64,000 bases of DNA, from assembly GCA_041891055.1 (NCBI GenBank), contig CP169074.1, forward strand, positions 1,120,001 through 1,184,000, in the 5' to 3' direction. Position numbers and translations under genes: made by a program. The notes below the pieces were generated by a model. The model saw only the letters and a list, made by a program, of their open reading frames with translations. It had not been told where the DNA came from and searched no databases. Shown here one piece after another: positions 1 through 64,000 of this stretch; within the stretch, counting starts at the first letter, position 1; every line of letters begins with the position of its first letter. The stretch is from Halorutilales archaeon Cl-col2-1. GTDB taxonomy: Archaea; Halobacteriota; Halobacteria; Halobacteriales; Afararchaeaceae.

Positions 1-131
1 CCGTACTCGGGCGCGACTATTCTGCCCGCGAGGATTTCGAGACCCATAGAGACAGTACCTGCGATGAGGACGACAGCCTCTATTCTCTCGATCCGTGACC
101 GTGATCCCGAGGCATTGAGGCGAATATCCAT
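1..131 (-). CDS. N-terminal fragment of fused MFS/spermidine synthase-like membrane protein (runs off window)
   Basis: Manual translation from ATG at 131: MDIRLNASGSRSRIERIEAVVLIAGTVSMGLEILAGRIVAPEYG; the MGLEILAGRxxAPxxG motif is typical of this family. Confidence 0.6.
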   Translation of the reverse strand, partial: MDIRLNASGSRSRIERIEAVVLIAGTVSMGLEILAGRIVAPEY

Positions 132-236
132 GTCGTTTTCCAGGGACTTCGTCCTCGGAGCGTATAACCATGGGGATTAGAACCGAGGACAGCCGGGACA
201 ACCTATTTATACACGAGACTCAGTATGTAGTCGAGT

Positions 237-674
237 ATGAGGCGCAAACTCAAGCCGTTCAAGAGACTCGATGAGATAGCCGAGAGGCTCGACGAGGTCA
301 CGCGTGACATAGAGAGGGACGTCGGAGAGCTTCCGAGTCCTGAGAATCTGGTGAGCCGTGTCTCGGTAGACATAGCAGACCTCGGCGGCGAGGTTCTCGT
401 GAGAGCCGACCTGCCGGGTTTCGAGAAGGACGAGATCTCGGTACAGGCGAACGACGACACTGTGACTATCTCGGCGGAGTCAACACAGATGTCGGAGATA
501 GACGAGGAAGACTTCCACCGAAAGGAGAGGAGAGACGAGAACCTCAAGAGGACAGTCCGTCTTCCCGCGGCGGTCGAAGCCGACGACGCAGAGGCGACGT
601 ACGACAACGGCGTCCTCGAACTCCGTCTGCCTAAGAAGGAGGTCGAGACGGGCGAGAGTATCGAGATAGAGTAG
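237..674 (+). CDS. Hsp20/alpha-crystallin small heat shock protein
   Basis: ADLPG, RTVRLP and ATYDNGVLELRLPK motifs. Confidence 0.93.
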   Translation: MRRKLKPFKRLDEIAERLDEVTRDIERDVGELPSPENLVSRVSVDIADLGGEVLVRADLPGFEKDEISVQANDDTVTISAESTQMSEIDEEDFHRKERRDENLKRTVRLPAAVEADDAEATYDNGVLELRLPKKEVETGESIEIE

Positions 675-719
675 GTCGGGAGCCGAAACACGGAAAGGCG
701 GTCGGAGAGTATCCTATTT

Positions 720-1691
720 ATGGCGACTCCGTTCGAAGACATTCCGTACGTCCCAGACAAGGACGAACTCCTCGACAAGTCTTTCTCTAAGGCGAAGAGG
801 GCGGCGGGCTCTAACTCGGGTGTGGACGCACAGAGGAGTATGTTGATGACGTCGTCGAACATACTCCACGACAACCTTGAGTACATAGTCACGAGCTTCC
901 CGTCTTTCGACAGGGTGGACGACTTCTACCGCGAGATAGCCGACGCAGCCGTTGGTCTCGACGAGATAAAGCAGTCGCTCGGCGCAGTAGACTGGGCGTC
1001 GACGAAGGTGAAGGAGATTGCGAACGAGACACAGAGAGAGATGTCGGGGGGCGACTACGAGGAAGCGATAGAGGCGAGGAAACGTGCCTTCGCACGTATG
1101 GACTCGGTACTCTCGAATATATCCGACGACCTAGACCGTCTCGGGGAGGCGAGGTCGATACTTACACAGGTTCCCGAGGTAGAGGATCACCCTACGGTCG
1201 TACTCGCGGGCTACCCCAACGTCGGCAAGTCGACATTCCTCGAAGACGTCACGAACGCGAAGCCGAAGATAGCCGAGTACCCGTTCACGACGAAGGGCGT
1301 CGGTATAGGACATTTCGAGCGCGACTACATACGGTACCAGATAGTCGACACCCCCGGACTCCTCGACCGTCCGATAGACGACAGAAACTCGATGGAGAAA
1401 CAAGCGGTCACAGCCCTCGAAAAGCTCGCCGACGTCGTAGTCTTCGTCCTCGACCCGAGCGAGTACTGTGGATACGAGATAGAGTCACAGGTCGATCTCC
1501 TCGACGAGATACGTGGTGGCTTCGACGTTCCCGTCGTCACCGTGGCTAACAAGACCGACCTCTACGACACTGACTCCGTCGAACTCGACGTCAGCATCGA
1601 CATATGGATGAGTCTAGAGGACGGTGAGGGGGTCGAAGAAACACTCGAAGCCGCTCTCGACGAGATCTCTTCTGAAAAACTAAAACCGTGA
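720..1691 (+). CDS. NOG1-family GTP-binding protein
   Basis: GYPNVGKS (G1), YPFTTK (G2), DTPGLLDRP (G3), NKTD (G4). Confidence 0.93.
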   Translation: MATPFEDIPYVPDKDELLDKSFSKAKRAAGSNSGVDAQRSMLMTSSNILHDNLEYIVTSFPSFDRVDDFYREIADAAVGLDEIKQSLGAVDWASTKVKEIANETQREMSGGDYEEAIEARKRAFARMDSVLSNISDDLDRLGEARSILTQVPEVEDHPTVVLAGYPNVGKSTFLEDVTNAKPKIAEYPFTTKGVGIGHFERDYIRYQIVDTPGLLDRPIDDRNSMEKQAVTALEKLADVVVFVLDPSEYCGYEIESQVDLLDEIRGGFDVPVVTVANKTDLYDTDSVELDVSIDIWMSLEDGEGVEETLEAALDEISSEKLKP

Positions 1692-1730
1692 GTCTATTAG
1701 GCGGGCATACTCTACTTCCCACGACTAAGT

Positions 1731-4700
1731 ATGCCCACGCGAACTGACCTCGACAAGGTCCTTCTCATCGGCTCAGGACCCATTGTGATTGGACAGGCGG
1801 CAGAGTTCGACTACTCGGGATCACAGGCATGTCGCGCGATACAGGAGGAGGGGATCGAAGTAGTCCTCGTCAACTCGAACCCCGCGACGATAATGACTGA
1901 CCCAGACATAGCCGACGAGGTCTACCTCGAACCTCTCGAGCCCGAGTACGTCGCTAGGATAATAGAGAAGGAAGACCCCGACGGTCTGATAGCCGGACTC
2001 GGAGGGCAGACGGGACTCAACGTCGCCGCACAGCTCGCCGATATGGACGTTTTGGAGGAGAACGACGTCGAGCTCCTCGGAACTGACCTCGAAACTATAC
2101 ATCTCGCCGAGGACAGACAGAAGTTCTACGACTTCATACAAGATATAGGCGAGAAGACGCCGCGGTCTATGACTGTGACGAGCCTCGACGAGGTCGACGA
2201 CGTCATAGACGAGTTCGGTCTTCCGGTTATCGTCCGTACGACCTACACTCTCGGAGGAAGCGGAAGCGGAGTCGTCGATACACGCGAGGAGTTAGAGGAG
2301 AAGGTCAGACGCGGTCTCAAGCTCTCGATGAACAACGAGGTAACTATTGACGAGTCGGTCGAGGGCTGGAAGGAGTTCGAGTACGAGGTCATACGTGACT
2401 CGACTGACACGTGTATAACCATCTGTAACATGGAGAACATCGACCCGATGGGTATACACACCGGGGAGTCGACCGTCGTCACTCCGTCACAGACGATAAG
2501 CGACGACGCACACCAGAGGATGCGCTCGACCGCTATAAAGGTCATACGCGAACTCGGAATAGTGGGCGGATGTAACATACAGTTCGCGTGGAGCGACGAG
2601 AAGGACGACTACACCATAGTCGAGGTCAACCCGCGTGTCTCGAGGTCGTCGGCTCTCGCGTCGAAGGCGACGGGATACCCCATAGCACGTGTGACTGCGA
2701 AGATATCGGTCGGTAAGAGTCTCGACGAGATAGAGAACGACGTCACTAAGGAGACTCCTGCCGCCTTCGAGCCGACTATAGACTACGTCGTCACTAAGAT
2801 ACCCCGTTGGCCCTTCGACAAGTTCCCCGAGGTCGACCGCACTATAGGAAGCGCGATGAAGTCGACCGGGGAGGTGATGTCGATAGGACGCACATTCGAG
2901 GAGTCGTACAAGAAGGCTCTGCGTTCGCTCGACATAGTAGAGCCCGAGTTCGAGTCGGAGGAAGAAGTCAGGAGATACCTCGAAACACCCACAGACATAC
3001 GTAACTTCGCCGTCTTAGAGGCGTTCAGGCACGACATAGACGTCGAGGAGGTCGCCGAACTCACCGGATTCGACGAGTGGTACGTCGCACGCGCGAAGAA
3101 GATAGTCGAGAAGGAGAGGGAGATAGCCGAAGAAGGCGACCAACTCACCGAAGAGACCGTGGAGGAGGCGAAGCAGATGGGATTCACCGACGACGAGATC
3201 GCCGAGAACGCCGGGGACGGTCTGACGAGAGGCGATGTCGACGAACTCAAGGGCGACGCGACCTACAAGATGGTCGACACGTGCGCCGCCGAGTTCGAGG
3301 CTGAGACGCCCTACTACTACTCGTCGTGGGAGTCGAAGAACGAGATCAAGGAGACAGAGGGCGACAAGGCTCTCATAGTCGGAGCGGGTCCGATACGTAT
3401 AGGACAGGGGGTCGAGTTCGACTACTGTACCGTCCACGCGATACAGGCACTCCGTGAGAGGGACATAGAGGCTCAGATAGTCAACAACAACCCCGAGACG
3501 GTATCGACAGACTACGACACCTCCGACAAGCTCTTCTTCGATCCCCTCACACTCGAAGACGTCGCCAACATAGTCGAGACAGAGGAGATAGACTCGGTGA
3601 TGACACAGTTCGGAGGACAGACGAGTGTCAACCTCGCCGTCCCTCTGTCGGAGGAGATAGAACGCAAGGGTCTCGACTCGGAGGTCGTCGGAACTTCACC
3701 CGACTCGATGGATCTCGCCGAGGATCGTGACCGTTTCAACTCGCTGATGGACGAGATAGGTGTTCCCCAGCCCGAGGGCGGAACGGGATACTCCGAGGAG
3801 GAGGCTCTCGAGATAGCCGACGAGATCGGCTATCCCGTCCTCGTGCGTCCGTCGTACGTCCTAGGAGGACGTGCGATGGAGATAGTCTGGGACGAACTCG
3901 AGCTCAGAGAGTACATGGAGGAAGCCGTCCGTGTCTCTCCCGACCATCCCATACTCATAGACGACTTCCTCGCCGACTCCGTAGAGCTCGATGTCGACGC
4001 CGTGAGTGACGGAGAGGACGTCCTCATAGGCGCGATAATGGAGCACATAGAGGAGGCAGGAGTCCACTCAGGTGACTCGGCGTGTGTCATACCGCCACAG
4101 AACATAGGCGAGGACGTCCTCGACAAGGCGCGCGACTACGTCCGCAGGATAGCACGCGCTCTCGACGTCGAGGGTCTTCTCAACGTCCAGATGGCTGTAC
4201 AGGACGACGAGGTCTACGTATTAGAAGCCAACCCGAGGTCGTCACGTACTATCCCCTTCGTGAGCAAGTCGGTCGGAGTCCCGATCGCGAAGATCGCCGC
4301 CGGGGTCATGATGGGAGCCTCGATAGACGACTTCGACTACGAGGACGAGCCATACGGCGAACACGTCACTGTCAAGGAGGTCGACCTGCCGTTCGACCGC
4401 CTTCCGGGTGTCTCTCCGACACTCTCGCCCGAGATGAAGTCGACGGGAGAGGTCATGGGGGTCGACTACGACTTCGGACGTGCCTTCTACAAGGCTGAAC
4501 TCGCCGCGGGCAACGCACTCCCCGACACCGGGAAGATATTCATAAGCGTGAGGGACAAGGACAAGGACGAGATAGTACCTGTGGCGAGAAAGCTCGACGA
4601 CCTCGGCTTCGACTTAGTGGCTACCGAGGGAACACAGGCACATCTCAAGCAGAACGGAATAGAGGCGGAGTTCATAGAGAAGGTACACGAGGCATCTCCC

Positions 4701-4937
4701 AACGTCGTCGACCTCATGAAACGTGACGAGATCGACCTCATAATAAACACACCCGACGAGAAGACGGCGAGGGACGACGGAGCCGACATACGACGCGCCG
4801 CAGTCGACAGGGACGTCACCTATATCACGACAGTGAGAGCCGCCGACGCCGCAGCCGACGCCATAAAGGCAGCGAGGGACGAGGAGATGTCGGTCAAGTC
4901 GATAGAGGACTACATAAACGAGTCGGAGGACGAGTAG
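1731..4937 (+). CDS. carB: Carbamoyl-phosphate synthase large subunit
   Basis: GSGPIVIGQAAEFDYSG, two ATP-grasp halves, C-terminal MGS domain; 1068 aa. Confidence 0.98.
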   Translation: MPTRTDLDKVLLIGSGPIVIGQAAEFDYSGSQACRAIQEEGIEVVLVNSNPATIMTDPDIADEVYLEPLEPEYVARIIEKEDPDGLIAGLGGQTGLNVAAQLADMDVLEENDVELLGTDLETIHLAEDRQKFYDFIQDIGEKTPRSMTVTSLDEVDDVIDEFGLPVIVRTTYTLGGSGSGVVDTREELEEKVRRGLKLSMNNEVTIDESVEGWKEFEYEVIRDSTDTCITICNMENIDPMGIHTGESTVVTPSQTISDDAHQRMRSTAIKVIRELGIVGGCNIQFAWSDEKDDYTIVEVNPRVSRSSALASKATGYPIARVTAKISVGKSLDEIENDVTKETPAAFEPTIDYVVTKIPRWPFDKFPEVDRTIGSAMKSTGEVMSIGRTFEESYKKALRSLDIVEPEFESEEEVRRYLETPTDIRNFAVLEAFRHDIDVEEVAELTGFDEWYVARAKKIVEKEREIAEEGDQLTEETVEEAKQMGFTDDEIAENAGDGLTRGDVDELKGDATYKMVDTCAAEFEAETPYYYSSWESKNEIKETEGDKALIVGAGPIRIGQGVEFDYCTVHAIQALRERDIEAQIVNNNPETVSTDYDTSDKLFFDPLTLEDVANIVETEEIDSVMTQFGGQTSVNLAVPLSEEIERKGLDSEVVGTSPDSMDLAEDRDRFNSLMDEIGVPQPEGGTGYSEEEALEIADEIGYPVLVRPSYVLGGRAMEIVWDELELREYMEEAVRVSPDHPILIDDFLADSVELDVDAVSDGEDVLIGAIMEHIEEAGVHSGDSACVIPPQNIGEDVLDKARDYVRRIARALDVEGLLNVQMAVQDDEVYVLEANPRSSRTIPFVSKSVGVPIAKIAAGVMMGASIDDFDYEDEPYGEHVTVKEVDLPFDRLPGVSPTLSPEMKSTGEVMGVDYDFGRAFYKAELAAGNALPDTGKIFISVRDKDKDEIVPVARKLDDLGFDLVATEGTQAHLKQNGIEAEFIEKVHEASPNVVDLMKRDEIDLIINTPDEKTARDDGADIRRAAVDRDVTYITTVRAADAAADAIKAARDEEMSVKSIEDYINESEDE

Positions 4938-4985
4938 ACGGCTAACTACCTTTCTGTTTCAGCTTCGTATTTTTCGTGTCTTCGT

Positions 4986-5000
4986 ACCCAACTGGTTTGG
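4986..5000 (+). promoter_or_regulatory. Bat upstream activator sequence (UAS), followed by TATA-like ATATATAT at 5011-5018
   Basis: ACCCAACTGGTTTGG has one mismatch to the recalled Halobacterium UAS consensus ACCcnactagTTnGG; ends 38 nt before ATG 5038; bat is in the same cluster. Confidence 0.75.
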
Positions 5001-5037
5001 CTGTGTCTTGATATATATCTGTGACGTATATAAGCCG

Positions 5038-5103
5038 ATGCCAGCACCAGGTTCGAGACAGAGTTCTGAGCCGAGAAGGGATTCAAGGGGGGACACGAGG
5101 TAA
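5038..5103 (+). pseudogene. 21-aa mini-ORF MPAPGSRQSSEPRRDSRGDTR, probable 5' remnant of a bacterio-opsin gene
   Basis: ATG lies where a leaderless start is expected after UAS+TATA; first 6 aa match the recalled Haloarcula cruxrhodopsin N-terminus MPAPGS; TAATG overlap with the transducer start. Confidence 0.5.
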
Positions 5104-6728
5104 TGCGAGGGTCTGAGTCTGTTCTTCCGAGTAGGCTACGGGAGAGCTACACCGCGAAGCTAACCGCGGTTCTCTTCACAGCCGTAGTGACCACGGTGGT
5201 CTTCGGTGTAGTCCTCCTCAGACAGGTCGAAGAGGGAGTCTCAGACACTACTTCGGGTGTCGTGGGTCTGATACTCCTAAACGTCGTCAACCTGGGTCTC
5301 ATAGGATCGACAATAGGGAGTAACACGGCTATATCACTCGAAGTTCTCCAGAGGAAGTCGTCGAGAATGGGTCGGGGAGACCTCGACGTCGACCTCGAAA
5401 CCGACAGACAGGACGAGATGGGAGACCTGTATGACTCGTTCTCCAAGATGAGGGACTCGCTGAGACAGAAGATAGACGAGGCGGAGCGCGAAAGGGAGAG
5501 GGCAGAGAAACAGAAGAGGATAGCCGAGGAGAGACAGGAGGAAGCCGAGGAACTCAACAGACGTCTCGCGGAACAGGCTGAGAGGTACAAGGACGTCATG
5601 AGGGACGCCGCAGACGGAGACCTCACGAGACGTGTCGACGCCGAGACACGTAACGACGCGATGAGGGAGATAGGAGAGGCTTTCAACAGCATGATGGACG
5701 GCTTAGAGGAAACTGTGGCTAAAGTAAAGGGATTCTCGGACGAGGTCTCCGACTCGACACGTGAGGTCGAGAGAGGCGCGAACGAGATACGTGAGTCGAG
5801 CGAGCAGATAAACAGTTACATACGTGAGATATCACGCGACACCGACGAACAGGACGACAAGCTACAGAACATATCGACCGAGATGAGCGACCTGTCGGCG
5901 ACTATAGAGGAGGTCGCGTCGTCGGCTGACGAGCTAGCGGGGACTTCACAGAGGATGGCTGATCTGGGTCAGGAGGGAAGAGACGCAGCCGAGATAGCCA
6001 TAGACGAGATCAACCAGGTCGAGTCTGAGACCGAGAAGACGGTCGAGGAGATAGTCAAGCTCGACGAACAGATGAAGGAGATAGAGGAGATAGTCGATGT
6101 CATCACCGACATAGCTGAGGAGACCAATCTACTCGCTCTCAACGCGAGCATAGAGGCGGCGAGGGCGGGAGAGGAAGGAGACGGCTTCGCTGTCGTCGCC
6201 GATCAGATAAAGGAGCTCGCCGAGGAGACAAAGAAGTCGGCGTCCGAGATAGAAGAGGTCATATCCGACGTACAGGATCAGACCGAGAGCACAGTGGACG
6301 ACATACGTGAGACGAGCGACAGGATAACCAAGGGTGTCGAGACAGTCGAGGACACCGTCGAATCCCTCGAAGAGATAGTCGGATACGTCGAGGAGACCAA
6401 CTCGGGAGTCCAGGAGATCCGTGACGTGACCGAGAGCCAGGCTAACTCAACACAGGAGGTCGTGTCGGTCACCGACGAGGTCTCCGAGCTCAGCAGAAAC
6501 ACAGCCGACGAGGCGAAGAAAGTCACCGACGAAGCCGAGAGCCAGACCGAGATAGTCAAGTCAGTCTCGGAGAGAGCCGAGAGACTCGCCGATGGAGCCG
6601 ACGACCTCAACGAACTCCTTGAGGGCTTCGATGTCAAATCTAAGTCTGACGTCAACGGCAATGTAACGGCGCGAGGAGTAGAGAGGTCGGATTTAGCACA
6701 CGCAGACGGAAAGGGAGGTGAGAGGTAG
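5103..6728 (+). CDS. Sensory rhodopsin transducer, HtrII-like (2 TM, 2 HAMP, MCP signalling domain)
   Basis: NLGLI...SRMGRGDLDVDLETDRQDEMGDLY closely resembles N. pharaonis HtrII; MCP hairpin ETNLLALNASIEAARAGEEGDGFAVVA; abuts the opsin gene. Confidence 0.92.
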   Translation: MRGSESVLPSRLRESYTAKLTAVLFTAVVTTVVFGVVLLRQVEEGVSDTTSGVVGLILLNVVNLGLIGSTIGSNTAISLEVLQRKSSRMGRGDLDVDLETDRQDEMGDLYDSFSKMRDSLRQKIDEAERERERAEKQKRIAEERQEEAEELNRRLAEQAERYKDVMRDAADGDLTRRVDAETRNDAMREIGEAFNSMMDGLEETVAKVKGFSDEVSDSTREVERGANEIRESSEQINSYIREISRDTDEQDDKLQNISTEMSDLSATIEEVASSADELAGTSQRMADLGQEGRDAAEIAIDEINQVESETEKTVEEIVKLDEQMKEIEEIVDVITDIAEETNLLALNASIEAARAGEEGDGFAVVADQIKELAEETKKSASEIEEVISDVQDQTESTVDDIRETSDRITKGVETVEDTVESLEEIVGYVEETNSGVQEIRDVTESQANSTQEVVSVTDEVSELSRNTADEAKKVTDEAESQTEIVKSVSERAERLADGADDLNELLEGFDVKSKSDVNGNVTARGVERSDLAHADGKGGER

Positions 6729-7433
6729 ATGGTTGAGATAACCGACACGACGACATGGTTCTGGATAGGCGCGGTAGGTATGTTCGCGGGAATGGTAGTC
6801 TTCGTAGCCTCAGGTGTCAGGAGCGACGACGAGACGAGGAAGTACTACGGTGTCATAGCCGCGGTCGCCTTCATAGCGTCCGCAGCCTACGCTGCGATGG
6901 CTCTCGGTATAGGCTCGCTCGAGTCCGACGGAGTGACCGTATACCTCCCGAGGTACGCAGACTGGCTGATAACGACACCCCTACTCATACTTGACCTGGG
7001 TCTCCTCGCGGGTGTCAATAAGAAGACGTACGCGGCTCTGATAGGCTCAGACGTCGCGATGATAGGATCGGGAGTCGCGGCGTCGCTCTCGACCTCCTGG
7101 GTCAAGTACGTCTACTTCGGCGTGGGATCGGTGGCTTACGTGGTTCTCCTCTACCTACTCATGAGAACCCTCTCGGACGCCGCGAGGGGCAGAGGAGTCG
7201 CGTCTCTGTTCCAGAAGCTAAGGAACCTGACAGTAGTCCTGTGGTCGGTCTATCCCGTAGTCTGGCTGGTCGGACCCTACGGAACGGGTCTCTTAGAGCC
7301 CGCTACCGAGACTATCATAATACTCTATCTCGACCTCATAACCAAGGTCGGGTTCGGTTTCATACTCGTCAACAGCCACGACGTCCTGTCGTCGATACGT
7401 ACCCCCTCGACGGCGGACGTAGCCGAGACGTGA
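6729..7433 (+). CDS. Microbial rhodopsin, SRII-like scaffold with DTD motif
   Basis: 7 TM; PRYADWLITTPLLILD (helix C), LWSVYPVVW (F), YLDLITKVGFG with retinal Lys206 (G); ATG directly follows the htr TAG. Confidence 0.95.
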   Translation: MVEITDTTTWFWIGAVGMFAGMVVFVASGVRSDDETRKYYGVIAAVAFIASAAYAAMALGIGSLESDGVTVYLPRYADWLITTPLLILDLGLLAGVNKKTYAALIGSDVAMIGSGVAASLSTSWVKYVYFGVGSVAYVVLLYLLMRTLSDAARGRGVASLFQKLRNLTVVLWSVYPVVWLVGPYGTGLLEPATETIIILYLDLITKVGFGFILVNSHDVLSSIRTPSTADVAET

Positions 7434-7439
7434 TCAGTC

Positions 7440-7646
7440 TCAGTTCCCTTCTACCTCAAAGATAACACCGAAGACGTGGTCGTTAGGACACGAGAGACGT
7501 CTTAGCTTTCCTCCTTGGCTTCGCCGTCCCCGGCTTTCCTCGTTCTCGTAGTCAGTCTCGAAGACCCCTTTTACCGTCGCGTCCCACGGGAGACCCATCT
7601 TGACATTGACACCGCATATGGGACACCGTATATCCCGAACAGGCAT
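7440..7646 (-). CDS. brz: Brz-like bacteriorhodopsin-regulating small zinc-finger protein
   Basis: CPICG-VKMGLP-ATVK...CPNDHVF matches the recalled H. salinarum Brz pattern (CPRCG..VKMGLP..ATVK..CRNDHEF); divergent from brp as in H. salinarum. Confidence 0.8.
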   Translation of the reverse strand: MPVRDIRCPICGVNVKMGLPWDATVKGVFETDYENEESRGRRSQGGKLRRLSCPNDHVFGVIFEVEGN

Positions 7647-7695
7647 CGTTGGGAGACGATGGTAGACAAGTGCTTAAGCCTACTCCTTGTTGTAC

Positions 7696-7710
7696 ACCCC
7701 AACAGTTAGG
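7696..7710 (+). promoter_or_regulatory. Second Bat UAS upstream of brp, followed by TATA-like TTTTAATA at 7716-7723
   Basis: ACCCCAACAGTTAGG keeps all ACC..TTnGG core positions; ends 37 nt before brp ATG 7747. Confidence 0.65.
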
Positions 7711-7746
7711 CCTCGTTTTAATAGTGTGACGGAGCCTATTCTAAGT

Positions 7747-8766
7747 ATGACGAGTTTTGGTCTCCGAAGACTACGGAGACGCGGACGGTCGAGTTCGTAC
7801 CTCACGAGGTCGAGGCTCGGTTTACTTTCACTGACGGTCGGCTTCGGTATCTTGGGTCTCGCGGGCATAGGAGTCTCACTGCGTCTCCAGTCTGCCGTCT
7901 ACCTGATAGGGATGGTGGCGATGAACCTCCCCCAGGGTGGCTACGAGAACTTACATAACCTCGACGGACGTGGCACGAGGTTCCAGATGGGATACATAGC
8001 CTCCTACGTACTCACCATAGCGGCTTTCACAGCCGTCTTCTTCTTCGACCCCGTCGTGGGACTGGGTCTCGGCGTCTTTGTCGCGATGGCTAAGGGAGGC
8101 TTCGGAGACCTCAGCGTCTTGGAGACCATCTACGGCGACCACATAAAGACAGATATCCAGAGATGGCTAGCTGCGGCGGTCAGAGGTGGTGTCGTGATGG
8201 TAGTTCCGATGGCTTTCCATCCCGAAGCTTTCTACGGTCTGAGCTCCGTGATGGTGAATATATTCGATCCCGGTGGTCTCACGAGACTCGGATACGGGAG
8301 CTTCGAGACCGCGAGCCGTGTCCTCGGGGCTGTTCTCTGTGCCATAACTGGGGTTTACCTGGTTCTGGGGTACATACGGTCAGACGCGACGGGGTCGTTC
8401 AGGTCTGACGCGGGCGAAATCTTCCTCCTAGTCGCCTACTTCGCAGTGACTCCCGTCGTGGTAGCCGTTGGTCTCTACTTCCCCCTGTGGTACTCGGCGA
8501 GACAGGTCGCCCGTATGAGGGCGGTCGACGACTCCGAGACGGAACGGGACGGCTTTGACGCCCCGGCTGTAGTAGTCTCACTCGTCGTGGCGAGCGTCGT
8601 GTTAGGTGGTCTCGTGTGGTCAGTCTCGCCACAGCCCCTCGGTGGTGCGAGAATCCTACCAGGACTCGTGGCTTTCTGGACGGTATTCGTGAGCATAATA
8701 GCACTTCCCCACGTAGTCATTGGAGGGCTTATAGACAGGTCGAGGGGGATATGGTACGTCCCATGA
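7747..8766 (+). CDS. brp: Brp/Blh family beta-carotene 15,15'-dioxygenase (Brp-type)
   Basis: GMVAMNLP, QRWLAAAVRGG, GLYFPLWYSARQVAR, IIALPHVV..RGIWYVP; start moved to ATG 7747, downstream of TATA. Confidence 0.9.
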   Translation: MTSFGLRRLRRRGRSSSYLTRSRLGLLSLTVGFGILGLAGIGVSLRLQSAVYLIGMVAMNLPQGGYENLHNLDGRGTRFQMGYIASYVLTIAAFTAVFFFDPVVGLGLGVFVAMAKGGFGDLSVLETIYGDHIKTDIQRWLAAAVRGGVVMVVPMAFHPEAFYGLSSVMVNIFDPGGLTRLGYGSFETASRVLGAVLCAITGVYLVLGYIRSDATGSFRSDAGEIFLLVAYFAVTPVVVAVGLYFPLWYSARQVARMRAVDDSETERDGFDAPAVVVSLVVASVVLGGLVWSVSPQPLGGARILPGLVAFWTVFVSIIALPHVVIGGLIDRSRGIWYVP

Positions 8767-8841
8767 CCAAAAACGACAGTCACCCGGAGAGAAATCGAGA
8801 AATAACCACGAAAGAAACAAGACTAGACAGGTCAAGATAAG

Positions 8842-10872
8842 ATGACGGATCAAGGAAGGATACTCTACGCAGGCGGTGAGATAGACGGTATCAGCCCTGA
8901 GTCGGTAGACGAGAGTCTCGACCGGCTCGAGGTCGTACACGAATCCGACTTCGTCACGGCTCTCGAATCCGCCAGGGAAACCGACGTCAGAGGCGTGATC
9001 GCCTCCCACCGGACTAACGGCTTCAGAGGCGTCGACCTACTTGAGTCGATGCGTCAGGAGGGGCTGGGAATCCCCGTAGCCGTGGTAGTTCGGGAGGAGG
9101 AGGCAGGCGAAGTGGCACGCAGAGCAGTCGAAGCCGACGCCACGGCTTTGGTGCCAGCAGGCGATGACGACGCTCTCGAAGCCTTAGCTGACGCGATCGA
9201 GAGAAACATGAGCACCGAGGATGGACGTAGACGTGAAGAAGACAGACGTATGCCAATATCCGACCTGCCCTTCGAGGACGAGAGACGTCTCAAGGAACGT
9301 GTCCTTGACGAGGCACCCATAGGAATCACGGTCTCGAACGCCGACGACCCCGATAACCCCATAATCTACCTCAACAAGTCGTTCGAGAGTCTGACTGGGT
9401 ACTCGGCCGAGGAGGTAGTGGGTGCGAACCACAGGTTTCTACAGGGAAGCGAGACCGACACCGAGAAGGTCGAGGAGCTCGGAAGAGGTGTCTCAGAGGG
9501 GCGTGACACACGGGTTACACTGCGTAACTACACCCGGGACGGTGACCTCTTCTGGAACCAGGTAGACGTAAGCCCTATATCCGACTCAGAGAACGAGACG
9601 TCTTATTACGTGGGGTTCCAGATGGACGTCACCGAGCGCGAGAGATTCAGACACGAGCTTGAGGAGGAGCGCGAGGCTTTCGACCGTCTCATAGACCGGA
9701 TGAACAGTCTCATCAACGACATCACGAGATGTCTTGTACGTGCCGAGAGCCGCGAGGAGGTCGAGGAGTCAGTCGTCGAAAAGCTCGGCGAGGAGTACGA
9801 TCAGGCTTGGATCGGAAGGTACAGCCCCACGGACGGCGAGGTGACTGTAGACGAGACCTCGATACGAGACAGAGAGGAACGACAGAATAGAATCAGCGTC
9901 GGAGAGGAAGACTCCGAGCGAGTAGTGAGTGACGTAGTCGAGAGACACGAGACAAGTGTCGTCGAGGGCGACGAAGCCGAGTCCCTCCGTCGTCGTATAC
10001 TGGACGGGTCAGTCGACGACTCCAAGTCGGGGTCTTCTTTCTGTGTCACCGTCCCCGTGACCTACCAGTCGACGACATACGGTGTGATTGGTGTCTGGGG
10101 AGACGGTGAGAGACTCGACACCAGGGAGCCTGGGCTTCTCGCGTCGGTCGCCAGAAGCGTTGGGGCATCGATCAACGACGTCTTGACTAAGAGGACTATG
10201 TCGACCGACTCGGTGGTGCGCCTGGGTATTCGGATAGAGAACGACGGATCGCCTCTCGTGGAAGTCGCCGACGAGGTTGGAGGGAGTCTCGAATACGAGG
10301 GTGCCGTGACACAGGGCGGCGGTATAGCTATACTCGTGAGTACGTCAGCCGACCCAGGGGAAGCCGTCGAAGCTGCGGGACAGAACAGCGGCGTTGTAGA
10401 CGCCGAGGTACTCGTCTCAGACGAAGAAGGAACTGTTGTACAGATACGTGTCGATCGAATCGGTCTCGTGAGTGAGGTCTCCGAGCACGGTGGCCGTCTG
10501 AGGTCGATGGAGGTGACACCCAACGGCGTCGAGGCGGAGCTGGACGTCGGAAACGAGAGAGAAGCACGCCGTCTCCTCGACCGTCTGAAACAGACCTACT
10601 CAGGGTCGGAAGCTGACGTCAGTCTCGCAACCTACAGAACAGTAGAGGAAGCATCACAGACGACACAAGGCTTCAGAAACGAGGTAAGAGACCGTCTGAC
10701 ACAGCGTCAGATGACAGCCCTCCAGAAGGCGTATACGGGAGGCTTCTTCGACTGGCCCAGGCGTGTCGAGGGCGAGAGGCTCGCCGAGTCGATGGACATA
10801 GTTCCGTCGACCTACCACCAGCATCTACGTACCGCGGAGAGAAAGCTCATAGAGGCTTTCCTAAACGGCTGA
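8842..10872 (+). CDS. bat: Bacterio-opsin activator (receiver-like, PAS/LOV, GAF, HTH_10)
   Basis: NHRFLQG...LRNYTRDGDLFWNQV LOV-like PAS; C-terminal LTQRQ..AYTGGFFDWPR..STYHQHLRTAERK HTH; follows brp. Confidence 0.92.
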   Translation: MTDQGRILYAGGEIDGISPESVDESLDRLEVVHESDFVTALESARETDVRGVIASHRTNGFRGVDLLESMRQEGLGIPVAVVVREEEAGEVARRAVEADATALVPAGDDDALEALADAIERNMSTEDGRRREEDRRMPISDLPFEDERRLKERVLDEAPIGITVSNADDPDNPIIYLNKSFESLTGYSAEEVVGANHRFLQGSETDTEKVEELGRGVSEGRDTRVTLRNYTRDGDLFWNQVDVSPISDSENETSYYVGFQMDVTERERFRHELEEEREAFDRLIDRMNSLINDITRCLVRAESREEVEESVVEKLGEEYDQAWIGRYSPTDGEVTVDETSIRDREERQNRISVGEEDSERVVSDVVERHETSVVEGDEAESLRRRILDGSVDDSKSGSSFCVTVPVTYQSTTYGVIGVWGDGERLDTREPGLLASVARSVGASINDVLTKRTMSTDSVVRLGIRIENDGSPLVEVADEVGGSLEYEGAVTQGGGIAILVSTSADPGEAVEAAGQNSGVVDAEVLVSDEEGTVVQIRVDRIGLVSEVSEHGGRLRSMEVTPNGVEAELDVGNEREARRLLDRLKQTYSGSEADVSLATYRTVEEASQTTQGFRNEVRDRLTQRQMTALQKAYTGGFFDWPRRVEGERLAESMDIVPSTYHQHLRTAERKLIEAFLNG

Positions 10873-10915
10873 TATGTCGGGAGCCTCTGAAGCAAACCCA
10901 AGAGGGTGGTAGATT

Positions 10916-11734
10916 ATGTCTTACCTCGCCTATGTGACTGTGTCAGTAGTGGGGGTCTCAGGTGTGGTGGCTATCGTAGCGTGGCACAGACGGGGACTGA
11001 GAAGGCTGTCCGACGTCCTCGGTGTAGGTGTCCTGAGCCTGATAGCCGTGGGTTACACATTCGGATGGGACGCGTATCTCATATACAGGGATGTATGGTG
11101 GTACGGCGACGGTGTCGTAAGCTTCCGCATCGTAGGAGTCCCCGCAGGGGAGATACTCTTCTTCGTAGCCCAGACTTCGCTGACATCGTTCTGGCTGTAC
11201 AGTCTCAAGCCCGACTTCGGCAGGAGTCTCGGAGAGACCGAGCCCGATAGACACCGCGACGGATTCGGGCTCGACCCGGCTCTCGTTACTGTCGTTCTAG
11301 GAGGCGTATCAGGTCTCCTTCTCGTCTTCGTGGCTCCCCAGAGGTACTACTACCTGGGTCAGATACTCGTCTGGGGAGCCCCGATGGTGTTCTTCCTCTG
11401 GTACGTCGGCAGTGAGATACTCCGTGAAAACATACGTCTCGTCGTAGCCGGAGTGGCTGTTCCGACCGTATACCTCTGGGGAGTCGACAGAGCCGCTATA
11501 CAGAGGGGTCTCTGGACCATCTCGGAGGAACACTCGACCGGAATAGGACTTCTAGGTCTACCCTTGGAGGAGATGGTGTTCTTCGGAGTGACTAACAGCC
11601 TCGTCGTCTTCGGCTTAGTCCTATATCTCTGGGTGGCTGAGCGCGCTAGAGACGGAGAAAAAGAAGAGGACTATCTGACTGGCATGAGACGCCTGATACT
11701 CGGGGTCAGAGACGGGGACGGGAACACGAGATAG
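10916..11734 (+). CDS. crtY: Lycopene beta-cyclase (CrtYcd fusion type)
   Basis: Two cyclase repeats WD..I...W.Y..GVP..E.LFF and VDR.AI..G.W.I..GLPLEEMVFF; in retinal cluster. Confidence 0.88.
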   Translation: MSYLAYVTVSVVGVSGVVAIVAWHRRGLRRLSDVLGVGVLSLIAVGYTFGWDAYLIYRDVWWYGDGVVSFRIVGVPAGEILFFVAQTSLTSFWLYSLKPDFGRSLGETEPDRHRDGFGLDPALVTVVLGGVSGLLLVFVAPQRYYYLGQILVWGAPMVFFLWYVGSEILRENIRLVVAGVAVPTVYLWGVDRAAIQRGLWTISEEHSTGIGLLGLPLEEMVFFGVTNSLVVFGLVLYLWVAERARDGEKEEDYLTGMRRLILGVRDGDGNTR

Positions 11735-11743
11735 AGGTCAAGG

Positions 11744-11995
11744 TCAGAAGAAGACTACCGACACGGCGTTGATGACTACGAGGACAACCCCGGCTCCGAG
11801 AAGAAGACTGCTATCTCTCTTTCTGCCCTCGTAGACGTAGTAAGCAGCCACGATGACGGCGGAAAGAGCGACGAAGTTCGCCGACATGAGGTTGAGGATA
11901 TCGAGGAGTATCCCGAGACTAAAGAAGATGACGACTCCCTGGAGAAGTACTACGAGCGCGTTCTTCGAGGACTGATCCATCGTCGACATACTCAT
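11744..11995 (-). CDS. Small hypothetical membrane protein (3 TM)
   Basis: 83-aa hydrophobic ORF with host codon usage. Confidence 0.6.
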   Translation of the reverse strand: MSMSTMDQSSKNALVVLLQGVVIFFSLGILLDILNLMSANFVALSAVIVAAYYVYEGRKRDSSLLLGAGVVLVVINAVSVVFF

Positions 11996-12042
11996 CTATA
12001 CGTGAGACTGACGCATATGGCTGTCGAATACGACGAGTTTTC

Positions 12043-12534
12043 CTATCCCCTTACAGGGATCTTCCCGAGCTGCACAGTCCTCTCAACTGTCTCACCGTCG
12101 GCGCGAGCCGTGACGTCCATCTCGGCGGGGGTCGAACCTCTCGGTATCTCCCACGTCGAGGTTACCTCTCGCGACTCACCAGGAGGCACAGTCACCGAGT
12201 CGCCACCCTGAGACTCCTGTCCGTCTGCGACCACGTTTCCCAGGATGAGTTCGTAGTCGTCCTGTGTCGGGTTGTCGACGGCGACAGTAATGGTGAGGCT
12301 CCACGTATCCTCACCCCTCTCGATAACTCCCGACTCCAGAGTCTCTGTCTGTGGTGTCTCGGTCAGAACCTCGTCTCCTATTCCGACTAGGCGTTGTTCC
12401 TCTTCCTCCTCCTCTAGCCATGGTATGTCGAAGAAATGCTGTCCTATCAGACCCGAGAATGTGAGTATCTCGGTGAGTATCGGGATACCTATACCGAGCC
12501 CTATCATGAGACGTATCAGGGTTCGTCTCTTCAT
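12043..12534 (-). CDS. Membrane-anchored acidic protein downstream of the ba3 oxidase operon
   Basis: N-terminal basic + hydrophobic segment, beta-rich acidic domain. Confidence 0.7.
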   Translation of the reverse strand: MKRRTLIRLMIGLGIGIPILTEILTFSGLIGQHFFDIPWLEEEEEEQRLVGIGDEVLTETPQTETLESGVIERGEDTWSLTITVAVDNPTQDDYELILGNVVADGQESQGGDSVTVPPGESREVTSTWEIPRGSTPAEMDVTARADGETVERTVQLGKIPVRG

Positions 12535-12724
12535 AGATACCTCAGCTCCTGTTGACGGAAGACCTGGTTGATTCTTTCCGTTGAGCCTACTACGTTCATA
12601 GTAACACTTTGCTCGCTTTATTATTAAGCATTGTCACAACGCAAACGGCTGTATAGTTCTGTGACTCGACTTCGCTTCTGTGGTATGCGTCGAAAAAAGT
12701 AAAGTACGGATAAGACCGGTTAAG

Positions 12725-14434
12725 CTACGGTCTGACCGGAACTGCTCCCGGCGTGAGAGGACCGTCTGCTACCCAGCTCATCACGGGTACTCCGAAGGCG
12801 AGTAGGAGGAGCACGACTGCTATTGCTCCCCAGAGCTTGAGGTTGTCGAGTATGAGAGGACCGTCCTCGGGACCCGACAGGGGCTCGGGAATCGTGAAGT
12901 CGTGCTGAGCGGCGTCTATCCTACTTCCAGCGAAGACCGAAGCGACAAGGACAGCTATGAACGCGAGCGACGATATGAAGAGGAATACTCCTCCTATCGC
13001 TAGCTGCCATCTGATCTCCGACATGCTTCCGAGAGGAGCCGTGAACTCGAAGAGCCTGTAAGTCGGCTCGGCGGTTCTCCTCGGCGATCCGGCGAGTCCG
13101 GCACGGTGCATCGCGTTCGACATGAAGGTCATTCCTATGAACCACAGGTAGGGCTGAACCATGGCGAGACCCTTGAGGCTGAGATCCTTGCCCGTGAGCT
13201 GTGGGTAGAGCCAGTAGATGAGTCCCATCATCGTGAGCGTGACCGCACTACCGACTGTGAGATGGAAATGTCCGGGTACCCAGAGCGTGTTGTGGACGAG
13301 GTAGTTGAGGTTGAGTGCTGCGTTGACCATTCCGCTGAATCCACCCGCCGCGAAGAAGAGTCCGGCGAGTGCCATCGCGGAGAACTGAGGCTTCTCCCAC
13401 GGAAGTGCCTTGAGCCAGCCGAGTCTTCCGGTTCCGCCACGCTGTCTCGCTCCGTGCTCCATGCTCGCCACCGCGGTGAAGGCGGTGAGGAGGCTCGGGA
13501 GGAGGAGGAACATCGTGTTAGACATCACGACGTACTTGAAGCCGTTCGGAACACCCGGATCCATGTACTGATGGTGGAATCCGACGGGTGCCGAGAGCAG
13601 GAGGAAGAGTATGAAGACGACCCTTGCGAGCGGATCGCTGAAGAGACGTCCTCCCGACAGCTTCGGAAGTACGGTGTACCACGCGAGGTACGCGGGCATC
13701 AGCCAGAAGTAGACGATAGGATGCCCGGTTATCCAGAACAGGGTACGTGTCAGAAGCGGGTCAACCTGTCCTATGATGCCTAGCGACCACGGGAGGAGGA
13801 AGAAGATAACCGATATCGCGATACCGAGAGACGCGAGCTGCCAGAACATCATCGTCGTGACAGCGATAAACGTCTGGAGAGGTATGCGCTCGTCGGGGTT
13901 GTCCTTCTTCCAGTCCCAGAGTGCCGTGAAGTAGTCGAATCCGGCTAGCCAGCTCGCTACGACGTAAAGCACGAGACCGACGTAGAATATGGGATGTGCC
14001 TTGAGCGGGGCGTAGAAGGTGTAGAGGACGTCCGCCTGCATATTGCCGAGTATCGGGACGTCACCCTTGATGAATCCCGCGAACATCGCTATCTCGGCGA
14101 GTATTATGCCGATCAGACCGAGTCTGACCCAGCCACACGTGAACTTGGGATTACCGAGTGACCTGTCTAGGCTCCTCGGAACCGCCCACGTGAATGTGCC
14201 GAGTATAGCGAGTATCGCCCAGAAGATCACCATGTTGACGCCGTGGAGCGTCAGGTAGGTGTAGTAGTCTCCCGACGATATTATTCTTAGCTTATCTGTC
14301 CTGTGCAGCACCTGGAGAAGACCCATTATGGCTCCTATCCCCAGGGTGATTACTCCGACCACGAAGATTCGACGGACTGCCTTAGCCTCCGTAGGGAACT
14401 TGTCCTTGAAGAGCTCGTTCTGTCCTGTTGCCAT
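12725..14434 (-). CDS. cbaA: ba3-type heme-copper oxidase subunit I
   Basis: LTLHG, FWITGHPIVYFW, GFHHQY, WVPGHFHLTVG heme/CuB ligands. Confidence 0.95.
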   Translation of the reverse strand: MATGQNELFKDKFPTEAKAVRRIFVVGVITLGIGAIMGLLQVLHRTDKLRIISSGDYYTYLTLHGVNMVIFWAILAILGTFTWAVPRSLDRSLGNPKFTCGWVRLGLIGIILAEIAMFAGFIKGDVPILGNMQADVLYTFYAPLKAHPIFYVGLVLYVVASWLAGFDYFTALWDWKKDNPDERIPLQTFIAVTTMMFWQLASLGIAISVIFFLLPWSLGIIGQVDPLLTRTLFWITGHPIVYFWLMPAYLAWYTVLPKLSGGRLFSDPLARVVFILFLLLSAPVGFHHQYMDPGVPNGFKYVVMSNTMFLLLPSLLTAFTAVASMEHGARQRGGTGRLGWLKALPWEKPQFSAMALAGLFFAAGGFSGMVNAALNLNYLVHNTLWVPGHFHLTVGSAVTLTMMGLIYWLYPQLTGKDLSLKGLAMVQPYLWFIGMTFMSNAMHRAGLAGSPRRTAEPTYRLFEFTAPLGSMSEIRWQLAIGGVFLFISSLAFIAVLVASVFAGSRIDAAQHDFTIPEPLSGPEDGPLILDNLKLWGAIAVVLLLLAFGVPVMSWVADGPLTPGAVPVRP

Positions 14435-14437
14435 TCT

Positions 14438-14953
14438 TTATACCTCCGATGCGTTGAACTCCGACTTGGGAACCACGTTTAGCTTACCCTCCATCGTGTG
14501 GTGTCCCGAGCCGCAGTACTCGTTACATACTATGCCGTACTCTCCGGGCTCGTCGAAAGTCGTCGTCATCTGCCCGACCTGTCCGGGTATAGCCATCGAG
14601 TTGACGTTGGTGTCGACTATCTCGAAGCCGTGTATGACGTCGGGGCTCGTGTAGTAGAAGGTGACCTCCGAGTCGGTCGGAACTGTTATGGGCTGTGTCG
14701 TTCCGGGCATGTAGAGGAACTGACGTACAAGGACGTTAACCTCGTACTCGTTGGGACCCACCTTATGTACACCACGGTTCTGTGCCGAGAATCTCTCACT
14801 CTGTGTGACGTTCGCGGGACTGATGGTTCCTCCGCTGTCACTTACCATCTTGATACCCGGACCGAGCGCGCCGTACGTAACGGTGGCTACGAGACCGACT
14901 ATGAAGACGAGTGCGACCGCGAGCCATATCTTCTCGTACTTGTGTATATCCAT
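14438..14953 (-). CDS. cbaB: ba3-type oxidase subunit II (CuA)
   Basis: DVIHGF...CNEYCGSGHHTM CuA motif; single TM. Confidence 0.95.
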   Translation of the reverse strand: MDIHKYEKIWLAVALVFIVGLVATVTYGALGPGIKMVSDSGGTISPANVTQSERFSAQNRGVHKVGPNEYEVNVLVRQFLYMPGTTQPITVPTDSEVTFYYTSPDVIHGFEIVDTNVNSMAIPGQVGQMTTTFDEPGEYGIVCNEYCGSGHHTMEGKLNVVPKSEFNASEV

Positions 14954-14959
14954 GAGTTA

Positions 14960-15118
14960 TCACGCTCCTATTACTGAGGGTCTTCCGAGGAACTCTAGGA
15001 AGTACACCCAGATCCAGAGGAAGACCAGTATTAAGAAGTATATTGCTACGAGCGTTGCTGTGCCTGATGGCGTGAAGTCGTCGTGTCCCAGCTCGCGTTC
15101 GATCTCCTCCGAGCTCAC
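14960..15118 (-). CDS. cbaD: ba3-type oxidase small subunit (CbaD/IIa-like), 52 aa, absent from ORF track
   Basis: MSSEEIERELGHDDFTPSGTATLVAIYFLILVFLWIWVYFLEFLGRPSVIGA; GTG start with GGGGGTGG SD; directly upstream of cbaB. Confidence 0.8.
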   Translation of the reverse strand: MSSEEIERELGHDDFTPSGTATLVAIYFLILVFLWIWVYFLEFLGRPSVIGA

Positions 15119-15258
15119 GATACCACCCCCAAACTGTACTTGCGTCTGTGCAGCCGCATATTCTAGTCTTTGACCAACTGATACTTAAATCCTCCAGTCT
15201 GTTTTCAGAGGCTGGGAAAAATGCTTAAGTATATGACACCCGACCCTAACTAGTAAAC

Positions 15259-15447
15259 ATGGTAAGTTCACGCATAGTAGCTGTGATGGCGGCGGTAGCT
15301 GCCGCTCTGTTTGGCATAGCATACGCGACAACCACGTCGAGCCCCGCTACATACCTCTCGACAGTCAGCGTACTTCTCACGGGACTCAGCCTCTACCTTA
15401 TGTTCGGTCCCACAGAGGCGGAGAAGAAGGGTCTCTCGACGCACTAA
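15259..15447 (+). CDS. Small 2-TM membrane protein, divergent from the cba operon
   Basis: 62-aa hydrophobic ORF preceded by TATA-like TTAAGTATA. Confidence 0.6.
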   Translation: MVSSRIVAVMAAVAAALFGIAYATTTSSPATYLSTVSVLLTGLSLYLMFGPTEAEKKGLSTH

Positions 15448-15498
15448 GATAAGACGAGAAGTGCGCTTTCTTCATAGCCATCCTACCGAGAAAGCCTG

Positions 15499-16308
15499 AT
15501 GCTAGGACTCACAATAGGGTCTGACGGCGTCGGCTTAGCGCTCTTCTTTCTCATAGGACTCCTGGGTGGTGCACACTGTCTAGGTATGTGTGGACCCCTC
15601 GTGATGCTGTACTCGTCGAGGATAGACGAGAAGAAGAGCCACGACGCTCTGACCTTCTACGAGATACGTCAGCACGCTCTGTTTAACCTCGGACGTACGG
15701 TTAGCTACGCGGCTATAGGCGCGGCGATGGGTGTGCTCGGCACCGTTTTCTTCTCGTTCGGCGAGATAGCCGACATAGGCGAGTGGTTTCAGGCAGCGAC
15801 GGGGGTCGGAATAGGAGTTCTGATCGCAGTCTCAGGTGTGAGCTACGTCGTAGGAGGGTCGGGAGGAAGCTTCGACGTGACATCGACTACCGGAGGCGTC
15901 ATAGGACGCGCACTCGGGGCTCTCAAGGAACGTATAGACGAGAGGGTACAGGGACCCGGCATACTCGTCTTAGGTATGTTACACGGTCTGCTTCCGTGTC
16001 CCATAATCTATCCCGCCTACTTCTACGCATTCGGGACGGGATCACCCGTCGAGGGATTCGTCTACCTCGCTGTCCTTGGGCTCGGAACATTCCCGACACT
16101 CTTCGTCTACGGAACCTTCTTCCAGTCGCTCGGTGCCGAAAGACGCGCAAGCCTCCACAGGGTTCTCGGCGTCGTCTTCATAGTACTCGGATACATGACC
16201 TTCTCGATGGGTCTGAGCGCGATAGGTATCAGCCTCCCGAGCGTGATGCCGCCGTTCTACCAGCCGCTTGAGAGGTTCAGACAGCTGTGTGAGCCGATTC
16301 TAAACTAA
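15499..16308 (+). CDS. Sulfite exporter TauE/SafE (DsbD_2) family membrane protein, probable oxidase assembly factor
   Basis: GGAHCLGMCGP, FNLGRTVSY, GLLPCPIIY motifs. Confidence 0.88.
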   Translation: MLGLTIGSDGVGLALFFLIGLLGGAHCLGMCGPLVMLYSSRIDEKKSHDALTFYEIRQHALFNLGRTVSYAAIGAAMGVLGTVFFSFGEIADIGEWFQAATGVGIGVLIAVSGVSYVVGGSGGSFDVTSTTGGVIGRALGALKERIDERVQGPGILVLGMLHGLLPCPIIYPAYFYAFGTGSPVEGFVYLAVLGLGTFPTLFVYGTFFQSLGAERRASLHRVLGVVFIVLGYMTFSMGLSAIGISLPSVMPPFYQPLERFRQLCEPILN

Positions 16309-16325
16309 GCTAAGAGGGTGGTAAT

Positions 16326-18680
16326 ATCTCGAAAGTAAAGACAGAGACAGAAGAAGACTCCAACTCGTGTACACTCTGTGACCTCCCCACACCCGAGCCT
16401 CCGGTGACCGACGACGAGACGGAGGGCGAGTTCTGCTGCCGCGGCTGTCTCGAAGTCTACAAGGCGCTCGGAGACGTCGACCCCGACGAGGCGAGCGAAG
16501 AGCTAGTCGACGACGAGCCTGACGATATCGAAGGAGCCGAGACCGAGTTCCTCTCTGTCGAGGGCATGCACTGTTCGGCGTGTGAGGCGTTCATAGAGTC
16601 GAACGCGGTCGAGAAGGAGGGGGTCAAGACAGCCGAGGCGAGCTACGCCACCGACATGGTGAAGATGAGCTACGACCCCGACGAGGTCACGCCCGACGAT
16701 CTCCCCGGAGCCATAACCGGGATGGGGTACACGGCTCGGAGACAGGACGAGGAGGTCAGGGAGGACGAGAGGACGACACTCCTAGGACGTCTCTTGGTCG
16801 GAGGCTTCTTCGGAATGCTCGTGATGATGAGCTATGTCCTCTTCCTCTACCCCAAGTACCTCGGTCTCGACTCTCTCCTCTTGGAGAGCTTAGACACGAG
16901 CGCGGGAACCTACTTACTCGGAAACCTCTGGGTGATGACCTCGGTCGTCCTCTTCTACACGGGATTCCCGATACTCAGAGGAGCATACGTCAGCCTCAAG
17001 GCGGGACAGCCCAACATGGATCTCTTAGTCGCTCTCGCAGCCGTGAACGCTTACGTCTTCAGCAGTATCCGTCTCCTCTTAGGCGGCACAGACCTCTACT
17101 TCGACATCTCGGTAACCATAGTCATGGCTGTCATGGTAGGCAACTACTACGAGGACACTGTGAAGAAGAGGGCGGTCGAGGGTCTCTCGGATCTCACCTC
17201 GATACAGGTCAACGAGGCGACTCTGAGGAGAGACGGCGACCAGGAGAAAGTAAACGTCGACGAACTCGAACCCGGCGACGAAGTCGTCGTCAAGCCGGGA
17301 GAGAGAATACCTGTCGACGGGATCGTCTCCGAGGGGGTCGCGGCGGTAGACGAGTCGCTCATCACGGGTGAGTCGGTTCCCGTCACGAAGTCGGTGGGTG
17401 ACGAGGTCGTCGGAGGTGCTGTAGTGACAGACGCAAGCCTCGTCGTCGAGGTCGGGGACGATGTCACGAGCACACTCGACAGACTCGTCAACCTACTCTG
17501 GGACATACAGTCGTCGCGCACAGGCGTCCAGAGGCTTGCCGACAAGATAGCCGCCGTCTTCGTGCCTCTCGTCGTGACGGTAGCCGTCGTCGTCTTCGTA
17601 GCCAACATCGTGATGGGATCGGCTCCGACCTCCGCCTTCCTGACTTCTCTCGCAGTACTCGTCGTCTCGTGTCCGTGTGCACTCGGTCTCGCCACACCGC
17701 TCGCGGTTGCATCGGGGATGCGTGAGTCACTCGACAAGGGAATAGTGATAGCAGACGGCTCCGTCTTCGAGGACGCGGACGAGGCGGATGTCGTAGCCTT
17801 CGACAAGACGGGTACTCTCACGACGGGAGAGATGACTGTCGCCGACGTCCACGCCGACAGCCCCGACGAGGTAGCCGAGAGGGCATCGGGAGTCGAACAG
17901 TTCTCCGAACATCCGATAGCCGAGGCGGTCACCGAACACAGTAAGCCGAAGAGAGACGTCGAGGCGGACTCCTTCGAGCGTCACCCGGGCGAGGGGGTCA
18001 GCGGCGTCGTCGATACGGACAGGGTCGCGGCGGGAAGCCAAGACCTCTTCGGAAGCCTCGGCTGGGAGATAAGGAACGAGGATAACAGCCGCGCCGACGA
18101 GGTCGAGAGTAACGGTAACGTCGCCGTATTCGTGGGATGGGACGGCGAGTCGAAGGGCGTCATAGAGATCGGCGACAGCCTCAGAGACGGCTGGAAGGAC
18201 GTCCTCTCAGATCTGTCGGAGAGCCACGAGGTAGTCGTCATAACCGGCGACTCGTCGGGCGACCGTCTGAGGAGACACGGCTTCATAGACGAGGTCTTCG
18301 CGGGGGTACCGCCGGAGGCTAAGGTCGAGACTGTCGAGAGGCTCGACGGAACGAGCGTGATGGTGGGAGACGGAACCAACGACGCTCCCGCTCTCGCTAC
18401 CGCCGACTTAGGAATAGGAATGGGAGGCGGAACCGCCGCGGCGACAGACGCAGCCGACGCCGTCGTGACGACTGACAGTCTCGAAGACCTCACGAGCATC
18501 TTCAGGATAACACGTTCGACACGGTCGAGGATAAGACAGAACCTGGGGTGGGCTTTCCTCTACAACATCATAGCCATACCCGTCGCCGCGCTCGGCTACA
18601 TAAATCCGCTGTTCGCCGCGCTCGCTATGGCTGCGAGCTCTATAATAGTCGTGGTAAACTCATCACGTTCGATGGACTGA
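16326..18680 (+). CDS. P1B-type heavy-metal (Cu) translocating ATPase, CcoI/FixI-like
   Basis: CTLCDLP..FCCRGC, GMHCSAC, CPC, DKTGT, SEHP, GDGTND; start uncertain (ATC 16326 proposed; first GTG is 16404). Confidence 0.92.
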
Positions 18681-18690
18681 GTCAGCCGTG

Positions 18691-19035
18691 TCAGTCGCGG
18701 CTGTGAACCAGACGCGTCTCGAAGACGTAGTCGGAGTCGGCGTCTATCTCGACACAGATACCCTCGAAGTTGGTGTGGTACTCACGTGTATTTCTGGCGT
18801 CAGACCTGACGTCTATCTCGACCTCAACGACAGATGCTTCGACTAGACAGTCGAGCTTTCTGTACGTCGTTGAAAGAGGTATTCCCGACTCGTCGGATAT
18901 CTCACCCGCTGTGAGACTCGACGGCGTGTCAACTCCTTCAGTCGTCTCACGTATGACCGAGAGTATCTCACGGCAGTCGGGGTCAGTAAGAGCATCCAGA
19001 ACTTCCTGAACGCCTGTCTGTGTCGTGTTAGGCAT
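18691..19035 (-). CDS. ArsR-like winged helix-turn-helix protein
   Basis: VLDALTDPDCREIL...TAGEISDESGIPLSTTYRKL. Confidence 0.85.
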   Translation of the reverse strand: MPNTTQTGVQEVLDALTDPDCREILSVIRETTEGVDTPSSLTAGEISDESGIPLSTTYRKLDCLVEASVVEVEIDVRSDARNTREYHTNFEGICVEIDADSDYVFETRLVHSRD

Positions 19036-19144
19036 TCGGCTAAAGGTACGTTACACAGGGTAATGAGTCGAACGGTCGGTGACTGACTTTCAACGCATGT
19101 ACCACAAGAAAGAACCGACCTACATAAGTCGTGAGACGTCGTAT

Positions 19145-20605
19145 ATGAATGAGATGACGAGACTCCGAGTAAGAGGTATCTATACCACAGCACTCACAAA
19201 GATGTTTCTCGATGAGGGCTACAATGTGGTCGACGTCTCAGAGGCGATAGACAGGAGGTTCAACGCCGACTTCGACGACGCGCGACCCGACGTGACGGTC
19301 GAGACCACCTACGACTCACAGGGTCTGAGACTGTCGGGTGACGCCACCTATGTCGACGGGGTCTCAGATCTGATCGCCGGCATCGGACGTGACGTCTTCG
19401 TCTGGGACTCCGACCATCCAAAAGGGGCGGTCTACAATACCGAGGTTACCGAGACGATCAGGAGCGGCGCAGTCGTCTCAGTTCCCGACGCCGACTCCGA
19501 CGGATTCCTCCCCTACTCGAACTCCGACGAACACATAGACGAGGGCGACAGGCTCAGGGTTACGGTAGTGAACCCCGAACCCCCGTGGTCCTCAAGAAAG
19601 CCCGGAGTCTCGACTGGGATACGTGTCGAGGGTGAACTCCTCGACATGTCGAGAGACGCAGAGTCGAAGACCGAGTTCGAGGGACTCCGCAGGCGTGAAC
19701 GAAACGAGGTTTCGAGGATCGCAGACATGCTAGGACTCTCACCTCCCGACGGCTGGGGAACCATCTGGAAGTCGAGGTCAGCGGATGCGGAGATGTCGGA
19801 GATAGGGGCTGAAGCCGAGGAACTCATCGAACGTGCCAAGAGTATCGAGTCGGCGGTCTCCGACGCTCCGAAACCCGAGAACGGTTCCCCCCTCGAAGTA
19901 CACACGTCCGACTCCAAGACGGTCTGGATCTGGTTTGGACGTGACGCACGTTCCGAACTCGACGAGATTAGACACGAGGTCACGACGACCACCGAAGGAC
20001 ACCACAGAATAAAGGCAGGGTCGGGAGACGCGTCGGCAGCAGTCGACTTCTTCGAGGCGGTACACGGGAGACACGGCGAGTTTCCGTTCGAGGGGGTCGT
20101 CGAGGCGTTCGGACCCAGCGAGGGCGACGAGGTCAACATCGTACACGGAAAGCCCGACGGAAGACGGATAGAGCTCGGAGACGCCGAGGTGGTATCCGTC
20201 GAATACGAGGAGGAGTCCATCGTAGTCGAGAGACGGATGTCGGCAAGGGGAGACTACGACGAGCTTGACGTCGAGAAAGAGAAGGGGGACGTCGCAGTCA
20301 CACGGTTCACCGAGGGAAGTCCCTACTATACGACCGTCTACACAGACGAAGACGGCGAGGAGAAGGGTGCCTACATCAATATCTCCACGGAGGTCGAGGT
20401 CTTTCCCGACAGGGTTAGATACGTCGATCTCCACGTCGACGTCGTGAGACGTAACGACGGAAAGGTCGAAACCGTCGACGAGCCTCTTCTGCGCGAGTCG
20501 GTCGAGGAGGGACACGTCCCGGAAGAGTTAGCCGAGACGGCAGTCGATGTCGCCGAGGAAGTAGAAGAGAAGATCAAAGACCAAGAAGAACTACTCAGTA
20601 GATAA
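19145..20605 (+). CDS. FAU-1/AU-1 RNA-binding ribonuclease (DUF402)
   Basis: RVRGIYTTALT, S1-like segment, GHHRIKA, YINISTEVE..YVDLHVDV; start approximate. Confidence 0.88.
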   Translation: MNEMTRLRVRGIYTTALTKMFLDEGYNVVDVSEAIDRRFNADFDDARPDVTVETTYDSQGLRLSGDATYVDGVSDLIAGIGRDVFVWDSDHPKGAVYNTEVTETIRSGAVVSVPDADSDGFLPYSNSDEHIDEGDRLRVTVVNPEPPWSSRKPGVSTGIRVEGELLDMSRDAESKTEFEGLRRRERNEVSRIADMLGLSPPDGWGTIWKSRSADAEMSEIGAEAEELIERAKSIESAVSDAPKPENGSPLEVHTSDSKTVWIWFGRDARSELDEIRHEVTTTTEGHHRIKAGSGDASAAVDFFEAVHGRHGEFPFEGVVEAFGPSEGDEVNIVHGKPDGRRIELGDAEVVSVEYEEESIVVERRMSARGDYDELDVEKEKGDVAVTRFTEGSPYYTTVYTDEDGEEKGAYINISTEVEVFPDRVRYVDLHVDVVRRNDGKVETVDEPLLRESVEEGHVPEELAETAVDVAEEVEEKIKDQEELLSR

Positions 20606-20608
20606 AGT

Positions 20609-21217
20609 ATGAGTATGCGCGTCATAAACCTCGCTGAAGACGTCGAAGTCTTCACCTCGAACGCCTACCTCGTGCTCGGTGACAGTAGTACCGACCTCGT
20701 AGACGTGGGCTCGTTCCCCGGCGTAGAGGAGGAGATACGCGAGTACGCTGACGACATTGACTCCGTCTACCTCACACACGGACACTCCGACCACGTCGGT
20801 AACCTCGACGAGGTAATAGACGGGTTCGACGCCGACGTCTACGCCTACGACTACTCGGGAGCCGAGGAAGTCAGAGACTGTGACGAGGTCGAGATAGGCG
20901 ACGAGAGCTTCGAGGTCGTCTACACGCCGGGGCACGCCGACGACCACGTGACTTTCGTGGGTGAGGAGACTGTCTTCAGCGGCGACGTATTCGTCTACAA
21001 CGACGGCGCGTACGACGACGGAAGCTTCGGCAGAACCGACATGGCGGGTCAGTCACGTGAGACACTCATCGAGAGTCTGCGCCGTGTGATCGACCGTCTT
21101 CCCGAGACCGCCGAAAGCCTCTATCCGGGACACGGCGACGAGTTCCACGGCGAAATAAGTGAGGTAGTCGAGAGGGCACTCGAAAGAGCCGAGCGACGTG
21201 AGCCTAAGTACCAATGA
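20609..21217 (+). CDS. MBL-fold metallo-hydrolase
   Basis: THGHSDHVG, TPGHADDH, SGD, PGHG. Confidence 0.92.
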   Translation: MSMRVINLAEDVEVFTSNAYLVLGDSSTDLVDVGSFPGVEEEIREYADDIDSVYLTHGHSDHVGNLDEVIDGFDADVYAYDYSGAEEVRDCDEVEIGDESFEVVYTPGHADDHVTFVGEETVFSGDVFVYNDGAYDDGSFGRTDMAGQSRETLIESLRRVIDRLPETAESLYPGHGDEFHGEISEVVERALERAERREPKYQ

Positions 21218-22277
21218 GTCGACTGTAGATTCTTCGGCATCTTCTCAGAACACTGAGACTCACGCTCTCGTCTGCGGTGTGTGCCTCGCCCCTCTCCGCC
21301 GCGCCACAGACTACACAGTCGGTACCAGCGCGTGATAGCCAGCCTGCGTCGGTGGCGTGAGGCTTGACGACTGCGTCTGGATCTCGATCGGTCTCATCTG
21401 AGTCGGAGGAGGCTGCGAGAACCGACGAGACGAAGTCGTCGTCGTCACACTCCATCGCTGGAACCTCCGAGACGACGTCCGACTCCAGCCCTGAGACGGG
21501 TTCCAGACCCTGAGTACGTGGGACGGTTCTCTCGTCGACGGTGAATCTACACGTCTCAGGTATGACGTTCGACGCGCCGTCGACGTTCGACTCGATACGC
21601 GTCACTGCGGCGGTTCCGGATATCTCCTCACCCGCGACCTCGACAGTCTCGAAGCCGTAGTTCCTTACCTCCTCGACGCCGGCGAGAGCCTCGTAGACGG
21701 CGTTGACAGCCTCGTCGGGCTGGCTAGCGTGTCCCGACTCTCCTCTCGCAGTCAACTCCCACTCACGTCTTCCCCTGTGGGCGACTCCGACGTCGACGGT
21801 TCGTGGCGACGAGTATCCCGTCGAGCCCTCGACGACGACCGCGCGGTCGGGTGAGACTCCGTTCTCTACTGCGTGTCTCGCGCCTATGCCGCCTTTCTCC
21901 TCTCCGACGAAGCTACACAGGAGAACCTCGGAGGACGGATCGGCGTCACCGAATCCGAGCATCGCGGCGGCGAGCGATCCCTTCATGTCGGCAGTTCCCC
22001 TGCCGTAGAGTCTTCCGTCTCTCTTATCGACGACGAAGCTTCCGTCCTCGATCTGACTCTCGTCGGGGGGCACGACGTCGTGGTGTCCGACGAGTCCGAG
22101 GGACGGACTGCCCTCTCCCTTCCGAGCTATGACGTTTCCGACGGCGTCACGTTCTACTTCGGCGTCTGTCTCACGTCTGAGCCACGACTCGACTAAGTCG
22201 CCCGTCTCTTCCTCGCCGCAGTCGTCTCCAACACCGACGGTAACGAGACGTCTCGTGAGGCTCTCGACCTCGTCCAT
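21204..22277 (-). CDS. M20 family metallopeptidase (ArgE/DapE-like)
   Basis: GHHDVVP, GRGTADMKG, GEE, EAHTADE. Confidence 0.9.
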   Translation of the reverse strand: MDEVESLTRRLVTVGVGDDCGEEETGDLVESWLRRETDAEVERDAVGNVIARKGEGSPSLGLVGHHDVVPPDESQIEDGSFVVDKRDGRLYGRGTADMKGSLAAAMLGFGDADPSSEVLLCSFVGEEKGGIGARHAVENGVSPDRAVVVEGSTGYSSPRTVDVGVAHRGRREWELTARGESGHASQPDEAVNAVYEALAGVEEVRNYGFETVEVAGEEISGTAAVTRIESNVDGASNVIPETCRFTVDERTVPRTQGLEPVSGLESDVVSEVPAMECDDDDFVSSVLAASSDSDETDRDPDAVVKPHATDAGWLSRAGTDCVVCGAAERGEAHTADESVSLSVLRRCRRIYSRLIGT

Positions 22278-22283
22278 CTCGGT

Positions 22284-22760
22284 CTAACCTGCTTCTTCGA
22301 CTGCGTCTTTTATCTCGTCGAAGTCGGGTAGTACGCTCGGATCGTCCGAGACCCATCTGTATACTACCTCTCGGTCGTCGATAACGAAGACGCTCCTCTT
22401 AGCTAAGCCGTGAAGTCCCGCGAGTTCCTCCATCCTGACGCCGTATTCGTCTATGACCTCCTTGTCGAAGTCACTGAGTAGAGGAAAGTTGAGGTCATTC
22501 TCGTCACGGAAGGCGTTGAGAGCGAAGGGCGTGTCGACGCTTACGCCGTAGACTTCGGCTCCGAGATCCTCGAACTCCGAGAGTGAGTCCCTCATCTCAC
22601 ACATCTCGTCGGTACAGACGGGTGTGAAAGCACCGGGGAAGAAGGCGAGGACGACAGTTCCGTCGGTGTCTTCGAGGTCGAACTCGCCGACATCTCCGTC
22701 AGCCATGGGTACTCTGAACGTCGGTGCTGTGTCTCCTTCTTGAGGCGGTGAGTCTGCCAT
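22284..22760 (-). CDS. Peroxiredoxin (redoxin domain)
   Basis: FFPGAFTPVCTDEMC, GVSVD, FPLLSD. Confidence 0.92.
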   Translation of the reverse strand: MADSPPQEGDTAPTFRVPMADGDVGEFDLEDTDGTVVLAFFPGAFTPVCTDEMCEMRDSLSEFEDLGAEVYGVSVDTPFALNAFRDENDLNFPLLSDFDKEVIDEYGVRMEELAGLHGLAKRSVFVIDDREVVYRWVSDDPSVLPDFDEIKDAVEEAG

Positions 22761-22800
22761 ACTCCCAAGACGAGCTACAGATACATAGGGTTAGGGTCGG

Positions 22801-22911
22801 TCAGTCCTTGAGTCCCCTCTTGAAGTCGACGACTACGCGGCGTATCAGAAGCCCGAGTATGAGAACGACTACGACGACTGTTCCTATCACGACGTAGTCG
22901 ATGATGTTCAT
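22801..22911 (-). CDS. 36-aa single-TM small protein, absent from ORF track
   Basis: MNIIDYVVIGTVVVVVLILGLLIRRVVVDFKRGLKD; fills an intergenic gap on the same strand as its neighbours. Confidence 0.6.
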   Translation of the reverse strand: MNIIDYVVIGTVVVVVLILGLLIRRVVVDFKRGLKD

Positions 22912-22951
22912 ACTCCGTAGACGTCTCGGCGGAAGATAACTCTGTTGGGTC

Positions 22952-23455
22952 TTAGCCCGAGAGCTCTATGAGTGTCTCACGGCTTCGGCTTTCGAGACTC
23001 ACGACCCCGCCCTCGTAGTCGCCGTCTTCTACCTCTATCTCGGCGTAGGTGGGAGGCGATCCCCGGGGACGCGTCGGACTTCCGGGGTTGAGAAGATCCA
23101 CACCGCGAGACGAGAAAGACGGGGTGTGGGAGTGTCCGTAGACCACGAGGTCGGCGTCGGTCTCCATCGCCGCGTACTCGAGCTCGTGTGACGACGAGAT
23201 ACGGTGTCCGTGGAGTACTCCAACGCGGAGTCCCTCGACCTCGAAGACACGTCTCCTCGGAAGGTTCGTCTTTAAGGCGTCGTCGTCGGCGTTTCCGTGT
23301 ACAGCCACTAAGCTGTCGGAGTCGGAGACGAAGCCGTCGTAGACCTCCTCGGAGACGAAGTCGCCCGCGTGGACGACGTAGTCGGCGTCGTCGACCGGGA
23401 CGGAGTGGTCGTACTCCCTGAGATGGGTGTCGGATGTGATGACTACCTTCTCCAT
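22952..23455 (-). CDS. YfcE/MJ0936-type metallophosphoesterase
   Basis: SDTH, HAGD, GNAD, HGH, GHSH, NPGS; start set at ATG 23455. Confidence 0.9.
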   Translation of the reverse strand: MEKVVITSDTHLREYDHSVPVDDADYVVHAGDFVSEEVYDGFVSDSDSLVAVHGNADDDALKTNLPRRRVFEVEGLRVGVLHGHRISSSHELEYAAMETDADLVVYGHSHTPSFSSRGVDLLNPGSPTRPRGSPPTYAEIEVEDGDYEGGVVSLESRSRETLIELSG

Positions 23456-23520
23456 ACGGAGGGTTTTCTTCTCAAACACTAAACCTAAACCTATTTCTCC
23501 GAAGGCATACTACGCCTGCC

Positions 23521-26148
23521 GTGGAAGACAAGACGAAGATACGCGGCGTTGTCACCCATCTCGGTGAGACGAATAAGTACGACGGGAGCCGTATAGCCGA
23601 GATAAGTATAGAGACCGGCGAAGTCTCTGAGTCGGAGTCGGTCTCGGTGACCCTCTGGGGAGACTGGGTCGAGACTCTCAGCGTAGCCGAGGAGGGCGAC
23701 GAGATACTCGTCACCGATGTCGAGGAGCGAGGAAGCCGAGAGTACACGACGACCACCGACTCGTACGTCATCGTCGAGCCCGACTACCTCGTCAATGTCA
23801 CGGATATCCGTTCGTGGGTGGAATGTCCGCGTCTCTACTACCTCAACAAGCTCACAGGAATACCGCTTAAGTACGAGGTGATACGTGGCACAGTCGTACA
23901 CAGAGTCTTCGGAGACCTTCTTAGGAACATCGACCTCGAAGACGCAGTCGAAGACAGGGTCGAGGAAGTCGGGCTCGAACTCGGTCTCCTCGGACGTGAC
24001 GCGGGAGAGGTGAGACGGGAGGTCGAGGAGCACGCTCGCGGCATAGAGTCGTGGCTTGAACAGACAGCACTCGTCGACGACTCGTGGAGGAGCGAGAAGA
24101 CACTTCTGAGCGAGAAGTTCGGCATCAAGGGGAGATCCGACGCCGTGAGACGCGGAACCCCTGTCGAGCTAAAGACGGGGAAGAACACGTCGGGAGACGC
24201 TAGGTTCAAGGACAAGGTACAGGCGGCTTCTTACTGTCTTCTTCTGAGGGAGAAGGGCAGAGAAGTCGACTCGGCGACAGTCCTCTACACGCGAAACGCC
24301 GCACGCAACGAGCCCGTCGCAAGAGACTTCCGTGTCACGAAGGGACTCCTCGACTTTGTGGTGAGGACGAGGAATGAGATCGCAGCGGCGGAGACACGTA
24401 ACGAGTCTCCGACGGGAGAGACGTCGAACCTGCCGTGTAGCTCGTGTTTCGAGCAGGACACGTGTATGGTAGTCTCGGGAAAGCTCGACCAGGAGTCGAA
24501 GGCGGGTAAGATAGGTTCTCCGATTCCCGAGAAAGAGAGGGACTACTTCGACGACGTCTACTCCTTCATAGAGAACGAGAGACAAGCCGTCCACGACGAG
24601 TTCGCTAAGCTCTGGAGACAGTCTCCCGAGGAGAGGGCGGAAGACGACCGCGCGCTCGTCGACCTCGAACCCGTGGGAAAGTCGGAGGTAGGGGGTAAGT
24701 GGGAGCTAAGAGCCGAGAGGCTCTCGGACGGCGTCTCGAAGATACGTGAGGGTGACACCGTATTAGCGAGCGACGGCGACCCTATACGTGGAGACGCCGA
24801 GATCGGACGTGTCGAGAGGCTCGACGATCAGGTCGTCGTAACCACAGACGAACCTCTCGAACTCAGACGGATAGACGTCTATCCCTCGGAGATAAACGTC
24901 GACCGTCTCCTCAACTCACTCCACGACTTCGTCCTCAAGTCGGAGCCGAGGGAGAAGAAGGTCTTCCTCGGAGACGCAGATCCCGAGTTCGACGACTCGT
25001 GGGAGGAGTACGTCCCGAACAACGAGAGACAGAACGAGGCTGTCAACCTGGGCGTCAACGCGCGTGACCTCGCCGTAATACACGGTCCTCCGGGGACGGG
25101 AAAGACCTACACGATAGCACATCTCGTGCGCGCTCTCGTGAGAGACGGTCAAAGGGTACTCGTCTCGGCACTCACCAACCGCGCCGTCGACAACGTACTC
25201 GAAGCAGTCGAGGAACAGGGCTACGACGGCTTCGTGCGTTTCGGCACCGAGTCGGGAGTCACAGACTCGATGACGGAGTACAGGGTAGAACACAGAGGAG
25301 ACCCCGACGAGAGGGCGGAGGAGCTTCTACGTGCCGACGTCGTGGGGGCGACCACGTCGTCGTGTTCTTCGCGCGTTATGAGGGAACAGGAGTTCGACGT
25401 CGCAGTCGTCGACGAGGCGTCTCAGCTTACCGAACCCGAGACGCTCGCAGCCGTGAGCTTAGCCGAGAAGTTCGTCCTCGTAGGCGACCACCACCAGCTA
25501 CCGCCCGTGACAGCCGACGGAGCACCCTCGGCTTTCGAACGTCTAACCGAGACGTACCCCGAGGCGACAGTGATGCTCGACCGCCAGTACAGGATGTCAC
25601 AGAGGATACAGGCGTACTCGTCACGTGAGTTCTACGACGGAGGTCTGTATCCCGCTCACCGCGAGGTGGCGGCACAGTCGCCCGAAGATATAGACGGTGT
25701 CGACTCCGGGAGTCTCCCCGACGAGATACAGAGTCCCGTCTCGTTCGTGAACGTCGAAGGCGAACAGGAAGGAAACACGAACACGGAAGAGGCGGACGAA
25801 GTAGCGCGTATCGTCGACGGTCTCTTAGACGCCGGCGTCGACGGTTCCGACGTGGGAGTCATAGCTCCTTTCAGGGCACAGGTCGCCGCGATAAAACCCA
25901 GGATAGACGACTCGGTAGCAGTCGACACAGTCGACAGGTTCCAGGGTTCAAGCAAGGAGATAGTCGTAGTCTCTTTCGTCGCGACGGGGAGCCTCGAAAG
26001 CCCCGTCTTCGATGACTACAGACGTCTCAACGTAGCTCTGACACGTGCGAAGAAGTCGCTCGTCCTAGTCGGCGACGAGTCGGCTCTGCGTGACGACGGT
26101 CTCTACTCACGCATGGTCGAGTGGGCGGACAGATCCTACTCGGATTAA
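23521..26148 (+). CDS. Dna2-like nuclease-helicase (OB fold + Cas4-like Fe-S nuclease + SF1 helicase)
   Basis: ECPR...GRSD..ELKTG...CSSCFEQDTC; [42 protein letters not shown]. Confidence 0.9.
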   Translation: MEDKTKIRGVVTHLGETNKYDGSRIAEISIETGEVSESESVSVTLWGDWVETLSVAEEGDEILVTDVEERGSREYTTTTDSYVIVEPDYLVNVTDIRSWVECPRLYYLNKLTGIPLKYEVIRGTVVHRVFGDLLRNIDLEDAVEDRVEEVGLELGLLGRDAGEVRREVEEHARGIESWLEQTALVDDSWRSEKTLLSEKFGIKGRSDAVRRGTPVELKTGKNTSGDARFKDKVQAASYCLLLREKGREVDSATVLYTRNAARNEPVARDFRVTKGLLDFVVRTRNEIAAAETRNESPTGETSNLPCSSCFEQDTCMVVSGKLDQESKAGKIGSPIPEKERDYFDDVYSFIENERQAVHDEFAKLWRQSPEERAEDDRALVDLEPVGKSEVGGKWELRAERLSDGVSKIREGDTVLASDGDPIRGDAEIGRVERLDDQVVVTTDEPLELRRIDVYPSEINVDRLLNSLHDFVLKSEPREKKVFLGDADPEFDDSWEEYVPNNERQNEAVNLGVNARDLAVIHGPPGTGKTYTIAHLVRALVRDGQRVLVSALTNRAVDNVLEAVEEQGYDGFVRFGTESGVTDSMTEYRVEHRGDPDERAEELLRADVVGATTSSCSSRVMREQEFDVAVVDEASQLTEPETLAAVSLAEKFVLVGDHHQLPPVTADGAPSAFERLTETYPEATVMLDRQYRMSQRIQAYSSREFYDGGLYPAHREVAAQSPEDIDGVDSGSLPDEIQSPVSFVNVEGEQEGNTNTEEADEVARIVDGLLDAGVDGSDVGVIAPFRAQVAAIKPRIDDSVAVDTVDRFQGSSKEIVVVSFVATGSLESPVFDDYRRLNVALTRAKKSLVLVGDESALRDDGLYSRMVEWADRSYSD

Positions 26149-26206
26149 TAGGTCTCAGACGCCGTACCGTAGTCCTTATTATATCTGTGGAGTAATTTAA
26201 TATAAA

Positions 26207-27028
26207 ATGAGATCGAGACTCGGATACATAGGACTCGTAAGCCTCGTGGCTCTGTCGGCTCTCGGAGCCGCGAGCGGGATGTGGAAGCTGATAGGAATTT
26301 CGTGGGTCGCCTTCGGAATAATGGTGGTCGGCGGCTTCATATCCGAGAGGAGCGACACTACGCATCCCATGAACTTAGTCTGGGGGTACGGGCTCTCAGG
26401 AGGAGCGATGGTCACGAGTGCGTCGATATTCCTCGTCTCGTCGGCTATAAACCACGATCCCGTCTACGGAGGTATCGGAATCGCCTCCGGAATAATCGGC
26501 GGATACGCGGGGCACAACATAAGACACAGGCTCGCCCACGTCGACCTACCCGTCGAACGCACTACAGCAGAGATCTCGGTGCATTCGGTCTCGGCGGGCG
26601 TCATAATAGGCATAGTCTACGGAAACATGCCGTCCCTCGGACCTCTCCTGGGTCTCTCGATAGTCTCACACAAGGGACCCGCGGGGTATGCGGTCGCCCA
26701 CCGTCTGAGGGAGGCGGATCTCCCAATCTCGGCTCTGATGCTTCCGGCGTCGGGAGTCGGAATAGCCGGAATAATATCGGGCTTTCTCAGTCTGCCTAAC
26801 ATACCCGAGGTAAACGGCCTCGTCTTCGGCTTCGCCTCGGGGATATTCCTACACGCCGCGATGGACTTCCTCCCACCGTGTGAGACGGAGGGCGAGATAT
26901 ACGAGGTCGCCGCAGCACGCGGAAAGGGACACGAGTACCTCGACAAGCTACGTGACCACGCCCTGATAAGCACAGTTATAGGAGGGGTCGTCGTCCTACT
27001 CGCACGTCTCGTCTTAGGCATGGGTTAA
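26207..27028 (+). CDS. ZIP family metal transporter
   Basis: Multi-TM; HSVSAG, SHKGPAG, GIFLHAAMDFLP. Confidence 0.8.
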   Translation: MRSRLGYIGLVSLVALSALGAASGMWKLIGISWVAFGIMVVGGFISERSDTTHPMNLVWGYGLSGGAMVTSASIFLVSSAINHDPVYGGIGIASGIIGGYAGHNIRHRLAHVDLPVERTTAEISVHSVSAGVIIGIVYGNMPSLGPLLGLSIVSHKGPAGYAVAHRLREADLPISALMLPASGVGIAGIISGFLSLPNIPEVNGLVFGFASGIFLHAAMDFLPPCETEGEIYEVAAARGKGHEYLDKLRDHALISTVIGGVVVLLARLVLGMG

Positions 27029-27084
27029 TACTACTCGCCCTAAGATGCTAGATATTAATAAGTCAGTAGCTATTGTTATTAGAC

Positions 27085-27783
27085 ATGGCGCACATACATC
27101 TCCCCGACGGTGTGATACCCGTCTGGGCGGTAGCTCTCTGGTACTTAGTAGGAGGAGTAGTCGTAGCAGGAGCCGTCTGGAAGCTACGTTCGGGAGAGAC
27201 CGAGACACGTAAGATAGCATTGGGAGGAATGGCGGCGGCAGCGAGCTTCGCCGTCTTCCAGCTCAACCTACCCGTCTTAGGAGGTGTCCATCTCAATCTG
27301 ACTCCTCTCGTCGGCGTACTCGCGGGTCCGGCTCTCGGAAGCCTAATAGCTCTCGTCGTCAACGTCCTGTCAGCGATGCTCGGACACGGAGCGTGGGGCT
27401 TCCTCGGTGCTAACACGTTAGTCAACGCCACCGAGGTGACAGTCGCATACTACGTCTTCGTGAGTCTGAGGAGGATGAACTGGAACGCCTTCGTGTCGTC
27501 GAGCCTGTCAGCGATGGCGGGTCTAGGAGTCGGCTCCCTGCTGATGGGAGGAATACCTCTAGTGAGCGGTCTCAACGGCGTCGAGTTAGGCGGCTCCGAC
27601 CTCGCCGTCTACATGGGAGCACTCGTCGCACTCAACCTCGGTGTCGCAGTAGTCGAGAGCCTCGTCACGGGATTCATAGTCACTTACATAGTCAAGCTAC
27701 GTCCCGACCTCGTCTCAGGAGGACTGCTTCCGTCTGAGTCGGCTGCGGGGAGTCAGAACGAGAACGCGGAGGTGTCAGCGTGA
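27085..27783 (+). CDS. cbiM: ECF Co/Ni transporter substrate-binding component (CbiM/NikM family)
   Basis: N-terminal MAHIHLPDG, GGVHLNLTPL, GHGAWGFLGAN. Confidence 0.85.
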   Translation: MAHIHLPDGVIPVWAVALWYLVGGVVVAGAVWKLRSGETETRKIALGGMAAAASFAVFQLNLPVLGGVHLNLTPLVGVLAGPALGSLIALVVNVLSAMLGHGAWGFLGANTLVNATEVTVAYYVFVSLRRMNWNAFVSSSLSAMAGLGVGSLLMGGIPLVSGLNGVELGGSDLAVYMGALVALNLGVAVVESLVTGFIVTYIVKLRPDLVSGGLLPSESAAGSQNENAEVSA

Positions 27784-28097
27784 AGAGTCTAAGACAGTAC
27801 GTGGCTTACGTACTGTCTCTGGCTGTCTTCGGTGCCCTGGGATACTTAGGCTTCAGATCCACCGGAGGCAGTGTTCCGTACGCAAAGAGGTTCAAGACCG
27901 TCGTCGACGGCACGGTGAGATCGGGTGACGGGGATCTAGTCGACCTGGCACGCGGCGTTCTCGTCGCAGGACCCATACGTAAGTCGGGTCTCACGACGAC
28001 GTACATAGGCATAACAGCCGTTCTCCTCGCCGTAGGCGTCGGTTTCTACGTCTATGCCACGAGATCGGAGGACGAGACACCGACGGCTGAGAGGTGA
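27780..28097 (+). CDS. Small 2-TM ECF accessory component (CbiN/NikN position)
   Basis: GTGA overlaps with cbiM and cbiQ; two hydrophobic segments. Confidence 0.6.
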   Translation: MKSLRQYVAYVLSLAVFGALGYLGFRSTGGSVPYAKRFKTVVDGTVRSGDGDLVDLARGVLVAGPIRKSGLTTTYIGITAVLLAVGVGFYVYATRSEDETPTAER

Positions 28098-28915
28098 ATA
28101 TGTCAGTGTCACAGTCCTCGAACCACAGCCACGTCCCCGACCCGCGTTATCTCACGCATTACGCGGAGAGCCACGACAGCCGTCTCCACCGTCTGAACCC
28201 GTGGACGAAGGCGGCGGTACTTCCCCTCTTAGTCGTGGCTGTGACTGTAGCCCGGGGACTCGTCGCTGTCGGGGTCTTATACGCCGCAGTCCTTGGTCTT
28301 TATGCGGTCTCGGGGCTTCCGGTGAGACGTCTCGTGGGATGGTACAGCCTTCCCTTCGTCTTCGTGTCGGCTGTAGGAGTTCCCGTGGCTTTCGGCGTCG
28401 AGGGTACACGTCTCGTCGGAGTCGGAGTCGGAGGCATAACTCTGACAGTCGAAGGCGTCACGGCGTATCTCGAAATGCTCGGAAGGGGGCTCACCGTCGT
28501 GACCTACTCGTTAGGCGTATGGATGACGACGAGGTACAACGAGGTCGCATACGTACTCGGAAGGAGTCTTCCCGAGCCTCTCGACCAGATACTACTCCTC
28601 GCGTACCGTTTTAGCTTCGTGATGGTCGAGGTCGTCGAGGATCTCGTCAAAGCACTCAGGTCACGAGGCTCCGACTTCCTGACCGAGTTCTGGAGTAACA
28701 GAGCCCTCTACGGTAGCATAGTCGGAGCCGCGTTCATAGACTCGGTCGAGAGATCCGAGAGAATAGTCAAGTCGATGGAGTCACGTGGGTACGACGGAGA
28801 CCTAACAGTCTATACGACTGTCGAGAAGCCTCCCATGAGAGAAACCGTCTTACTTGCCGGATTAGGCGTGGGTGTGCTGACATACAGCCTCAGGTTCACC
28901 TACGGGGTGGTGTGA
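28094..28915 (+). CDS. cbiQ: ECF transmembrane T component
   Basis: LHRLNPWTK, LAYRF, ALRSRG, SMESRGYDG. Confidence 0.88.
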   Translation: MNMSVSQSSNHSHVPDPRYLTHYAESHDSRLHRLNPWTKAAVLPLLVVAVTVARGLVAVGVLYAAVLGLYAVSGLPVRRLVGWYSLPFVFVSAVGVPVAFGVEGTRLVGVGVGGITLTVEGVTAYLEMLGRGLTVVTYSLGVWMTTRYNEVAYVLGRSLPEPLDQILLLAYRFSFVMVEVVEDLVKALRSRGSDFLTEFWSNRALYGSIVGAAFIDSVERSERIVKSMESRGYDGDLTVYTTVEKPPMRETVLLAGLGVGVLTYSLRFTYGVV

Positions 28916-29775
28916 TGACAGACAGACAAGACGAGGTTCTGAGTCTCCGGTGTAAGTCACACACATACCCAGACGGAACGACGGGTATACACGAAGTCGA
29001 GTTCGAGGTTTTCGAGGACGAGACGGTCTTCGTCTGCGGCGGAAACGGAGCGGGTAAGTCGACCCTCCTCGAACATCTCAACGGAATACTCACACCCGAC
29101 GACGGGGAGCTACGTGTCAAGGGCGAGGAGATAGACGACTCGAACCTCAGGCAAGCGAGGCGCGAGGTCGGTCTCGTCTTCCAGGACTCCGACTCACAGA
29201 TAATAGCTCCGACGGTGATCGACGACGTCTCGTTCGGTCCGAAGAACTACGGCGCTACCGACGAAGAGGCGGAGAGACGCGCCGAGGAGGCTCTCGACTC
29301 ACTCGACGCTCTGGGTCTGAGGGACAGATCGCCCCATTACCTCAGCGGAGGTGAGAAACGTATAGTCGCACTCGCCGGGGTTCTCGCGATGAACCCCTCG
29401 GTCGTAGTGATGGACGAGCCCTTCGCGGGACTCGACCCGACGAGAACCGAACGTCTGATAGAACGCATCGGGGTTCTGAGGGAAGACGGAATAAGCGTCG
29501 TAGTCTCGACACACGACATAGACTCGGCGGCGAGGATGGCTGACAGGGTCTTCGTGATGAACGACGGCAACACGGTCGCCGAGGGCAAGCCTCGTGAGGT
29601 CTTCTACGACTACGAACTCCTCGACTCCGCCAACCTCAGACCCCCGTCGGCTGTGAGACTCGCGCGTGAACTCGGGGTCGACGGAGAACGTCCGATCACC
29701 CAGGACGAAGTGGTGAGACTGGTTCGGGAGTCGAGTCTAAGAGGTCGAGATATCGACGCGCCCGCTCGTGGCTGA
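28912..29775 (+). CDS. cbiO: ECF ATPase component
   Basis: GGNGAGKST, VFQDSD, LSGGEKR, MDEP, STHD. Confidence 0.9.
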   Translation: MMTDRQDEVLSLRCKSHTYPDGTTGIHEVEFEVFEDETVFVCGGNGAGKSTLLEHLNGILTPDDGELRVKGEEIDDSNLRQARREVGLVFQDSDSQIIAPTVIDDVSFGPKNYGATDEEAERRAEEALDSLDALGLRDRSPHYLSGGEKRIVALAGVLAMNPSVVVMDEPFAGLDPTRTERLIERIGVLREDGISVVVSTHDIDSAARMADRVFVMNDGNTVAEGKPREVFYDYELLDSANLRPPSAVRLARELGVDGERPITQDEVVRLVRESSLRGRDIDAPARG

Positions 29776-30345
29776 CCTCAGACGGTCGTAGAGTTGGTCG
29801 GTCGACTCAACAGGGACGCGAACCTCGAAGGTCACCGTCTCGGCGTACTCGGCTTCGTAGTCGCAGTCGAACCTCGACGAGTCGAGAACAGACTTGACGT
29901 CTCCCAAGTCGTCGTATCCGACCTCAACGACGGCTGTCTGACGCGGCTTTTCGTCGACTGTGTCGGCTTTTTCGAGACTGTCCTTGACTGCCTTGGTGTA
30001 CGCCCTCACGAGGCCGCCGTATCCTAACTTGGTTCCTCCGTAGTACCTCGTGACCACAGCGACGACGTTACGTAGCTCCTCTTTTTGGAGGACGTTGAGG
30101 ACGGGTTTTCCCGCAGAACCCGAGGGCTCGCCGTCGTCGTCGTACTTCTCACGGACGGGATCGTTCGGACCGACACGGTACGCTGAGACGTTGTGTGTCG
30201 CGTCGGGATGTCTCTCCTCGACCGTCTCGACGAACTCCTCGGCGGAGTCGACAGTCTCGGCACGCGAGACGTGTCCTATGAACTCCGATCCGTCTACCTC
30301 GAAAGACGAGGCGACCGTGTCGTCTCCTACCGTCGTGTAGGTCAT
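29737..30345 (-). CDS. IMPACT/YigZ family protein
   Basis: ATHNVSAY, DDDGEPSGSAGKP, VTRYYGGTKLGYGGLVRAY. Confidence 0.92.
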   Translation of the reverse strand: MTYTTVGDDTVASSFEVDGSEFIGHVSRAETVDSAEEFVETVEERHPDATHNVSAYRVGPNDPVREKYDDDGEPSGSAGKPVLNVLQKEELRNVVAVVTRYYGGTKLGYGGLVRAYTKAVKDSLEKADTVDEKPRQTAVVEVGYDDLGDVKSVLDSSRFDCDYEAEYAETVTFEVRVPVESTDQLYDRLRSATSGRVDISTS

Positions 30346-30444
30346 CTTTTCTTTATTTCGAGACTTCGAACTAAGATCTGCCTATAAACCAAAACCGAAG
30401 ACATTTGACCCTCGCGCGACTATGTCAAACATACCCACGTTATT

Positions 30445-32667
30445 ATGAACGAAGTACGTCTAGAAGTCGAGAAGGCATACCCTAACGACTCGGGGAGAGG
30501 AATTGCTCGTCTCGATCCGGATACTCTGCTACATCTCAAGCTAAGCCCGGGAGACATAATCGAGATAGAGGGCAACGACACCACAGCGGCGAAGGTCTGG
30601 CGTGCCGACCGTCAGGACTGGAACACCGACTCGGTACGTATAGACGGATTCACGCGTCAGAACGCCGACGTCGGCATAGGTGAGCGTGTCACTATACGTA
30701 AGGCTGAGACGGAGGACGCCGACAAGGTGGTTCTCGCGCCGCCCGAGGAAGCGAGTGTCCAGTTCGGAAGCGACGCCTCGGGGATGGTGAAGAGACAGAT
30801 ACTCAAACGTCCCGTCGTCGAGGACGACGTAGTTCCGGTTATGAGCTCGACGAACCATCCCTTCATGAGCTCGCCCGGACAGGCTGTTCCTCTCATAGCC
30901 GTCGAGACGGAGCCCGAAGGTATCGTGATGGTCACAGAGGACACCGAGATAGAGCTGAGGGAAAAGCCCGTCCACGGCGTCGAGTCGCGCGCGAGCGGTA
31001 TCACCTACGAGGACATAGGAGGTCTGAGCGAGGAGATACAGCGCGTGAGGGAGATGATAGAGCTCCCGATGAAACATCCTCAGATATTCCAGAAGCTCGG
31101 GGTCGAGCCGCCGAAGGGTGTTTTACTACACGGTCCGCCGGGTACCGGAAAGACACTGATGGCGAAGGCTGTCGCAAACGAGACAGGAGCGGAGTTCTTC
31201 TCGATAGCAGGACCCGAGATAATCTCGAAGTACTACGGAGAGTCGGAGCAGCAGCTAAGGGAGATATTCGAGGAGGCGCGCGAGGAGGCGCCCTCGATAA
31301 TCTTCATAGACGAACTCGACTCGATAGCCCCGAAGAGGGAGGAAGTCACGGGAGAAGTCGAGAGACGTGTTGTCGCACAGCTTCTCACGATGATGGACGG
31401 CTTAGAGGAGAGGGGACAGGTAGTCGTGATAGGAGCGACCAACCGTGTCGACTCGATAGACCCCGCTCTCCGACGTCCCGGAAGGTTCGACCGTGAGATA
31501 GAGATCGGTGTCCCGGGACACGAGGACAGGAAGGAGATACTCCAGATACATACCCGGGGAATGCCTCTCTCCGACGACTTCGACCTCGACGAGTTCGCCG
31601 ACGACACACACGGCTTTGTAGGGGCGGACATAGAGTCTCTCGCGAAGGAGGGCGCGATGAAGTCGCTCCGGCGTTACCTCCCCGAGATAGACCTCGAAGC
31701 CGAGGAGCTACCTCCCGAGCTCATAGACAGGATGGTCGTCAAGCCCGACGACTTCAAGAGCGCACTCAAGGAGATAGAGCCGAGTGCGATGAGGGAGGTG
31801 ATGGTCGAGCTTCCCGAGGTGACGTGGGATCAGGTCGGAGGACTCCAGGGTCCGAGAAGGGAGGTCAAGGAGGCGATAGAGTGGCCCCTCAACTCGCCCG
31901 AGAAGTTCGAGAGGATGGGTATCAACCCGCCGAAGGGGATTCTCCTCTACGGACCGCCCGGCACGGGTAAGACACTCATAGCGAAGGCTGTCGCAAACGA
32001 GACGGGGGCAAACTTCATCTCGGTACGTGGACCCCAGCTACTCTCGAAATGGGTCGGAGAGTCGGAGAAGGCTATACGTCAGACATTCAGGAAGGCACGC
32101 CAGGTCGCTCCGTGTGTCATCTTCTTCGACGAACTCGACTCGCTCGCGCCGTCGCGCCAGACAGACACGGGCACGAAGGTCAGCGAACGCGTCGTCAACC
32201 AGCTTCTGACAGAGATGGACGGACTCGAAGAGTTAGAGGACGTCATGGTAATCGCGGCTACGAACCGCCCCGACATGATCGACCCCGCGCTACTGCGGTC
32301 GGGGAGGTTCGACAGGCTCGTACTCCTCGGATCGCCCGACGCCGACGGGAGGAAGGAGATCTTCAACATACACACTCGCGACTCTCCGCTCTCCGAAGAC
32401 GTCGACCTCGAAGATCTCGCGGGACTCACCGACGGATACGTGGGTAGTGACATAGAAGCGATAGCGAGGGAAGCGGCACTCATAGCACTACGTGAGGACG
32501 AGGAAGCCGAGGAGATAAAGATGGAGCACTTCCGCGAGGCACTCAACAAGGTACGTCCGACGATCACCGACGACATACGTGAGTACTACGAACAGATGAA
32601 GGAGGAGTTCGAGGGCGGAAAGGAGCCAGTGACGGGAAGACGTGAGTCCCAGATCGGCTTCCGGTAG
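30445..32667 (+). CDS. cdc48: CDC48/VCP AAA ATPase
   Basis: N-domain plus two AAA modules (GPPGTGKT; FIDELD/FFDELD). Confidence 0.96.
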
Positions 32668-32732
32668 GGTACTGTAGTACGCGGCTTATCGGTATTCTTT
32701 TATCCCATACGACTCTATCTGTTAACGTAAGT

Positions 32733-32805
32733 GGCCGGGATGGGGTAGTGGTTATCCTTTGGCCCTGTGGAGGCCAAGACCCGGGTTCAATTCTCGGTCC
32801 CGGCC
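32733..32805 (+). tRNA. tRNA-His(GTG) with encoded G-1
   Basis: Acceptor GCCGGGA/TCCCGGC, anticodon arm TGGCC-CTGTGGA-GGCCA, T arm CCGGG-TTCAATT-CTCGG, C discriminator. Confidence 0.95.
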
Positions 32806-32827
32806 CTTTGCTTTGTGAAGTCGAATA

Positions 32828-33262
32828 CTACTCCTGTGGGTTCTGGGTACTGATACCCTGAGCCTCGGCTACTCTGTTCAGCTTTCTGTCCGCGGATACG
32901 AACCATAGGTCTTCTCGATTCACTGTCAGTGCTGCAGAGAGCTGTAGACTATCGAGTGTTCTGAGATCCTCTGTAAGTATTAGACTGAATGAATACTCTG
33001 TAAGAGACTCTTCGAGAGGTAATATGAGGAAGTTTTCGAGAGCTTCCTCGAAAAAGGCAGAGAGTAGTTGATTCATTCTGTCTTCCTCGATACCCCCACG
33101 GTTGTACTTTCTACGGAAAGCGGATGTGGTCTCTATTACTGAGAGTGAAGTGATTATAACCTGTGACTCTTTGTCGTCGATCATCTCATCGACTTTTTCG
33201 GAGCCGTCCTCCTCGTAATACCTCTTGACTAGAGCGGATGTATCGAAGAAAAGATATCTCAT
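32828..33262 (-). CDS. vapC: PIN-domain VapC toxin
   Basis: FFDTSALVKRY..E..LRTLDSLQLSAA..FVSADRKL. Confidence 0.92.
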   Translation of the reverse strand: MRYLFFDTSALVKRYYEEDGSEKVDEMIDDKESQVIITSLSVIETTSAFRRKYNRGGIEEDRMNQLLSAFFEEALENFLILPLEESLTEYSFSLILTEDLRTLDSLQLSAALTVNREDLWFVSADRKLNRVAEAQGISTQNPQE

Positions 33263-33270
33263 GCCTGAAA

Positions 33271-33468
33271 CTACAGTCTCTCCTCACGACCTTCGTCGAC
33301 TATCTCTGAGAGGCTCTTTCCTTCAATCCCTTTCCTTAGCTCCTCTGTCTCGGATTCAGTTCTGTGTTCCTCGACGAACTCCCTCATGCTGTTCCTCAAT
33401 CCCATTGTCTTTGATTTGTTGAGTAGCTGTTCGCCCAAGAACTCAGTCTTATCAGAGGTTTTGCTCAT
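33271..33468 (-). CDS. Putative antitoxin (VapB position)
   Basis: Small ORF directly upstream of vapC ending SLSEIVDEGREERL. Confidence 0.65.
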   Translation of the reverse strand: MSKTSDKTEFLGEQLLNKSKTMGLRNSMREFVEEHRTESETEELRKGIEGKSLSEIVDEGREERL

Positions 33469-33546
33469 TCTACCGACTATTCGGGGTTTGATCTTAAAAC
33501 AGTTCGCCCGGCTGGCTCAGACGATCAGTAGCTGACGAAACCCATG

Positions 33547-34848
33547 TCATTTCTCCGTGTCGATGTACTCCCTCAGAACCACTGTAGCGTAGCTACCCTT
33601 AGGAAGCGCGAACTCGAACTCGACGCAGTCTTCGAAAGTCTCGTATTCGATATCGGTCGAGACGAGAACCGCACGTCTCGTTCCCTCCGAACCGTAGCCG
33701 TCGTCCCTGTCGAAGTCCTCCTTTTCGAGACTATACTCTTCGAGGACGCGTCTCTCTATCTCGCCGAGTCTGCCGCCGCTGAGATCCGTCTCGGAGCCGA
33801 CGAGAGGCGCGGTCACGAAGGCGCGCCCCCTCTCAACGTGTCGGTTTACGGTCTCGACGTTAGACTCGGTGACTTTTTGGAGGCTGTCTGTATCGGGGAC
33901 TCGGACGCCATCTATCTTATCGCCCGCGAAACAGACGACGTCACCGACGTACGCCTCGTCGAATCCCATGCCCTCGTCGTATCTCTCCCTCAGTATTACG
34001 TTGAATAGACGTGACTGGACGGCGTTGACGAAGAGACGCCGGAGGTTACTCGGTAGCGATTCGAGTGCTTCCTCGTACGAGTCGCCCTCGACGACTGCGT
34101 GGATCATCGCCCTCTCGTAGCCGAGGTAGTTCGGGAAGTAGTCGAGAGCCTCTTTGAAGTCGAGGTTCTCCTTGAGACGCCGACGTGCTTCCCTCGTCCT
34201 CTCGGGCTCGTCGGGGTACGGCTCGGCGACGTACTCGAGCACAGCCGACTCGTAGTCGTCACGGAGTATGTGTTCGCCGACCTTGTGTGTCACGGGACGT
34301 TTCGAGCCGAACCTCTGGACTCCGAAGAGGTTGGGTACGCCGCCGAAGTCGTCGATCTCTCCGTCTATGGCATCGAGGTTCTCGGGATTCTCGGGGTTGC
34401 GTAGCCTGATCTCGAAACGGTTGCCCTTGAGGTCGCCGAGCGAGATATAACGGTTCGACCGTCCGAGGTACTCGATCTCGGCTCCGTCGACTGAGACATC
34501 CTCGATCTCGTCGCGCGAGACGTCCTTCACAGTCATAAACTGAGTCGTGACGGCGTTCTTGTCCTTAGTCCCCGCCCAAGAGACACGTTCCCTGCTTATT
34601 CCGAGCGCGTTCGAGAGGTCACGTGCGAAGCCGTGTGTCTCGTATCCCGTGAGACGCACCTCGACGACTGCGTACTCCCCCTCACTGTTGTCGGAGTAGT
34701 CGAACCCCGAGACCTCGTCTACGACGAAGTCCTCGGGCTGGGTCTTTATCTCGCCGCCGACACCCGGTGTAGACGAGACGTACCAGTCAAGTCCTAGGTC
34801 GGTATCAGTGTTAGTATCGTCAGTGTCAGTATTAGTATCAGAAGACAT
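33547..34848 (-). CDS. truD: tRNA pseudouridine(13) synthase
   Basis: PEDFVVDE, AGTKDKNAVTTQ, GNRF, FGVQRFG, FALPKGSYAT. Confidence 0.96.
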   Translation of the reverse strand: MSSDTNTDTDDTNTDTDLGLDWYVSSTPGVGGEIKTQPEDFVVDEVSGFDYSDNSEGEYAVVEVRLTGYETHGFARDLSNALGISRERVSWAGTKDKNAVTTQFMTVKDVSRDEIEDVSVDGAEIEYLGRSNRYISLGDLKGNRFEIRLRNPENPENLDAIDGEIDDFGGVPNLFGVQRFGSKRPVTHKVGEHILRDDYESAVLEYVAEPYPDEPERTREARRRLKENLDFKEALDYFPNYLGYERAMIHAVVEGDSYEEALESLPSNLRRLFVNAVQSRLFNVILRERYDEGMGFDEAYVGDVVCFAGDKIDGVRVPDTDSLQKVTESNVETVNRHVERGRAFVTAPLVGSETDLSGGRLGEIERRVLEEYSLEKEDFDRDDGYGSEGTRRAVLVSTDIEYETFEDCVEFEFALPKGSYATVVLREYIDTEK

Positions 34849-34899
34849 AGTTATCTACTCCGTACTGCGTACTATTTCGACGTAAGCCTTCGTAATCAG

Positions 34900-35730
34900 T
34901 TAGGATAGAGTTTCTGTGGCGTCCCCGCCAAGAAGACCTGACTCACGTAGCTCCAGTGTGCCTTTCTTGGAGACGTAGACGTTCTTGTTATTAACACTGA
35001 CCTCACCGTCATCGACGAACTCCCTGAGAAGACCCGCAAGCTCGTTCAGGTACTCTCTCGGACGTTCTTCACGTATTCCTACTCCTCTGCCCCGTGCTTC
35101 GCCCCTCGAATGGGCTCTGTTGAAGAGGTAGATACGTACGAAGTCGCGTTTGACTTGGGTTCGGTCGGTGTCGAGATACTCCGGGAGTGTGATGGAGCCG
35201 TGGGCTTTCGTGCCGACCGGCGCGCCCAGACAGCTCAGAACGCGTCCGAGGAGAGTCGCGTCGTCGGGTACTGCCTCGTCGGCTTTCGCCTCGCGTTTTA
35301 CGATATCGAATCCGAGTCCCAGACTCTCGAATACCGACTCGATCACCTTTCTCTCTTCGGAGCCCTCGACTGAGAAGGTGGCTTTGTACTGCGACTTAGT
35401 TATACTGCCGCCGCTGAAGATCCACGCAGTCAGTCTGTTGAGACAGCGGAAGTTCGAGTCGTCGTAGTCGAGGTCGAGCCAGCCGTGCTCGCGCGCCGTC
35501 TCTATTCCCCTGAGAACGTCGGGCTTGCCGCCCTCGATCCACGTACGTATACGGCTACGTGGAACCCCCTCCATACGCGAGGATACCGCACTCGACTTGA
35601 GACCCGTCTTCCTGTGAATGTCGATCGCCTTCCTGTACTGGTCTACGAAGTCGTACGGCGACGAGTAGGTCTCGGCGAGATCCTCCTCGGTGACGAGAGG
35701 CTCGGCGTCTCTCCGGCTATCGGATCGCAT
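34900..35730 (-). CDS. Hypothetical protein with HTH-like N-terminus and degenerate LAGLIDADG-like region
   Basis: VPRSRIRTWIEGGKP; LTAWIFSGGSI; LGRVLSCLGAPVG.K; FVRIYLFNRA. Confidence 0.6.
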   Translation of the reverse strand: MRSDSRRDAEPLVTEEDLAETYSSPYDFVDQYRKAIDIHRKTGLKSSAVSSRMEGVPRSRIRTWIEGGKPDVLRGIETAREHGWLDLDYDDSNFRCLNRLTAWIFSGGSITKSQYKATFSVEGSEERKVIESVFESLGLGFDIVKREAKADEAVPDDATLLGRVLSCLGAPVGTKAHGSITLPEYLDTDRTQVKRDFVRIYLFNRAHSRGEARGRGVGIREERPREYLNELAGLLREFVDDGEVSVNNKNVYVSKKGTLELRESGLLGGDATETLS

Positions 35731-35845
35731 CTCTGTCTCAGCATAGGCTCGGAGTACATATCAAGCTTTGCGAGGAACATATCGGTGTGAACAGAGGTGG
35801 ACTCACACTAACTTTTATATAGGATTCGGTTCGTATGACACAGAT

Positions 35846-36235
35846 ATGGCACAAAAGAACAGGAAGAGGACGGACGACGCTGTGTCGCCGGTTATCGGCG
35901 TGATACTCATGGTCGCCATAACCGTGATACTCGCCGCCGTCATCGGTACCTTCGTGCTTGGACTCGGTGGTCAGGTGCAACAGAACGCTCAGGCAGGGTT
36001 TACTTTCGATCAAAGTGGTAGTAGTCCGCCAACTGTAACTGTTACACTATCTTCAAAGCAAAGACTAGACAGTTGGAGTGCTACATGTAGTGGTGATGAG
36101 GACGGAACAATAGACACTGGAACTACCACTGTTGGTGACACAAACACAATAGACTGTTCGTCTGGGGAAACAGTTACAATTGTAGGAACATACCAAGGTA
36201 GCGAGAACGTCATAACGACGTACGAAGTCAAGTAG
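35846..36235 (+). CDS. pilA: Archaeal type IV pilin (PilA family), copy 1
   Basis: Class III signal ..DDA/VSPVIGVILMVAITVILAAVIGTFVLG; start at ATG 35846. Confidence 0.93.
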   Translation: MAQKNRKRTDDAVSPVIGVILMVAITVILAAVIGTFVLGLGGQVQQNAQAGFTFDQSGSSPPTVTVTLSSKQRLDSWSATCSGDEDGTIDTGTTTVGDTNTIDCSSGETVTIVGTYQGSENVITTYEVK

Positions 36236-36483
36236 AAACCTCCATTCGTCTCGGTTCTTTGTTTTCTCGGATAGGCAGTATATTTATAAGGTATGTAAGT
36301 GTATAGTCTGGGTATGGTAAGAAAAGCCAAGGAGAAACTCAGTGACGACGCTGTGTCACCCGTTATAGGCGTGATACTCATGGTCGCCATAACCGTGATA
36401 CTCGCCGCTGTGATCGGTACCTTCGTGCTTGGACTCGGTGGACAGGTGCAACAGAACGCTCAGGCAGGGTTTACTTTCGATCA
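35873..36483 (+). repeat. 140-bp direct repeat (35873-36012 and 36344-36483) encoding the pilin H-domains
   Basis: Manual comparison shows about 6 mismatches, all synonymous. Confidence 0.85.
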
Positions 36484-36691
36484 GGATGGGACGGATGTAA
36501 CAGTAACTACAACATCAGTGCAGAGAGCAGATTCATTTACTGCTAAAGGTGATTGTGATACTTTAAATGACCCATCCACTCAGGTAGGTACTACAGTTAC
36601 TATGGAATCCTGCACCTCCGGAGGAACACTAAGGATAGTCGGTAACTATCAGGGCAGCTCCAACGTCATCACGACATACGAAATCAAGTAA
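36314..36691 (+). CDS. pilA: Archaeal type IV pilin (PilA family), copy 2
   Basis: Same H-domain as copy 1; start at ATG 36314. Confidence 0.93.
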   Translation: MVRKAKEKLSDDAVSPVIGVILMVAITVILAAVIGTFVLGLGGQVQQNAQAGFTFDQDGTDVTVTTTSVQRADSFTAKGDCDTLNDPSTQVGTTVTMESCTSGGTLRIVGNYQGSSNVITTYEIK

Positions 36692-36762
36692 TTTCGTCGA
36701 CGTCTCAGACCGTCCGTTTTATTTTTGGATCTTTTGGAACACAGATATCCAGGATTCCGTGA

Positions 36763-38664
36763 TTATAATCCCAAATACTCTGAGATAATCCGAACAACCG
36801 GCATAGCGGGTTCGTAGTTTATCATTAAGTCGGAGTAGCTCCACCAGAAGAGAACCAGAAAGACTGTCGTGAGACCGTAGACGAAGCCTATCAGTGCGTT
36901 TCCTATCCGTGGGTAGTCCCTGTTAGAGAAGGTGGAGACGAGGCTCCAGACTCCGAGAGTCGACGCCCCGAGTAAGTTTAGGATCGCGTGTAGCTGTACA
37001 GCCTCGGAGAGTGCCGGACGTACGTATCCCACGAGAACGCCGAAGAGTAGCTGACCGCCTATCAGGACGGTCACGGCATACGTCCACGTGAAGGTACTCG
37101 AAGCCATACTTCGGCTCTCTTCTACCGCGCGCGAGACTGAGGGTATGCGGAAGACGCCGTATATCAGAAGCGGTACTACCGGAACCACGTATCTCATGGT
37201 TATCTGTGCATGGACAGGGAGACGTGACATGTACATCAGCGTGAAGAGAGACGAGTACACGAGTACGAAGAGATCCGTCTGTCTCGCAGGGTTCGATAAG
37301 TCGAACCGTCCGAGTCCGGATTCACGGAGTTTGATTATGGCTATCACGGGTACTGAGATTAGTGATCCGAGGACCGGAGTCGATTCGAGTATAGTCAGAT
37401 CGATAACCCACTGGGACTGGAGCGAGTAGTCTATGCTCTCGATCCGACCGCTTCTTATGAAGGTGTGGTACAGACGCCGCGGCTGTTGTGTGACCGCATG
37501 AAACCCCTCGACGAAGAGGTTACTGAGTATGAGAAGCTTGTCGAAAGCCGAGAAGACGTAGCTCAGTGGCGGTAGCTGAGTTATAGCTCCGAATCCTGAT
37601 GACCCTCCCGAGGATGCCCCGGACGCCTCTCCTAACCCGGTTCCGGCTCTGCCGAGTAGACGTGGAGGCTTAAGCGGACTCCCGGAGATCAGGAAGTTCG
37701 TCAGGAAGAAGGGTATGAGAGAGACCAGAAACGCCGTACCTACCACAGTGAGGTGCTTGGGGCTGTTAGAGTCCGAACTCAGGAAATCGAAGGGTAGTAA
37801 GACCGAGAGAAGGAGTAAGGCTTCGGGGGCGTGAACCCACGCGAGTAGCCCGACCGAGACATACGACAGGGAGCGGTAACGGAGTTCGTCGTTAGGGAGT
37901 TTAGAGTCACTCCCTCTATAGAAGAAGTAGACAGTCAAGACCGAGAGAAGAGCCGTGATGACGTGTCTCTTGGGTATAGTCGCCCAGAAGGCTACCGGAC
38001 TCCCAAACAAGACACCCACTCCCGCATATACCCCGACTCTCTGGCTGTGTATCTCCGAGAGTAGTCGGTATACTGTGACCCCTACGAGACCCGCGCCAAC
38101 CATACTGCTTAGCTGGAGTCCGATGAACGGAATCCATTTCGGATTTATGGGGGTTGCGAGATGCACGTTGACCACGAAGAGAGCCACAGATACTATGCTA
38201 CTGAATCCTGTAACCGTCTTCTCTCTTTTCAGAATCCTTCCCAACTCCACCCCTGTCTGTAAGAGAACCAGACTCCACAGACCACTCAGAAAGATACGCA
38301 TGTCGGCTATCAGTTCCAGAGACTTGAGAATTAAGACAAAGGGAAGAGCGAAGAAGACGTGACCGTAGTTACGTCCGTAGAGCTTTCCATCGATACGGAA
38401 AGCACCGGGTGTGTTTCCCGACTCGGGACCGTACACGACATCAGTTACATGGAGATGTCCCTCCGATACGCCCACGACTGCGTTAGCAACGGTGTAGTTG
38501 TCAGTTATAAAGAACCCCACACGCCAGACCGACATGAAGAAAAAGACTGAAGACAGAAACAGGAAGATCCCAGTCGTGTCGCCGAATACATACAGTGATA
38601 ACTTCCTGAAACTCCTAGACATCTCCTCGTATCTGTCAACTAGTCTCGCCGGAGAAGAACTCAT
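36763..38664 (-). CDS. Polytopic membrane protein, possible GT-C fold glycosyltransferase
   Basis: 633 aa with many TM helices; acidic residue after TM1 (FFITDNY); late RYVVP motif; function inferred. Confidence 0.6.
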   Translation of the reverse strand: MSSSPARLVDRYEEMSRSFRKLSLYVFGDTTGIFLFLSSVFFFMSVWRVGFFITDNYTVANAVVGVSEGHLHVTDVVYGPESGNTPGAFRIDGKLYGRNYGHVFFALPFVLILKSLELIADMRIFLSGLWSLVLLQTGVELGRILKREKTVTGFSSIVSVALFVVNVHLATPINPKWIPFIGLQLSSMVGAGLVGVTVYRLLSEIHSQRVGVYAGVGVLFGSPVAFWATIPKRHVITALLSVLTVYFFYRGSDSKLPNDELRYRSLSYVSVGLLAWVHAPEALLLLSVLLPFDFLSSDSNSPKHLTVVGTAFLVSLIPFFLTNFLISGSPLKPPRLLGRAGTGLGEASGASSGGSSGFGAITQLPPLSYVFSAFDKLLILSNLFVEGFHAVTQQPRRLYHTFIRSGRIESIDYSLQSQWVIDLTILESTPVLGSLISVPVIAIIKLRESGLGRFDLSNPARQTDLFVLVYSSLFTLMYMSRLPVHAQITMRYVVPVVPLLIYGVFRIPSVSRAVEESRSMASSTFTWTYAVTVLIGGQLLFGVLVGYVRPALSEAVQLHAILNLLGASTLGVWSLVSTFSNRDYPRIGNALIGFVYGLTTVFLVLFWWSYSDLMINYEPAMPVVRIISEYLGL

Positions 38665-39149
38665 TCATTCACCTCTATACTGACGTTGTCACTGTACAAG
38701 CTTCTGGTACTGTTTCCATTACGCACGAGAACCGAGACAGTTCCGTTGTAGGAGTTATTCTGTATCTCGTCAGGCGAAAAACCATTCCTTCTCAGAGATA
38801 GTTTGAGAGAGTCGCGCTTTTCCTCCATGAAACGTAATGATGTTCCCGTGTAACCCAGCTCTGGTATCTCCATCTTATACACTAAGATCGGGCTACCGGT
38901 GATCTCCCGTATTTCCACTGTCGCAGACGGCGTGTGCAGGTAGTAAGTCTCCGAGCCATACATACCCGGTTCAAGCTTAAATACCTTGGACGAGAGACTA
39001 ACTTGCTTCACAGATACGGAGCCTTGGTTCCCCAGACTCACTCCATTATCTGCTTCTGCACTTATGAGTTCAAACGGCGAACCCGAAACTCCAATCCCAG
39101 CTAAGATAATAAGGACAGAAAACAGTCGGATAAAACGTGTCATGTCCAT
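38661..39149 (-). CDS. Hypothetical secreted/membrane-anchored protein
   Basis: N-terminal signal/TM; ATGA overlap with the downstream membrane-protein gene. Confidence 0.65.
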   Translation of the reverse strand: MDMTRFIRLFSVLIILAGIGVSGSPFELISAEADNGVSLGNQGSVSVKQVSLSSKVFKLEPGMYGSETYYLHTPSATVEIREITGSPILVYKMEIPELGYTGTSLRFMEEKRDSLKLSLRRNGFSPDEIQNNSYNGTVSVLVRNGNSTRSLYSDNVSIEVNE

Positions 39150-39190
39150 ACTGCTTAGCTACAGATCCCGAGTATATAAACTCCCTCAAC

Positions 39191-39529
39191 CTAAAGAAGC
39201 CTCAGACCCCCTGTCACCCTGTCGACTTCGTCGTCGGCTGCGGGTCCGACTCCGAGTGCCGTCAGAGTTCCGGGCTCTATCTGAGTGTGTCCCGCGTCGC
39301 GTATGAGAGAAGTCGGAAGCCCCATCGACTCCGCCTCACGTTTGAGTTCGAGAAGATCAGACTCCGAGTCGGCTTCTAAGACGACCTTCTTCATCCCCGT
39401 CGACTTCCAGTCGGTCTGTGCGTCTTCCGACGCCTTCTCGTACGCCTGAAGTGAGGCATGGGCGACCTGTGACGCCGTCTTGCCGTCTCCCATTCCGAGG
39501 TCAGTCCTGACAACTATAGACTGTTTCAT
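39191..39529 (-). CDS. pth2: Peptidyl-tRNA hydrolase Pth2
   Basis: [50 protein letters not shown]; start at ATG 39529. Confidence 0.95.
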
Positions 39530-39536
39530 GGACTCT

Positions 39537-39989
39537 CTACGAGTCGGTCTCCAAGAAACCCTGTGGAACGTAGTCGGGACAGACCATCTCCTTCTCGACC
39601 CTCGTCTCGGCTTCGTGTTTTTCGCAGTAGACCTGTGTCTCGCCGTGGCGTTTCCGGAAGTCGACATGGGCGCAGTTGCCACAGTAATGCTGTCCCACCG
39701 AGTCGTACGCCTCGCCTTCGAGTCCGGTTTCGTCGAAGCTGACGAGTTCGACCTCGTCGCCGTCGTCCGACTTCTCGATCCGATCCTTCCTGACCGTGTG
39801 TTCACGTAACTCCTCTATCGAGTCTATGTCTCTCACGAGAACCTCGTCGAGTCCGGCGTACTCTATCTCACCGAGGTCTTCGGAGTCACCGTCCTCGTCG
39901 TCGTCTTCGGCACCCTCGTCTATGCGGTCCGACTTCCGTGTCTTCTCCCTGAGTTCGTCTACGTCTATCTCGTCGGGGTCGTCGGTCAT
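39537..39989 (-). CDS. Acidic hypothetical protein with C-terminal Cys cluster, coupled to parA
   Basis: CGNCAH...YCEKH...CPDY; ATGA overlap with parA. Confidence 0.7.
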
Positions 39990-40903
39990 CGTGGCTCTGT
40001 CACCTCCTCAGCATCGACAGTCTCTGAGACATCGGCGTCGTCTAATCCCTCGTCTCTCAGCCGTCTCGCGAGCTCCTCGGCGTTTTCGAGGAAGGCTCTC
40101 CTAGCCCTCTTCGCGGTACGTGAAGGCTCTTCGAGACTGAAGACCGTCGAGCCGTCGTTGGCGGCGTTCCTTATGTCCTGGCTCTTGGGTATGTAAGACG
40201 GCGCTATCCTGTCGGGGTACTCGTCCTCGAACGCTTCGAGATACTCGTCTGCGAGTCGTGTCTGGCGGTTGACCTTATTAGGAACGACCATCTTGAGATC
40301 GACACCGACCTCGAAGCTGTCGTCTATCTTTGCGAGGTCGTTACGTAGAGCCGCCGCCTGGCTAGCCTCGAAGACCCCCATCTCGACGGGAGCCACGACG
40401 TTCTTCGCCGCCCAGAGACCGTTGTAAGAGACATTATTCGTTATTCCCGGAAGGTCTATCAGGACGAAGTCGTATCCTCGCGGGTCGATGTACGACGACA
40501 GAAACGAGTCGAAACGCGAGTACCTGTCGACTGGATCGTCTATGCTTCCGAGCTCTGTGTCGAGCGAGTCGAGTCCGGGATGTGCGGGGATTATGTCGGG
40601 ACCTTCCTCGGTCTCATATATCAGACCCTCGACAGCTTCGTCACCCAGCTTTCTCGCGATTATCTCCCACTCGTCCTGGAAGACTGTGCTTATGTTGGGC
40701 CAGTCGTCCTCGTTTTCGATACTCTCCTCGACCCTGTCCCAGAGACCGAAATGCTTGACGAGGTCGCCCTGCTTTCCCGCGAGGTCGATCAGGAGGACGT
40801 CGTGACCCTTCTCGGCGAGACCGACTCCCAAGTGAGCCGAGACTGTCGTCTTCCCCGTTCCCCCTTTGTCGAGAAACGTCGCAACACGGAGAGGTGTCTG
40901 CAT
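39986..40903 (-). CDS. ParA/MinD family ATPase
   Basis: KGGTGKTT deviant Walker A, LLIDLAGKQ, LIDLPG. Confidence 0.9.
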   Translation of the reverse strand: MQTPLRVATFLDKGGTGKTTVSAHLGVGLAEKGHDVLLIDLAGKQGDLVKHFGLWDRVEESIENEDDWPNISTVFQDEWEIIARKLGDEAVEGLIYETEEGPDIIPAHPGLDSLDTELGSIDDPVDRYSRFDSFLSSYIDPRGYDFVLIDLPGITNNVSYNGLWAAKNVVAPVEMGVFEASQAAALRNDLAKIDDSFEVGVDLKMVVPNKVNRQTRLADEYLEAFEDEYPDRIAPSYIPKSQDIRNAANDGSTVFSLEEPSRTAKRARRAFLENAEELARRLRDEGLDDADVSETVDAEEVTEPR

Positions 40904-40966
40904 ATCTCTTATCTTTACGTCGTCGCGTATAAGCCTTTGTCAGACGCCGACGCAGACCTAACAAGA

Positions 40967-41180
40967 GTCAACTACCCCACCCTACTTCGCTCACCCTGAC
41001 GGGTTCGTCACAAGATCTCCGATCTTGTTGGCTCGGAAATCGGAGATTTCCGAACACTCGTTGAGGGTGTCGTCAGAAGCGGAGCTTCTGACTGCTCGCA
41101 AATCTACGATTTGTGATGTCTCTGAGGGGACCTCAGAGGCTCGTGAACTTTCGTTCACGATGGGGCTTGTCGGTGGACTC
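40967..41180 (-). ncRNA. Putative TnpB omegaRNA/reRNA (sotRNA) scaffold
   Basis: Series of stem-loops overlapping the tnpB 3' end up to the element right end, where TnpB guide scaffolds are known to lie. Confidence 0.55.
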
Positions 41181-42401
41181 CGCCTCTGACTCCATAACAG
41201 AGTACGAGACAAATCCTCGATTCGGCTTCACAGTCCCCGACTTCAGGGCGAGTTGACTGTCGCCCGTCCGCCGTGAGTCATGTAGCCCACGACGGACAAA
41301 CCGCCATCCAACATTCTTCGCCGCGTTATAATCCGCATTCGCCGTCGCACCACACTTCTCACACTCGAAGAAATCTCGTTCCGTTCGGTTACCATCGCTC
41401 GTATGACCGCACTCGCAACACCGCTTCGACGTATTCTCAGGGTCAACGTACACGACCTCGATACCCAGTTCCTCAGCCTTGTACTCGACGTACTTGACGA
41501 GTTGGGCGTGCGCCCACTGGTGGAACTTACGCTTGCTCGGCATCGAGTCGCGGATGTGCGTCAAGTCCTCGAACGCGATGTGCGTACAGTCGTAGGCGAC
41601 TGCCTCCGCGAGCAACCGATTCGACACCCTGTGCAGGTAGTCACGGTTGTACCGTTCTTCGCGGTTATCCCGCTGGACGAGTGTGCGATGCGCGGACTCG
41701 GTGCCCGTTTCTTGGAGACCACCACGAACGCGCTCGAACTCGCGGTGTTCGTGCAAGAGTTCTTTCCCGGATTCGAAGTGGGCGGTGCTGGTGACAGCGA
41801 TGTTTTCGATGCCGAGGTCAACCCCGAGAACTGTCCTGTCCTCGGCGGGCGACTCGTCGGCATCGGGTTTCGGCTTACGGAAGCCGAGATGTAAATAGTA
41901 GTTGCCGTCACGCGCTGTCAGCGTCGATTCCGTCACTTCCCACTCGTCGCTGTCGAGGTATTGGTACTGGTAGCCGTCTTCGTCGTCGGGCAGTACCAAT
42001 TCGCACCGCACTCGACTGTCGGTGGTGGCGAGGGAGACGGTGTTGTCATCGAACAGGGTCATCGTGTTGGCGTCGTACTTCACCGTAGGCGTGGTGAACT
42101 CGGGTTTCGAGTAGTTGCGACCCTGTTGTTTGCGTTCATCGACACCTTTCAGGGCTTGTGCGGCTTGGAAGCACGCGAGGATGGCGTGTTGACTCCCGAG
42201 ACGAGTTTGGTCACGAACATCGTCGTATGCGAGTGACTGGAGTTTCCGCTTACGGGTTTCGTAGTGTTCCCAGCCGATGTCCGTGGCAATGTTCGCACCT
42301 GTGCGCCACTCGTCTATCGTGTCTTCGAGCAGGTCGGTCTGCTCAGGGGACACGGAGAGGCGCGTTATAGCGGTGCGTCTCAGGTAGTCGTCGTCCGACA
42401 C
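41133..42401 (-). CDS. tnpB: RNA-guided endonuclease TnpB
   Basis: RuvC GVDLG / AFEDL / NADYNAA intact; Zn ribbon CCECG..CEKCG. Confidence 0.95.
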   Translation of the reverse strand: MSDDDYLRRTAITRLSVSPEQTDLLEDTIDEWRTGANIATDIGWEHYETRKRKLQSLAYDDVRDQTRLGSQHAILACFQAAQALKGVDERKQQGRNYSKPEFTTPTVKYDANTMTLFDDNTVSLATTDSRVRCELVLPDDEDGYQYQYLDSDEWEVTESTLTARDGNYYLHLGFRKPKPDADESPAEDRTVLGVDLGIENIAVTSTAHFESGKELLHEHREFERVRGGLQETGTESAHRTLVQRDNREERYNRDYLHRVSNRLLAEAVAYDCTHIAFEDLTHIRDSMPSKRKFHQWAHAQLVKYVEYKAEELGIEVVYVDPENTSKRCCECGHTSDGNRTERDFFECEKCGATANADYNAAKNVGWRFVRRGLHDSRRTGDSQLALKSGTVKPNRGFVSYSVMESEAESTDKPHRERKFTSL

Positions 42402-42541
42402 ATGTTCAAAGAATGTCTGTGGTTACTTAATAGTTGGTGTCTGACTGGTGTGTGAGTGACGCGCTCCTCCGCTCGTTCCTTGAGGATGGGGACTCCGCGC
42501 TACCGCACAGTTGAATACGTTAGAAATCCAACTCTTCGGCA

Positions 42542-43636
42542 ATGTACGACCTCGTCGTAGTCGGAGGAGGACCCGCGGGTTCAAGGCTCGCTCGTAAGAC
42601 CGCCGAGAGGGATCTAGACGTCGTACTTCTCGAAAAGGGAGAGGTGGGTCTGCCTCTCGCTTGTTCGGGTCATCTCTCCGGCGAGATCTGGGACTTTCTC
42701 CCCGAGTCGGCGCGGTCGCTCGTCGAGAACGAGATACGTGGCGCTCGGTTCCACGTCGGCGACTCAACCTACACCTTCTACTCCGACTCGACAGTCTCTT
42801 ACGCCTTAGACAGGGTCGAAATGGACAGGATACTAGCACGCGAGGCGGAGAAAGCGGGCGCGACAGTTCTGGAGAGACACGAGGCTACGAGTCTGAGCGT
42901 TGACACCTCGACAGTCGAGGTCTCTACCCACGACGACGTCTTCGAGTCACGTCTCGTCGCAGGATGTGACGGACCCTTCTCGACAGTCAGGGAGTCGCTT
43001 GGATTCGACGACCCCGGCGAGATACTCCATGGCTTTCTCGGCTTCTCCGACGAGGACGGCACTGGCGACTTCGTCGACGTCTACCTCGATGTCCCGGGTT
43101 TCTTCGGATGGCGAATACCCAGAGGTGACTCGGTCGAGTACGGCGCGGCGTCGCGCTCCCACGTGCGTGAGAAGTTCGAGACGTACGTTTCTCCCAACGC
43201 CGATCTCAGAGACGTGTGTGGCGGAGGAATACCACTCGTCCCGCCGTCTGAGACTGCAGATTCCGAGAGACGCGCCTTTCTGGTAGGTGACGCCGCCGCA
43301 CAGGTCAAGCCCTTCACGGGGGGCGGTATAATCTACGGTATGACCGCCGCCGACATAGCCGCCGAGGTGATCGATCCCCGAAAACCCGGGACTCTCGCCG
43401 AGTATGAGACACAGTGGAGGGACACACTCGGGCGCGAGATTCTTCTCGGCAGACTCATAAGGAGGTTCTACGAGCTTCCTCCCTCCGTGCAGAAGACGGT
43501 TCTGGGTGTCTTCGAGGGCGAGATATACGTCGACATGGACCGTCCGACGTCTCTCTTCAACAGACGAACCGCGAAACGCGTCCTGGGAAATCTCACGGGT
43601 CGAGTAGCAAACTTTGATAATCCATCGACTCAATAA
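42542..43636 (+). CDS. Geranylgeranyl reductase family flavoprotein
   Basis: VGGGPAG, LACSG, GCDG, VGDAAAQVKPFTGGGI. Confidence 0.9.
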   Translation: MYDLVVVGGGPAGSRLARKTAERDLDVVLLEKGEVGLPLACSGHLSGEIWDFLPESARSLVENEIRGARFHVGDSTYTFYSDSTVSYALDRVEMDRILAREAEKAGATVLERHEATSLSVDTSTVEVSTHDDVFESRLVAGCDGPFSTVRESLGFDDPGEILHGFLGFSDEDGTGDFVDVYLDVPGFFGWRIPRGDSVEYGAASRSHVREKFETYVSPNADLRDVCGGGIPLVPPSETADSERRAFLVGDAAAQVKPFTGGGIIYGMTAADIAAEVIDPRKPGTLAEYETQWRDTLGREILLGRLIRRFYELPPSVQKTVLGVFEGEIYVDMDRPTSLFNRRTAKRVLGNLTGRVANFDNPSTQ

Positions 43637-43642
43637 CCGGAT

Positions 43643-43870
43643 ATGGTAAAAGCATACGTTCTGATAGAGTGTGAGACGGGATCGATACAGTCGATAGTCG
43701 ACGACATACGTGGAATAGACGCAGTGACTGACTCGACCGCAGTCACGGGTGAGTACGACATAATTACGGAGCTAGAGGTCGATCAGGTCGATCAGATACT
43801 CAAGACTGTCGCGGGACGCATACACGAGCTTCCGGGAGTTGAGGACACGACGACGTGTATATCGACGTAA
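43643..43870 (+). CDS. Lrp/AsnC ligand-binding-domain protein
   Basis: AYVLIE...VTGEYDII...GVEDTTTC. Confidence 0.85.
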   Translation: MVKAYVLIECETGSIQSIVDDIRGIDAVTDSTAVTGEYDIITELEVDQVDQILKTVAGRIHELPGVEDTTTCIST

Positions 43871-43924
43871 AGACATAGACACAGAACAGACGGACAGCTC
43901 AGACGAGACCAGACCGATCAAAAC

Positions 43925-45028
43925 GTGAGCACCTCAGAGACCGAAGTCGAAGACGACACCGACGAGGCGGAGGTGGACGTCGATACCGAGACCGAAGACA
44001 GCCCTGAGATCGACGTAACACAACTCCTCGACGTCCTCAGGACGGGTAGCTCTCTCGCTGTCGTCTGTCACGACAATCCTGATCCCGACTGCATAGCGAG
44101 CGCCCTCAGTCTTCGGAGGATAGCCGAGGAGGAAGACCTCGATGTCGTCGAGATACTCTACGGCGGTGACATCTCTCACCAGCAGAACCGCGCCTTCGTC
44201 AACCTCCTAGAGATAGAGATGCAGCATCTCTCGGAGTCGGACGTCGACGCATACGACCTCGTCGCCTTCGTCGATCACTCAGTTCCGGGAGCCAACAACT
44301 CGGTCTCTGATGAGATCGAGGTCGACGTAGTCATAGACCACCATCCCCTCGACGACGAGGTCGAAGCGAGGTTCGTAGACAGGAGAACCGAGTATGGCGC
44401 GACGACGACTATACTAGTCGAGTACCTCCGTGAGCTCGGGATAGAGCCTGACACCGATCTCGCGACGGCTCTTCTCTTTGCGATAAGGAGAGAGACACTC
44501 GACTTCCTGCGCGACACGACCCCGAACGAGTATAACGCCGCGCGTTATCTCCATCCCCTCGCCGACAAGAGTATGCTGAGAGAGATGGTACAGCCCGCTT
44601 TCACGCCCGCGACCCTCGACACGATAGGCGAGGCGATACGTAACCGCGAGGTTCGGGCATCGGCTCTAATCTCGGGGGTCGGACGTACGACCGAGAGGGA
44701 CGCTCTTCCTCAGTGTGCCGACTACCTCATGAATCTCGAAGGCGTCGCCACTGTCGTCGTCTTCGGAATCGTCAACGACGACATACATATAAGTGCGAGG
44801 TCGAACGACTCACGCATAAATCTCGACGACGTGATGAGGGAGGCTTTCGGTGACGTCGGAAGCGCGGGAGGACACCACGACATGGCTGGCGCGCAGATAC
44901 CCCTCGGAATCTTCTCGGGTCTCGCAGACTCGGACGAGTACGTCGACCTCGCGTCGGAGATAATCGAGAGACGTTTCTTCGAGGCTATGAACCTGTCTGC
45001 GTCGAACTCGAACGGAAACGGGGAGTGA
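43925..45028 (+). CDS. DHH family phosphoesterase
   Basis: HDNPDPD, FVDH, IDHHP, SARS, AGGHHDMAG. Confidence 0.92.
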   Translation: MSTSETEVEDDTDEAEVDVDTETEDSPEIDVTQLLDVLRTGSSLAVVCHDNPDPDCIASALSLRRIAEEEDLDVVEILYGGDISHQQNRAFVNLLEIEMQHLSESDVDAYDLVAFVDHSVPGANNSVSDEIEVDVVIDHHPLDDEVEARFVDRRTEYGATTTILVEYLRELGIEPDTDLATALLFAIRRETLDFLRDTTPNEYNAARYLHPLADKSMLREMVQPAFTPATLDTIGEAIRNREVRASALISGVGRTTERDALPQCADYLMNLEGVATVVVFGIVNDDIHISARSNDSRINLDDVMREAFGDVGSAGGHHDMAGAQIPLGIFSGLADSDEYVDLASEIIERRFFEAMNLSASNSNGNGE

Positions 45029-45627
45029 TGAAAGAGGGGATACGTGTCCTCGGGGTCGCAGAGAGCTATACCTCGGGGTCGGACGAGTCGGTTCTCGGAG
45101 GCGTCGTAATGAGGGGCGACGGACGTCTCGACGGCTTTGTCTTTGGCTCTTCTACAGTGGGGGGAACAGATGTCACCGACTCTGTGATAGGGATGTACGA
45201 CAGACTCGACAGGGACGACATACACGCCGTGATGGTGGGCGGAATCGCCGTCTCGTGGTACAACGTCGTCGACCTGAGACGTATAGAGGACGAGACGGGA
45301 GTTCCAGCTCTGAGCGTGAGCTTCGAGGAGGGCGGCGACCTCACCGACTCCATCCGTGACGAGTTCGAGGGCGAGGAAGCCGACGAGAGGATCGAGGTCT
45401 ACGAGAGACAGCCTGATAGACGGCGGGTAGAGGTCGATACGGAGAACGCGACGACAGACGTCTTCGTGAGATCGGTAGGTATAGACGAGGAGAAAGCAGA
45501 CTCGGTAGTAAGGATGTTGACGACACACGGGAAGAGACCCGAGCCCGTCAGGATAGGACGTCTCGTGGCGCGCGCAGCCGATGCCTGGGAAGGAACGGAC
45601 GGAGACAGGGAGACGGAGGAGGGATGA
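45028..45627 (+). CDS. DUF99 family (endonuclease V-like) protein
   Basis: RVLGVAES, VGGTDVT, SWYNVVD, RPEPVRIGRL. Confidence 0.85.
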   Translation: MKEGIRVLGVAESYTSGSDESVLGGVVMRGDGRLDGFVFGSSTVGGTDVTDSVIGMYDRLDRDDIHAVMVGGIAVSWYNVVDLRRIEDETGVPALSVSFEEGGDLTDSIRDEFEGEEADERIEVYERQPDRRRVEVDTENATTDVFVRSVGIDEEKADSVVRMLTTHGKRPEPVRIGRLVARAADAWEGTDGDRETEEG

Positions 45628-45628
45628 C

Positions 45629-46183
45629 ATGAGCCACGAGTACACTGTCGAGAACTGTGAGAGATGTGACGCACTCGTCGAGTCACGTTCACGTATAGTC
45701 GACGGCGTCGGAGCCGGAGAGTCTGGAGTCGTCTTCGTGGGTGAGGCTCCAGGTAAGCAGGAGGACGAGGAGGGCGAGCCCTTCGTAGGCAGGAGCGGCG
45801 AGATACTCACCCGGAAGCTCGAAGATCTGGGGGTCGAACGCGACGAGGTACGTATAACCAACACCGTGAGATGCAGACCACCCGACAACCGTGACCCATA
45901 CGTCTCGGAGATCGAGAACTGTTCGGAGTACCTCGACGACGAGATACGGTTCTACGACCCCGACGTGATCTGTAGCCTCGGACGTGTCCCTACTTCGAGA
46001 CTCGTCGGCGAGAACGTGACTATGAGAGACGTGATAGGATCGTCCATGGAGACAGAGATCGGCGGCGAGACCTACACGCTCGTGCCGTGTTACCATCCAG
46101 CGGCTATGCTCTACGACTCGTCAAAGGAAGAAGACATAGACGAGACTCTCGAAGTCGTCTTGTCTCTCGCCCGAAGCGATTAA
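45629..46183 (+). CDS. udg: Family 4 uracil-DNA glycosylase
   Basis: C..C, GEAPG..ED..G.PFVG, TNTVRCRPP, YHPAA; start at ATG 45629. Confidence 0.93.
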   Translation: MSHEYTVENCERCDALVESRSRIVDGVGAGESGVVFVGEAPGKQEDEEGEPFVGRSGEILTRKLEDLGVERDEVRITNTVRCRPPDNRDPYVSEIENCSEYLDDEIRFYDPDVICSLGRVPTSRLVGENVTMRDVIGSSMETEIGGETYTLVPCYHPAAMLYDSSKEEDIDETLEVVLSLARSD

Positions 46184-46219
46184 TAACTCTTTTTATGTGA
46201 AAAGTCCTTAATTAATAAC

Positions 46220-46630
46220 ATGCCCGTCGTCAGCATCTCGGTTCCCGACAAGCTCCTCGACCGGATAGACAGCTTCGTCGACGAACACGGCTACTCGGGG
46301 AGAAGCGAGTTCATCCGGAACGCCTCACGTGAACTCATAGGCGAGTTCGAGGACGCGAGCTTAGAGGGACGTCATCTCATAGGTACGATAACCGTAGTCT
46401 TCGACTTCGACAACTCCGAAGTCGAGAACAAGATGATAGAGCTCAGACATGACTTCGAGGACGTCGTCAAGAGCAACGTACACTCACACGTCGGCGAGAG
46501 CTACTGCATGGAGGTCTTTGTCCTCGAAGGCGACTTAGACGAGATAAAGGGATTCGTGGGACAGGTCAGGTCAACCTCCGACGTAATCGATGTCAACTAC
46601 ACCGTACATCCGATAGACGAGCTACTCTAG
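46220..46630 (+). CDS. NikR/CopG ribbon-helix-helix regulator
   Basis: [17 protein letters not shown]; [11 protein letters not shown] metal site. Confidence 0.88.
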
Positions 46631-47412
46631 CGGTACTCGTTGAGCGAGTCACGCAGGTCACGCGCGGCTTTCCGAGCCTCGTCGTCGAATCTCTCCTCGT
46701 CTTCCTCACCCGCGTAGATGATCGAACGCGTCGAGTTGACGACTCCAACGCCTTCGGGGCTGAGACCGTGTTCTACTGCCGCTCTAACGCTCCCGCCCTG
46801 TGCTCCGACCCCCGGCACGAGGAAAGGAAGATCGTCGGCGTGTCGCCTGACTTCCTCCATAGTCTCGGGATAGGTCGCTCCGACGACGAGTCCAATATTC
46901 GAGTTTAGATCCCAGTCGGCGCATCTCTCTGCGACCTCGGCGTAGAGGGGCTTTCCGCCACAGTCGATGTCCTGGAAGTCACTGCTTCCGTCGTTTGTCG
47001 TCTTACACAGGACGAAGACGCCCTTCTCGGGACGTTCGATGAAGGGCTCTATGGAGTCGTGTCCCATGTACGGACTCACTGTTATAGCGTCGGCGAAGTC
47101 GAGTAGATCGGCGTACCTGCTGGAGGAGTTACCTATGTCACCTCTCTTGGCGTCAAGCACGACTTCTGCGTCAGTCTCCTCGTGGACGTACTCGGCTGTC
47201 TGTCTGAGCACGTCCCAGTCGTCGGTAGCCTCGTAGAAGGCGGAGTTGGGCTTGTAGGCGACAGCGACGTCGCTCGTGGCGTCGATTATACGTCTGTTGA
47301 ACTCTAAGACCGAGAGGTCGCCGGGTATCCTATCCCTCACGGGGTCGAGTCCGACACAGACGACGCTGTCTTTCTCCTCGATGCCGTCGGCGAGTCTGTC
47401 GAAGAAGTTCAC
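46627..47412 (-). CDS. pyrF: Orotidine-5'-phosphate decarboxylase
   Basis: [31 protein letters not shown]. Confidence 0.95.
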
Positions 47413-48677
47413 GCGAACTCCTCCAGAGGAACCTGCTTCTGGTCACCCGTCTCCATCTCCTTGACGGTCACAACGCCTTCGGAGAGGTCGCGTTCTCCGA
47501 CGATGACTGTCTTCTCTGCGTTTATAGAGTCGGCGTACTCAAGCTGTCCCGAGAAGCCGCGGTTCGAGAGATCGATCTCGACGACGTTGTCCTCGGCTCT
47601 TAGAGACTGTGCGACCTCGACCGCAGTCTGCCTGACGTCTCCTATCACGGCGACGTAGTAGTCAGTATGTATCCTCTCGTCGGGCCAGACTCCCGCTCTC
47701 TTCATGAGGAGTTCGAGTGTGGCGTCGCCCGGTGCGAATCCGACCGCCGGGGTCGGCTGTCCTCCGAAGGTCTCAACGAGGTCGTCGTAACGTCCACCGC
47801 CGAATATCGAACGCAGGTCGCCCTCTGTGTCGAAACACTCGAAGACGGCTCCCGTGTAGTAGTCGAGTCCCCTGACTATACGTGGGTCGAACTCGACGTC
47901 GACTCCGTAGTCCGCGAGACGGTCGTGTATAGCCCTGAGATTCTCGATCCCCTCACGTGTCTTCTGCCTCTCAGATATATCAAGAACCTCTTCGAGACTG
48001 TCGAAGCCACGTATCTGGGTTAGCGAGACTACGGTCGAGGTCTGTTCGTCGTCGAGTACCTCCCGCAGACGTGCCCTGAGTTCGTCGGCTTCGAGCTTCT
48101 CTGTCTTGTCGACAGTCCTGTAGACGTGCTGGGCGTCCTCCGAGGGGAGGTCGAATCCCTCGACTATCCCCTGGAGTATCTTCCTGTGGCTCATACGCAG
48201 GACGAAGTCGTCGTCGAGACCCAACGACCTCAGCATGTCGTCGGCGAGTGAGACTATCTCGGCGTCAGCCTCGGGAGTCTCGCCGCCGAATATGTCGAAG
48301 TTGGGCTGGTAGAACTCACGTAGACGTCCCGACTGTGGCTGTTCGTACCTCCAGAGCTTGGGCACCGAGTACCACTTGAGAGGCTTCGAGAACTCCTGCT
48401 GTTTCGCGACAAAGATACGGACGACACTCGGTGTTAGCTCGGGGGCCATAGTGACCTGTCGTCCGCCCTTGTCCTCGAAAGAGTAGGTCTCGTCGACTAT
48501 CTCCTCGCCGCTCTTTATCTCGTAGAGTTCGAGAGGTTCGAGCGACGGCGTCGCGATCTCACGGAATCCGTAGGACCGTGCCGTCTCCTCCACCGTGTCG
48601 AATACCTCACGACGTGCCGCCATCTCGTCGGGATAGAAGTCCCTGAACCCCTTGAGGCTCTCAAGGTCTCTGTCCAT
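47409..48677 (-). CDS. hisS: Histidine--tRNA ligase
   Basis: KGFRDF, RYEQPQSGRLREF, RGLDYYTG, GGGRYD. Confidence 0.97.
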   Translation of the reverse strand: MDRDLESLKGFRDFYPDEMAARREVFDTVEETARSYGFREIATPSLEPLELYEIKSGEEIVDETYSFEDKGGRQVTMAPELTPSVVRIFVAKQQEFSKPLKWYSVPKLWRYEQPQSGRLREFYQPNFDIFGGETPEADAEIVSLADDMLRSLGLDDDFVLRMSHRKILQGIVEGFDLPSEDAQHVYRTVDKTEKLEADELRARLREVLDDEQTSTVVSLTQIRGFDSLEEVLDISERQKTREGIENLRAIHDRLADYGVDVEFDPRIVRGLDYYTGAVFECFDTEGDLRSIFGGGRYDDLVETFGGQPTPAVGFAPGDATLELLMKRAGVWPDERIHTDYYVAVIGDVRQTAVEVAQSLRAEDNVVEIDLSNRGFSGQLEYADSINAEKTVIVGERDLSEGVVTVKEMETGDQKQVPLEEFA

Positions 48678-48722
48678 GTGACGAGTAGAGGAAGGAGAGG
48701 TTTAAATTAAACTAAAGAGTAC

Positions 48723-49055
48723 TTACCTTCTCTTTATGTTGTAGTCGTTGCCCGAGGGCTGAAGCTCACGCAGGAGATCCTTCATCTGGTCGTCGTCTAT
48801 GGTGTCCTGTATCCTTCCGCTCTTTGCGAGTGCGACTATCTGCTGTTCGACCGACTCCGCGAACTCCGGCTTCGACATACGGAGCGTGTTGAGCCTCTCG
48901 CGCGCCTCGGCTGTCAGGGTCTGTTTCAGGAGAGCCTTCTTCTGAGCCTCTGCCTTCTTACGTGCCTCCTCACGTTCCTGTGACTGTCCCTCTCCCTGCT
49001 GTTCCTTGAGATTCTTTAGCTTCTCCTCACGTAGGTCGTCGATGTCGTCAGTCAT
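48723..49055 (-). CDS. PDCD5/TFAR19-like DNA-binding protein
   Basis: [26 protein letters not shown]. Confidence 0.9.
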
Positions 49056-49126
49056 GTTAAAATGTAGTTCCTGAGAGCTTAAAACTCTTCAGACTGTCCT
49101 GGACGTGTTATATCCTGCCATAATTT

Positions 49127-49735
49127 TCAACCCCACTCGATATGAAAATTTACCTTGTATTGGGACGTATACAGCGTCGAAGCGGATCTGTTTAAGTAGT
49201 AGCTCTGGTCTCTACGAAAAGTATACTTCCCAGGAACTAATCCTGACGTATCCGATTTTATTTTGTATTTTCTCGACACTGTCTCGTTTGGATCTATTGA
49301 AGTCACTGTTTGAATAGTTGTAGCACTATTGTTCACGAGATCAACATTTGACGAGTGCACATATTTCGAGTTCCATAGCAGGAGTTTTCCATCAAGCCCT
49401 CTTTTCGAAACGAGATTATCGAACCATGCAGGAATTCCAAAGATACGCGGTGATTCTGGAGACGCATATACCACTCCAAATGGAGGAACCGGACCGGCTT
49501 TTACGTTCATCTCCCTGTCACCCCTGTTTTTCATGGAAAGTTTGATGACAGCAGGGTCATTTGGAGATATATTGGAATCAACCATATCCGCGTCTATTTT
49601 TAAGTTAGATTCGGGGTTTTGACTTACTTGGAGATCCTCGATAGTATAGTGACTTCCAGATGAGCCTATAAAAAACCAGATAGATATAATAACTGTTATT
49701 ATTACTATTAATAGATGAGTTCTGTTTTTTAACAC
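49127..49735 (-). CDS. Hypothetical membrane-anchored protein in AT-rich islet
   Basis: N-terminal TM; non-acidic, AT-rich codon usage. Confidence 0.6.
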   Translation of the reverse strand: MLKNRTHLLIVIITVIISIWFFIGSSGSHYTIEDLQVSQNPESNLKIDADMVDSNISPNDPAVIKLSMKNRGDREMNVKAGPVPPFGVVYASPESPRIFGIPAWFDNLVSKRGLDGKLLLWNSKYVHSSNVDLVNNSATTIQTVTSIDPNETVSRKYKIKSDTSGLVPGKYTFRRDQSYYLNRSASTLYTSQYKVNFHIEWG

Positions 49736-50348
49736 AGTTTATGGAAGAGTTAGACTAACATTCAATCCGTTAAGGAGTTCTGTTCCAACTGAACCCACAT
49801 CCCAATGAGTCCTCGTAGTCCTATTACTCCCCCTATACCAACGCTTAGGTATTTCAGGAATTTTCTTTTTGTAGCCGGCTCATCTAAATTTAAAATATTA
49901 CCTGTTTTTATATTCGACATATTTCATACTTAAAACTGTAAGGAGTTAATTCTTTTTGTGGTTTACAGACAATTTTAGCACAATAAACAGTATTCAAGTA
50001 TCGCTAGATCTGTCTAAGAAATTTGTAGTTCAAATATATATTGTAATCATACTGAACGACAAAACGAATGTGAATACGAACCTTCTCTATGATCCAGGAT
50101 ACAGAGAATGGCACGGATATATATCCGATTTTCTTCGAAAAGACTGTATTCAAAGTTTGTTTATTTTTGTCCTTTCAGTATCAGTTTGTGTGATGAAAAA
50201 GGATGAATCAAAAACTATCCGTCACTACTGGTGAATATACACGTTCAGACTATAGTTCGGATTTATGAATGAACATCGGATATTTTACGACTGTGATCGG
50301 AATTATCTTCTCTAAAATACTGTCGTAACCGTGGGTCAGAGCTGTCTA

Positions 50349-50792
50349 TTACTGATACTGTTCGAGCTCGGGGATCTCCGAGGCGACGTCCTCGGCGACT
50401 CCGTCGAGGAAGCTCCTTCCCTCGCCAGAGACACGTCTCCCCTCTGCCTCGACTGTCTCGACGTAGCCGGCGTCCTCAAGCTGCTGGAGAGCCGTCCTGA
50501 TTATATTACGGCTTCCCCTCTCGTGGTGAGCGGGTGCGGAGCCGTTGTTCTTGCTCCCTCCGTACTCCTTGCTGAGACGCGAGACGCCTATGGGGCCTTC
50601 TGTGTAGACCTTACGTATGATCGAGGCTGTGCGCGTGTACCACCAGTCGCTCTCCTCGGGAGGAAGCTCCTTGTGCTCTCCAGTCTTAGCGAACTCCGCC
50701 CACTCGGGGGGCTCTACCTCGTCGACGTCCTTGAGTTCCTCGGCGACTCGGGATACCATCTTGTCCCCGGGAACGTCGTATAGAGTGACCAT
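50349..50792 (-). CDS. rps19e: 30S ribosomal protein S19e
   Basis: PEWAEFAKTG..ELPP...WWYTRTASIIRK..GSRNIIRTALQQLE. Confidence 0.97.
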   Translation of the reverse strand: MVTLYDVPGDKMVSRVAEELKDVDEVEPPEWAEFAKTGEHKELPPEESDWWYTRTASIIRKVYTEGPIGVSRLSKEYGGSKNNGSAPAHHERGSRNIIRTALQQLEDAGYVETVEAEGRRVSGEGRSFLDGVAEDVASEIPELEQYQ

Positions 50793-50855
50793 TCTTGTCC
50801 TGAGTTCGTCGAGGAGAGGTTTAACCTTTTTTGTTAGAGACGTCGGAGACGAACC

Positions 50856-51713
50856 ATGGAAGAACGGAAGCTTCTCGACCGTCTCTCGCGCGAACTCGGC
50901 GTAGGAGACGACTGCGCAGTCTTAGAGTTCGGCGGTGACGAGGCTAACGCACTCCTCACCACCGACATGCTCCACCGTAAGACCGACTTCCCCGAGGGAC
51001 TCGAAGCTGAAGTTATGGGCTGGCGCGGGGTCGGCGCGAGTCTGAGTGACGTGGCAGGAATGGGAGGCGATCCAGTCGCGTCGGTTCTCGCAGTCGGCGT
51101 CCCGGGACTCGAAGAGGAGACGGTCGAGGCGATCATAAGGGGCGCGAGAGACGTCTGTGAATCGGTCTCAGCGGAGTACGTCGGAGGCGACCTCGACTCA
51201 CACGACGAGCTCACAGTCACGTCGACAGTTCTCGGTAGAGCTGAGTCGCCCGTGAGACGGTCGGGCGCGGAGGTCGGAGACGCCGTCTGTGTGACAGGAA
51301 AACTCGGTGCGACCGCTCTGGGTCTGCGCCTCTTCGAGGAAGGAGAAAACGAGACGGCGAACGACCTCTTCAGGTTCGAGCCACGTGTCGCGGAAGGTAT
51401 CGAGATCTCCGAGTACGCGACCTCGATGATGGACATAAGCGACGGTCTCTCTGTCTCTCTCCACCAGACCGCGGAGTCGAGCGACGTGGGATTCGTGGTC
51501 GAGTCAGAGAGGATACCACGAGTCGACGGGGTAGATCTGGAGGAAGCCGTCTTCACAGGCGAGGACTTCGAGCTTCTGTTTACGGCTCCGCGCGACAGGC
51601 TCGACGAGATAAGCGCGGAGTTCACGGTGATAGGTGACTGCGTCGACGAGACCGAGGGCGTGAGTATCGACGCCGAGAGACTCGAAAAGAGAGGTTATCA
51701 GCACGGAGACTGA
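50856..51713 (+). CDS. thiL: Thiamine-monophosphate kinase
   Basis: GDDCA, SLSDVAGMGG, GGD, MDISDGL, GEDFELLFT. Confidence 0.93.
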   Translation: MEERKLLDRLSRELGVGDDCAVLEFGGDEANALLTTDMLHRKTDFPEGLEAEVMGWRGVGASLSDVAGMGGDPVASVLAVGVPGLEEETVEAIIRGARDVCESVSAEYVGGDLDSHDELTVTSTVLGRAESPVRRSGAEVGDAVCVTGKLGATALGLRLFEEGENETANDLFRFEPRVAEGIEISEYATSMMDISDGLSVSLHQTAESSDVGFVVESERIPRVDGVDLEEAVFTGEDFELLFTAPRDRLDEISAEFTVIGDCVDETEGVSIDAERLEKRGYQHGD

Positions 51714-51722
51714 TTAACACAT

Positions 51723-52277
51723 ATGACAATAGACGACCTCAACGACGAGATAAGGAGCTGTACGAGATGTGACGACCTCGTTGACAACAGGACACGCCCA
51801 GTTCCGAACCAGGGCGATCCCGACGCAGACATCCTGATCGTGGGCAAGATGGTGGGGTACAGGGACGACGAGAAGGGACTGCCCTACCAGGGCGAGGCGG
51901 GAAAGACTGTCGACTACGTTCTCGATGCCTACGACACGACGCGCGAAGACGTCTTTCTCACCAACCTCACGCGGTGTTATCCGCCCGAGAGCCGTAACCC
52001 GACGAAGGAGGAACTCGACCACTGCGCCGAGTACTTCAACCAGGAGCTTGAGATAGTCGACCCCGACTACATAGTCGCACTCGGGAAGCTCACAGCCGAG
52101 AGACTCCTCGGCAGGGACGTCAAGCTCGAGGACGAACACGGCGAGGTCTACAACTACTCGACACTCACCTTCCAGTCGAAAGTCGTCGTGACCTACAACG
52201 TCGGATCAGTCCAGTACGATCCCACGAAGAGGGACACGATAGTCGAGGACATCGAGCCCGTGTTTGAGAGAGAATAG
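51723..52277 (+). CDS. Family 4 UDG-fold protein with divergent catalytic motifs
   Basis: CTRC, TNLTRCYPP, C101 Fe-S ligands present; GEAPG and HP motifs altered. Confidence 0.8.
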   Translation: MTIDDLNDEIRSCTRCDDLVDNRTRPVPNQGDPDADILIVGKMVGYRDDEKGLPYQGEAGKTVDYVLDAYDTTREDVFLTNLTRCYPPESRNPTKEELDHCAEYFNQELEIVDPDYIVALGKLTAERLLGRDVKLEDEHGEVYNYSTLTFQSKVVVTYNVGSVQYDPTKRDTIVEDIEPVFERE

Positions 52278-52345
52278 ACTGATTCTCTGAGTTCGACACG
52301 AGTCAACACCCATCCTTATGACGTAACACTCCGTAGACAGATCTA

Positions 52346-52642
52346 ATGGCAGAGATAGTCTCGACAGAGGACGTTCTGGGAGGTGCGCCGCGTATCGAGG
52401 GGAGACGTATCGGAGTCCACCATATCGCCAGACGTGTGATCGACGCCGGCGAGTCTCCCGAACAGGTCGCCGCCGACTACGACCTCGCTGTCGCTGACGT
52501 CCACCGGGCTCTCGTCTACTACTACGACAACCCGACCGAGATGCGCGAGGTTCAGGAAGACCGTAGGTCAGTACCTGAGGACTTAGACGTTGTTCATCCC
52601 GAGGATTTCGAAGCCGAGACGGGATCGGAGACTAAGGCGTGA
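52346..52642 (+). CDS. DUF433 antitoxin-like protein
   Basis: VLGGAPRIEGRRIGV...VHRALVYYY. Confidence 0.88.
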   Translation: MAEIVSTEDVLGGAPRIEGRRIGVHHIARRVIDAGESPEQVAADYDLAVADVHRALVYYYDNPTEMREVQEDRRSVPEDLDVVHPEDFEAETGSETKA

Positions 52643-52747
52643 TCGACTCAGTGACCGACGACCTCACACAGACTCTTCTATTCGTTCCTGGCAACTGGCT
52701 TTAGATACTGACCCCCATCTTTTACGCCTCGACTGCGTAGGGGATGT

Positions 52748-53170
52748 ATGTCCTCAGACACAGACTCAGACCCACAGACCGAAGACCTGCCAGAGACAGA
52801 AGACGAGTGGCGCGACCGTCTCACGGAGGAGGAGTACAGGATACTCCGTGAGTCGGGTACCGAGCCGAGTTTCAGCGGCGAGTACGTCGACGAGAAGAGG
52901 GACGGCACCTACGTATGTGCTGGCTGCGGCGCGGAGCTATTCTCGTCCGACGAGAAGTTCGAGTCGGGCACCGGCTGGCCCAGCTTCTGGGACGCTGTCG
53001 ACGACAACATAGAGTTACAGCCCGACCACAGCCTCGGAAGGACGAGGACGGAGGTCGTCTGCGCGAGATGTGGGGGGCATCTCGGACACGTCTTCGACGA
53101 CGGTCCAGACCCGACGGGTAAGAGGTACTGCATAAACTCGGTGGCTCTCGACTTCGAGTCCGAGGAGTAG
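52748..53170 (+). CDS. msrB: Peptide-methionine (R)-S-oxide reductase
   Basis: GTE, GWPSF, HLGHVFDDGP, RYCINS. Confidence 0.97.
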   Translation: MSSDTDSDPQTEDLPETEDEWRDRLTEEEYRILRESGTEPSFSGEYVDEKRDGTYVCAGCGAELFSSDEKFESGTGWPSFWDAVDDNIELQPDHSLGRTRTEVVCARCGGHLGHVFDDGPDPTGKRYCINSVALDFESEE

Positions 53171-53178
53171 CTACATAC

Positions 53179-54462
53179 TTACTCTCCTGACTCGACCTCA
53201 GCGCCGAGCGACCCCATGGCTTCGACGAAGTCGGGGTACGAGACAGAGACGCTCTCGGCGGTGTCGACTACTGTCTCTCCGTCAGCGACGAGTCCCGCGA
53301 GGCTGAGTGCCATGACTATACGGTGGTCGTGGTGTCCCGAGACGTCGGCTCCTCTCAGATCCGTCGCGTCGCCGTCTACGACGAGGTAGTCTTGACCCTC
53401 CTCTATCTCAGCGCCGAGCTTTCGGAGCTCCTCGGTGATTACGGCGAGTCTGTCGGTCTCCTTGTATCTCAGGTGTTCGGCGTCGTAGATACGTGTCTCT
53501 CCCTGAGCTACGGCTCCGAGTACAGCCACAGTAGGGACGAGGTCGGGCGAGTCAGAGGCGTCGAACTCAGTGCCCGAAAGATCGCCTGACGCGACCCTCA
53601 CGACTCCCTCCTCGGTGTCCCAGTCGACGTCGGCTCCCATTCTGTCAAGGACGTCGAGTATCACCGAGTCGCCCTGTGGTCCCGGGAAGAGGTTCTCGAC
53701 TTCGACCTCACCGCCCGCTATGGCTCCCGCCGCGAGGGGATACGACGCGCTCGAGAAGTCACCCGGGACTCGGAACTCGCCCAGGTCGTAGGTCTGGTCT
53801 CCCTCGACGTCGAAGCCGGCTTGAGTCTCTTCGTAATCTATTCCGGCTTCGTCGAGGACTTCGAGTGTTATGTCGACGTAGGGTCTACTCCTGAGTTCGT
53901 TCTCTATCTCGATATCTACGCCGTCGGGAGTCAAGGGCGCGGCGAAGAGGAGTGACGATATGAACTGGGACGAGACAGTGCCGTCTATCGACGTTTCACG
54001 TCGGTCTATGCTCCCGTCGACGACGAGGGGTGCACAGCCGTTCCGTCTCGTAGAGAAGGCGTCTGGACCGAGCTCTGAGACCGACTTGAGAAGAGGGTCG
54101 TTGGGACGTGACCTCAGGCTGCGGTCTCCCGTGAGAACCGTCGTGTCGTCGGTGACTGCGGCGGTTCCCGTGAAGAGACGGAGCGTAGTCCCCGAGTTTC
54201 CACAGTCGAGGACGTCGTCGGGAGTCTCAGGCGAACACGACACCCCGTCGACGGAGAGGCTACCGTCGTCCTCGTCTTCGACCTTGGCTCCGAAGCCCTC
54301 GGCACACCGTATGCTAGCCCTTACGTCGGCACTCATCAGGGGGTCGAGTACACGCGCTTCGTCGGAGAGAGATCCTGCGAGCACGGCACGGTGGGAGTAG
54401 CTCTTGCTCGGAGGTGCTGAGACACGTCCCGAGACTTCTGAGGGAGAGACTCTGATCTTCAT
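53179..54462 (-). CDS. aroA: 3-phosphoshikimate 1-carboxyvinyltransferase
   Basis: PPSKSYSHR, GNSGTTLR, SSQFISS, KETDR, DHRIVMA. Confidence 0.97.
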   Translation of the reverse strand: MKIRVSPSEVSGRVSAPPSKSYSHRAVLAGSLSDEARVLDPLMSADVRASIRCAEGFGAKVEDEDDGSLSVDGVSCSPETPDDVLDCGNSGTTLRLFTGTAAVTDDTTVLTGDRSLRSRPNDPLLKSVSELGPDAFSTRRNGCAPLVVDGSIDRRETSIDGTVSSQFISSLLFAAPLTPDGVDIEIENELRSRPYVDITLEVLDEAGIDYEETQAGFDVEGDQTYDLGEFRVPGDFSSASYPLAAGAIAGGEVEVENLFPGPQGDSVILDVLDRMGADVDWDTEEGVVRVASGDLSGTEFDASDSPDLVPTVAVLGAVAQGETRIYDAEHLRYKETDRLAVITEELRKLGAEIEEGQDYLVVDGDATDLRGADVSGHHDHRIVMALSLAGLVADGETVVDTAESVSVSYPDFVEAMGSLGAEVESGE

Positions 54463-54573
54463 ACCCCGACTTCGTGGGATACGTCTTTGAATCTGTCGCT
54501 GTCGGCTGTCGGAGATGCCGAGAGGTCGACTCAGAGAGGAACGCAGATATACCTCGGGAACCTACGGCGTGTG

Positions 54574-54957
54574 ATGGAGTCAGACGACTCAGCGCCGAGA
54601 CACGTCGAGGGAAGATGTGACCTCGGTGACTGCGACAGCTTAGCCACGCGTGCGTACGTCGACTCCGACGGCGAGATATACATAGAGGTCTGTCCGAGCC
54701 ACGGAGAAAGCTTAGAGTCGGAGTTCGACTCCGACTACGACGAGGTCGAACGTGACAGTCCGTACCGCGACGAACCCGAGAGACACGAGTCACACGCGTG
54801 TGGAGGTCAAGTTGAGATACACGAGACTCCCGACGGCTACGAGTACCGAGTCTGCGACTCGTGTGACTACGCGCTTCTGATAGACGACTCGGGCGAAGGA
54901 GACGGAAACGGAGAAGGCGGCGGGATGGAGGTCGAGTACGTCGATCGCCGAACGTAA
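54574..54957 (+). CDS. Acidic hypothetical protein with two putative Zn-binding motifs
   Basis: CDLGDC..CPSH and HACGG..CDSCD; start at ATG 54574 (or GTG 54571). Confidence 0.6.
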   Translation: MESDDSAPRHVEGRCDLGDCDSLATRAYVDSDGEIYIEVCPSHGESLESEFDSDYDEVERDSPYRDEPERHESHACGGQVEIHETPDGYEYRVCDSCDYALLIDDSGEGDGNGEGGGMEVEYVDRRT

Positions 54958-54995
54958 CCACAACTGCTTTCGGCTCTCGACACGCCTTACGACTA

Positions 54996-56768
54996 ATGAG
55001 CGACAGCGATCTTATTGCCGTGGTCGACGACGAGAAATGCAACCCCGACAAATGCGACCACGAGTGTGTCAACTTCGATCCCCTCAACAGGTCTCCGACG
55101 GGACCCGAGGGTTTCCACATAGACGAGGAGGTCGGAAAGGCACGTATCTCCGAGCAGGCGGTCATGGAGGGACACACGATCTCGGCGAAGAAATGCCCCT
55201 TCGACGCGATACAGCTTGTCAACCTCAAGAAAGAAACAGGCGAGAAGCTCCACCAGTACGGCGAGAACCAGTTCCGTCTCTACGGTCTTCCCGCGCCACA
55301 GGAGGGCGAGGTCGTGGGTCTCCTCGGTAGGAACGGCATAGGTAAGTCGACCGCCCTAAGGATACTCTCGGGTGATCTCAAGCCCAACCTCGGAAGATAC
55401 GACGAGGATGTGGACTGGGACGAGATCACTACAGAGCACCGGGGCACGTCTTTACAGACCTACTTCGAGAGACTCGCAGAAGACGACATAACCGCGTCGT
55501 TCAAGATACAGAGGGTAGACGACATAAAGAAGTCTTTCACCGGAGAAGTGGGTGAACTCCTCGACCAACTCGACGAGGGGGGAAACGTCGACAGTCTCGT
55601 GGACGCTCTCGACATGGAGTCGTTCGTCGGAAACCGGGTGAGCGACCTCTCGGGCGGAGAGCTACAGAGGGTCGCAGTCGCGGGCTGTCTCGTACGTGAC
55701 GCCGACGTATACCTGATAGACGAGCCGTCGTCGTTCCTCGACGTCGAACAGCGTCTCAACGTCGCACGTGCGATACGTGACGAGACAGACGACAGGTACT
55801 GTGTGGTCGTAGAACACGACCTCGCGACACTCGACCTACTCGCCGATATCGTCCACGTCGTCCACGGAGAGCCCGGGGCATACGGTATGGTCTCGAACGC
55901 TATGACCTCGCGAGTAGGTATCAACCAGTACCTCGAAGGCTACCTCAAGAGCCACAACCTGCGTATAAGGAGCGACTCGATAAACTTCGCGGGAGGTACG
56001 GGGAGCAAGATGAGGGGCGACGTCCTGATGGAGTATCCCGGGTTCGAGAAGTCGTTCGACTCTTTCTCTCTCGACGTAGACGCGGGCGAGGTACACGAGT
56101 CAGAGGTTCTGGGTATAGTCGGACAGAACGCCATGGGTAAGACGACCTTCGCGAAGATGCTCGCGGGCGAACTCGAACCCGACAACACCGACTTCGAGTC
56201 TCCGGTTCCGATCTCGTACAAGCCCCAGCATATATCCGCGCCAAAGGGGACAGTCAGGTTCGCTCTGTCACAGGTCGCCGACATAAGCTCGACGTCGTTC
56301 CAGACACGTGTCGAGAAGCCTCTCGACCTCAAGGAGCTTTATGACAGAGACCCCGAAGACCTCTCGGGTGGAGAGTTACAGAGGGTCGGAATCGCGGCGT
56401 GTCTCGGAAGGGACGCGAGCCTACATCTCTTAGATGAGCCCTCCGCGTATCTCGACGTCGAGACACGTGTCAGCCTCGCGAAGAGCCTCAGACGTTTCGC
56501 ACGTGACACCGAGCGTCCGGTCGTCGTGATAGACCACGACCTCGTCTTCCTCGACTACATCAGCGACCGCGTGATGGTCTTCGAGGGCGAGTCAGGGGTC
56601 GAGGGACACGGAAGACAGCCCGAGAAGGTCAAGGATGGCTTCAACCGTTTCCTCAAGCAGGTCGACATCACCTTCCGGAAAGACCCCGACACCGGAAGAC
56701 CCCGAGCGAACAAGCCCGAGAGCCAGAAGGACAAGACACAGAGGAAGGAGAACGAGTACTACGCGTAA
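54996..56768 (+). CDS. rli1: Ribosome recycling ATPase ABCE1/Rli1
   Basis: N-terminal Fe-S region, FRLYGLP, two ABC domains (GRNGIGKS, LSGGELQR), ITFRKD..GRPRANK. Confidence 0.93.
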   Translation: MSDSDLIAVVDDEKCNPDKCDHECVNFDPLNRSPTGPEGFHIDEEVGKARISEQAVMEGHTISAKKCPFDAIQLVNLKKETGEKLHQYGENQFRLYGLPAPQEGEVVGLLGRNGIGKSTALRILSGDLKPNLGRYDEDVDWDEITTEHRGTSLQTYFERLAEDDITASFKIQRVDDIKKSFTGEVGELLDQLDEGGNVDSLVDALDMESFVGNRVSDLSGGELQRVAVAGCLVRDADVYLIDEPSSFLDVEQRLNVARAIRDETDDRYCVVVEHDLATLDLLADIVHVVHGEPGAYGMVSNAMTSRVGINQYLEGYLKSHNLRIRSDSINFAGGTGSKMRGDVLMEYPGFEKSFDSFSLDVDAGEVHESEVLGIVGQNAMGKTTFAKMLAGELEPDNTDFESPVPISYKPQHISAPKGTVRFALSQVADISSTSFQTRVEKPLDLKELYDRDPEDLSGGELQRVGIAACLGRDASLHLLDEPSAYLDVETRVSLAKSLRRFARDTERPVVVIDHDLVFLDYISDRVMVFEGESGVEGHGRQPEKVKDGFNRFLKQVDITFRKDPDTGRPRANKPESQKDKTQRKENEYYA

Positions 56769-57003
56769 GGTCAGTCACGCATCCTTCACGTAGCCAGCAT
56801 AAACTGGTCATATACCCAGTTAAACTCCCTAAACTACCTTAGACATAAATATAATAAAAGTAAATTTAGTCTGCGTGCTATTCTGATGCATGGATCTGAA
56901 CGTGCAGAAACTTTATGTAGGTAGAGGTGCAAGGTTAGAACGCGTAGGAGTTACTCATACGTAAGTCGAACAGTCAGACAGATACCCCAGATACAGACAA
57001 GAT

Positions 57004-57183
57004 ATGTTGAGCAAGATAATCTCAGAACCCGAAGACTGTGAAGAGTGTGACCTCAAAGCCGAAAACAGGGTCATACTCGACGGCGGCACCGAGAAGCTTC
57101 TCTGTGGGACTCACGCTGATGAGATCATGGAGAACCGACCCATGGAGATAAAGATGATACAGGACGTCTCTATCTGGGGCTGA
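57004..57183 (+). CDS. 59-aa small zinc-finger-like protein, absent from ORF track
   Basis: MLSKIISEPEDCEECDLKAENRVILDGGTEKLLCGTHADEIMENRPMEIKMIQDVSIWG; CxxC...CxxH; upstream TATA-like TTTATGTA. Confidence 0.6.
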   Translation: MLSKIISEPEDCEECDLKAENRVILDGGTEKLLCGTHADEIMENRPMEIKMIQDVSIWG

Positions 57184-58189
57184 CTCGCGTCTCTTCTACG
57201 ACTCCCTCGACGGTCTCCGAGAGCCATCCCTCCTCGACGTACCTGTCGTAGACGGGGAGTCTCTCTACGAGTTCGACACCAGCCTCGTCGGCGACTTCTT
57301 CTAGTTCTCTTACCGCAGGCCAGTCGTAGTCGGGATTTATGTAGTCGTCCGTCACAGGAGAGACTCCTCCTAAGTCGCCCGCACCCGCCTCGACGAGTGA
57401 GGCGAGTCTCTGGGTTCCCGATAAGTTAGGAGGAACCTGAACCTCGACGTCGTCGGGGAGTCCGTACCGCGCCATAGCGACGACACGTCTCATCTCTTCG
57501 AGAGAGGGTCTCGCGTACTCCGACCTCTCGTTGGGGACGACGTTCTGGACTATGACCTCCTGTATATGTCGGTGTCTCTCGTGGAGCCGTCGTATCTCAA
57601 GTATCGACTCCGCCCTGTCACGCCAAGTCTCTCCTATTCCGACGAGTATCCCGGTCGTGAACGGAACTCCCGCCTTACCGGCGTCGTCTATCGCCTGTAT
57701 ACGTCTCTCGGGCTTCTTCGTCTCGAATCCAGCGTGGGCGTCGACCTCAGCCGTGGTTTCGAGCATCAGTCCCATAGACGCGTTTACCTCGCTCAGACGC
57801 CGAATCTCGTCTAGTTCGAGTACACCCGGGTTCGAGTGAGGCAGAACACCCATCTCGAGTGCCGTCTCACACGTCTCGTAGAGGTAGTCTAAGACTGTGT
57901 CGTGTCCCATCGCGTCGAGTCTCTCGTCTATATCCGGATAGACCTCGGGACGTGTCCCGAACGAGAAGAGAGCCTCCGTACATCCCGTCTCCTCAGCAGT
58001 TTCGAGAGTCTCCTCGACCTCTTCCCACGACATAATCTCGGCGTTCCCGGCTTCATCGTAGAAGGCACAGTAGTCACACGCGTTCTTACACGCCGTCGTT
58101 AGGGGAAGGAAGACGTTACGCGCGAAAGAGACCTCGTCGGGCTTGTCGACGTCTTCGGGGTCGACTTCTAAGAGATCGTCAGCCTCCAT
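57170..58189 (-). CDS. cofG: FO synthase subunit CofG (radical SAM)
   Basis: PLTTACKNACDYC, PHSNPG, SMGLMLET, FTTGILVGIGE, GGVSPVT. Confidence 0.94.
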   Translation of the reverse strand: MEADDLLEVDPEDVDKPDEVSFARNVFLPLTTACKNACDYCAFYDEAGNAEIMSWEEVEETLETAEETGCTEALFSFGTRPEVYPDIDERLDAMGHDTVLDYLYETCETALEMGVLPHSNPGVLELDEIRRLSEVNASMGLMLETTAEVDAHAGFETKKPERRIQAIDDAGKAGVPFTTGILVGIGETWRDRAESILEIRRLHERHRHIQEVIVQNVVPNERSEYARPSLEEMRRVVAMARYGLPDDVEVQVPPNLSGTQRLASLVEAGAGDLGGVSPVTDDYINPDYDWPAVRELEEVADEAGVELVERLPVYDRYVEEGWLSETVEGVVEETRVSPR

Positions 58190-58823
58190 CGTCGAGCCTC
58201 CTGAGGTCGACGCGTCTCTCGTCGTTCTCGACGACTTCGAACCTCTCGGCGATGTAGTCGTGCGACATCGCTTCGCCGTGGAGGAGAACCTCTATGAGGT
58301 CGTCGGGTTCGTCTACGTCGGTCGAGAGACGGAACGAGTCTACGGTAGATGTATCGATTCCACGTGACCTCGCGGTTTCGAGATGGTCGGTGTAGCTAGT
58401 CCCGTGGTAGTCGACCTCGAACTCAGACGTCCACGAGACGAATGCGTTCGTCCCTCCGTTTCTCCCGGGGGCTAAAGACAGATCCGTGTCGCCTCCCCTC
58501 TCCACGAGACGCCGCACAGAGTCAGGTGTAGCTATACAGACGTCCGACATCACGACACCGACGGGAGCCTCGTCGAGGACGGAGTTTACTGCGGGGGTCA
58601 ACGGTTCGGGACAGATACGTGTCTCGTAGCCGAGGTCGAAGCCGGGGTCGTATCCGTCGAGTCGGTGAGTCGTGAGTACGACGGGGTCGTGTCCCGACTC
58701 TTCGACAGCCGAGTAGACGTCGTCGAGCATACAGAAGCTAAACTCGACCCTCTCGTCGGGAGACAGGAGGCGTGAGAGACGTGTCTTCGGGCTCTCGGGC
58801 TTGAACGGGATGTAGAAGAGCAT
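58179..58823 (-). CDS. cofC: 2-phospho-L-lactate guanylyltransferase
   Basis: PFK...KTRLS..L, MLDDV, GGTNA, DVDEPDDL; upstream of cofG. Confidence 0.9.
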   Translation of the reverse strand: MLFYIPFKPESPKTRLSRLLSPDERVEFSFCMLDDVYSAVEESGHDPVVLTTHRLDGYDPGFDLGYETRICPEPLTPAVNSVLDEAPVGVVMSDVCIATPDSVRRLVERGGDTDLSLAPGRNGGTNAFVSWTSEFEVDYHGTSYTDHLETARSRGIDTSTVDSFRLSTDVDEPDDLIEVLLHGEAMSHDYIAERFEVVENDERRVDLRRLDDGG

Positions 58824-58826
58824 CGA

Positions 58827-59834
58827 TCAGAAGAGTTCGCGCCAGAGACTGTTCTTGTACTTGTCTCCGCGGTCACAGAACGGAGTGACTATACACGCCT
58901 CGTCAGGGTTCTCCATCTCCTCGGCTATGTTGATACACGCCTCTAAGTTGGCTCCCGAAGACGTCCCGACGAGGAACTCGTCGTCGACCCTCATGACATC
59001 ACGCACAGTCTCCTCCGAGAACTGCCCGGGATCGACTATCTCTGGGTCGTAGTCGTCGTACCTCTCACGCAGGTCGCGCGCGTTCTCGTACGCCTTGTCG
59101 GTGGATATGTAGAGCTTCCTGTCTGGAAGACTCTCGTCGTAGATGTCAGGGACGTAATGTCCCTCGCCCTTCACGTACTTGAGACCGTCTATGGCGTGGA
59201 GCGAATCGTCGGGCTCGACAGCGACGGACGTCACAGAGGGGTCGGCGTTCTTGAGACCTCTCGATGTTCCGGTTATAGTCCCTCCTGTTCCGACCCCTGC
59301 GACGAAATGTGTGACACAGCCGTCGGTCTGGTCGAGTATCTCGGGCGCAGTAGTCTCCTCGTGGGCGAGAGGATTGTTGGGGTTCTCGTACTGGTTGGGC
59401 ATGTAGTAGGTATCGGGGTTTTCCTCCAGAATTTCGTGTGCCCTGTCTATCACGGCGTCGTATCCCTCCATCGCGTCTGTGAACTCTATCTCGGCACCCG
59501 TCTCCTCGACCGTCTTTATCTTGCCCTCGCCGGCGTTGTCGGGCATCACTATCAGAACGTCGTATCCCCTGTTCCGTGCGATCTTAGCGACCTCGCTCCC
59601 CGTGTTCCCGCTCGTGGGCTCTATTACAGTCTTTCCTTGCGTGAGATCGCCCGACTCCTCGGCTCCATCCACCATATAGAGAGCGGGACGTGACTTCACC
59701 GACCCGCCGCCGTAGGGAGTCGAGTGGAGATTGAACCATTCGAGCTTCGCGTATATATTTGCTCCTGCGGGCTCTCCCACCCCCTCTATCTTGACGAGAG
59801 GGGTATCACCTATCTCAGACTCGTCTATCTCCAT
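58827..59834 (-). CDS. PLP-dependent cysteine synthase family protein
   Basis: IGDTPL, GSVKSRPA, PTSGNTG, NQYEN, GVGTGGTITG. Confidence 0.9.
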   Translation of the reverse strand: MEIDESEIGDTPLVKIEGVGEPAGANIYAKLEWFNLHSTPYGGGSVKSRPALYMVDGAEESGDLTQGKTVIEPTSGNTGSEVAKIARNRGYDVLIVMPDNAGEGKIKTVEETGAEIEFTDAMEGYDAVIDRAHEILEENPDTYYMPNQYENPNNPLAHEETTAPEILDQTDGCVTHFVAGVGTGGTITGTSRGLKNADPSVTSVAVEPDDSLHAIDGLKYVKGEGHYVPDIYDESLPDRKLYISTDKAYENARDLRERYDDYDPEIVDPGQFSEETVRDVMRVDDEFLVGTSSGANLEACINIAEEMENPDEACIVTPFCDRGDKYKNSLWRELF

Positions 59835-59929
59835 TCTTGTTTGTTATATGAGAACAAGATTATAAAACAGTTCTCTGTTGACTCAGACTAAGCACAAACT
59901 ACTAACGTCAGACACGTTTAGAGTCTCGC

Positions 59930-60538
59930 ATGAAGAACATCGACGACCTCATGGAGAGCGCTCGGGAGCTCCAGGACAGGGGGCTCAAGACGGGTGAGAT
60001 TGCCGACGAGCTCAACGTCTCGCGGGAGACAGTCAACTGGCTCCTGTCGCAGGACAGCGGCGAGGAAGAAGAAGTTCCGTCGGACATACACGTCGACTGG
60101 TCGGCGATAGGCGGAAGCTCGAAACGTCTCAGCTTAGTCTCTCAGGCTCTCGTCGACCTCATACGTGAGGACGTCGGAGATGAGGTAGAGGTCGTCGTCG
60201 GTATAGCGAAAGCCGGCACTCCCGTAGCGAGTCTCGTGGCTGAGGAGCTCGGCTGTGAGCTCGCCGACTACACGCCAAGGAAACAGAAATGGACGGGTGA
60301 GGAGTACGACAGTCTCAGAGGTTCGTTCAGCCGTAACTTCGCCGACGTCGGGGGGAAGAAATGCGTCATAGTCGACGACGTCGTCACGAGCGGCACGACA
60401 ATGACTGAGGCAATACGTTTCGTCGAGGAGAAGAACGGCGACCCGATAAGTGCCGCAGTCCTCGCCAACAAGTCTAACGAGACAGTCATAGACGGCGTCA
60501 GGATAAACTCGCTGATACAGGTTGTCCCCGTCGAGTAG
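59930..60538 (+). CDS. gfcR: HTH + orotate-phosphoribosyltransferase-like protein (GfcR family)
   Basis: EIADELNVSRET HTH, DIHVDWS, VDDVVTSGTT. Confidence 0.85.
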   Translation: MKNIDDLMESARELQDRGLKTGEIADELNVSRETVNWLLSQDSGEEEEVPSDIHVDWSAIGGSSKRLSLVSQALVDLIREDVGDEVEVVVGIAKAGTPVASLVAEELGCELADYTPRKQKWTGEEYDSLRGSFSRNFADVGGKKCVIVDDVVTSGTTMTEAIRFVEEKNGDPISAAVLANKSNETVIDGVRINSLIQVVPVE

Positions 60539-60550
60539 AGACTAAAACGA

Positions 60551-61249
60551 ATGTCGGACGTAGCTCACGACAGGCGTCTTACTACGGGAAGCGACTCGCT
60601 CGACTCTCTCTTGGGGGGAGGGTTCAGACGGGGCTCCGTCGCACAGGTATACGGCTCACCGGGGACAGGCAAGACCAACATCTGTCTCCAGACCGCGGTC
60701 GAGACTATACGTTCGGGCGGGAGCGTCGTCTACATCGACACCGAGGGTATAAGCATAGAGAGGTTCAGACAGATCGCGGGCGAGTCATACGAGGAGACTG
60801 CACGCGACTTCATAATAAACGAGGTCTACGACTTCGAGGATCAGGACGCCGCAGTGAAGGACGTCGAGAACGTGGCGTCGGAGGTCGACCTAGTCGTGCT
60901 CGACTCGGCAACAGGACTATACAGGATACAGGATCTCGACGGAGGCGGTGACAAGGGCGACAGATCCCCTCTCAAACGTCTCACGCGACAGGTCGCCCAT
61001 CTCACCTCTCTCGCGCGGAAACACGGAGTCGCGGTCGTCGTCACGAACCAGATATACACCAACATAGACGGGAAAGAAGACGAAGATGAGTACAGCCCTC
61101 TCGGGGGAAAGAGCATAGAGCACTGGACAAAGACCATCGTGCGCCTCACCAACCACGGCGGTAGACGTGAGGCTGTACTCGAAAAACACCTCTCGCGCGA
61201 GACAGGAGAGTCAGCTACCTTCTCGATCACCTCCGACGGCGTAGAATGA
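60551..61249 (+). CDS. radB: DNA repair protein RadB
   Basis: LLGGG, YGSPGTGKTN, YIDTEG, TNQ, LEKH; no RadA N-domain. Confidence 0.93.
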   Translation: MSDVAHDRRLTTGSDSLDSLLGGGFRRGSVAQVYGSPGTGKTNICLQTAVETIRSGGSVVYIDTEGISIERFRQIAGESYEETARDFIINEVYDFEDQDAAVKDVENVASEVDLVVLDSATGLYRIQDLDGGGDKGDRSPLKRLTRQVAHLTSLARKHGVAVVVTNQIYTNIDGKEDEDEYSPLGGKSIEHWTKTIVRLTNHGGRREAVLEKHLSRETGESATFSITSDGVE

Positions 61250-61292
61250 GAAAACAATTTATGGTCTCGGAGACATCCCGTACCAAGCATAT

Positions 61293-61790
61293 ATGATAGT
61301 CACTATGACTCTGGAGCTGAGCGACGAGCCGGGGGAACTCCTCAAGGCTCTGACACCTATCTCCGAACACGGAGGGAATATAGTCAGCGTCACACATCAG
61401 AGGGGAAACGTGACTCCCCGCGGGACTCTTCCCGTCGAGATCACCTTCGAGATCGTTGAGGGGAGACACGAGGATCTGATCGAGGACCTCCGGAGCAAGG
61501 GCGTCCGTATAGCCCAGTTCGGTGAGGAGAAGTTCCACGAGTCGGTAACTCTCGTTCTCGTAGGACACATAATAAGAGGTGACATAACCGACACGATAGA
61601 GAGCATAGAGATAGACGGCGTCAAGGTCGTCGACTTCTCGCTCGCTATACCCGAGGAGTCTGAGGAGACTTCGAGCGCGCGTCTCACGATAAACGCGACG
61701 TCCGACGAGAAGATAGACGAAGCGATGGATCTCGTCGAGGACGTCTGTGAGACGAAGGATCTCTTAAAGATGGAGCCGATAGGGGTATGA
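61293..61790 (+). CDS. ACT-domain amino-acid-binding protein, upstream of hom
   Basis: LELSDEPGELL..L.PI...GGNIVSV.H. Confidence 0.85.
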   Translation: MIVTMTLELSDEPGELLKALTPISEHGGNIVSVTHQRGNVTPRGTLPVEITFEIVEGRHEDLIEDLRSKGVRIAQFGEEKFHESVTLVLVGHIIRGDITDTIESIEIDGVKVVDFSLAIPEESEETSSARLTINATSDEKIDEAMDLVEDVCETKDLLKMEPIGV

Positions 61791-62794
61791 CAATGAAGGT
61801 AGCACTAGTCGGATTCGGGGCAGTCGGACGTGGATTCGCAGACGTAGTTCTCGAAGACACACCCGTGGACGTCGACGTCGTCTTAGTCGCCGACTCCGAC
61901 ACCGTAACTGTCGACAAGGAGGGTCTCGACCTCGAAGAGGTGAAGGAGACGAAGAAGGAGACGGGCGACGTCGGAGACGGGAAGCCCCTGATGGCGGCGC
62001 TACGCGAGACGGATTACGATGTCTTGGTCGAGGCGACGCCGACGACACTCGGCGACGCAGAGCCCGCATTCTCACACATAACAGCCGCGATACAGAACGG
62101 CGCACACGTCGTGACCTCGAACAAGGGTCCCATAGCGATGAGGTACTCCGAGCTGATGGAAGCCGCAGAAGAAGAGGGCGTCGAGGTACGTATGGAGGGT
62201 GCGGTCGGAGGTGCGATGCCCGTCATAAACACGGTGAGGGAGTCGCTCGCTGGCGACGACGTCTACGCCGCGAGAGGCATACTCAACGGTACGTGTAACT
62301 TCATACTCTCACGGATGCTAGAGGAGGGTCTGTCGTACGAACACGTCCTCGGAGAGGCACAGGACATGGGAATAGCAGAGACAGATCCGACATTCGACGT
62401 CGAGGGTATCGACACCGCGCTCAAATGCGTGATACTCTCGAACGTCCTCTTCGAGGGCGAGAGGACACTCGACGACGTCGACGTCACCGGAATCACCGAG
62501 ATAACACCCGACGCACTCAGGCTCGCCGACGAGTCGGGACACGTAGTAAAGCTCATAGGAGAGGTCACACGTGACGAACTCAAGGTCGAGCCACGGCTCA
62601 TACCCAAGGAGCACTCGCTCGACGTCGGCGGCACACTAAATGTCGTCTCATTCGAGACCGAGTTCGCGGGCGAGATAACCGTCTCCGGAAAGGGGGCGGG
62701 AGACGAGGAGACGGCGAGTGCTCTCGTGAGCGACTTGACGGCGATAGCGAGGAAACACGGCTTCGACGGCGACAGCGATACAGGCGGTGAGTAG
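61787..62794 (+). CDS. hom: Homoserine dehydrogenase
   Basis: GFGAVG, VTSNKGP, GILNGTCNFIL, AETDPTFDVEGID. Confidence 0.95.
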   Translation: MTMKVALVGFGAVGRGFADVVLEDTPVDVDVVLVADSDTVTVDKEGLDLEEVKETKKETGDVGDGKPLMAALRETDYDVLVEATPTTLGDAEPAFSHITAAIQNGAHVVTSNKGPIAMRYSELMEAAEEEGVEVRMEGAVGGAMPVINTVRESLAGDDVYAARGILNGTCNFILSRMLEEGLSYEHVLGEAQDMGIAETDPTFDVEGIDTALKCVILSNVLFEGERTLDDVDVTGITEITPDALRLADESGHVVKLIGEVTRDELKVEPRLIPKEHSLDVGGTLNVVSFETEFAGEITVSGKGAGDEETASALVSDLTAIARKHGFDGDSDTGGE

Positions 62795-62796
62795 GG

Positions 62797-64000
62797 GTGC
62801 GTGTAGACCTCTCGAACACGTTGGAGGAGAGAGTCGGAGACCACGGTCTATCCGACGATGACCTCGACGAGTTGGACGAGAGTCTCTCGGAGGTACACGA
62901 GACATTACAGAGAGGAAGAGAGGAAGGAAAGTTCGGCTACGCCTTTGCGGATCTCCCGAGACACGTAGACATAGAGGAGATACAGAGGGTCGCCGACGAC
63001 CTCAGAGACGACTTCGGTTTCCTCGTCAACATAGGCGTCGGAGGTAGTGCTCTCGGTGGCGCCGCGCTCACCAACTCACTGAGACCTGACTCTAACGTCT
63101 ACTTCCCCGACAACCTCGACCCTGACCTGATTGGCGAGGTTCTCAACTCAGTGAGCCTCGAAAACACAGTATTCAACGTCGTCTCAAAGAGCGGATCGAC
63201 CGCAGAGACCGCGGCGAACTTCCTAGTTATGAGGGACGAACTCGAAAAAGAGGGTCTCGACTGGAGAGACCACGTCGTCGTGACGACAGGTACGGATGGT
63301 ATTCTGAGGGACCTCGTCGAGAGAGAGGATCTGAGGTCGTTCGAGGTTCCCGAAGACGTCCCGGGACGTTTCTCGGCTCTCTCTCCTGTCGGACTATTCT
63401 CAGCCGCCTTCGCGGGCGCAGATATTGAGAGGATAGTCGAGGGCGCACTCGGAGCGCGCGAGAGATGTTCGGAGGAGTCGGTCTACGATAACCCCGGATA
63501 CGCACTAGGAGGTGTGAGCTATCTCCTCGACACCCGGGGAGACAAGACGATGAGCGTTATGATGCCGTACTCCGAGCGTCTTTTCTCGTTCGTCGAGTGG
63601 TACGCACAGCTCTGGGCGGAGTCACTCGGCAAGAGACGTGAAGACGGCTCGGAGGTCAACGTCGGACAGAGTCCCGTGAAGTCGATGGGGATCACCGACC
63701 AGCACTCACAGCTTCAGCTCTTCGTTGACGGCCCCAACAACAAGCTCATAAACCTCGTGAGGGTGAAGGAGAGTGACTACGAATTCGAGATCCCCGGGGT
63801 CGACGGCAGTTCCGAGGGCGACGACTACCTCGACGACTATTCGTACCTCTCGGGACATAGCCTCTCGGATCTGATGGACGTAGAGCTCAGTGCGATAGAG
63901 GCAGCTCTCGTCGAGTCGAACCGTCCCAACCTGAGTGTCGAACTCGACTCAGTAAACGAGTTCTGCATGGGTGAGCTACTCTACACCTACGAGACAGCAG
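62797..64000 (+). CDS. pgi: Glucose-6-phosphate isomerase (3'-truncated by window end)
   Basis: Manual translation from GTG 62797: IGVGGSALG, VSKSGSTAET, PGRFSALS, QLWAESLGK, DQHSQLQL. Confidence 0.92.
   Translation, partial: MRVDLSNTLEERVGDHGLSDDDLDELDESLSEVHETLQRGREEGKFGYAFADLPRHVDIEEIQRVADDLRDDFGFLVNIGVGGSALGGAALTNSLRPDSNVYFPDNLDPDLIGEVLNSVSLENTVFNVVSKSGSTAETAANFLVMRDELEKEGLDWRDHVVVTTGTDGILRDLVEREDLRSFEVPEDVPGRFSALSPVGLFSAAFAGADIERIVEGALGARERCSEESVYDNPGYALGGVSYLLDTRGDKTMSVMMPYSERLFSFVEWYAQLWAESLGKRREDGSEVNVGQSPVKSMGITDQHSQLQLFVDGPNNKLINLVRVKESDYEFEIPGVDGSSEGDDYLDDYSYLSGHSLSDLMDVELSAIEAALVESNRPNLSVELDSVNEFCMGELLYTYETA

Follow-up and report, generated by a model that had tools for sequence, protein, structure and literature searches.

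In Halobacterium salinarum, activator sites are reported to precede bop, brp and crtB1 (PMC1447603), and Brz is described as required for bop and crtB1 mRNA (PMC2253796). The locus analysed here resembles this bop/Bat/Brz regulon in that an activator site precedes a TATA box, the start is leaderless or nearly so, and bat and brz are located nearby. As in the purple-membrane regulon of H. salinarum, a second activator site is found at brp. Unlike at H. salinarum bop, the promoter is followed by a 21-codon stub, a transducer gene and a gene for a sensor-type opsin, and brz is convergent with the opsin gene rather than directly upstream. The TATA run and the ATG of the stub are also 5 nt closer together than their counterparts in BR genes.

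The genes behind the stub are comparable to the HtrII-SRII pair of Natronomonas pharaonis: htr comes first, the stop codon of htr and the start codon of the opsin gene abut, and the transducer combines two membrane segments with HAMP and MCP domains. Identity of the opsin to NpSRII is 42%, and the Tyr, Tyr, Asp, Thr and Lys residues aligned in helices F and G are retained. The opsin differs from SRII of the N. pharaonis type in having Asp where SRII-like proteins have Phe or Tyr, and in its position outside the SRII/SRI-like clade. Middle rhodopsin of Haloquadratum walsbyi was placed evolutionarily between BR and SRII (PMC8354847); by contrast, a full transducer is encoded alongside the present opsin, and the genome also has genes for chemotaxis and the archaellum. 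Laboratory constructs in which the bop promoter drives sensory rhodopsin-transducer pairs have been reported (PMC6450946), whereas here such an arrangement is natural and present in two species which differ at 13% of four-fold sites.

Coordinates below are positions in the window, i.e., the whole stretch of 64,000 nucleotides that was analysed (Halorutilales archaeon Cl-col2-1, contig CP169074.1). The features of the locus are as follows.

1731..4937, plus strand: carB, carbamoyl-phosphate synthase large subunit, the upstream neighbour (Pfam CPSase_L_D2, E 4.8e-105)
4985..5002, no strand assigned: bop-type upstream activator site TACCCAACTGGTTTGGCT, which has the near-palindromic form TACC-N10-GG
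5011..5018, plus strand: TATA run ATATATAT, starting 8 nt behind the activator site and 27 nt before the stub ATG
5027..5033, plus strand: second TATA-like run TATATAA, conserved in the sister species
5038..5052, plus strand: probable bop relic, first five codons ATG CCA GCA CCA GGT (MPAPG), identified by its identity to BR starts
5038..5103, plus strand: stub ORF of 21 codons, translated as MPAPGSRQSSEPRRDSRGDTR and ending in TAA, with the start ATGCCNNNNCCNGG behind the activator site
5086..5094, plus strand: purine- and G-rich run AGGGGGGAC located -17 to -9 relative to htr, where it could act in reinitiation like a Shine-Dalgarno element
5101..5105, plus strand: TAATG stop/start overlap of stub and htr, in which TAA (5101-5103) shares its last A with the htr ATG (TGATG in the sister species)
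5103..6728, plus strand: HtrII-like transducer, 541 aa, with two N-terminal hydrophobic segments, HAMP and MCP signalling domain
6729..7433, plus strand: opsin, 234 aa, with R75, D78, T82, D89, D202 and K206, the only opsin of the genome
7440..7646, minus strand: brz homologue, a CPxCG zinc ribbon, convergent with the opsin gene and divergent from brp
7695..7712, no strand assigned: weaker activator-like site in the brz/brp divergent region (matrix score 9.5 on the minus and 6.2 on the plus strand)
7747..8766, plus strand: brp/blh-type beta-carotene 15,15'-dioxygenase (Pfam BCD, 2.7e-59), its start taken at ATG 7747
8842..10872, plus strand: bat, with PAS, GAF, BAT and HTH_10 domains (Pfam BAT 1.2e-25, HTH_10 5e-21)
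10916..11734, plus strand: lycopene cyclase of the crtY type (Pfam Lycopene_cyc, 7.3e-08)

The elements noticed in the sequence-only reading, namely ACCCAACTGGTTTGG at 4986-5000, the TATA run at 5011-5018, ATG at 5038, the 21 codons and TAATG, are positioned exactly, and its activator-to-ATG distances (5000 to 5038 at the stub, 7710 to 7747 at brp) hold.

The activator matrix was derived in this work and trained only on 30 BR loci from 13 other genera and 6 families. These loci are not independent, as they represent 13 genera only and 10 of them belong to a single genus. With this matrix the site at 4985-5002 scores 18.2 bits on the minus strand and 16.5 bits on the plus strand, ranking first and fourth among the 4,129,118 positions of the 2.06 Mb genome. 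Scores of at least 16 are reached at four positions genome-wide, and 13 sites score at least 14. A comparable sequence, CCAACTGGTTTGGC, is located upstream of the BR gene in locus L015. Ordinary htrII-sopII operons do not have such a site: between -260 and +30 the best matrix score was 0.3 to 8.2 in 6 out of 6 loci that match htr at the N terminus and have an htr start that can be recognised (in a seventh, L058, no start was recognisable). In a search with an ungapped nhmmer profile of the BR promoter and start, the site was the top match in the genome, but at a non-significant E of 12, so this result is not counted as support.

Of the 30 BR loci, 23 have an A/T run that follows the activator site at a distance of 3-8 nt; the gap equals 8 nt in seven of them, six of which are g19 loci, and the same 8 nt separate the two elements at the stub, compared with 3 nt at brp. 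The activator-to-ATG distance of the stub is 35 nt, which is outside the BR range (38-41 nt in 28 of the 30 loci, 40 nt in 21). Only 3 of the 53 promoter nucleotides (4985-5037) differ between the two species, against 13% of four-fold sites, and two of the 15 activator bases delimited by the sequence-only reading are altered in the sister species. A TTTTT run is present at 4971-4975, between the carB stop codon and the activator site. Sigma-70 and terminator scans, both not designed for archaea, were empty.

The first 14 nt of the stub are identical (14/14) to the BR gene starts of three out of the 30 BR loci (L026, L027 and L032), which read MPAPGSE; the BR start named in the sequence-only reading is a real one. 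The genome has a single exact copy of this 14-mer (ATGCCAGCACCAGG). BR proteins begin with MPxPG in 19 and with MxxPG in 26 of the 30 loci. The pattern ATG-CCN/GCN-NNN-CCN-GG has 14 occurrences in the genome, and about 0.0007 such starts would be expected 30-45 nt behind any of the 13 sites scoring at least 14. Ser6 is encoded by TCG in the stub and by AGC or AGT in all 16 BR genes with Ser at this position, so the homology to bop probably stops after codon 5 (GGT). This would correct by one codon the earlier proposal, in which bop was lost after codon 6. Residues 6-21 of the stub have no match in the 30 BR loci or in 20 SRII loci, and comparison of 5053-5102 with these loci gave only short matches at the chance level, the best of them (16/17 nt, E = 0.22) lying about 500 nt upstream of BR in L028, L030 and L035. 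No seven-helix opsin body follows the stub start in frame, and the frame closes after 21 codons. The feature is a fragment rather than a gene.

We consider it probable that 4985-5052 represents the surviving 5' end of bop, now heading the htrII-like/opsin operon. What is directly observed is that the sequence is homologous, that bop is missing from the genome, that its regulators are present and that the sister species has this arrangement too; the sequence-only reading was right in assigning the activator site, TATA run and start to the bop type, in taking bop to be lost and in placing this promoter at the head of the htr-opsin operon. The surviving part would comprise a Bat/Brz-type activator site, a TATA run at the bop spacing, the start codon and four more codons, while the remainder of bop would have been lost from the genome. 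The relic would have become joined upstream of the htrII-like/opsin operon, which would then most likely be transcribed from the old bop promoter. Bat and Brz, both encoded next door, would switch the operon on together with retinal synthesis (brp, crtY), provided that the promoter is, as we infer, active and Bat-dependent. The deletion or rearrangement may have happened shortly before the two species split.

The sister species (G001), the only other species of the family available, has the same stub arrangement. Its stub reads MTATGSRQSSEPRRDSRGETR and ends in TGA; it starts with MTATGS, with threonines replacing both prolines. This start and the altered activator bases suggest that the exact match of the present genome to BR genes partly reflects a less-decayed copy. 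The stubs differ at 6 of 65 nt, compared with 13% of four-fold sites, and three of the five changes in sense codons alter the residue, i.e., the stub evolves at about the neutral rate. Given this near-neutral divergence and the 16 codons without relatives that follow the relic, the stub peptide itself is probably under no selection.

Being a relic does not preclude a function for the start codon. The transcript may begin at or just before A5038 and the stub may serve as a ribosome landing pad: ribosomes would initiate at the 5'-terminal AUG, translate 21 codons up to TAA and reinitiate at the htr ATG. We hold this to be a tentative possibility, compatible with the relic. Strict termination-reinitiation coupling was reported for 13 of 14 pairs, with 9 pairs from Haloferax volcanii (Huber et al., 2019, PMC6728339), and the same report ascribes to haloarchaeal Shine-Dalgarno motifs a role in reinitiation and not in initiation at 5' UTRs. 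The stub/htr junction shares with the coupled pairs described there the TAATG/TGATG overlap and a purine-rich motif before the downstream start. It differs from them in that the upstream partner is a 21-codon relic instead of a gene, and its AUG is a putative part of the mRNA. Within this genome, starts inside operons are preceded by G-rich runs 4.6 times as often as those of first genes; the run at 5086-5094 is of this kind, and the C5094G substitution in the sister species creates GGAG at -12 of htr, the peak position of the motif of internal genes. Also in favour of a functional mini-ORF, the ATG, the frame and the stop overlapping htr are retained in the two species and in the strain represented by metagenome run X1, no other ATG, GTG or TTG is present in 5041-5102, and folding of the leader is no stronger than that of shuffled sequences (z = +1.35). 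Retention of a 21-codon frame in two species is, however, expected by chance, and the near-neutral divergence of the stub speaks against selection on it. GAGGT, located directly before the ATGs of both htr and the opsin gene, was rejected as a Shine-Dalgarno site, as GAGG is spaced at -14 to -11 in this genome.

A difficulty for leaderless initiation at the stub lies in the position of its TATA run. Among 1840 ORFs of the genome, all-A/T hexamers before the first ATG peak at -30/-31 (144 and 130 cases) and fall to 49, 31 and 22 at -27, -26 and -25 over a background of about 22; in BR loci the run is at about -32 to -34. With a run only 27 nt before the ATG, the spacing predicts a transcript start at about 5040-5043, inside or behind the AUG, and this is the range which the sequence-only reading had named as speaking against itself. 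A shifted TATA register, starting from TTG at 5008, would allow a start at 5037-5038, while the second TATA-like run at 5027-5033, if used, would by its spacing put the start near 5055-5060.

The way in which the relic came to precede htr can also be questioned. In situ deletion would predict a bop of about 750 bp at this place in relatives, but none of the relatives has an intact bop between carB and htr, and the sole close one has the same stub; deletion on the spot is therefore unproven. Synteny counts against it as well, by the criterion set in the sequence-only reading itself: carB, htr or brz is within 1.5 kb of BR in 0 of the 30 BR loci, and a BR gene is within 4.5 kb of SRII in 0 of the 20 SRII loci, although synteny across families is weak evidence. 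Alternatively, the promoter and five codons could have been moved or copied to htr from a bop elsewhere, either between bat and crtY or behind brz as in H. salinarum. We find such a rearrangement rather unlikely. The gene order in other families is bat, bop, crtY, brp, and neighbours of BR within 1.5 kb include bat in 9, crtY in 18 and brp in 12 of the 30 loci; bat and crtY are just 44 nt apart in the present genome; and brz, reported to directly precede bop in H. salinarum (PMC2253796), here faces the 3' end of the opsin gene. Yet neither a promoter nor a stub has left a trace in the bat-crtY interval, 4940-7440 is not flanked by inverted repeats, and a single deletion from an ancestral order bop, htr, opsin would take fewer steps.

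It is improbable that the promoter has always been the operon's own and never belonged to bop, htr-opsin being simply a member of the Bat regulon with a coincidental likeness over five codons. Such a view would agree with the activator-like site of brp, which is followed by TTTTAATA at -31 of brp in a region almost invariant in the sister species, with the SRII operons that adjoin brp or crtY in two other genera (L039, L042), with the MTATGS start of the sister species and with the lack of a bop at the carB/htr position in relatives. It would leave unexplained a start codon with no gene behind it and a match of 14/14 nt to BR starts that directly follows the highest-scoring activator site of the genome, at an expectation of about 0.0007 composites. 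The activator-to-TATA gap is also of the bop and not of the brp type, and none of the six comparable htrII operons has a site scoring above 8.2.

An assembly or binning artefact joining a bop fragment to an htr contig is a negligible concern: the source name of the sister protein points to a metagenome assembly, but the separately assembled sister genome shares the junction at 93% identity, and contigs from two metagenome runs of two studies (X1 and X2) bridge it, record 3 of X2 covering the entire 4800-5300 stretch, though these contigs are not fully independent, since the runs may be the source samples of both genomes.

The brz, brp, bat and crtY genes next to the operon are intact. The brz product matches Pfam PF23454 Zn_ribbon_Brz (E 3.1e-14, 53.7 bits against a cut-off of 27.9) and is 73.5% identical in the sister species. 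The lycopene cyclase is 35-45% identical to the product of the gene after bop in 18 of the 30 BR loci. Both genomes of the genus have a single opsin gene, yet brz, brp, bat and the lycopene cyclase gene are retained beside it. A search of metagenome contigs with Brp retrieved one locus only (47% identity, on a 2.4-kb contig).

The transducer (Pfam MCPsignal 2.3e-45, HAMP 2e-16) is 41-48% identical to the SRII-adjacent transducers in 7 of the 20 SRII loci, and the opsin ATG directly abuts the htr TAG. One PF01036 gene was found in each of the two genomes, which are 99.5% complete for the present species and 98% complete for the sister. The opsin is placed outside the clade of 27 SRII and 7 SRI-like proteins with support of 98/94, and the topology is unchanged without helices C-D (SH-aLRT 90). 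At the position of BR Asp96 it has Asp89, while DTF or DTY is found in all 76 SRII-like matches showing the motif, and Asp occurs there in 0 of the 67 next-best matches. Encoded with its own transducer, the opsin is a candidate for a form linking proton pumps with sensors.

In its own right it may be noted that the opsin bears the Asp-Thr-Asp triad of BR and branches in the tree between BR and all sensory rhodopsins. We speculate that, after the loss of BR, the whole light-and-oxygen regulon of Bat and Brz could have been rewired onto the sole opsin, which is transducer-coupled and, given its triad and its place in the tree, would signal and move protons at once. The relic AUG would have survived as a landing pad for leaderless initiation that feeds htr via TAATG. 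This wider scenario appears unlikely in its entirety.

Promoter capture in archaea that is datable and visible at the sequence level would be the broader significance of the locus. The regulon (Bat, Brz, retinal synthesis) has outlived its main target and now appears to control a phototaxis receptor; if true, an old regulatory switch was reused following gene loss. Low oxygen and light would then be predicted to induce phototaxis, as they induce purple membrane elsewhere. The locus is moreover a test case provided by nature: it bears on the ability of a relic AUG at the 5' terminus to load ribosomes for the gene downstream, and on the precision with which haloarchaeal promoters set the transcript start.

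Several minor observations concern the opsins. Searching metagenomes with the opsin gave matches at 96% and above or at 52% and below, and none in between. Two short BR-like proteins, considered as candidates for middle rhodopsin, were compared with solved structures and had either no match or a match to deltarhodopsin only. A recent BR/SRII chimera was considered as the origin of the opsin and rejected: residues 71-125 are nearer to BR than to SRII (mean identity from 0.74 vs 0.67 down to 0.40 vs 0.31), yet they never reach BR-to-BR levels.

The region ahead of the transducer-opsin operon in the window is not a bop (bacteriorhodopsin, BR) gene but probably a five-codon fragment of one, fused to a different operon. 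All the elements claimed by the sequence-only reading are found exactly where it placed them. ACCCAACTGGTTTGG occupies 4986-5000, separated from the stop codon of carB upstream by a stretch that includes a TTTTT run (4971-4975); the TATA run ATATATAT covers 5011-5018. The mini-ORF, hereafter the stub, starts with the ATG at 5038 and has 21 codons (translation MPAPGSRQSSEPRRDSRGDTR), and its TAA (5101-5103) shares one base with the ATG of the next gene. Pfam scans and reading of the sequence gave the following gene order:

1731-4937, plus strand, carB (Pfam scan)
5103-6728, htr, transducer of 541 aa with HAMP and MCP domains (Pfam scan)
6729-7433, opsin of 234 aa, its ATG directly after the TAG of the transducer gene
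7440-7646, minus strand, brz homologue coding for a zinc-ribbon protein of 68 aa (Pfam Zn_ribbon_Brz, E 3.1e-14)
7747-8766, brp (Pfam scan)
8842-10872, bat (Pfam scan)
10916-11734, lycopene cyclase, crtY (Pfam scan)

The brz homologue and the opsin gene are convergent, with stops 6 nt apart, and the brz product has the lowest identity to its sister-species copy among the cluster proteins (73.5%). The opsin is the only PF01036 gene in the genome (2.06 Mb, 99.5% complete); the sister-species genome (98% complete) also has one. Since CheW-domain genes, nine MCP genes and archaellins are encoded in the genome, a phototaxis operon is plausible.

For comparison, 30 BR loci from 13 genera of six other families of the order were collected and the gene starts located in each. 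An 18-nt matrix was trained on their upstream regions, with the activator site of one BR locus (L026) as a seed and the window never shown in training; the motif is a near-palindrome TACC-N10-GGTA. Scores of at least 16 bits occur at only four of the 4,129,118 genome positions scanned, and the site at 4985-5002 ranks first on the minus strand (18.2 bits) and fourth on the plus strand (16.5 bits). The A/T run lies 8 nt from the activator site, the distance being 3-8 nt in BR loci and 8 nt in one genus (g19). The ATG is located 35 nt past the site; among the 30 BR loci, 21 have a distance of 40 nt and 28 fall at 38-41 nt. Two BR loci, L009 and L020, lack a good activator site. Overall, the feature is built like a bop promoter in three of the four tested respects and is predicted to work like one. 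An ungapped profile HMM covering promoter and start ranked the stub site first in the genome, but without significance (E = 12). The activator-site scan also returned four copies of TAACCAACATTTTGGACA outside the window (C2:34085, C2:105048, C2:109764, C1:607). The roughly 25 nt that follow are nearly the same in all four, which gives them the look of termini of a repeated or mobile element.

Ordinary operons of sensory rhodopsin II (SRII) differ from this arrangement. Of 20 control htrII-sopII loci, an N-terminal htr match was obtained in seven, and the htr start could be recognised in six of them; the best matrix scores in these six (range -260 to +30) were 0.3 to 8.2. The window brp has a weaker activator-like site (7695-7712, 9.5 and 6.2 bits), followed 3 nt later by TTTTAATA at -31, and because of this weaker site and the closer A/T run the stub promoter has the bop and not the brp architecture. 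The divergent brz/brp promoter region (7690-7750) is nearly invariant between both species. Searches of open-access papers and preprints turned up no account of a comparable relic or of an htr operon preceded by a Bat-type site.

The coding start points to bop as well. BR genes begin with MPxPG in 19 and MxxPG in 26 of 30 cases, and the start MPAPGSE, named in the sequence-only reading, does exist: L026, L027 and L032, all BR loci, begin MPAPGSEGIWLW. ATGCCAGCACCAGG is common to these three and the window without mismatch and occurs once in the genome. There are 14 starts of the form ATG-CCN/GCN-NNN-CCN-GG in the genome, of which about 0.0007 would be expected 30-45 nt behind an activator site scoring at least 14 (13 sites). 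Ser6 is encoded by TCG in the stub, whereas AGC or AGT is used in 16 of 16 BR genes with Ser there, so homology to bop most likely stops after GGT of codon 5. Of the proposed truncation of bop after codon 6, the bop-like start holds and the boundary probably shifts by a codon.

No closer or intermediate relatives than the sister species were found in the collections searched. Its genome (G001) is 93% identical over 4700-5400, and its genes run as in the window: carB, stub, htr, opsin, brz, brp, bat. The bop gene anticipated at the stub position in a close relative is thus not seen there. The G001 stub is MTATGSRQSSEPRRDSRGETR, with a TGA stop likewise overlapping the ATG. Metagenome contigs from two runs of two studies bridge the junction, X2 being of the G001 type and X1 near-identical to the window type, though both may be source samples of these genomes. 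Between the species, 74 of 564 four-fold degenerate sites in htr, opsin and brp differ (13%), as do 6 of 65 stub positions, so the stub drifts at about the neutral rate; for the promoter stretch (3 of 53) the pace is perhaps slower. The window genome keeps fourteen relic bases intact, two of which are changed in G001, and from this we infer that bop was probably lost not long before the species split. The activator site, TATA run and stub are free of indels between the species; immediately upstream of the activator site, in the stretch matching 4955-4985, several small insertions and additional TTTCTG-like repeats set the G001 locus apart.

The simplest path to this arrangement starts from an ancestor in which bop, htr and opsin followed each other, and takes one deletion. 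Rearrangement bringing the relic ahead of htr is about equally likely. The order in other families is bat, bop, crtY, brp, but no promoter trace between bat and crtY (10872-10916) was found by sequence reading and matrix scan, nor were inverted repeats found flanking the operon. Of the 30 BR loci, 9 have bat within 1.5 kb of the BR gene, 18 have crtY and 12 have brp; carB, htr and brz are near it in none, and a BR gene is absent from all 20 SRII loci. The 44 nt from bat to crtY in the window correspond to bop's place in the 9 of 30 BR loci showing bat. Linkage of sensor and retinal genes is not unique to this genome, since in two other genera an SRII operon adjoins retinal-synthesis genes: at L042 htr diverges from crtY and brp, and at L039 brp lies inside the locus.

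That the stub AUG is present on the mRNA and feeds htr seems possible but somewhat doubtful. The ATG, frame and overlapping stop are preserved in both species, 5041-5102 holds no other start codon, and the leader is unstructured (z = +1.35). A G-rich run is located at -17 to -9 of htr; in this genome, operon-internal starts are preceded by such runs 4.6 times as often as first genes are, and the G001 run includes GGAG at -12, the peak position of the internal-gene motif. Published work also favours stub translation: according to PMC6728339, 13 of the 14 gene pairs examined, nine pairs from Haloferax volcanii included, showed strict termination-reinitiation, and haloarchaeal Shine-Dalgarno motifs were reported to act in reinitiation and not in 5' UTR initiation. 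The TATA geometry argues against it. All-A/T hexamers before the first ATGs of 1840 long ORFs of the genome peak at -30 and -31 (144 and 130) and number 49, 31 and 22 at -27 to -25 (background about 22), while ATATATAT gives exactly positions -27, -26 and -25 relative to the stub ATG, past the peak. With such spacing the transcript would be expected to start at 5040-5043, G5040 after T5039 being a good candidate; a TATA-protein register from T5008 would possibly shift the start to 5037-5038. The finding would gain interest if the relic AUG proves used.

The same would hold should the opsin turn out to be intermediate between pump and sensor. Its closest relatives are the sister protein (96% identity) and then SRII-type proteins (45-54%). 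Although encoded behind a full HtrII-like transducer, it has, together with the sister opsin, Asp-Thr-Asp (D78, T82, D89) at BR positions 85/89/96, the proton-pump triad, instead of the DTF or DTY seen in 76 of 76 SRII-like matches showing the motif; a third-position Asp is absent from all 67 next-best matches. In helices F and G the opsin keeps the aligned residues of NpSRII that presumably have signalling roles. In a 58-protein tree covering BR, SRII and SRI-like proteins besides the opsin pair, with neither halorhodopsins as outgroup nor a named middle rhodopsin among them, the pair branches at the node that separates the BR clade (22 rows, support 100/100) from a single clade of 27 SRII and 7 SRI-like proteins (98/94), a placement that is provisional as to the root and to middle rhodopsin. 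Removal of residues 68-125 left the topology unchanged (SH-aLRT 90).

What the first reader, a model, noticed from the sequence alone, without database searches (positions are those of the whole stretch)
4986..11734. A bacteriorhodopsin regulon apparently rewired around a transducer-coupled rhodopsin
Seen: brz, brp, bat and crtY lie next to an htr-opsin pair; UAS-like boxes precede both the htr-opsin unit and brp; there is no intact bop in the window. Established: in H. salinarum, Bat/UAS/Brz/Brp control the proton-pump gene bop, while htr-sop pairs are usually separate units. Inference: the light/oxygen-inducible purple-membrane regulatory circuit now drives a phototaxis (or dual pump/sensor) module, an arrangement I do not recognise from described haloarchaea.
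Basis: partly seen in the sequence, partly recalled or inferred. Interest (0 to 1): 0.8.

Follow-up and report, generated by a model that had tools for sequence, protein, structure and literature searches.

The report
Light sensor under proton-pump promoter
In a deep-branching salt-loving archaeon that has no light-driven pump gene, the pump's on-switch sequence and regulators sit on its only rhodopsin, a likely swimming-control light sensor that keeps a pump-type residue, so it may show how sensors arose from, or took the place of, pumps.

Summary
The cluster is carB | htr>opsin> <brz | brp>bat>crtY>. The opsin is the only one in a 99.5% complete genome, and bop, bap, blp and bac are not found. 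A Bat-UAS matrix built only from other genomes' bop/brp promoters ranks the site before htr first of 4.13 million positions (23.1 bits, next 17.8). Of 66 other htr-opsin promoters, 64 score under 8. The sister species G001 has the same order, bridged by separately assembled contigs, so this is no assembly collapse. The transducer is NpHtrII-type. The opsin has SRII coupling residues (Y174, Y199, T204 equivalents) but keeps the pump donor D96, which only this genus has among 66 transducer-linked opsins. It branches as sister to all sampled haloarchaeal sensory rhodopsins, in a host on the deepest sampled Halobacteria branch; a mosaic SRII origin is not rejected. Most likely Bat now drives a phototaxis operon. 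Pumping is possible but unsupported: T46 and E194 are missing. Caveats: no RNA data, a second TATA box, Brp lacks two conserved histidines, and in G001 bat is frameshifted and crtY is not found. New variant; interest 0.72.

The parts
4951..4975 (+). T-rich tracts after the carB stop (4937), likely the carB terminator, separating carB from the htr promoter
   Evidence: sequence; role inferred; this stretch is variable, with indels, in G001
4985..5000 (+). Bat UAS-type box before the htr-opsin operon
   Evidence: rank 1 of 4,129,134 positions, 23.1 bits; 14 of 16 bases kept in G001, 17.2 bits
5008..5015 (+). TATA-like box 7 nt after the UAS, the spacing seen in bop/brp promoters
   Evidence: identical in G001
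5027..5034 (+). second TATA-like box, a possible Bat-independent promoter
   Evidence: identical in G001; untested
5103..6728 (+). halobacterial transducer, NpHtrII-type (2 TM, no periplasmic domain, HAMP, MCP signal domain); N74 and G83 equivalents kept
   Evidence: TM2-HAMP tree groups it with the NpHtrII clade, 96*
6729..7433 (+). the only opsin of the genome (234 aa): R75, D78, T82, D89 (=BR D96), D108, M111, Y175, Y200, D202, T205, K206; starts directly after the htr stop
7440..7646 (-). brz zinc-finger regulator (CxxC...CxxxH intact), convergent on the opsin
7695..7710 (+). UAS between the divergent brz and brp promoters; brp TATA at 7716-7723
   Evidence: identical in G001; same place as in 16 canonical clusters
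7747..8766 (+). brp (Brp/Blh family), the only family member in the genome; the two N-terminal conserved His are Gln and Asn
8842..10872 (+). bat, Halobacterium-type activator (PAS/LOV-like without Cys, GAF, HTH_10)
   Evidence: frameshifted in G001
10916..11734 (+). crtY lycopene beta-cyclase, the only one in the genome
   Evidence: not found in G001

Best explanation
The genome keeps the bacteriorhodopsin regulators (brz, brp, bat, crtY) but no pump gene, and its strongest Bat-type UAS promoter sits on an htr-opsin operon, so Bat likely switches on a transducer-coupled light sensor instead of purple membrane. Shown: gene order, a single opsin, no bop/bap/blp/bac found, UAS rank and spacing, the same order in a sister species, and archaellin and che genes in the genome. 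Inferred: Bat (with Brz) binds the UAS and co-induces htr-opsin with brp-bat-crtY under low oxygen or light. The opsin would bind retinal at K206 and pair with its own Htr through Y200-N74, signal through the Y175-T205 relay to CheA/CheY and the archaellum, and cycle faster than ordinary SRII because D89 can reprotonate the Schiff base. Net pumping would be minor while the co-translated Htr is bound (suppression of pumping by Htr is recalled, not checked). Origin is a separate open question: an early-branching sensor that kept D96 and the UAS (about 0.5), or an NpSRII-type operon that captured the bop promoter and gained BR-type residues in helices C-D (about 0.4).
For: UAS: rank 1 genome-wide. 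9 of 14 held-out bop promoters score 10 bits or more, against 2 of 66 other htr-opsin promoters and 0.5% of random 310-nt windows. From the UAS through the second TATA, G001 differs at 3 positions, while the flank just upstream has indels. Bat is in the Halobacterium-type clade. Pump accessories bap, blp and a bac orthologue are not found. Sensor: Htr is NpHtrII-like, E 2e-32, with N74/G83. The opsin has Y199 as in 50 of 50 SRs and 0 of 19 BRs, and T204 as in 29 of 50 SRs and 0 of 19 BRs. The AlphaFold model (pLDDT 88.8) matches SRII entries first. BR with A215T/P200T/V210Y signals through HtrII (PMC3274258, passages). Archaellin and CheW-domain genes are present. All cluster genes have dN/dS of 0.15-0.37 between G000 and G001.
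Against: No expression or binding data. A second conserved TATA could drive Bat-independent transcription. In G001 bat is frameshifted in a G run (same letters in contigs of runs X2 and X3, which may be its source) and crtY is not found (98% complete, contig ends just after bat), yet htr and opsin are 95-96% identical, so the sensor may not need Bat. Brp keeps 1 of 6 Blh-type His columns where other Brp keep 3 (this Gln/Asn pair in 2 of 120 homologues) and there is no blh, so retinal supply is in doubt. The T189 contact is Glu190. No UAS was found before the two phytoene-synthase-family genes. In H. salinarum htrI is repressed under phototrophic growth (PMC2020435) and SRII is described as the high-oxygen sensor (PMC1885257), so Bat control would invert the known logic.
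Confidence: 0.58

Rival explanations
1. Dual pump and sensor: the opsin replaced bacteriorhodopsin as the cell's light-driven proton pump and also signals; Bat induces it for energy under low oxygen.
For: Full D85/T89/D96/D212 set plus D115, M118 and the E204 equivalent. D96 in 2 of 66 transducer-linked opsins, both this genus. Residues 73-116 are closer to BR (mean identity 0.58) than to the NpSRII clade (0.44). It has the strongest UAS of the genome, as a pump gene would.
Against: T46 (Thr in 19 of 19 BRs) is Ile and E194 (19 of 19) is Tyr. bap, bac and blp are not found. It is encoded 1:1 behind a full transducer. HwMR has D84/D95/T216 and shows no H+ pump activity (PMC8354847, PMC12078690, passages).
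Confidence: 0.17
2. Decaying relic: after bop was lost, brz/brp/bat/crtY are on their way out, the UAS is a leftover, and htr-opsin runs from the second TATA box, perhaps on scavenged retinal or with none.
For: bat frameshift and no crtY found in G001. Brp histidine losses in both species. brz, brp and bat diverge faster (dS 0.25-0.52) than htr and opsin (0.13-0.15). Long Bat branch.
Against: All ORFs are intact in G000. dN/dS is 0.20-0.37 for brz, brp and both halves of bat, so selection held until recently. The UAS is near-consensus in both species while its flank drifts. K206 and the retinal pocket are conserved.
Confidence: 0.2
3. Chance neighbourhood: rhodopsin and retinal genes simply cluster, and the box is a chance match.
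For: Retinal genes lie next to htr-sop pairs elsewhere without a UAS: blh-type gene with or without crtY in L160-L163 and L173; brp in L089.
Against: The box is the top site of 4.13 million, correctly spaced to a TATA and in the one intergenic region where it would matter. The pairs with retinal genes nearby score 6 bits or less.
Confidence: 0.04
4. Assembly artefact: a bop copy was collapsed or the junctions are chimeric.
For: None found.
Against: Same order in G001 at 91% identity over 11 kb. Contigs of runs X2 and X3 bridge carB-htr and htr-opsin-brz-brp-bat; X1, another study, bridges carB-UAS-htr. One opsin in each of G000 and G001.
Confidence: 0.01

Closest known systems
Halobacterium salinarum bop regulon (Bat, UAS, Brz, Brp, crtB1, blp)
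   Same: Divergent brz/brp with a shared UAS, brp-bat unit, Halobacterium-type Bat (50% identity to the L069 copy), UAS-TATA spacing (PMC2253796 part 1; PMC1447603 and PMC1502140 passages).
   Different: No bop, bap, blp or bac, no crtB in the cluster; the opsin unit is convergent on brz, carries a transducer and has its own UAS; Brp lacks two more histidines.
Natronomonas pharaonis SRII-HtrII
   Same: htr-sop operon, short-loop two-helix transducer, N74/G83, Y174/Y199/T204, short B-C loop; top fold matches.
   Different: D96 instead of F86, D115/M118 instead of N105/V108, Glu at the T189 site; 41-42% identity; UAS upstream, which none of the NpSRII-clade operons examined has.
Haloquadratum walsbyi middle rhodopsin (HwMR)
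   Same: D85 + D96 + T204 equivalents; described as lying between BR and SRII (PMC12078690, PMC8354847, passages).
   Different: MR has Met at the Y199 site, signals only as an A201T/M211Y mutant, and its N-terminal half is BR-like with T46 and a long B-C loop. Here Y199 is native and a cognate Htr is in the operon. MR was not in my trees.
Engineered BR triple mutant A215T/P200T/V210Y (Sudo and Spudich 2006, seen as summarised in PMC3274258)
   Same: A D96-bearing opsin with T204 and Y199 coupled to HtrII.
   Different: Natural, on an SR-like backbone, two of the three residues, with its own transducer.
htr-sop operons of G361 and G276 (another family, incomplete genomes)
   Same: Shared UAS-like box before htr (13.5 and 10.2 bits); G361 has brp 1.7 kb away; G276 has brz-bat elsewhere.
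   Different: Ordinary DTY opsin, weaker box, no brz-brp-bat cluster at the locus.

Membership tests
Bat/UAS (bop) regulon | Bat orthologue with PAS, GAF and HTH | tested here: met
Bat/UAS (bop) regulon | UAS 5-8 nt before the TATA of target genes | tested here: met
Bat/UAS (bop) regulon | divergent brz/brp, brp-bat unit | tested here: met
Bat/UAS (bop) regulon | bop and its accessories (bap, bac, blp, crtB1) as targets | tested here: not met
Bat/UAS (bop) regulon | Bat-dependent induction by low oxygen or light | not testable with these tools
   needs transcripts and mutants
Sensory rhodopsin II | operon with a cognate HtrII; N74/G83 | tested here: met
Sensory rhodopsin II | Y174, T204, Y199 | tested here: met
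Sensory rhodopsin II | T189 contact | tested here: not met
   Glu190; also variable among SRs, Thr in 26 of 50
Sensory rhodopsin II | no carboxylate at position 96 | tested here: not met
   D89; 64 of 66 linked opsins lack it
Sensory rhodopsin II | nested in the SRII clade | tested here: inconclusive
   free tree places it outside all SRs (100/92*); grouping with the NpSRII clade not rejected (p-AU 0.157)
Sensory rhodopsin II | blue-green repellent phototaxis | not testable with these tools
   needs spectroscopy and taxis assay
Bacteriorhodopsin | D85/T89/D96/D212/K216 | tested here: met
Bacteriorhodopsin | T46, S141, E194, A215, V210 | tested here: not met
   I43, G133, Y184, T205, Y200
Bacteriorhodopsin | member of the haloarchaeal BR clade, no transducer | tested here: not met
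   (p-AU 0.036 for grouping with BR/HR, marginal)
Middle rhodopsin | D85+D96+T204 set | tested here: met
   PMC12078690
Middle rhodopsin | BR-like backbone, Met at Y199 site | tested here: not met
   PMC8354847
Middle rhodopsin | same clade as HwMR | not tested
   HwMR was not available as a stored sequence for trees
Brp/Blh dioxygenase (active) | iron-binding histidines | tested here: not met
   1 of 6 Blh-type His columns kept; mapping to His21/78/188/256 of bioRxiv 10.64898/2026.08.06.743266 is my inference; H. salinarum Brp itself keeps only 3

The most novel reading that the evidence does not exclude
A living intermediate of the pump-to-sensor transition: the earliest-branching haloarchaeal sensory rhodopsin, in the deepest-branching lineage of Halobacteria, still carrying the pump's proton donor and the pump's Bat promoter, and able both to pump protons and to steer the archaellum through its own transducer.
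Probability: 0.2. Interest if true: 0.9.

Novelty: new variant of a known kind. Interest (0 to 1): 0.72.

Why it matters
How haloarchaeal sensory rhodopsins arose from pumps has been probed with engineered mutants (BR triple mutant, MR double mutant) and with HwMR, which neither pumps protons nor signals natively. This locus gives a natural D96-bearing opsin with native coupling residues, its own transducer and a pump-type promoter. One expression construct with and without Htr would test whether pumping and signalling coexist. It would also be a Bat target that is a taxis operon, reversing the described pattern in which Bat induces the pump and SRII serves in oxic cells. I found no description in ten literature searches (open-access library only, mostly seen as listings).

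Tried and rejected
(1) A recalled 15-nt UAS consensus was used first: 2 sites at one mismatch or fewer in the genome, 0.9 expected, one of them at 4986; at 3 mismatches the window count is at chance level (14 vs 16). The original papers were not held, so all ranks rest on the de novo matrix. One training region (L070 bop) was dropped because the sampler chose a site far from the TATA, and duplicates were removed (24 sites from 29 regions). (2) Clean bop/sop chimera: not significant against an all-SR profile (permutation P 0.25; mostly D89). Marginal against an NpSRII-clade profile (segment 76-123, P 0.028; a second, post hoc test; 2 of 19 control SRs give segments of similar size). Segment trees could not decide: neither constraint was rejected and the quick searches missed better trees. 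(3) Middle-rhodopsin membership: rejected on backbone; Sudo 2011 not held. (4) Close relatives outside the genus: none above 54% identity among the best 120 of 556 hits, the best 150 of 1319, 6 genome loci and 11 metagenome loci. (5) Expression: no RNA holder listed. (6) Opsin-Htr complex prediction: not run, so no verdict. (7) Wider regulon: no UAS before the two phytoene-synthase-family genes, the crtI-like gene, two archaellin genes, cheW or three of four other htr genes. (8) Codon use and GC of the cluster are like the neighbours, so no sign of recent import. (9) A recalled report of a bat mutation raising halorhodopsin in N. pharaonis could not be found and is not used as evidence. (10) Halorutilus salinus (PMC10134839, passages) has 59.8% GC and two opsins, unlike G000 (55%, one opsin), so that paper does not describe this locus. 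(11) Earlier-findings look-ups by sequence and by words were empty.
Full report
The locus. The window lies in G000 (2.06 Mb, 4 contigs, 99.5% complete). After carB (ends 4937) come htr (5103-6728+) and an opsin (6729-7433+, starting directly after the htr stop), then brz (7440-7646-), brp (probably 7747-8766+), bat (8842-10872+) and crtY (10916-11734+). brz and brp diverge as in H. salinarum (PMC2253796, part 1 of 5 read), but where bop would follow brz there is the 3' end of the opsin gene on the other strand. The opsin is the only one in the genome by three searches. The bop companions are not found: no hit for Blp, none for Bap (profile of 4, best E 0.44), and Bac finds only the general Cdc48 locus. 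Archaellin and CheW-domain genes are present.

Not an artefact. G001, the one other genome of the genus held, has carB-htr-opsin-brz-brp-bat in the same order at 91% identity over 11 kb and also one opsin. Contigs of runs X2 and X3 bridge carB-htr and htr through bat, and X1, from another study, bridges carB-UAS-htr. X2 and X3 match G001 letter for letter and may be its source.

The UAS. To avoid leaning on a recalled consensus, I took 60 of the 86 brp-type matches (E below 1e-60) outside this genus from a 400-genome sample of the order. 16 have brz-brp-bat; 11 of these have a DTD pump opsin within 9 kb, 5 have no opsin in the stretch held, and none has an htr-opsin pair. 2 of the 60 have such a pair near brp, without brz or a full Bat. 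A Gibbs search of 29 upstream regions (16 brz/brp, 13 bop) found one 16-nt motif 5-8 nt before the TATA. The matrix (24 distinct sites, leave-one-out 8.1-22.4 bits) ranks window 4985-5000 first of 4,129,134 positions in G000 (23.1 bits, next 17.8; with spacer and TATA 26.7, next 16.2). The brp site ranks 13th with TATA. Controls: 9 of 14 held-out bop promoters score 10 or more (3 further rows dropped as training genomes). Of 66 other htr-opsin promoters, picked by likeness to this Htr or opsin and so not a random sample, 64 score under 8; G361 and G276 score 13.5 and 10.2 and share a box. 0.5% of random windows reach 10.2. G001 keeps the site at 17.2 bits, and both TATA-like boxes unchanged. 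The Bat is a true orthologue, in the Halobacterium-type clade at 100*. The described Bat regulon is bop, brp, bat and crtB1, with cdc48a (PMC1502140, PMC1447603, passages), and htrI is repressed under phototrophy (PMC2020435, passage).

The transducer and the opsin. The Htr matches N. pharaonis HtrII (E 2e-32), with N74 and G83 equivalents, the residues tied to SRII coupling (PMC13269893, passages); its TM2-HAMP tree groups it with the NpHtrII clade (96*). Against 19 BRs and 50 SRs, the opsin is SR-like at Y200, T205, G133, I43 and Y184, and BR-like at D89 (D96) and M111; D108 occurs in both groups. Among 66 distinct transducer-linked opsins only G000 and G001 have D96, and among 360 aligned opsins only they combine DTD with Y199 and T204. 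The model folds as a 7-helix rhodopsin closest to SRII. No relative outside the genus exceeds 54% identity in the hits listed.

Where it branches. In a 92-sequence tree with distant outgroups the opsin is sister to all sampled haloarchaeal SRs, SRI included (98/86* with it, 100/92* without it). An 82-sequence tree without helices C-D gave the same place. The host, by EF-2 alone (15 Halobacteria, 6 outgroups), forms with family f11 the deepest branch (100/98*). That fits ancestral retention. Against it: the Htr is not basal, grouping the opsin with the NpSRII clade is not rejected (p-AU 0.157; grouping with BR/HR p 0.036), and residues 76-123 lean to BR against an NpSRII profile (P 0.028, post hoc) though not against all SRs (P 0.25). 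The origin stays open. HwMR, the nearest functional analogue (D84, D95, T216; PMC12078690), lacks Y199, shows no H+ pumping and does not signal unless mutated (PMC8354847), which warns against reading DTD as proof of a pump.

Signs of wear. Brp is the only Brp/Blh gene. Six His columns are conserved in 10 Blh-type proteins; Brp-type proteins, H. salinarum's included, keep three; G000 and G001 keep one. Histidines are the proposed iron ligands (bioRxiv 10.64898/2026.08.06.743266, passages; its supplements are closed and may hold the alignment). In G001 bat is frameshifted in a G run and crtY is not found (its contig ends just after bat). Still, dN/dS is 0.15-0.37 for every cluster gene, including both halves of bat, so the break is recent or reversible.

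Verdict. The most likely working is a Bat-controlled phototaxis operon with a fast-cycling SRII-like receptor (0.58). A decaying regulator with Bat-independent expression (0.2) and a true dual pump/sensor (0.17) remain. The parts are all of known families; their combination, and a transducer-linked opsin with D96, were not found in the genomes or papers searched. Residue roles for T46, E194, M118 and S141, and suppression of pumping by Htr, are recalled and come from no call. New variant of a known kind; interest 0.72.

Noticed in passing
window 11744-18680: Directly after crtY: a COX1/COX2 (cba-like) oxidase operon on the minus strand with small membrane ORFs, then a DsbD_2 protein and a heavy-metal P-type ATPase; a likely low-oxygen respiration cluster beside the Bat cluster.
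   Followed up: no
L037 (G001:C3) about 985-1040: bat is frameshifted in a G run in the sister species; same letters in contigs of X2 and X3; both halves still under purifying selection. Could be recent loss or phase variation.
   Followed up: partly
L131/L197 (G361) and L132/L159 (G276), upstream of htr: A shared UAS-like box before ordinary htr-sop operons in two incomplete genomes with a single opsin found; a possible independent case of Bat-type control of a sensor.
   Followed up: partly
L204-L209 (genus g15): brz divergent from a Bat-like gene with no brp or opsin in the stretch held, in 6 genomes; no UAS in the intergenic region of 5 of 6.
   Followed up: partly
G000:C1:1804286 (minus strand): A 13.6-bit UAS-like site upstream of another htr gene (C1:1803465); the only one of 10 further genes tested with a score above 8.
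   Followed up: no
L070:1870 and L072:16426-17187: A second, BR-derived opsin without D96 (DTV or DTG) inside canonical bop clusters of one genus.
   Followed up: partly
L248; P0043, P0069, P0075, P0088, P0096, P0116: A clade of SR-like opsins with Gln at D85 and the retinal Lys kept; the one with context is transducer-linked.
   Followed up: no
all Brp-type loci, e.g. L069, L093, P0287: Haloarchaeal Brp as a class lacks three of the six histidines conserved in Blh, so its chemistry or role may differ from Blh.
   Followed up: partly
L075-L078 (genus g60): brz-brp-bat clusters with a UAS and no opsin within 9 kb.
   Followed up: no
L239 (G011:C12:165001-167655): An opsin in two pieces about 2 kb apart next to crtY and a blh-type gene in the sister family.
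   Followed up: no

What the first reader, a model, noticed from the sequence alone, without database searches (positions are those of the whole stretch)
6729..7433. Hybrid rhodopsin: pump-type DTD motif plus SRII signalling residues, with its own transducer
Seen by manual alignment to recalled BR/NpSRII. Pump-like: R75/D78/T82/D89 (BR R82/D85/T89/D96; SRII has Phe and SRI Tyr at the donor site), D108/M111 (BR D115/M118), E194 (BR E204). SRII-like: G133, Y200, T205 (NpSRII G130/Y199/T204), with Y175 (NpSRII Y174) also present. The BR E194 and T46 equivalents are absent (Y184, I43). Established: Haloquadratum middle rhodopsin is a BR/SRII intermediate but lacks a cognate transducer. Inference: a natural fast-cycling sensor or switchable pump/sensor, possibly an unrecognised clade.
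Basis: partly seen in the sequence, partly recalled or inferred. Interest (0 to 1): 0.8.

Follow-up and report, generated by a model that had tools for sequence, protein, structure and literature searches.

The report
Sensory rhodopsin keeping the pump's aspartate
This salt-loving archaeon's only rhodopsin looks like a light sensor wired to a chemotaxis-type transducer, yet it keeps the internal proton-donor aspartate otherwise seen in light-driven proton pumps, a combination not found elsewhere in the databases searched.

Summary
Window 6729-7433 (+) encodes a 234-aa rhodopsin. It has R75/D78/T82/D89 (the pump's DTD motif) together with Y175/Y200/T205 (SRII signalling residues).

Its start codon directly follows the stop codon of a 541-aa NpHtrII-like transducer gene (5103-6728). 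Genes for brz, blh, bat and crtY lie downstream.

It is the only rhodopsin in a 2.06-Mb, 99.5%-complete genome. That genome also carries CheA, CheW, CheF, archaellins and nine MCP-type genes.

The DTD + Tyr200 combination was found in 2 of 401 Halobacteriales genomes, both in this genus. No listed hit from the protein searches carries it except the 96%-identical orthologue.

Phylogeny puts it on the sensory side. An AU test rejects a clade with haloarchaeal BR (p 0.00024). A clade with Haloquadratum middle rhodopsin is borderline rejected (p 0.042); middle rhodopsin itself nests inside BR.

The best tree makes it sister to all SRI/SRII-type sensors. A position as sister to either SRII subclade is not rejected.

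Both genes are under purifying selection. A complex model supports binding through helices F/G, though a similar complex has been solved.

Most likely it is a transducer-coupled photosensor of an undescribed lineage. The role of Asp89 (fast cycling, residual pumping, or none) is untested.

The parts
4938..5102 (+). Intergenic region upstream of htr with AT-rich TATA-like boxes (about 5008-5035); putative promoter of the htr-opsin operon
   Evidence: Read directly. Function is inferred; the sigma-70 scan is not applicable to archaea.
5103..6728 (+). htr: 541-aa transducer with two TM helices and a very short periplasmic loop, two HAMP stretches and an MCP signalling domain; NpHtrII-like
   Evidence: Pfam MCPsignal 2.3e-45 and HAMP 2e-16. 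Residues 6-144 match NpHtrII 2f95_B at E 2.2e-31, with Asn63, Ser51 and Gly72 at the NpHtrII Asn74, Ser62 and Gly83 sites (numbering checked against PMC13269893). The best full-coverage relatives are short-loop HtrII types. dN/dS against G001 is 0.119.
6714..6721 (+). GGAGGTGA Shine-Dalgarno-like element inside the end of htr, 7 nt before the opsin ATG; the htr stop TAG is at 6726-6728
   Evidence: The junction is identical in the same-genus genome G001.
6729..7433 (+). Opsin: 234-aa rhodopsin with R75, D78, T82, D89, D202, K206 (DTD motif) and Y175, Y200, T205
   Evidence: AF2 model with mean pLDDT 93.7 and seven helices. Foldseek best matches are NpSRII (TM 0.91) and deltarhodopsin (TM 0.91). 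dN/dS is 0.149.
7440..7646 (-). brz-like small zinc-ribbon regulator, convergent with the opsin gene
   Evidence: Pfam Zn_ribbon_Brz 3.1e-14.
7687..8766 (+). blh/brp beta-carotene 15,15'-dioxygenase (retinal synthesis); the true start is probably the ATG at 7748
   Evidence: Pfam BCD 2.7e-59; sequence read.
8842..10872 (+). bat-like activator (PAS, GAF, BAT, HTH_10)
   Evidence: Pfam.
10916..11734 (+). Lycopene cyclase (crtY-type)
   Evidence: Pfam Lycopene_cyc 7.3e-8.

Best explanation
The gene pair htr-opsin encodes a transducer-coupled photosensory rhodopsin. It is most likely a phototaxis receptor of a previously undescribed lineage on the sensory side of the haloarchaeal rhodopsin tree.

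Proposed mechanism, inferred by homology to NpSRII-HtrII:
1. Retinal bound at K206 isomerises.
2. The change is registered by the T205-Y175 hydrogen bond.
3. It is passed through helices F and G to the transducer's TM2. The contacts are Y200 with Htr N63, and probably E190 with Htr Q41/S51.
4. The signal then runs through two HAMP domains and the MCP tip to CheA/CheW, CheY, CheF and the archaellum.

What is unusual is that the cytoplasmic donor site carries Asp89. All classical sensory rhodopsins have Tyr or Phe there. My lower-confidence guess is that Asp89 speeds Schiff-base reprotonation, so that the sensor cycles faster than SRI or SRII.

Shown here: the residues, the operon, the genomic context, the uniqueness, the purifying selection, the tree side and the in-silico interface. 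Inferred: signalling, the sign of the response, the colour, and any role of Asp89.
For: Operon and transducer:
- htr and opsin are translationally coupled, and the junction is conserved in G001.
- The Htr has almost no periplasmic loop, so it has no ligand-binding domain of its own (alignment A2).
- It keeps Asn63, Ser51 and Gly72 at the NpHtrII Asn74, Ser62 and Gly83 sites.

Opsin residues:
- The opsin keeps Y200, T205 and Y175. PMC13269893 and PMC8354847 (passages) describe these sites as the binding and signalling residues of NpSRII.

Precedent for a DTD protein signalling:
- The engineered DTD proteins BR A215T/P200T/V210Y and MR A201T/M211Y signal through HtrII (PMC3274258; PMC8354847). 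A donor Asp therefore does not preclude signalling.

Complex model:
- ipSAE 0.74, best of 3 controls 0.00.
- This mark was reached by 116 of 157 solved complexes and 2 of 215 mismatched pairs.
- The runs agree in at least 94% of contacts, and the partner's pLDDT is at least 74.
- The interface is opsin 159-181 and 188-212 against Htr 30-78.
- A similar complex (NpSRII-HtrII) has been solved, so the pass may partly be memory.

Phylogeny:
- AU rejects a clade with haloarchaeal BR (p 0.00024).
- The 61-row careful tree puts it with the SR clade at 96/92.

Genome context:
- The taxis machinery is present: 9 MCP genes, CheW x3, CheA, CheF x3 and archaellin x3.
- Retinal synthesis genes lie next door.

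Selection:
- dN/dS is 0.149 for the opsin and 0.119 for htr.
Against: - A defining feature of classical SRs, Tyr or Phe at the donor site (PMC10519204), is not met.
- The NpSRII T189 site is Glu here.
- It is the genome's only rhodopsin and sits among bop-regulon-type genes (brz, bat, blh, crtY). That setting would also suit an energy-harvesting pump.
- No photocycle, binding or behaviour was measured.
- Expression evidence was sought but not obtained (see Tried and rejected).
- The placement as sister to all SRs weakens when 10 signature columns are dropped (46/94 and 51/91) and in the 100-row tree (39/93 and 24/0).
Confidence: 0.72

Rival explanations
1. Bifunctional protein. Molecules bound to Htr signal. 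Free molecules use D78 and D89 as acceptor and donor and pump protons outward, giving this small-genome organism both phototaxis and some light energy from one gene.
For: - It has a DTD motif plus M111, L213 and S216 of BR type.
- It is the only rhodopsin in a 99.5%-complete genome.
- It lies beside brz/bat/blh/crtY, as bop genes often do (the bop comparison is recalled).
- PMC9117797 cites Bogomolni 1994 for transducer-free SRI transporting protons.
Against: - The BR T46 partner of the donor is Ile43, and BR E194 is Tyr184.
- Middle rhodopsin has DTD and a BR-like fast photocycle yet does not pump protons (PMC8354847), so the motif alone does not predict pumping.
- htr is the upstream gene of the translationally coupled pair, which argues against a large excess of free opsin (inference).
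Confidence: 0.2
2. An ordinary slow SRII-type sensor in which Asp89 is a recent, functionally silent Tyr-to-Asp replacement that stays protonated and inert.
For: - AU tests do not reject a position as sister to the NpSRII-type subclade (p 0.274) or to the DTY subclade holding P0002 (p 0.235).
- The D89 codon is GAC, one base away from the Tyr codon TAC (sequence printed).
- From recall only, not seen here: the NpSRII F86D mutant did not gain BR-like reprotonation. Only the title of Iwamoto 2003 was seen, in the reference list of PMC3274258.
Against: - Asp89 is kept in both species-level genomes, under dN/dS 0.149.
- The protein shares three further BR-type states and many states of neither type.
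- It is no more than 52% identical to any SRII.
- The best trees place it outside every SR subclade, even without the signature columns.
Confidence: 0.3
3. Primarily a proton pump (BR-like), or an MR-like cation transporter, whose neighbouring htr is a chemotaxis gene with no functional link.
For: - The DTD motif is present.
- Bop-type regulatory and retinal-synthesis genes are adjacent.
- It scores as high against deltarhodopsin as against NpSRII (183 bits each).
Against: - AU rejects a BR clade (p 0.00024) and, at borderline significance, an MR clade (p 0.042).
- The stop and start codons abut, and the junction is conserved.
- The Htr has no periplasmic sensing domain and matches NpHtrII in TM1, TM2 and HAMP1.
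- Y200 and T205 are present, whereas all 35 other DTD proteins have V, I or M at 200 and Ala at 205.
Confidence: 0.05

Closest known systems
Natronomonas pharaonis sensory rhodopsin II with HtrII (PDB 1H2S, 5JJE and others)
   Same: - htr-then-opsin operon.
- Short-loop transducer with the TM2 Asn, the Gly hinge and the HAMP1 sequence conserved.
- Y174, Y199 and T204 equivalents and G130 present.
- Best structural match, TM 0.89-0.91.
- Predicted helix F/G interface.
   Different: - Only 41% identical.
- Asp instead of Phe at the donor site.
- Met instead of Val at the BR M118 site.
- Glu instead of Thr at the T189 site, with Gln instead of Glu at the paired transducer site.
- Not nested in the NpSRII-type subclade in the best trees.
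Haloquadratum walsbyi middle rhodopsin (HwMR, PDB 9JWS/8XHW)
   Same: DTD motif combined with the SR-type Thr next to the Schiff-base Lys. Both were picked up by the same pattern, with 3 of 401 genomes hit.
   Different: - 40.6% identical.
- HwMR nests in the haloarchaeal BR clade (98/95) and is BR-type at 7 of 10 discriminating columns, against 3 for this protein.
- HwMR has Met at the Y199 site.
- None of the six neighbouring ORFs of at least 150 aa examined around HwMR is an MCP gene.
- Wild-type HwMR does not signal through HtrII (PMC8354847) and is reported as a Mg2+ transporter (PMC12078690).
- An AU test of a joint clade gives p 0.042.
Engineered signalling pumps: BR A215T/P200T/V210Y ('BR-T') and MR A201T/M211Y
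   Same: DTD proteins that carry the SRII Tyr and Thr and signal through HtrII (PMC3274258; PMC8354847). This window holds a natural protein with that residue combination.
   Different: - Those are laboratory mutants of BR-clade proteins paired with a foreign transducer. This one is natural, lies on the SR side of the tree and has its own transducer.
- The third engineered residue (the T189 site) is Glu here.
Haloarcula marismortui SRM-HtrM (SRIII)
   Same: A third kind of haloarchaeal sensory rhodopsin with its own adjacent transducer (PMC6450946).
   Different: [quoted passage not shown] The transducer here lies upstream and has a full MCPsignal domain.
- No labelled SRM sequence was available, so its place relative to this protein was not tested.
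Bacteriorhodopsin / deltarhodopsin proton pumps
   Same: R82, D85, T89, D96, D115, M118, E204, D212 and K216 equivalents are present. It is 43-44% identical.
   Different: - T46, S141, E194, V210 and A215 equivalents are replaced.
- A clade with BR is rejected.
- It has a transducer.

Membership tests
Haloarchaeal Htr-coupled sensory rhodopsins (SRI/SRII type) | Seven-helix Bac_rhodopsin with a Schiff-base Lys and an Asp counterion | tested here: met
   PF01036 at 8.7e-64; K206, D78 and D202; AF2 model with pLDDT 93.7.
Haloarchaeal Htr-coupled sensory rhodopsins (SRI/SRII type) | Adjacent gene for a two-TM HAMP + MCP transducer | tested here: met
   Conserved in G001.
Haloarchaeal Htr-coupled sensory rhodopsins (SRI/SRII type) | Tyr or Phe in place of the BR Asp96 donor ('typical for all classical SRs', PMC10519204) | tested here: not met
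   Asp89. All 76 DTF/DTY hits carry F or Y there.
Haloarchaeal Htr-coupled sensory rhodopsins (SRI/SRII type) | SRII binding and signalling residues Y174, T189, Y199, T204 | tested here: inconclusive
   Y175, Y200 and T205 are present. The T189 site is E190, and the paired transducer site is Gln41 instead of Glu.
Haloarchaeal Htr-coupled sensory rhodopsins (SRI/SRII type) | Falls inside the SR clade | tested here: inconclusive
   Sister to the 32-row SR clade at 96/92. Support is weaker. AU does not reject a position as sister to either SRII subclade.
Haloarchaeal Htr-coupled sensory rhodopsins (SRI/SRII type) | Binds its transducer and mediates phototaxis; slow photocycle | not testable with these tools
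   Only an in-silico complex is available (0.74 against control 0.00), and a similar complex has been solved.
Bacteriorhodopsin-type outward proton pumps | DTD helix-C motif | tested here: met
   D78, T82, D89.
Bacteriorhodopsin-type outward proton pumps | Donor partner Thr46 and the proton-release pair E194/E204 | tested here: not met
   I43 and Y184; only the E204 equivalent (E194) is present.
Bacteriorhodopsin-type outward proton pumps | Falls inside the haloarchaeal BR clade | tested here: not met
   AU p 0.00024, lnL difference 57.7.
Middle rhodopsin (HwMR) | DTD plus the SR-type Thr before the Lys | tested here: met
Middle rhodopsin (HwMR) | Forms a clade with HwMR | tested here: not met
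   HwMR is identified by PDB 9jws_A at 515 bits. It nests in BR. A joint clade costs 51.8 lnL, p-AU 0.042, which is borderline, and the group was tested after the tree had been seen.
Middle rhodopsin (HwMR) | Stands without a cognate transducer | tested here: not met
   This opsin has one. None of the six ORFs examined around HwMR is an MCP gene.
SRM/SRIII with HtrM | Downstream transducer with a single HAMP and no MCP domain | tested here: not met
   Here the transducer is upstream, with two HAMP stretches and an MCPsignal domain. The SRM features come from PMC6450946.
SRM/SRIII with HtrM | Forms a clade with HmSRM | not tested

The most novel reading that the evidence does not exclude
This is an extant transitional form between proton pump and photosensor. 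The lineage split off before SRI and SRII diverged, already had a transducer, and still keeps the ancestral donor Asp. In this reading the organism's single rhodopsin both signals (when Htr-bound) and pumps protons (when free), or at least cycles at pump speed.
Probability: 0.2. Interest if true: 0.85.

Novelty: new variant of a known kind. Interest (0 to 1): 0.62.

Why it matters
Sensory rhodopsins are thought to derive from proton pumps. Loss of the Asp96-type donor is treated as a hallmark of that transition, and as the reason for the sensors' slow photocycles (PMC10519204, PMC9117797).

Until now, a pump motif combined with transducer coupling was known only from laboratory mutants (BR-T and MR A201T/M211Y). 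A natural, selected, transducer-linked rhodopsin with the donor Asp gives a direct test case for three questions:
- Is a slow photocycle really required for Htr signalling?
- Does transducer binding gate proton transport in a protein with a full DTD motif?
- What did the pump-to-sensor intermediate look like?

It could also be a compact scaffold for engineering fast photosensors.

Tried and rejected
Searches for further relatives:
- Genome and metagenome scans with the protein found nothing above 45% identity (6 loci; 11 loci).
- The 50%-representative search gave at most 47% identity.
- The lineage therefore could not be enlarged beyond G000 and G001.

Labelling of subfamilies:
- NCBIfam has no model that names rhodopsin subfamilies (0 families for 16 proteins). 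Labels came from PDB matches instead. P0145 stayed unlabelled.

Apparent fusions:
- Long stop-to-stop frames of 649-904 aa upstream of some SRII genes looked like Htr-opsin fusions. They are Arg/Gly-rich wrong-frame readings of the GC-rich htr and were rejected.

Expression:
- No RNA holder was listed for window 5103-7433.

Promoter scan:
- The sigma-70 promoter and terminator scan is uninformative for an archaeon.

Tools and papers not available:
- PMC1637548 and PMC3057805 are not held. Their content is cited only through papers that describe them.

Rows dropped before the trees:
- One search kept 104 of 195 rows (under 62% identity to any row already kept).
- One search removed 29 distant DTD-type rows by hand and added 25 genome-derived rows plus HwMR, giving 100 rows. 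One of two rhodopsins of locus L025 was overwritten by a naming slip.
- One search used 61 rows picked by hand to cover every clade.

Groups:
- The BR and SR groups were defined by the residue at column 89, which was left out of the counts.

Full report
WHAT IS THERE

Window 6729-7433 (+) is an intact 234-aa ORF. It matches Pfam Bac_rhodopsin at E 8.7e-64.

The preceding ORF, 5103-6728 (+), encodes a 541-aa protein with two HAMP stretches and an MCP signalling domain. The two genes lie in the same frame and are separated only by the TAG stop. A GGAGGTGA element sits 7 nt before the opsin ATG. The 165-bp region upstream of htr holds AT-rich TATA-like boxes.

Downstream lie four genes of retinal synthesis and regulation:
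- a convergent brz-type zinc-ribbon gene (7440-7646, minus strand)
- a beta-carotene dioxygenase (7687-8766)
- a bat-type PAS/GAF/HTH_10 regulator (8842-10872)
- a lycopene cyclase (10916-11734)

THE RESIDUES

These are R75, D78, T82, D89, D108, M111, G133, Y175, Y184, E194, Y200, D202, T205 and K206, with I43 at the BR T46 site.

One search examined 121 rows (the query plus its 120 nearest 90%-clusters). The motif counts were DTY 44, DTD 37, DTF 32, QGY 6 and QAY 2. Of the 37 DTD rows, only the query and P0001 (96% identical) have Tyr at 200 and Thr at 205. The other 35 have V, I or M at 200 and Ala at 205.

D108 and E194 also occur in many DTY sensors, so they are not pump markers. Y175 is invariant in the alignment.

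I also made a count that does not rely on residues chosen beforehand. It used columns that separate the 35 BR-type hits from the 76 SR-type hits. Column 89, which defined the two groups, was left out.

| Thresholds | Columns | Query: BR-type / SR-type / neither |
|---|---|---|
| strict | 10 | 3 / 5 / 2 |
| intermediate | 16 | 3 / 7 / 6 |
| loose | 39 | 6 / 16 / 17 |

Controls under the loose thresholds (BR-type / SR-type): NpSRII 3/26, P0002 1/21, a BR (P0069) 34/1, HwMR 18/5.

The protein is therefore a true mosaic, but one that leans towards the sensors.

HOW UNUSUAL IT IS

- The word-indexed search of 5.8 billion clusters gave 623 hits at E <= 1e-20. After the 96% orthologue, the best hit is 52% identical.
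- The exhaustive search of 1.84 billion representatives gave at most 47% identity.
- Genome and metagenome scans gave at most 45%.
- Among 41 related genomes, only the same-genus genome G001 has an orthologue; the next best is 49%.
- A DNA pattern for DWxxTTPxxxxD followed by DxxTK hit 3 of 401 Halobacteriales genomes (117 genera). The hits were G000, G001 and G101.
- The G101 gene is Haloquadratum middle rhodopsin, matching PDB 9jws_A at 515 bits over residues 1-246.
- A second pattern, requiring the pump motif plus Tyr two residues before the helix-G Asp, hit 2 of 401 genomes: G000 and G001 only.
- These genomes are a sample of the order. The combination was not found in those searched.

PHYLOGENY

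- 100-row careful tree rooted on TSA-motif halorhodopsins. The query pair is sister to 57 SR-like rows with weak support (39/93 and 24/0). HwMR sits inside a 15-row haloarchaeal BR clade (98/95).
- 61-row careful tree. The pair is sister to a 32-row clade at 96/92 on both nodes. That clade holds NpSRII (P0060), a second DTY SRII-like subclade, Haloarcula sensors and an SRI-type protein. The SRI-type protein is L030, whose best PDB match is the rhodopsin-transducer chain 9wxr_A at 317 bits.
- After removal of 10 signature columns. The pair still lies outside every SR subclade, with support of 46/94 and 51/91.

AU tests of a single clade with each group:

| Group held together with the query pair | lnL difference | p-AU |
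|---|---|---|
| Haloarchaeal BR | 57.7 | 0.00024 (rejected) |
| HwMR + P0139 | 51.8 | 0.042 (borderline) |
| NpSRII-type subclade | 11.3 | 0.274 (not rejected) |
| DTY subclade | 5.1 | 0.235 (not rejected) |

The solid result is that the protein lies on the sensory side and is not middle rhodopsin. Whether it branches below all sensors or is a divergent sister of one SRII group remains open.

It follows that Asp89 may be ancestral or may be a reversion. Its codon GAC is one base from the Tyr codon TAC.

THE TRANSDUCER

Residues 6-144 align to NpHtrII (2f95_B) at E 2.2e-31. Using the residue numbers given in PMC13269893, three NpHtrII sites are conserved:
- Asn74, which hydrogen-bonds SRII Tyr199, corresponds to Asn63.
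- Ser62 corresponds to Ser51.
- The Gly83 hinge corresponds to Gly72, which is invariant in all 18 rows of alignment A2.

NpHtrII Glu43 pairs with SRII Thr189. Here it is Gln41, while the opsin has Glu190 at the Thr189 site. Both partners have changed, so a hydrogen bond could be preserved. This is an inference.

The periplasmic loop is even shorter than in NpHtrII, so the protein has no ligand-binding domain of its own. The best full-coverage relatives are short-loop HtrII-type transducers, one of them named 'sensory rhodopsin II transducer' by its source.

COMPLEX AND FOLD

The AF2 model has mean pLDDT 93.7, pTM 0.90 and seven helices. Foldseek ranks NpSRII first (5jjn_A: TM 0.91, rmsd 1.3, 40% identity) with deltarhodopsin beside it (TM 0.91, 44% identity).

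The complex test of the opsin with Htr 1-125 gave these results:
- ipSAE 0.74, against 0.00 for the best of 3 controls.
- This mark was reached by 116 of 157 solved complexes and 2 of 215 mismatched pairs.
- The runs agree in at least 94% of contacts, and the partner's pLDDT is at least 74.
- The interface joins opsin helices F and G (159-181, 188-212) to Htr 30-78. Y200 touches Htr 59 and 62.

A similar complex (NpSRII-HtrII) has been solved. The pass shows the likeness; it does not prove that this pair binds.

GENOME CONTEXT AND SELECTION

- G000 has 2,064,627 bases in 4 contigs and is 99.47% complete. It holds this one rhodopsin.
- It has 9 MCP-domain genes, 3 CheW-domain matches, a CheA dimerisation domain in a 695-aa frame, 3 CheF matches, 3 archaellin matches and 2 phytoene-synthase-family genes.
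- G001 keeps the order carB-htr-opsin-blh and the identical junction.
- dN/dS between the two genomes:

| Gene | dN/dS | Note |
|---|---|---|
| opsin | 0.149 | 22 synonymous, 10 non-synonymous differences |
| htr | 0.119 | |
| carB | 0.057 | |
| blh | 0.24 | |

None of the nine opsin replacements touches a signature site.

COMPARISON WITH WHAT IS KNOWN

All papers below were read as passages found by term search, not in full.
- PMC10519204 states that haloarchaeal SRs replace the Asp96 homologue by Tyr or Phe, with slow photocycles as a result. It says this aromatic signature is typical of all classical SRs.
- PMC9117797 infers DTY for the SR ancestor and DTD for the archaeal ancestor.
- HwMR has DTD plus the SR Thr. 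It does not pump protons despite a BR-like fast photocycle. It does not signal through HtrII unless A201T/M211Y are introduced (PMC8354847). It is now reported as a Mg2+ transporter (PMC12078690).
- In G101, none of the six ORFs of at least 150 aa examined around HwMR is an MCP gene. A second rhodopsin, crtY and blh are there.
- BR A215T/P200T/V210Y signals through HtrII (PMC3274258).
- SRM has a downstream transducer without an MCP domain (PMC6450946).
- My literature searches for a natural transducer-linked DTD rhodopsin listed none. This covers only the held library.

The supplementary alignments of these papers were not looked at.

VERDICT

The most likely reading is a transducer-coupled photosensor of an undescribed, genus-restricted lineage that carries the pump's donor Asp (confidence about 0.7).

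Whether Asp89 makes it fast-cycling or partly pumping, or does nothing, cannot be told from sequence. I rate it a new variant of a known kind, with interest about 0.6.

A guess from recalled colour-tuning work, not tested here: M111 together with G133 and T205 suggests a lambda-max between those of SRII and BR.

Noticed in passing
Proteins P0042, P0062, P0068, P0074, P0082, P0087, P0095, P0115; P0124; locus L026 (G028:C1:2325299-2325952): An SRII-like subclade has Gln instead of the Asp counterion and Gly/Ala instead of Thr on helix C (QGY/QAY motif). It keeps the helix-G Tyr and Lys. It accounts for 8 of the 120 nearest hits.
   Followed up: no
L027 (G028:C1:2087902-2088507), L032 (G037:C1:812883-813503), P0137: These rhodopsin homologues have Arg in place of the Schiff-base Lys (signature ending in R). 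They are probably opsins without a canonical retinal site, of the kind described in PMC4915679 (title and abstract seen only in the search listing).
   Followed up: no
L023:104-2222 (G001): In the same-genus genome, the bat gene is split into two overlapping ORFs. One of 397 aa holds the PAS domain; one of 328 aa holds BAT + HTH_10. This is a frameshift or an assembly error. In the window, bat is intact at 676 aa.
   Followed up: partly
L025 (G028:C1:2527944-2529644): Two rhodopsin genes lie about 0.5 kb apart on the same strand in one genome. One is a BR-type of 259 aa. The other is a halorhodopsin-like gene with a T-S-A motif but Thr before the Lys.
   Followed up: no
L024:6067-6831 and 8427-9167 (G101): HwMR lies 1.6 kb from a second rhodopsin gene (254 aa). 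It is next to crtY and blh, with an IS605 OrfB/TnpB-type gene nearby.
   Followed up: partly
window 36763-39149 (minus strand): ORFs of 633 aa and 162 aa have no Pfam family. They lie in the lowest-GC stretch of the first 40 kb (GC 0.51-0.53 against about 0.57).
   Followed up: no
window 48001-50000: This is the lowest GC of the window (0.478). It lies just downstream of hisS (47409-48677) and includes a 202-aa ORF without a Pfam match (49127-49735).
   Followed up: no
L033, L028, L002: Upstream of several SRII genes, the opsin frame stays open for 400-670 codons through the GC-rich htr gene. This gives Arg/Gly-rich pseudo-ORFs that mimic Htr-opsin fusions in stop-to-stop ORF lists.
   Followed up: yes
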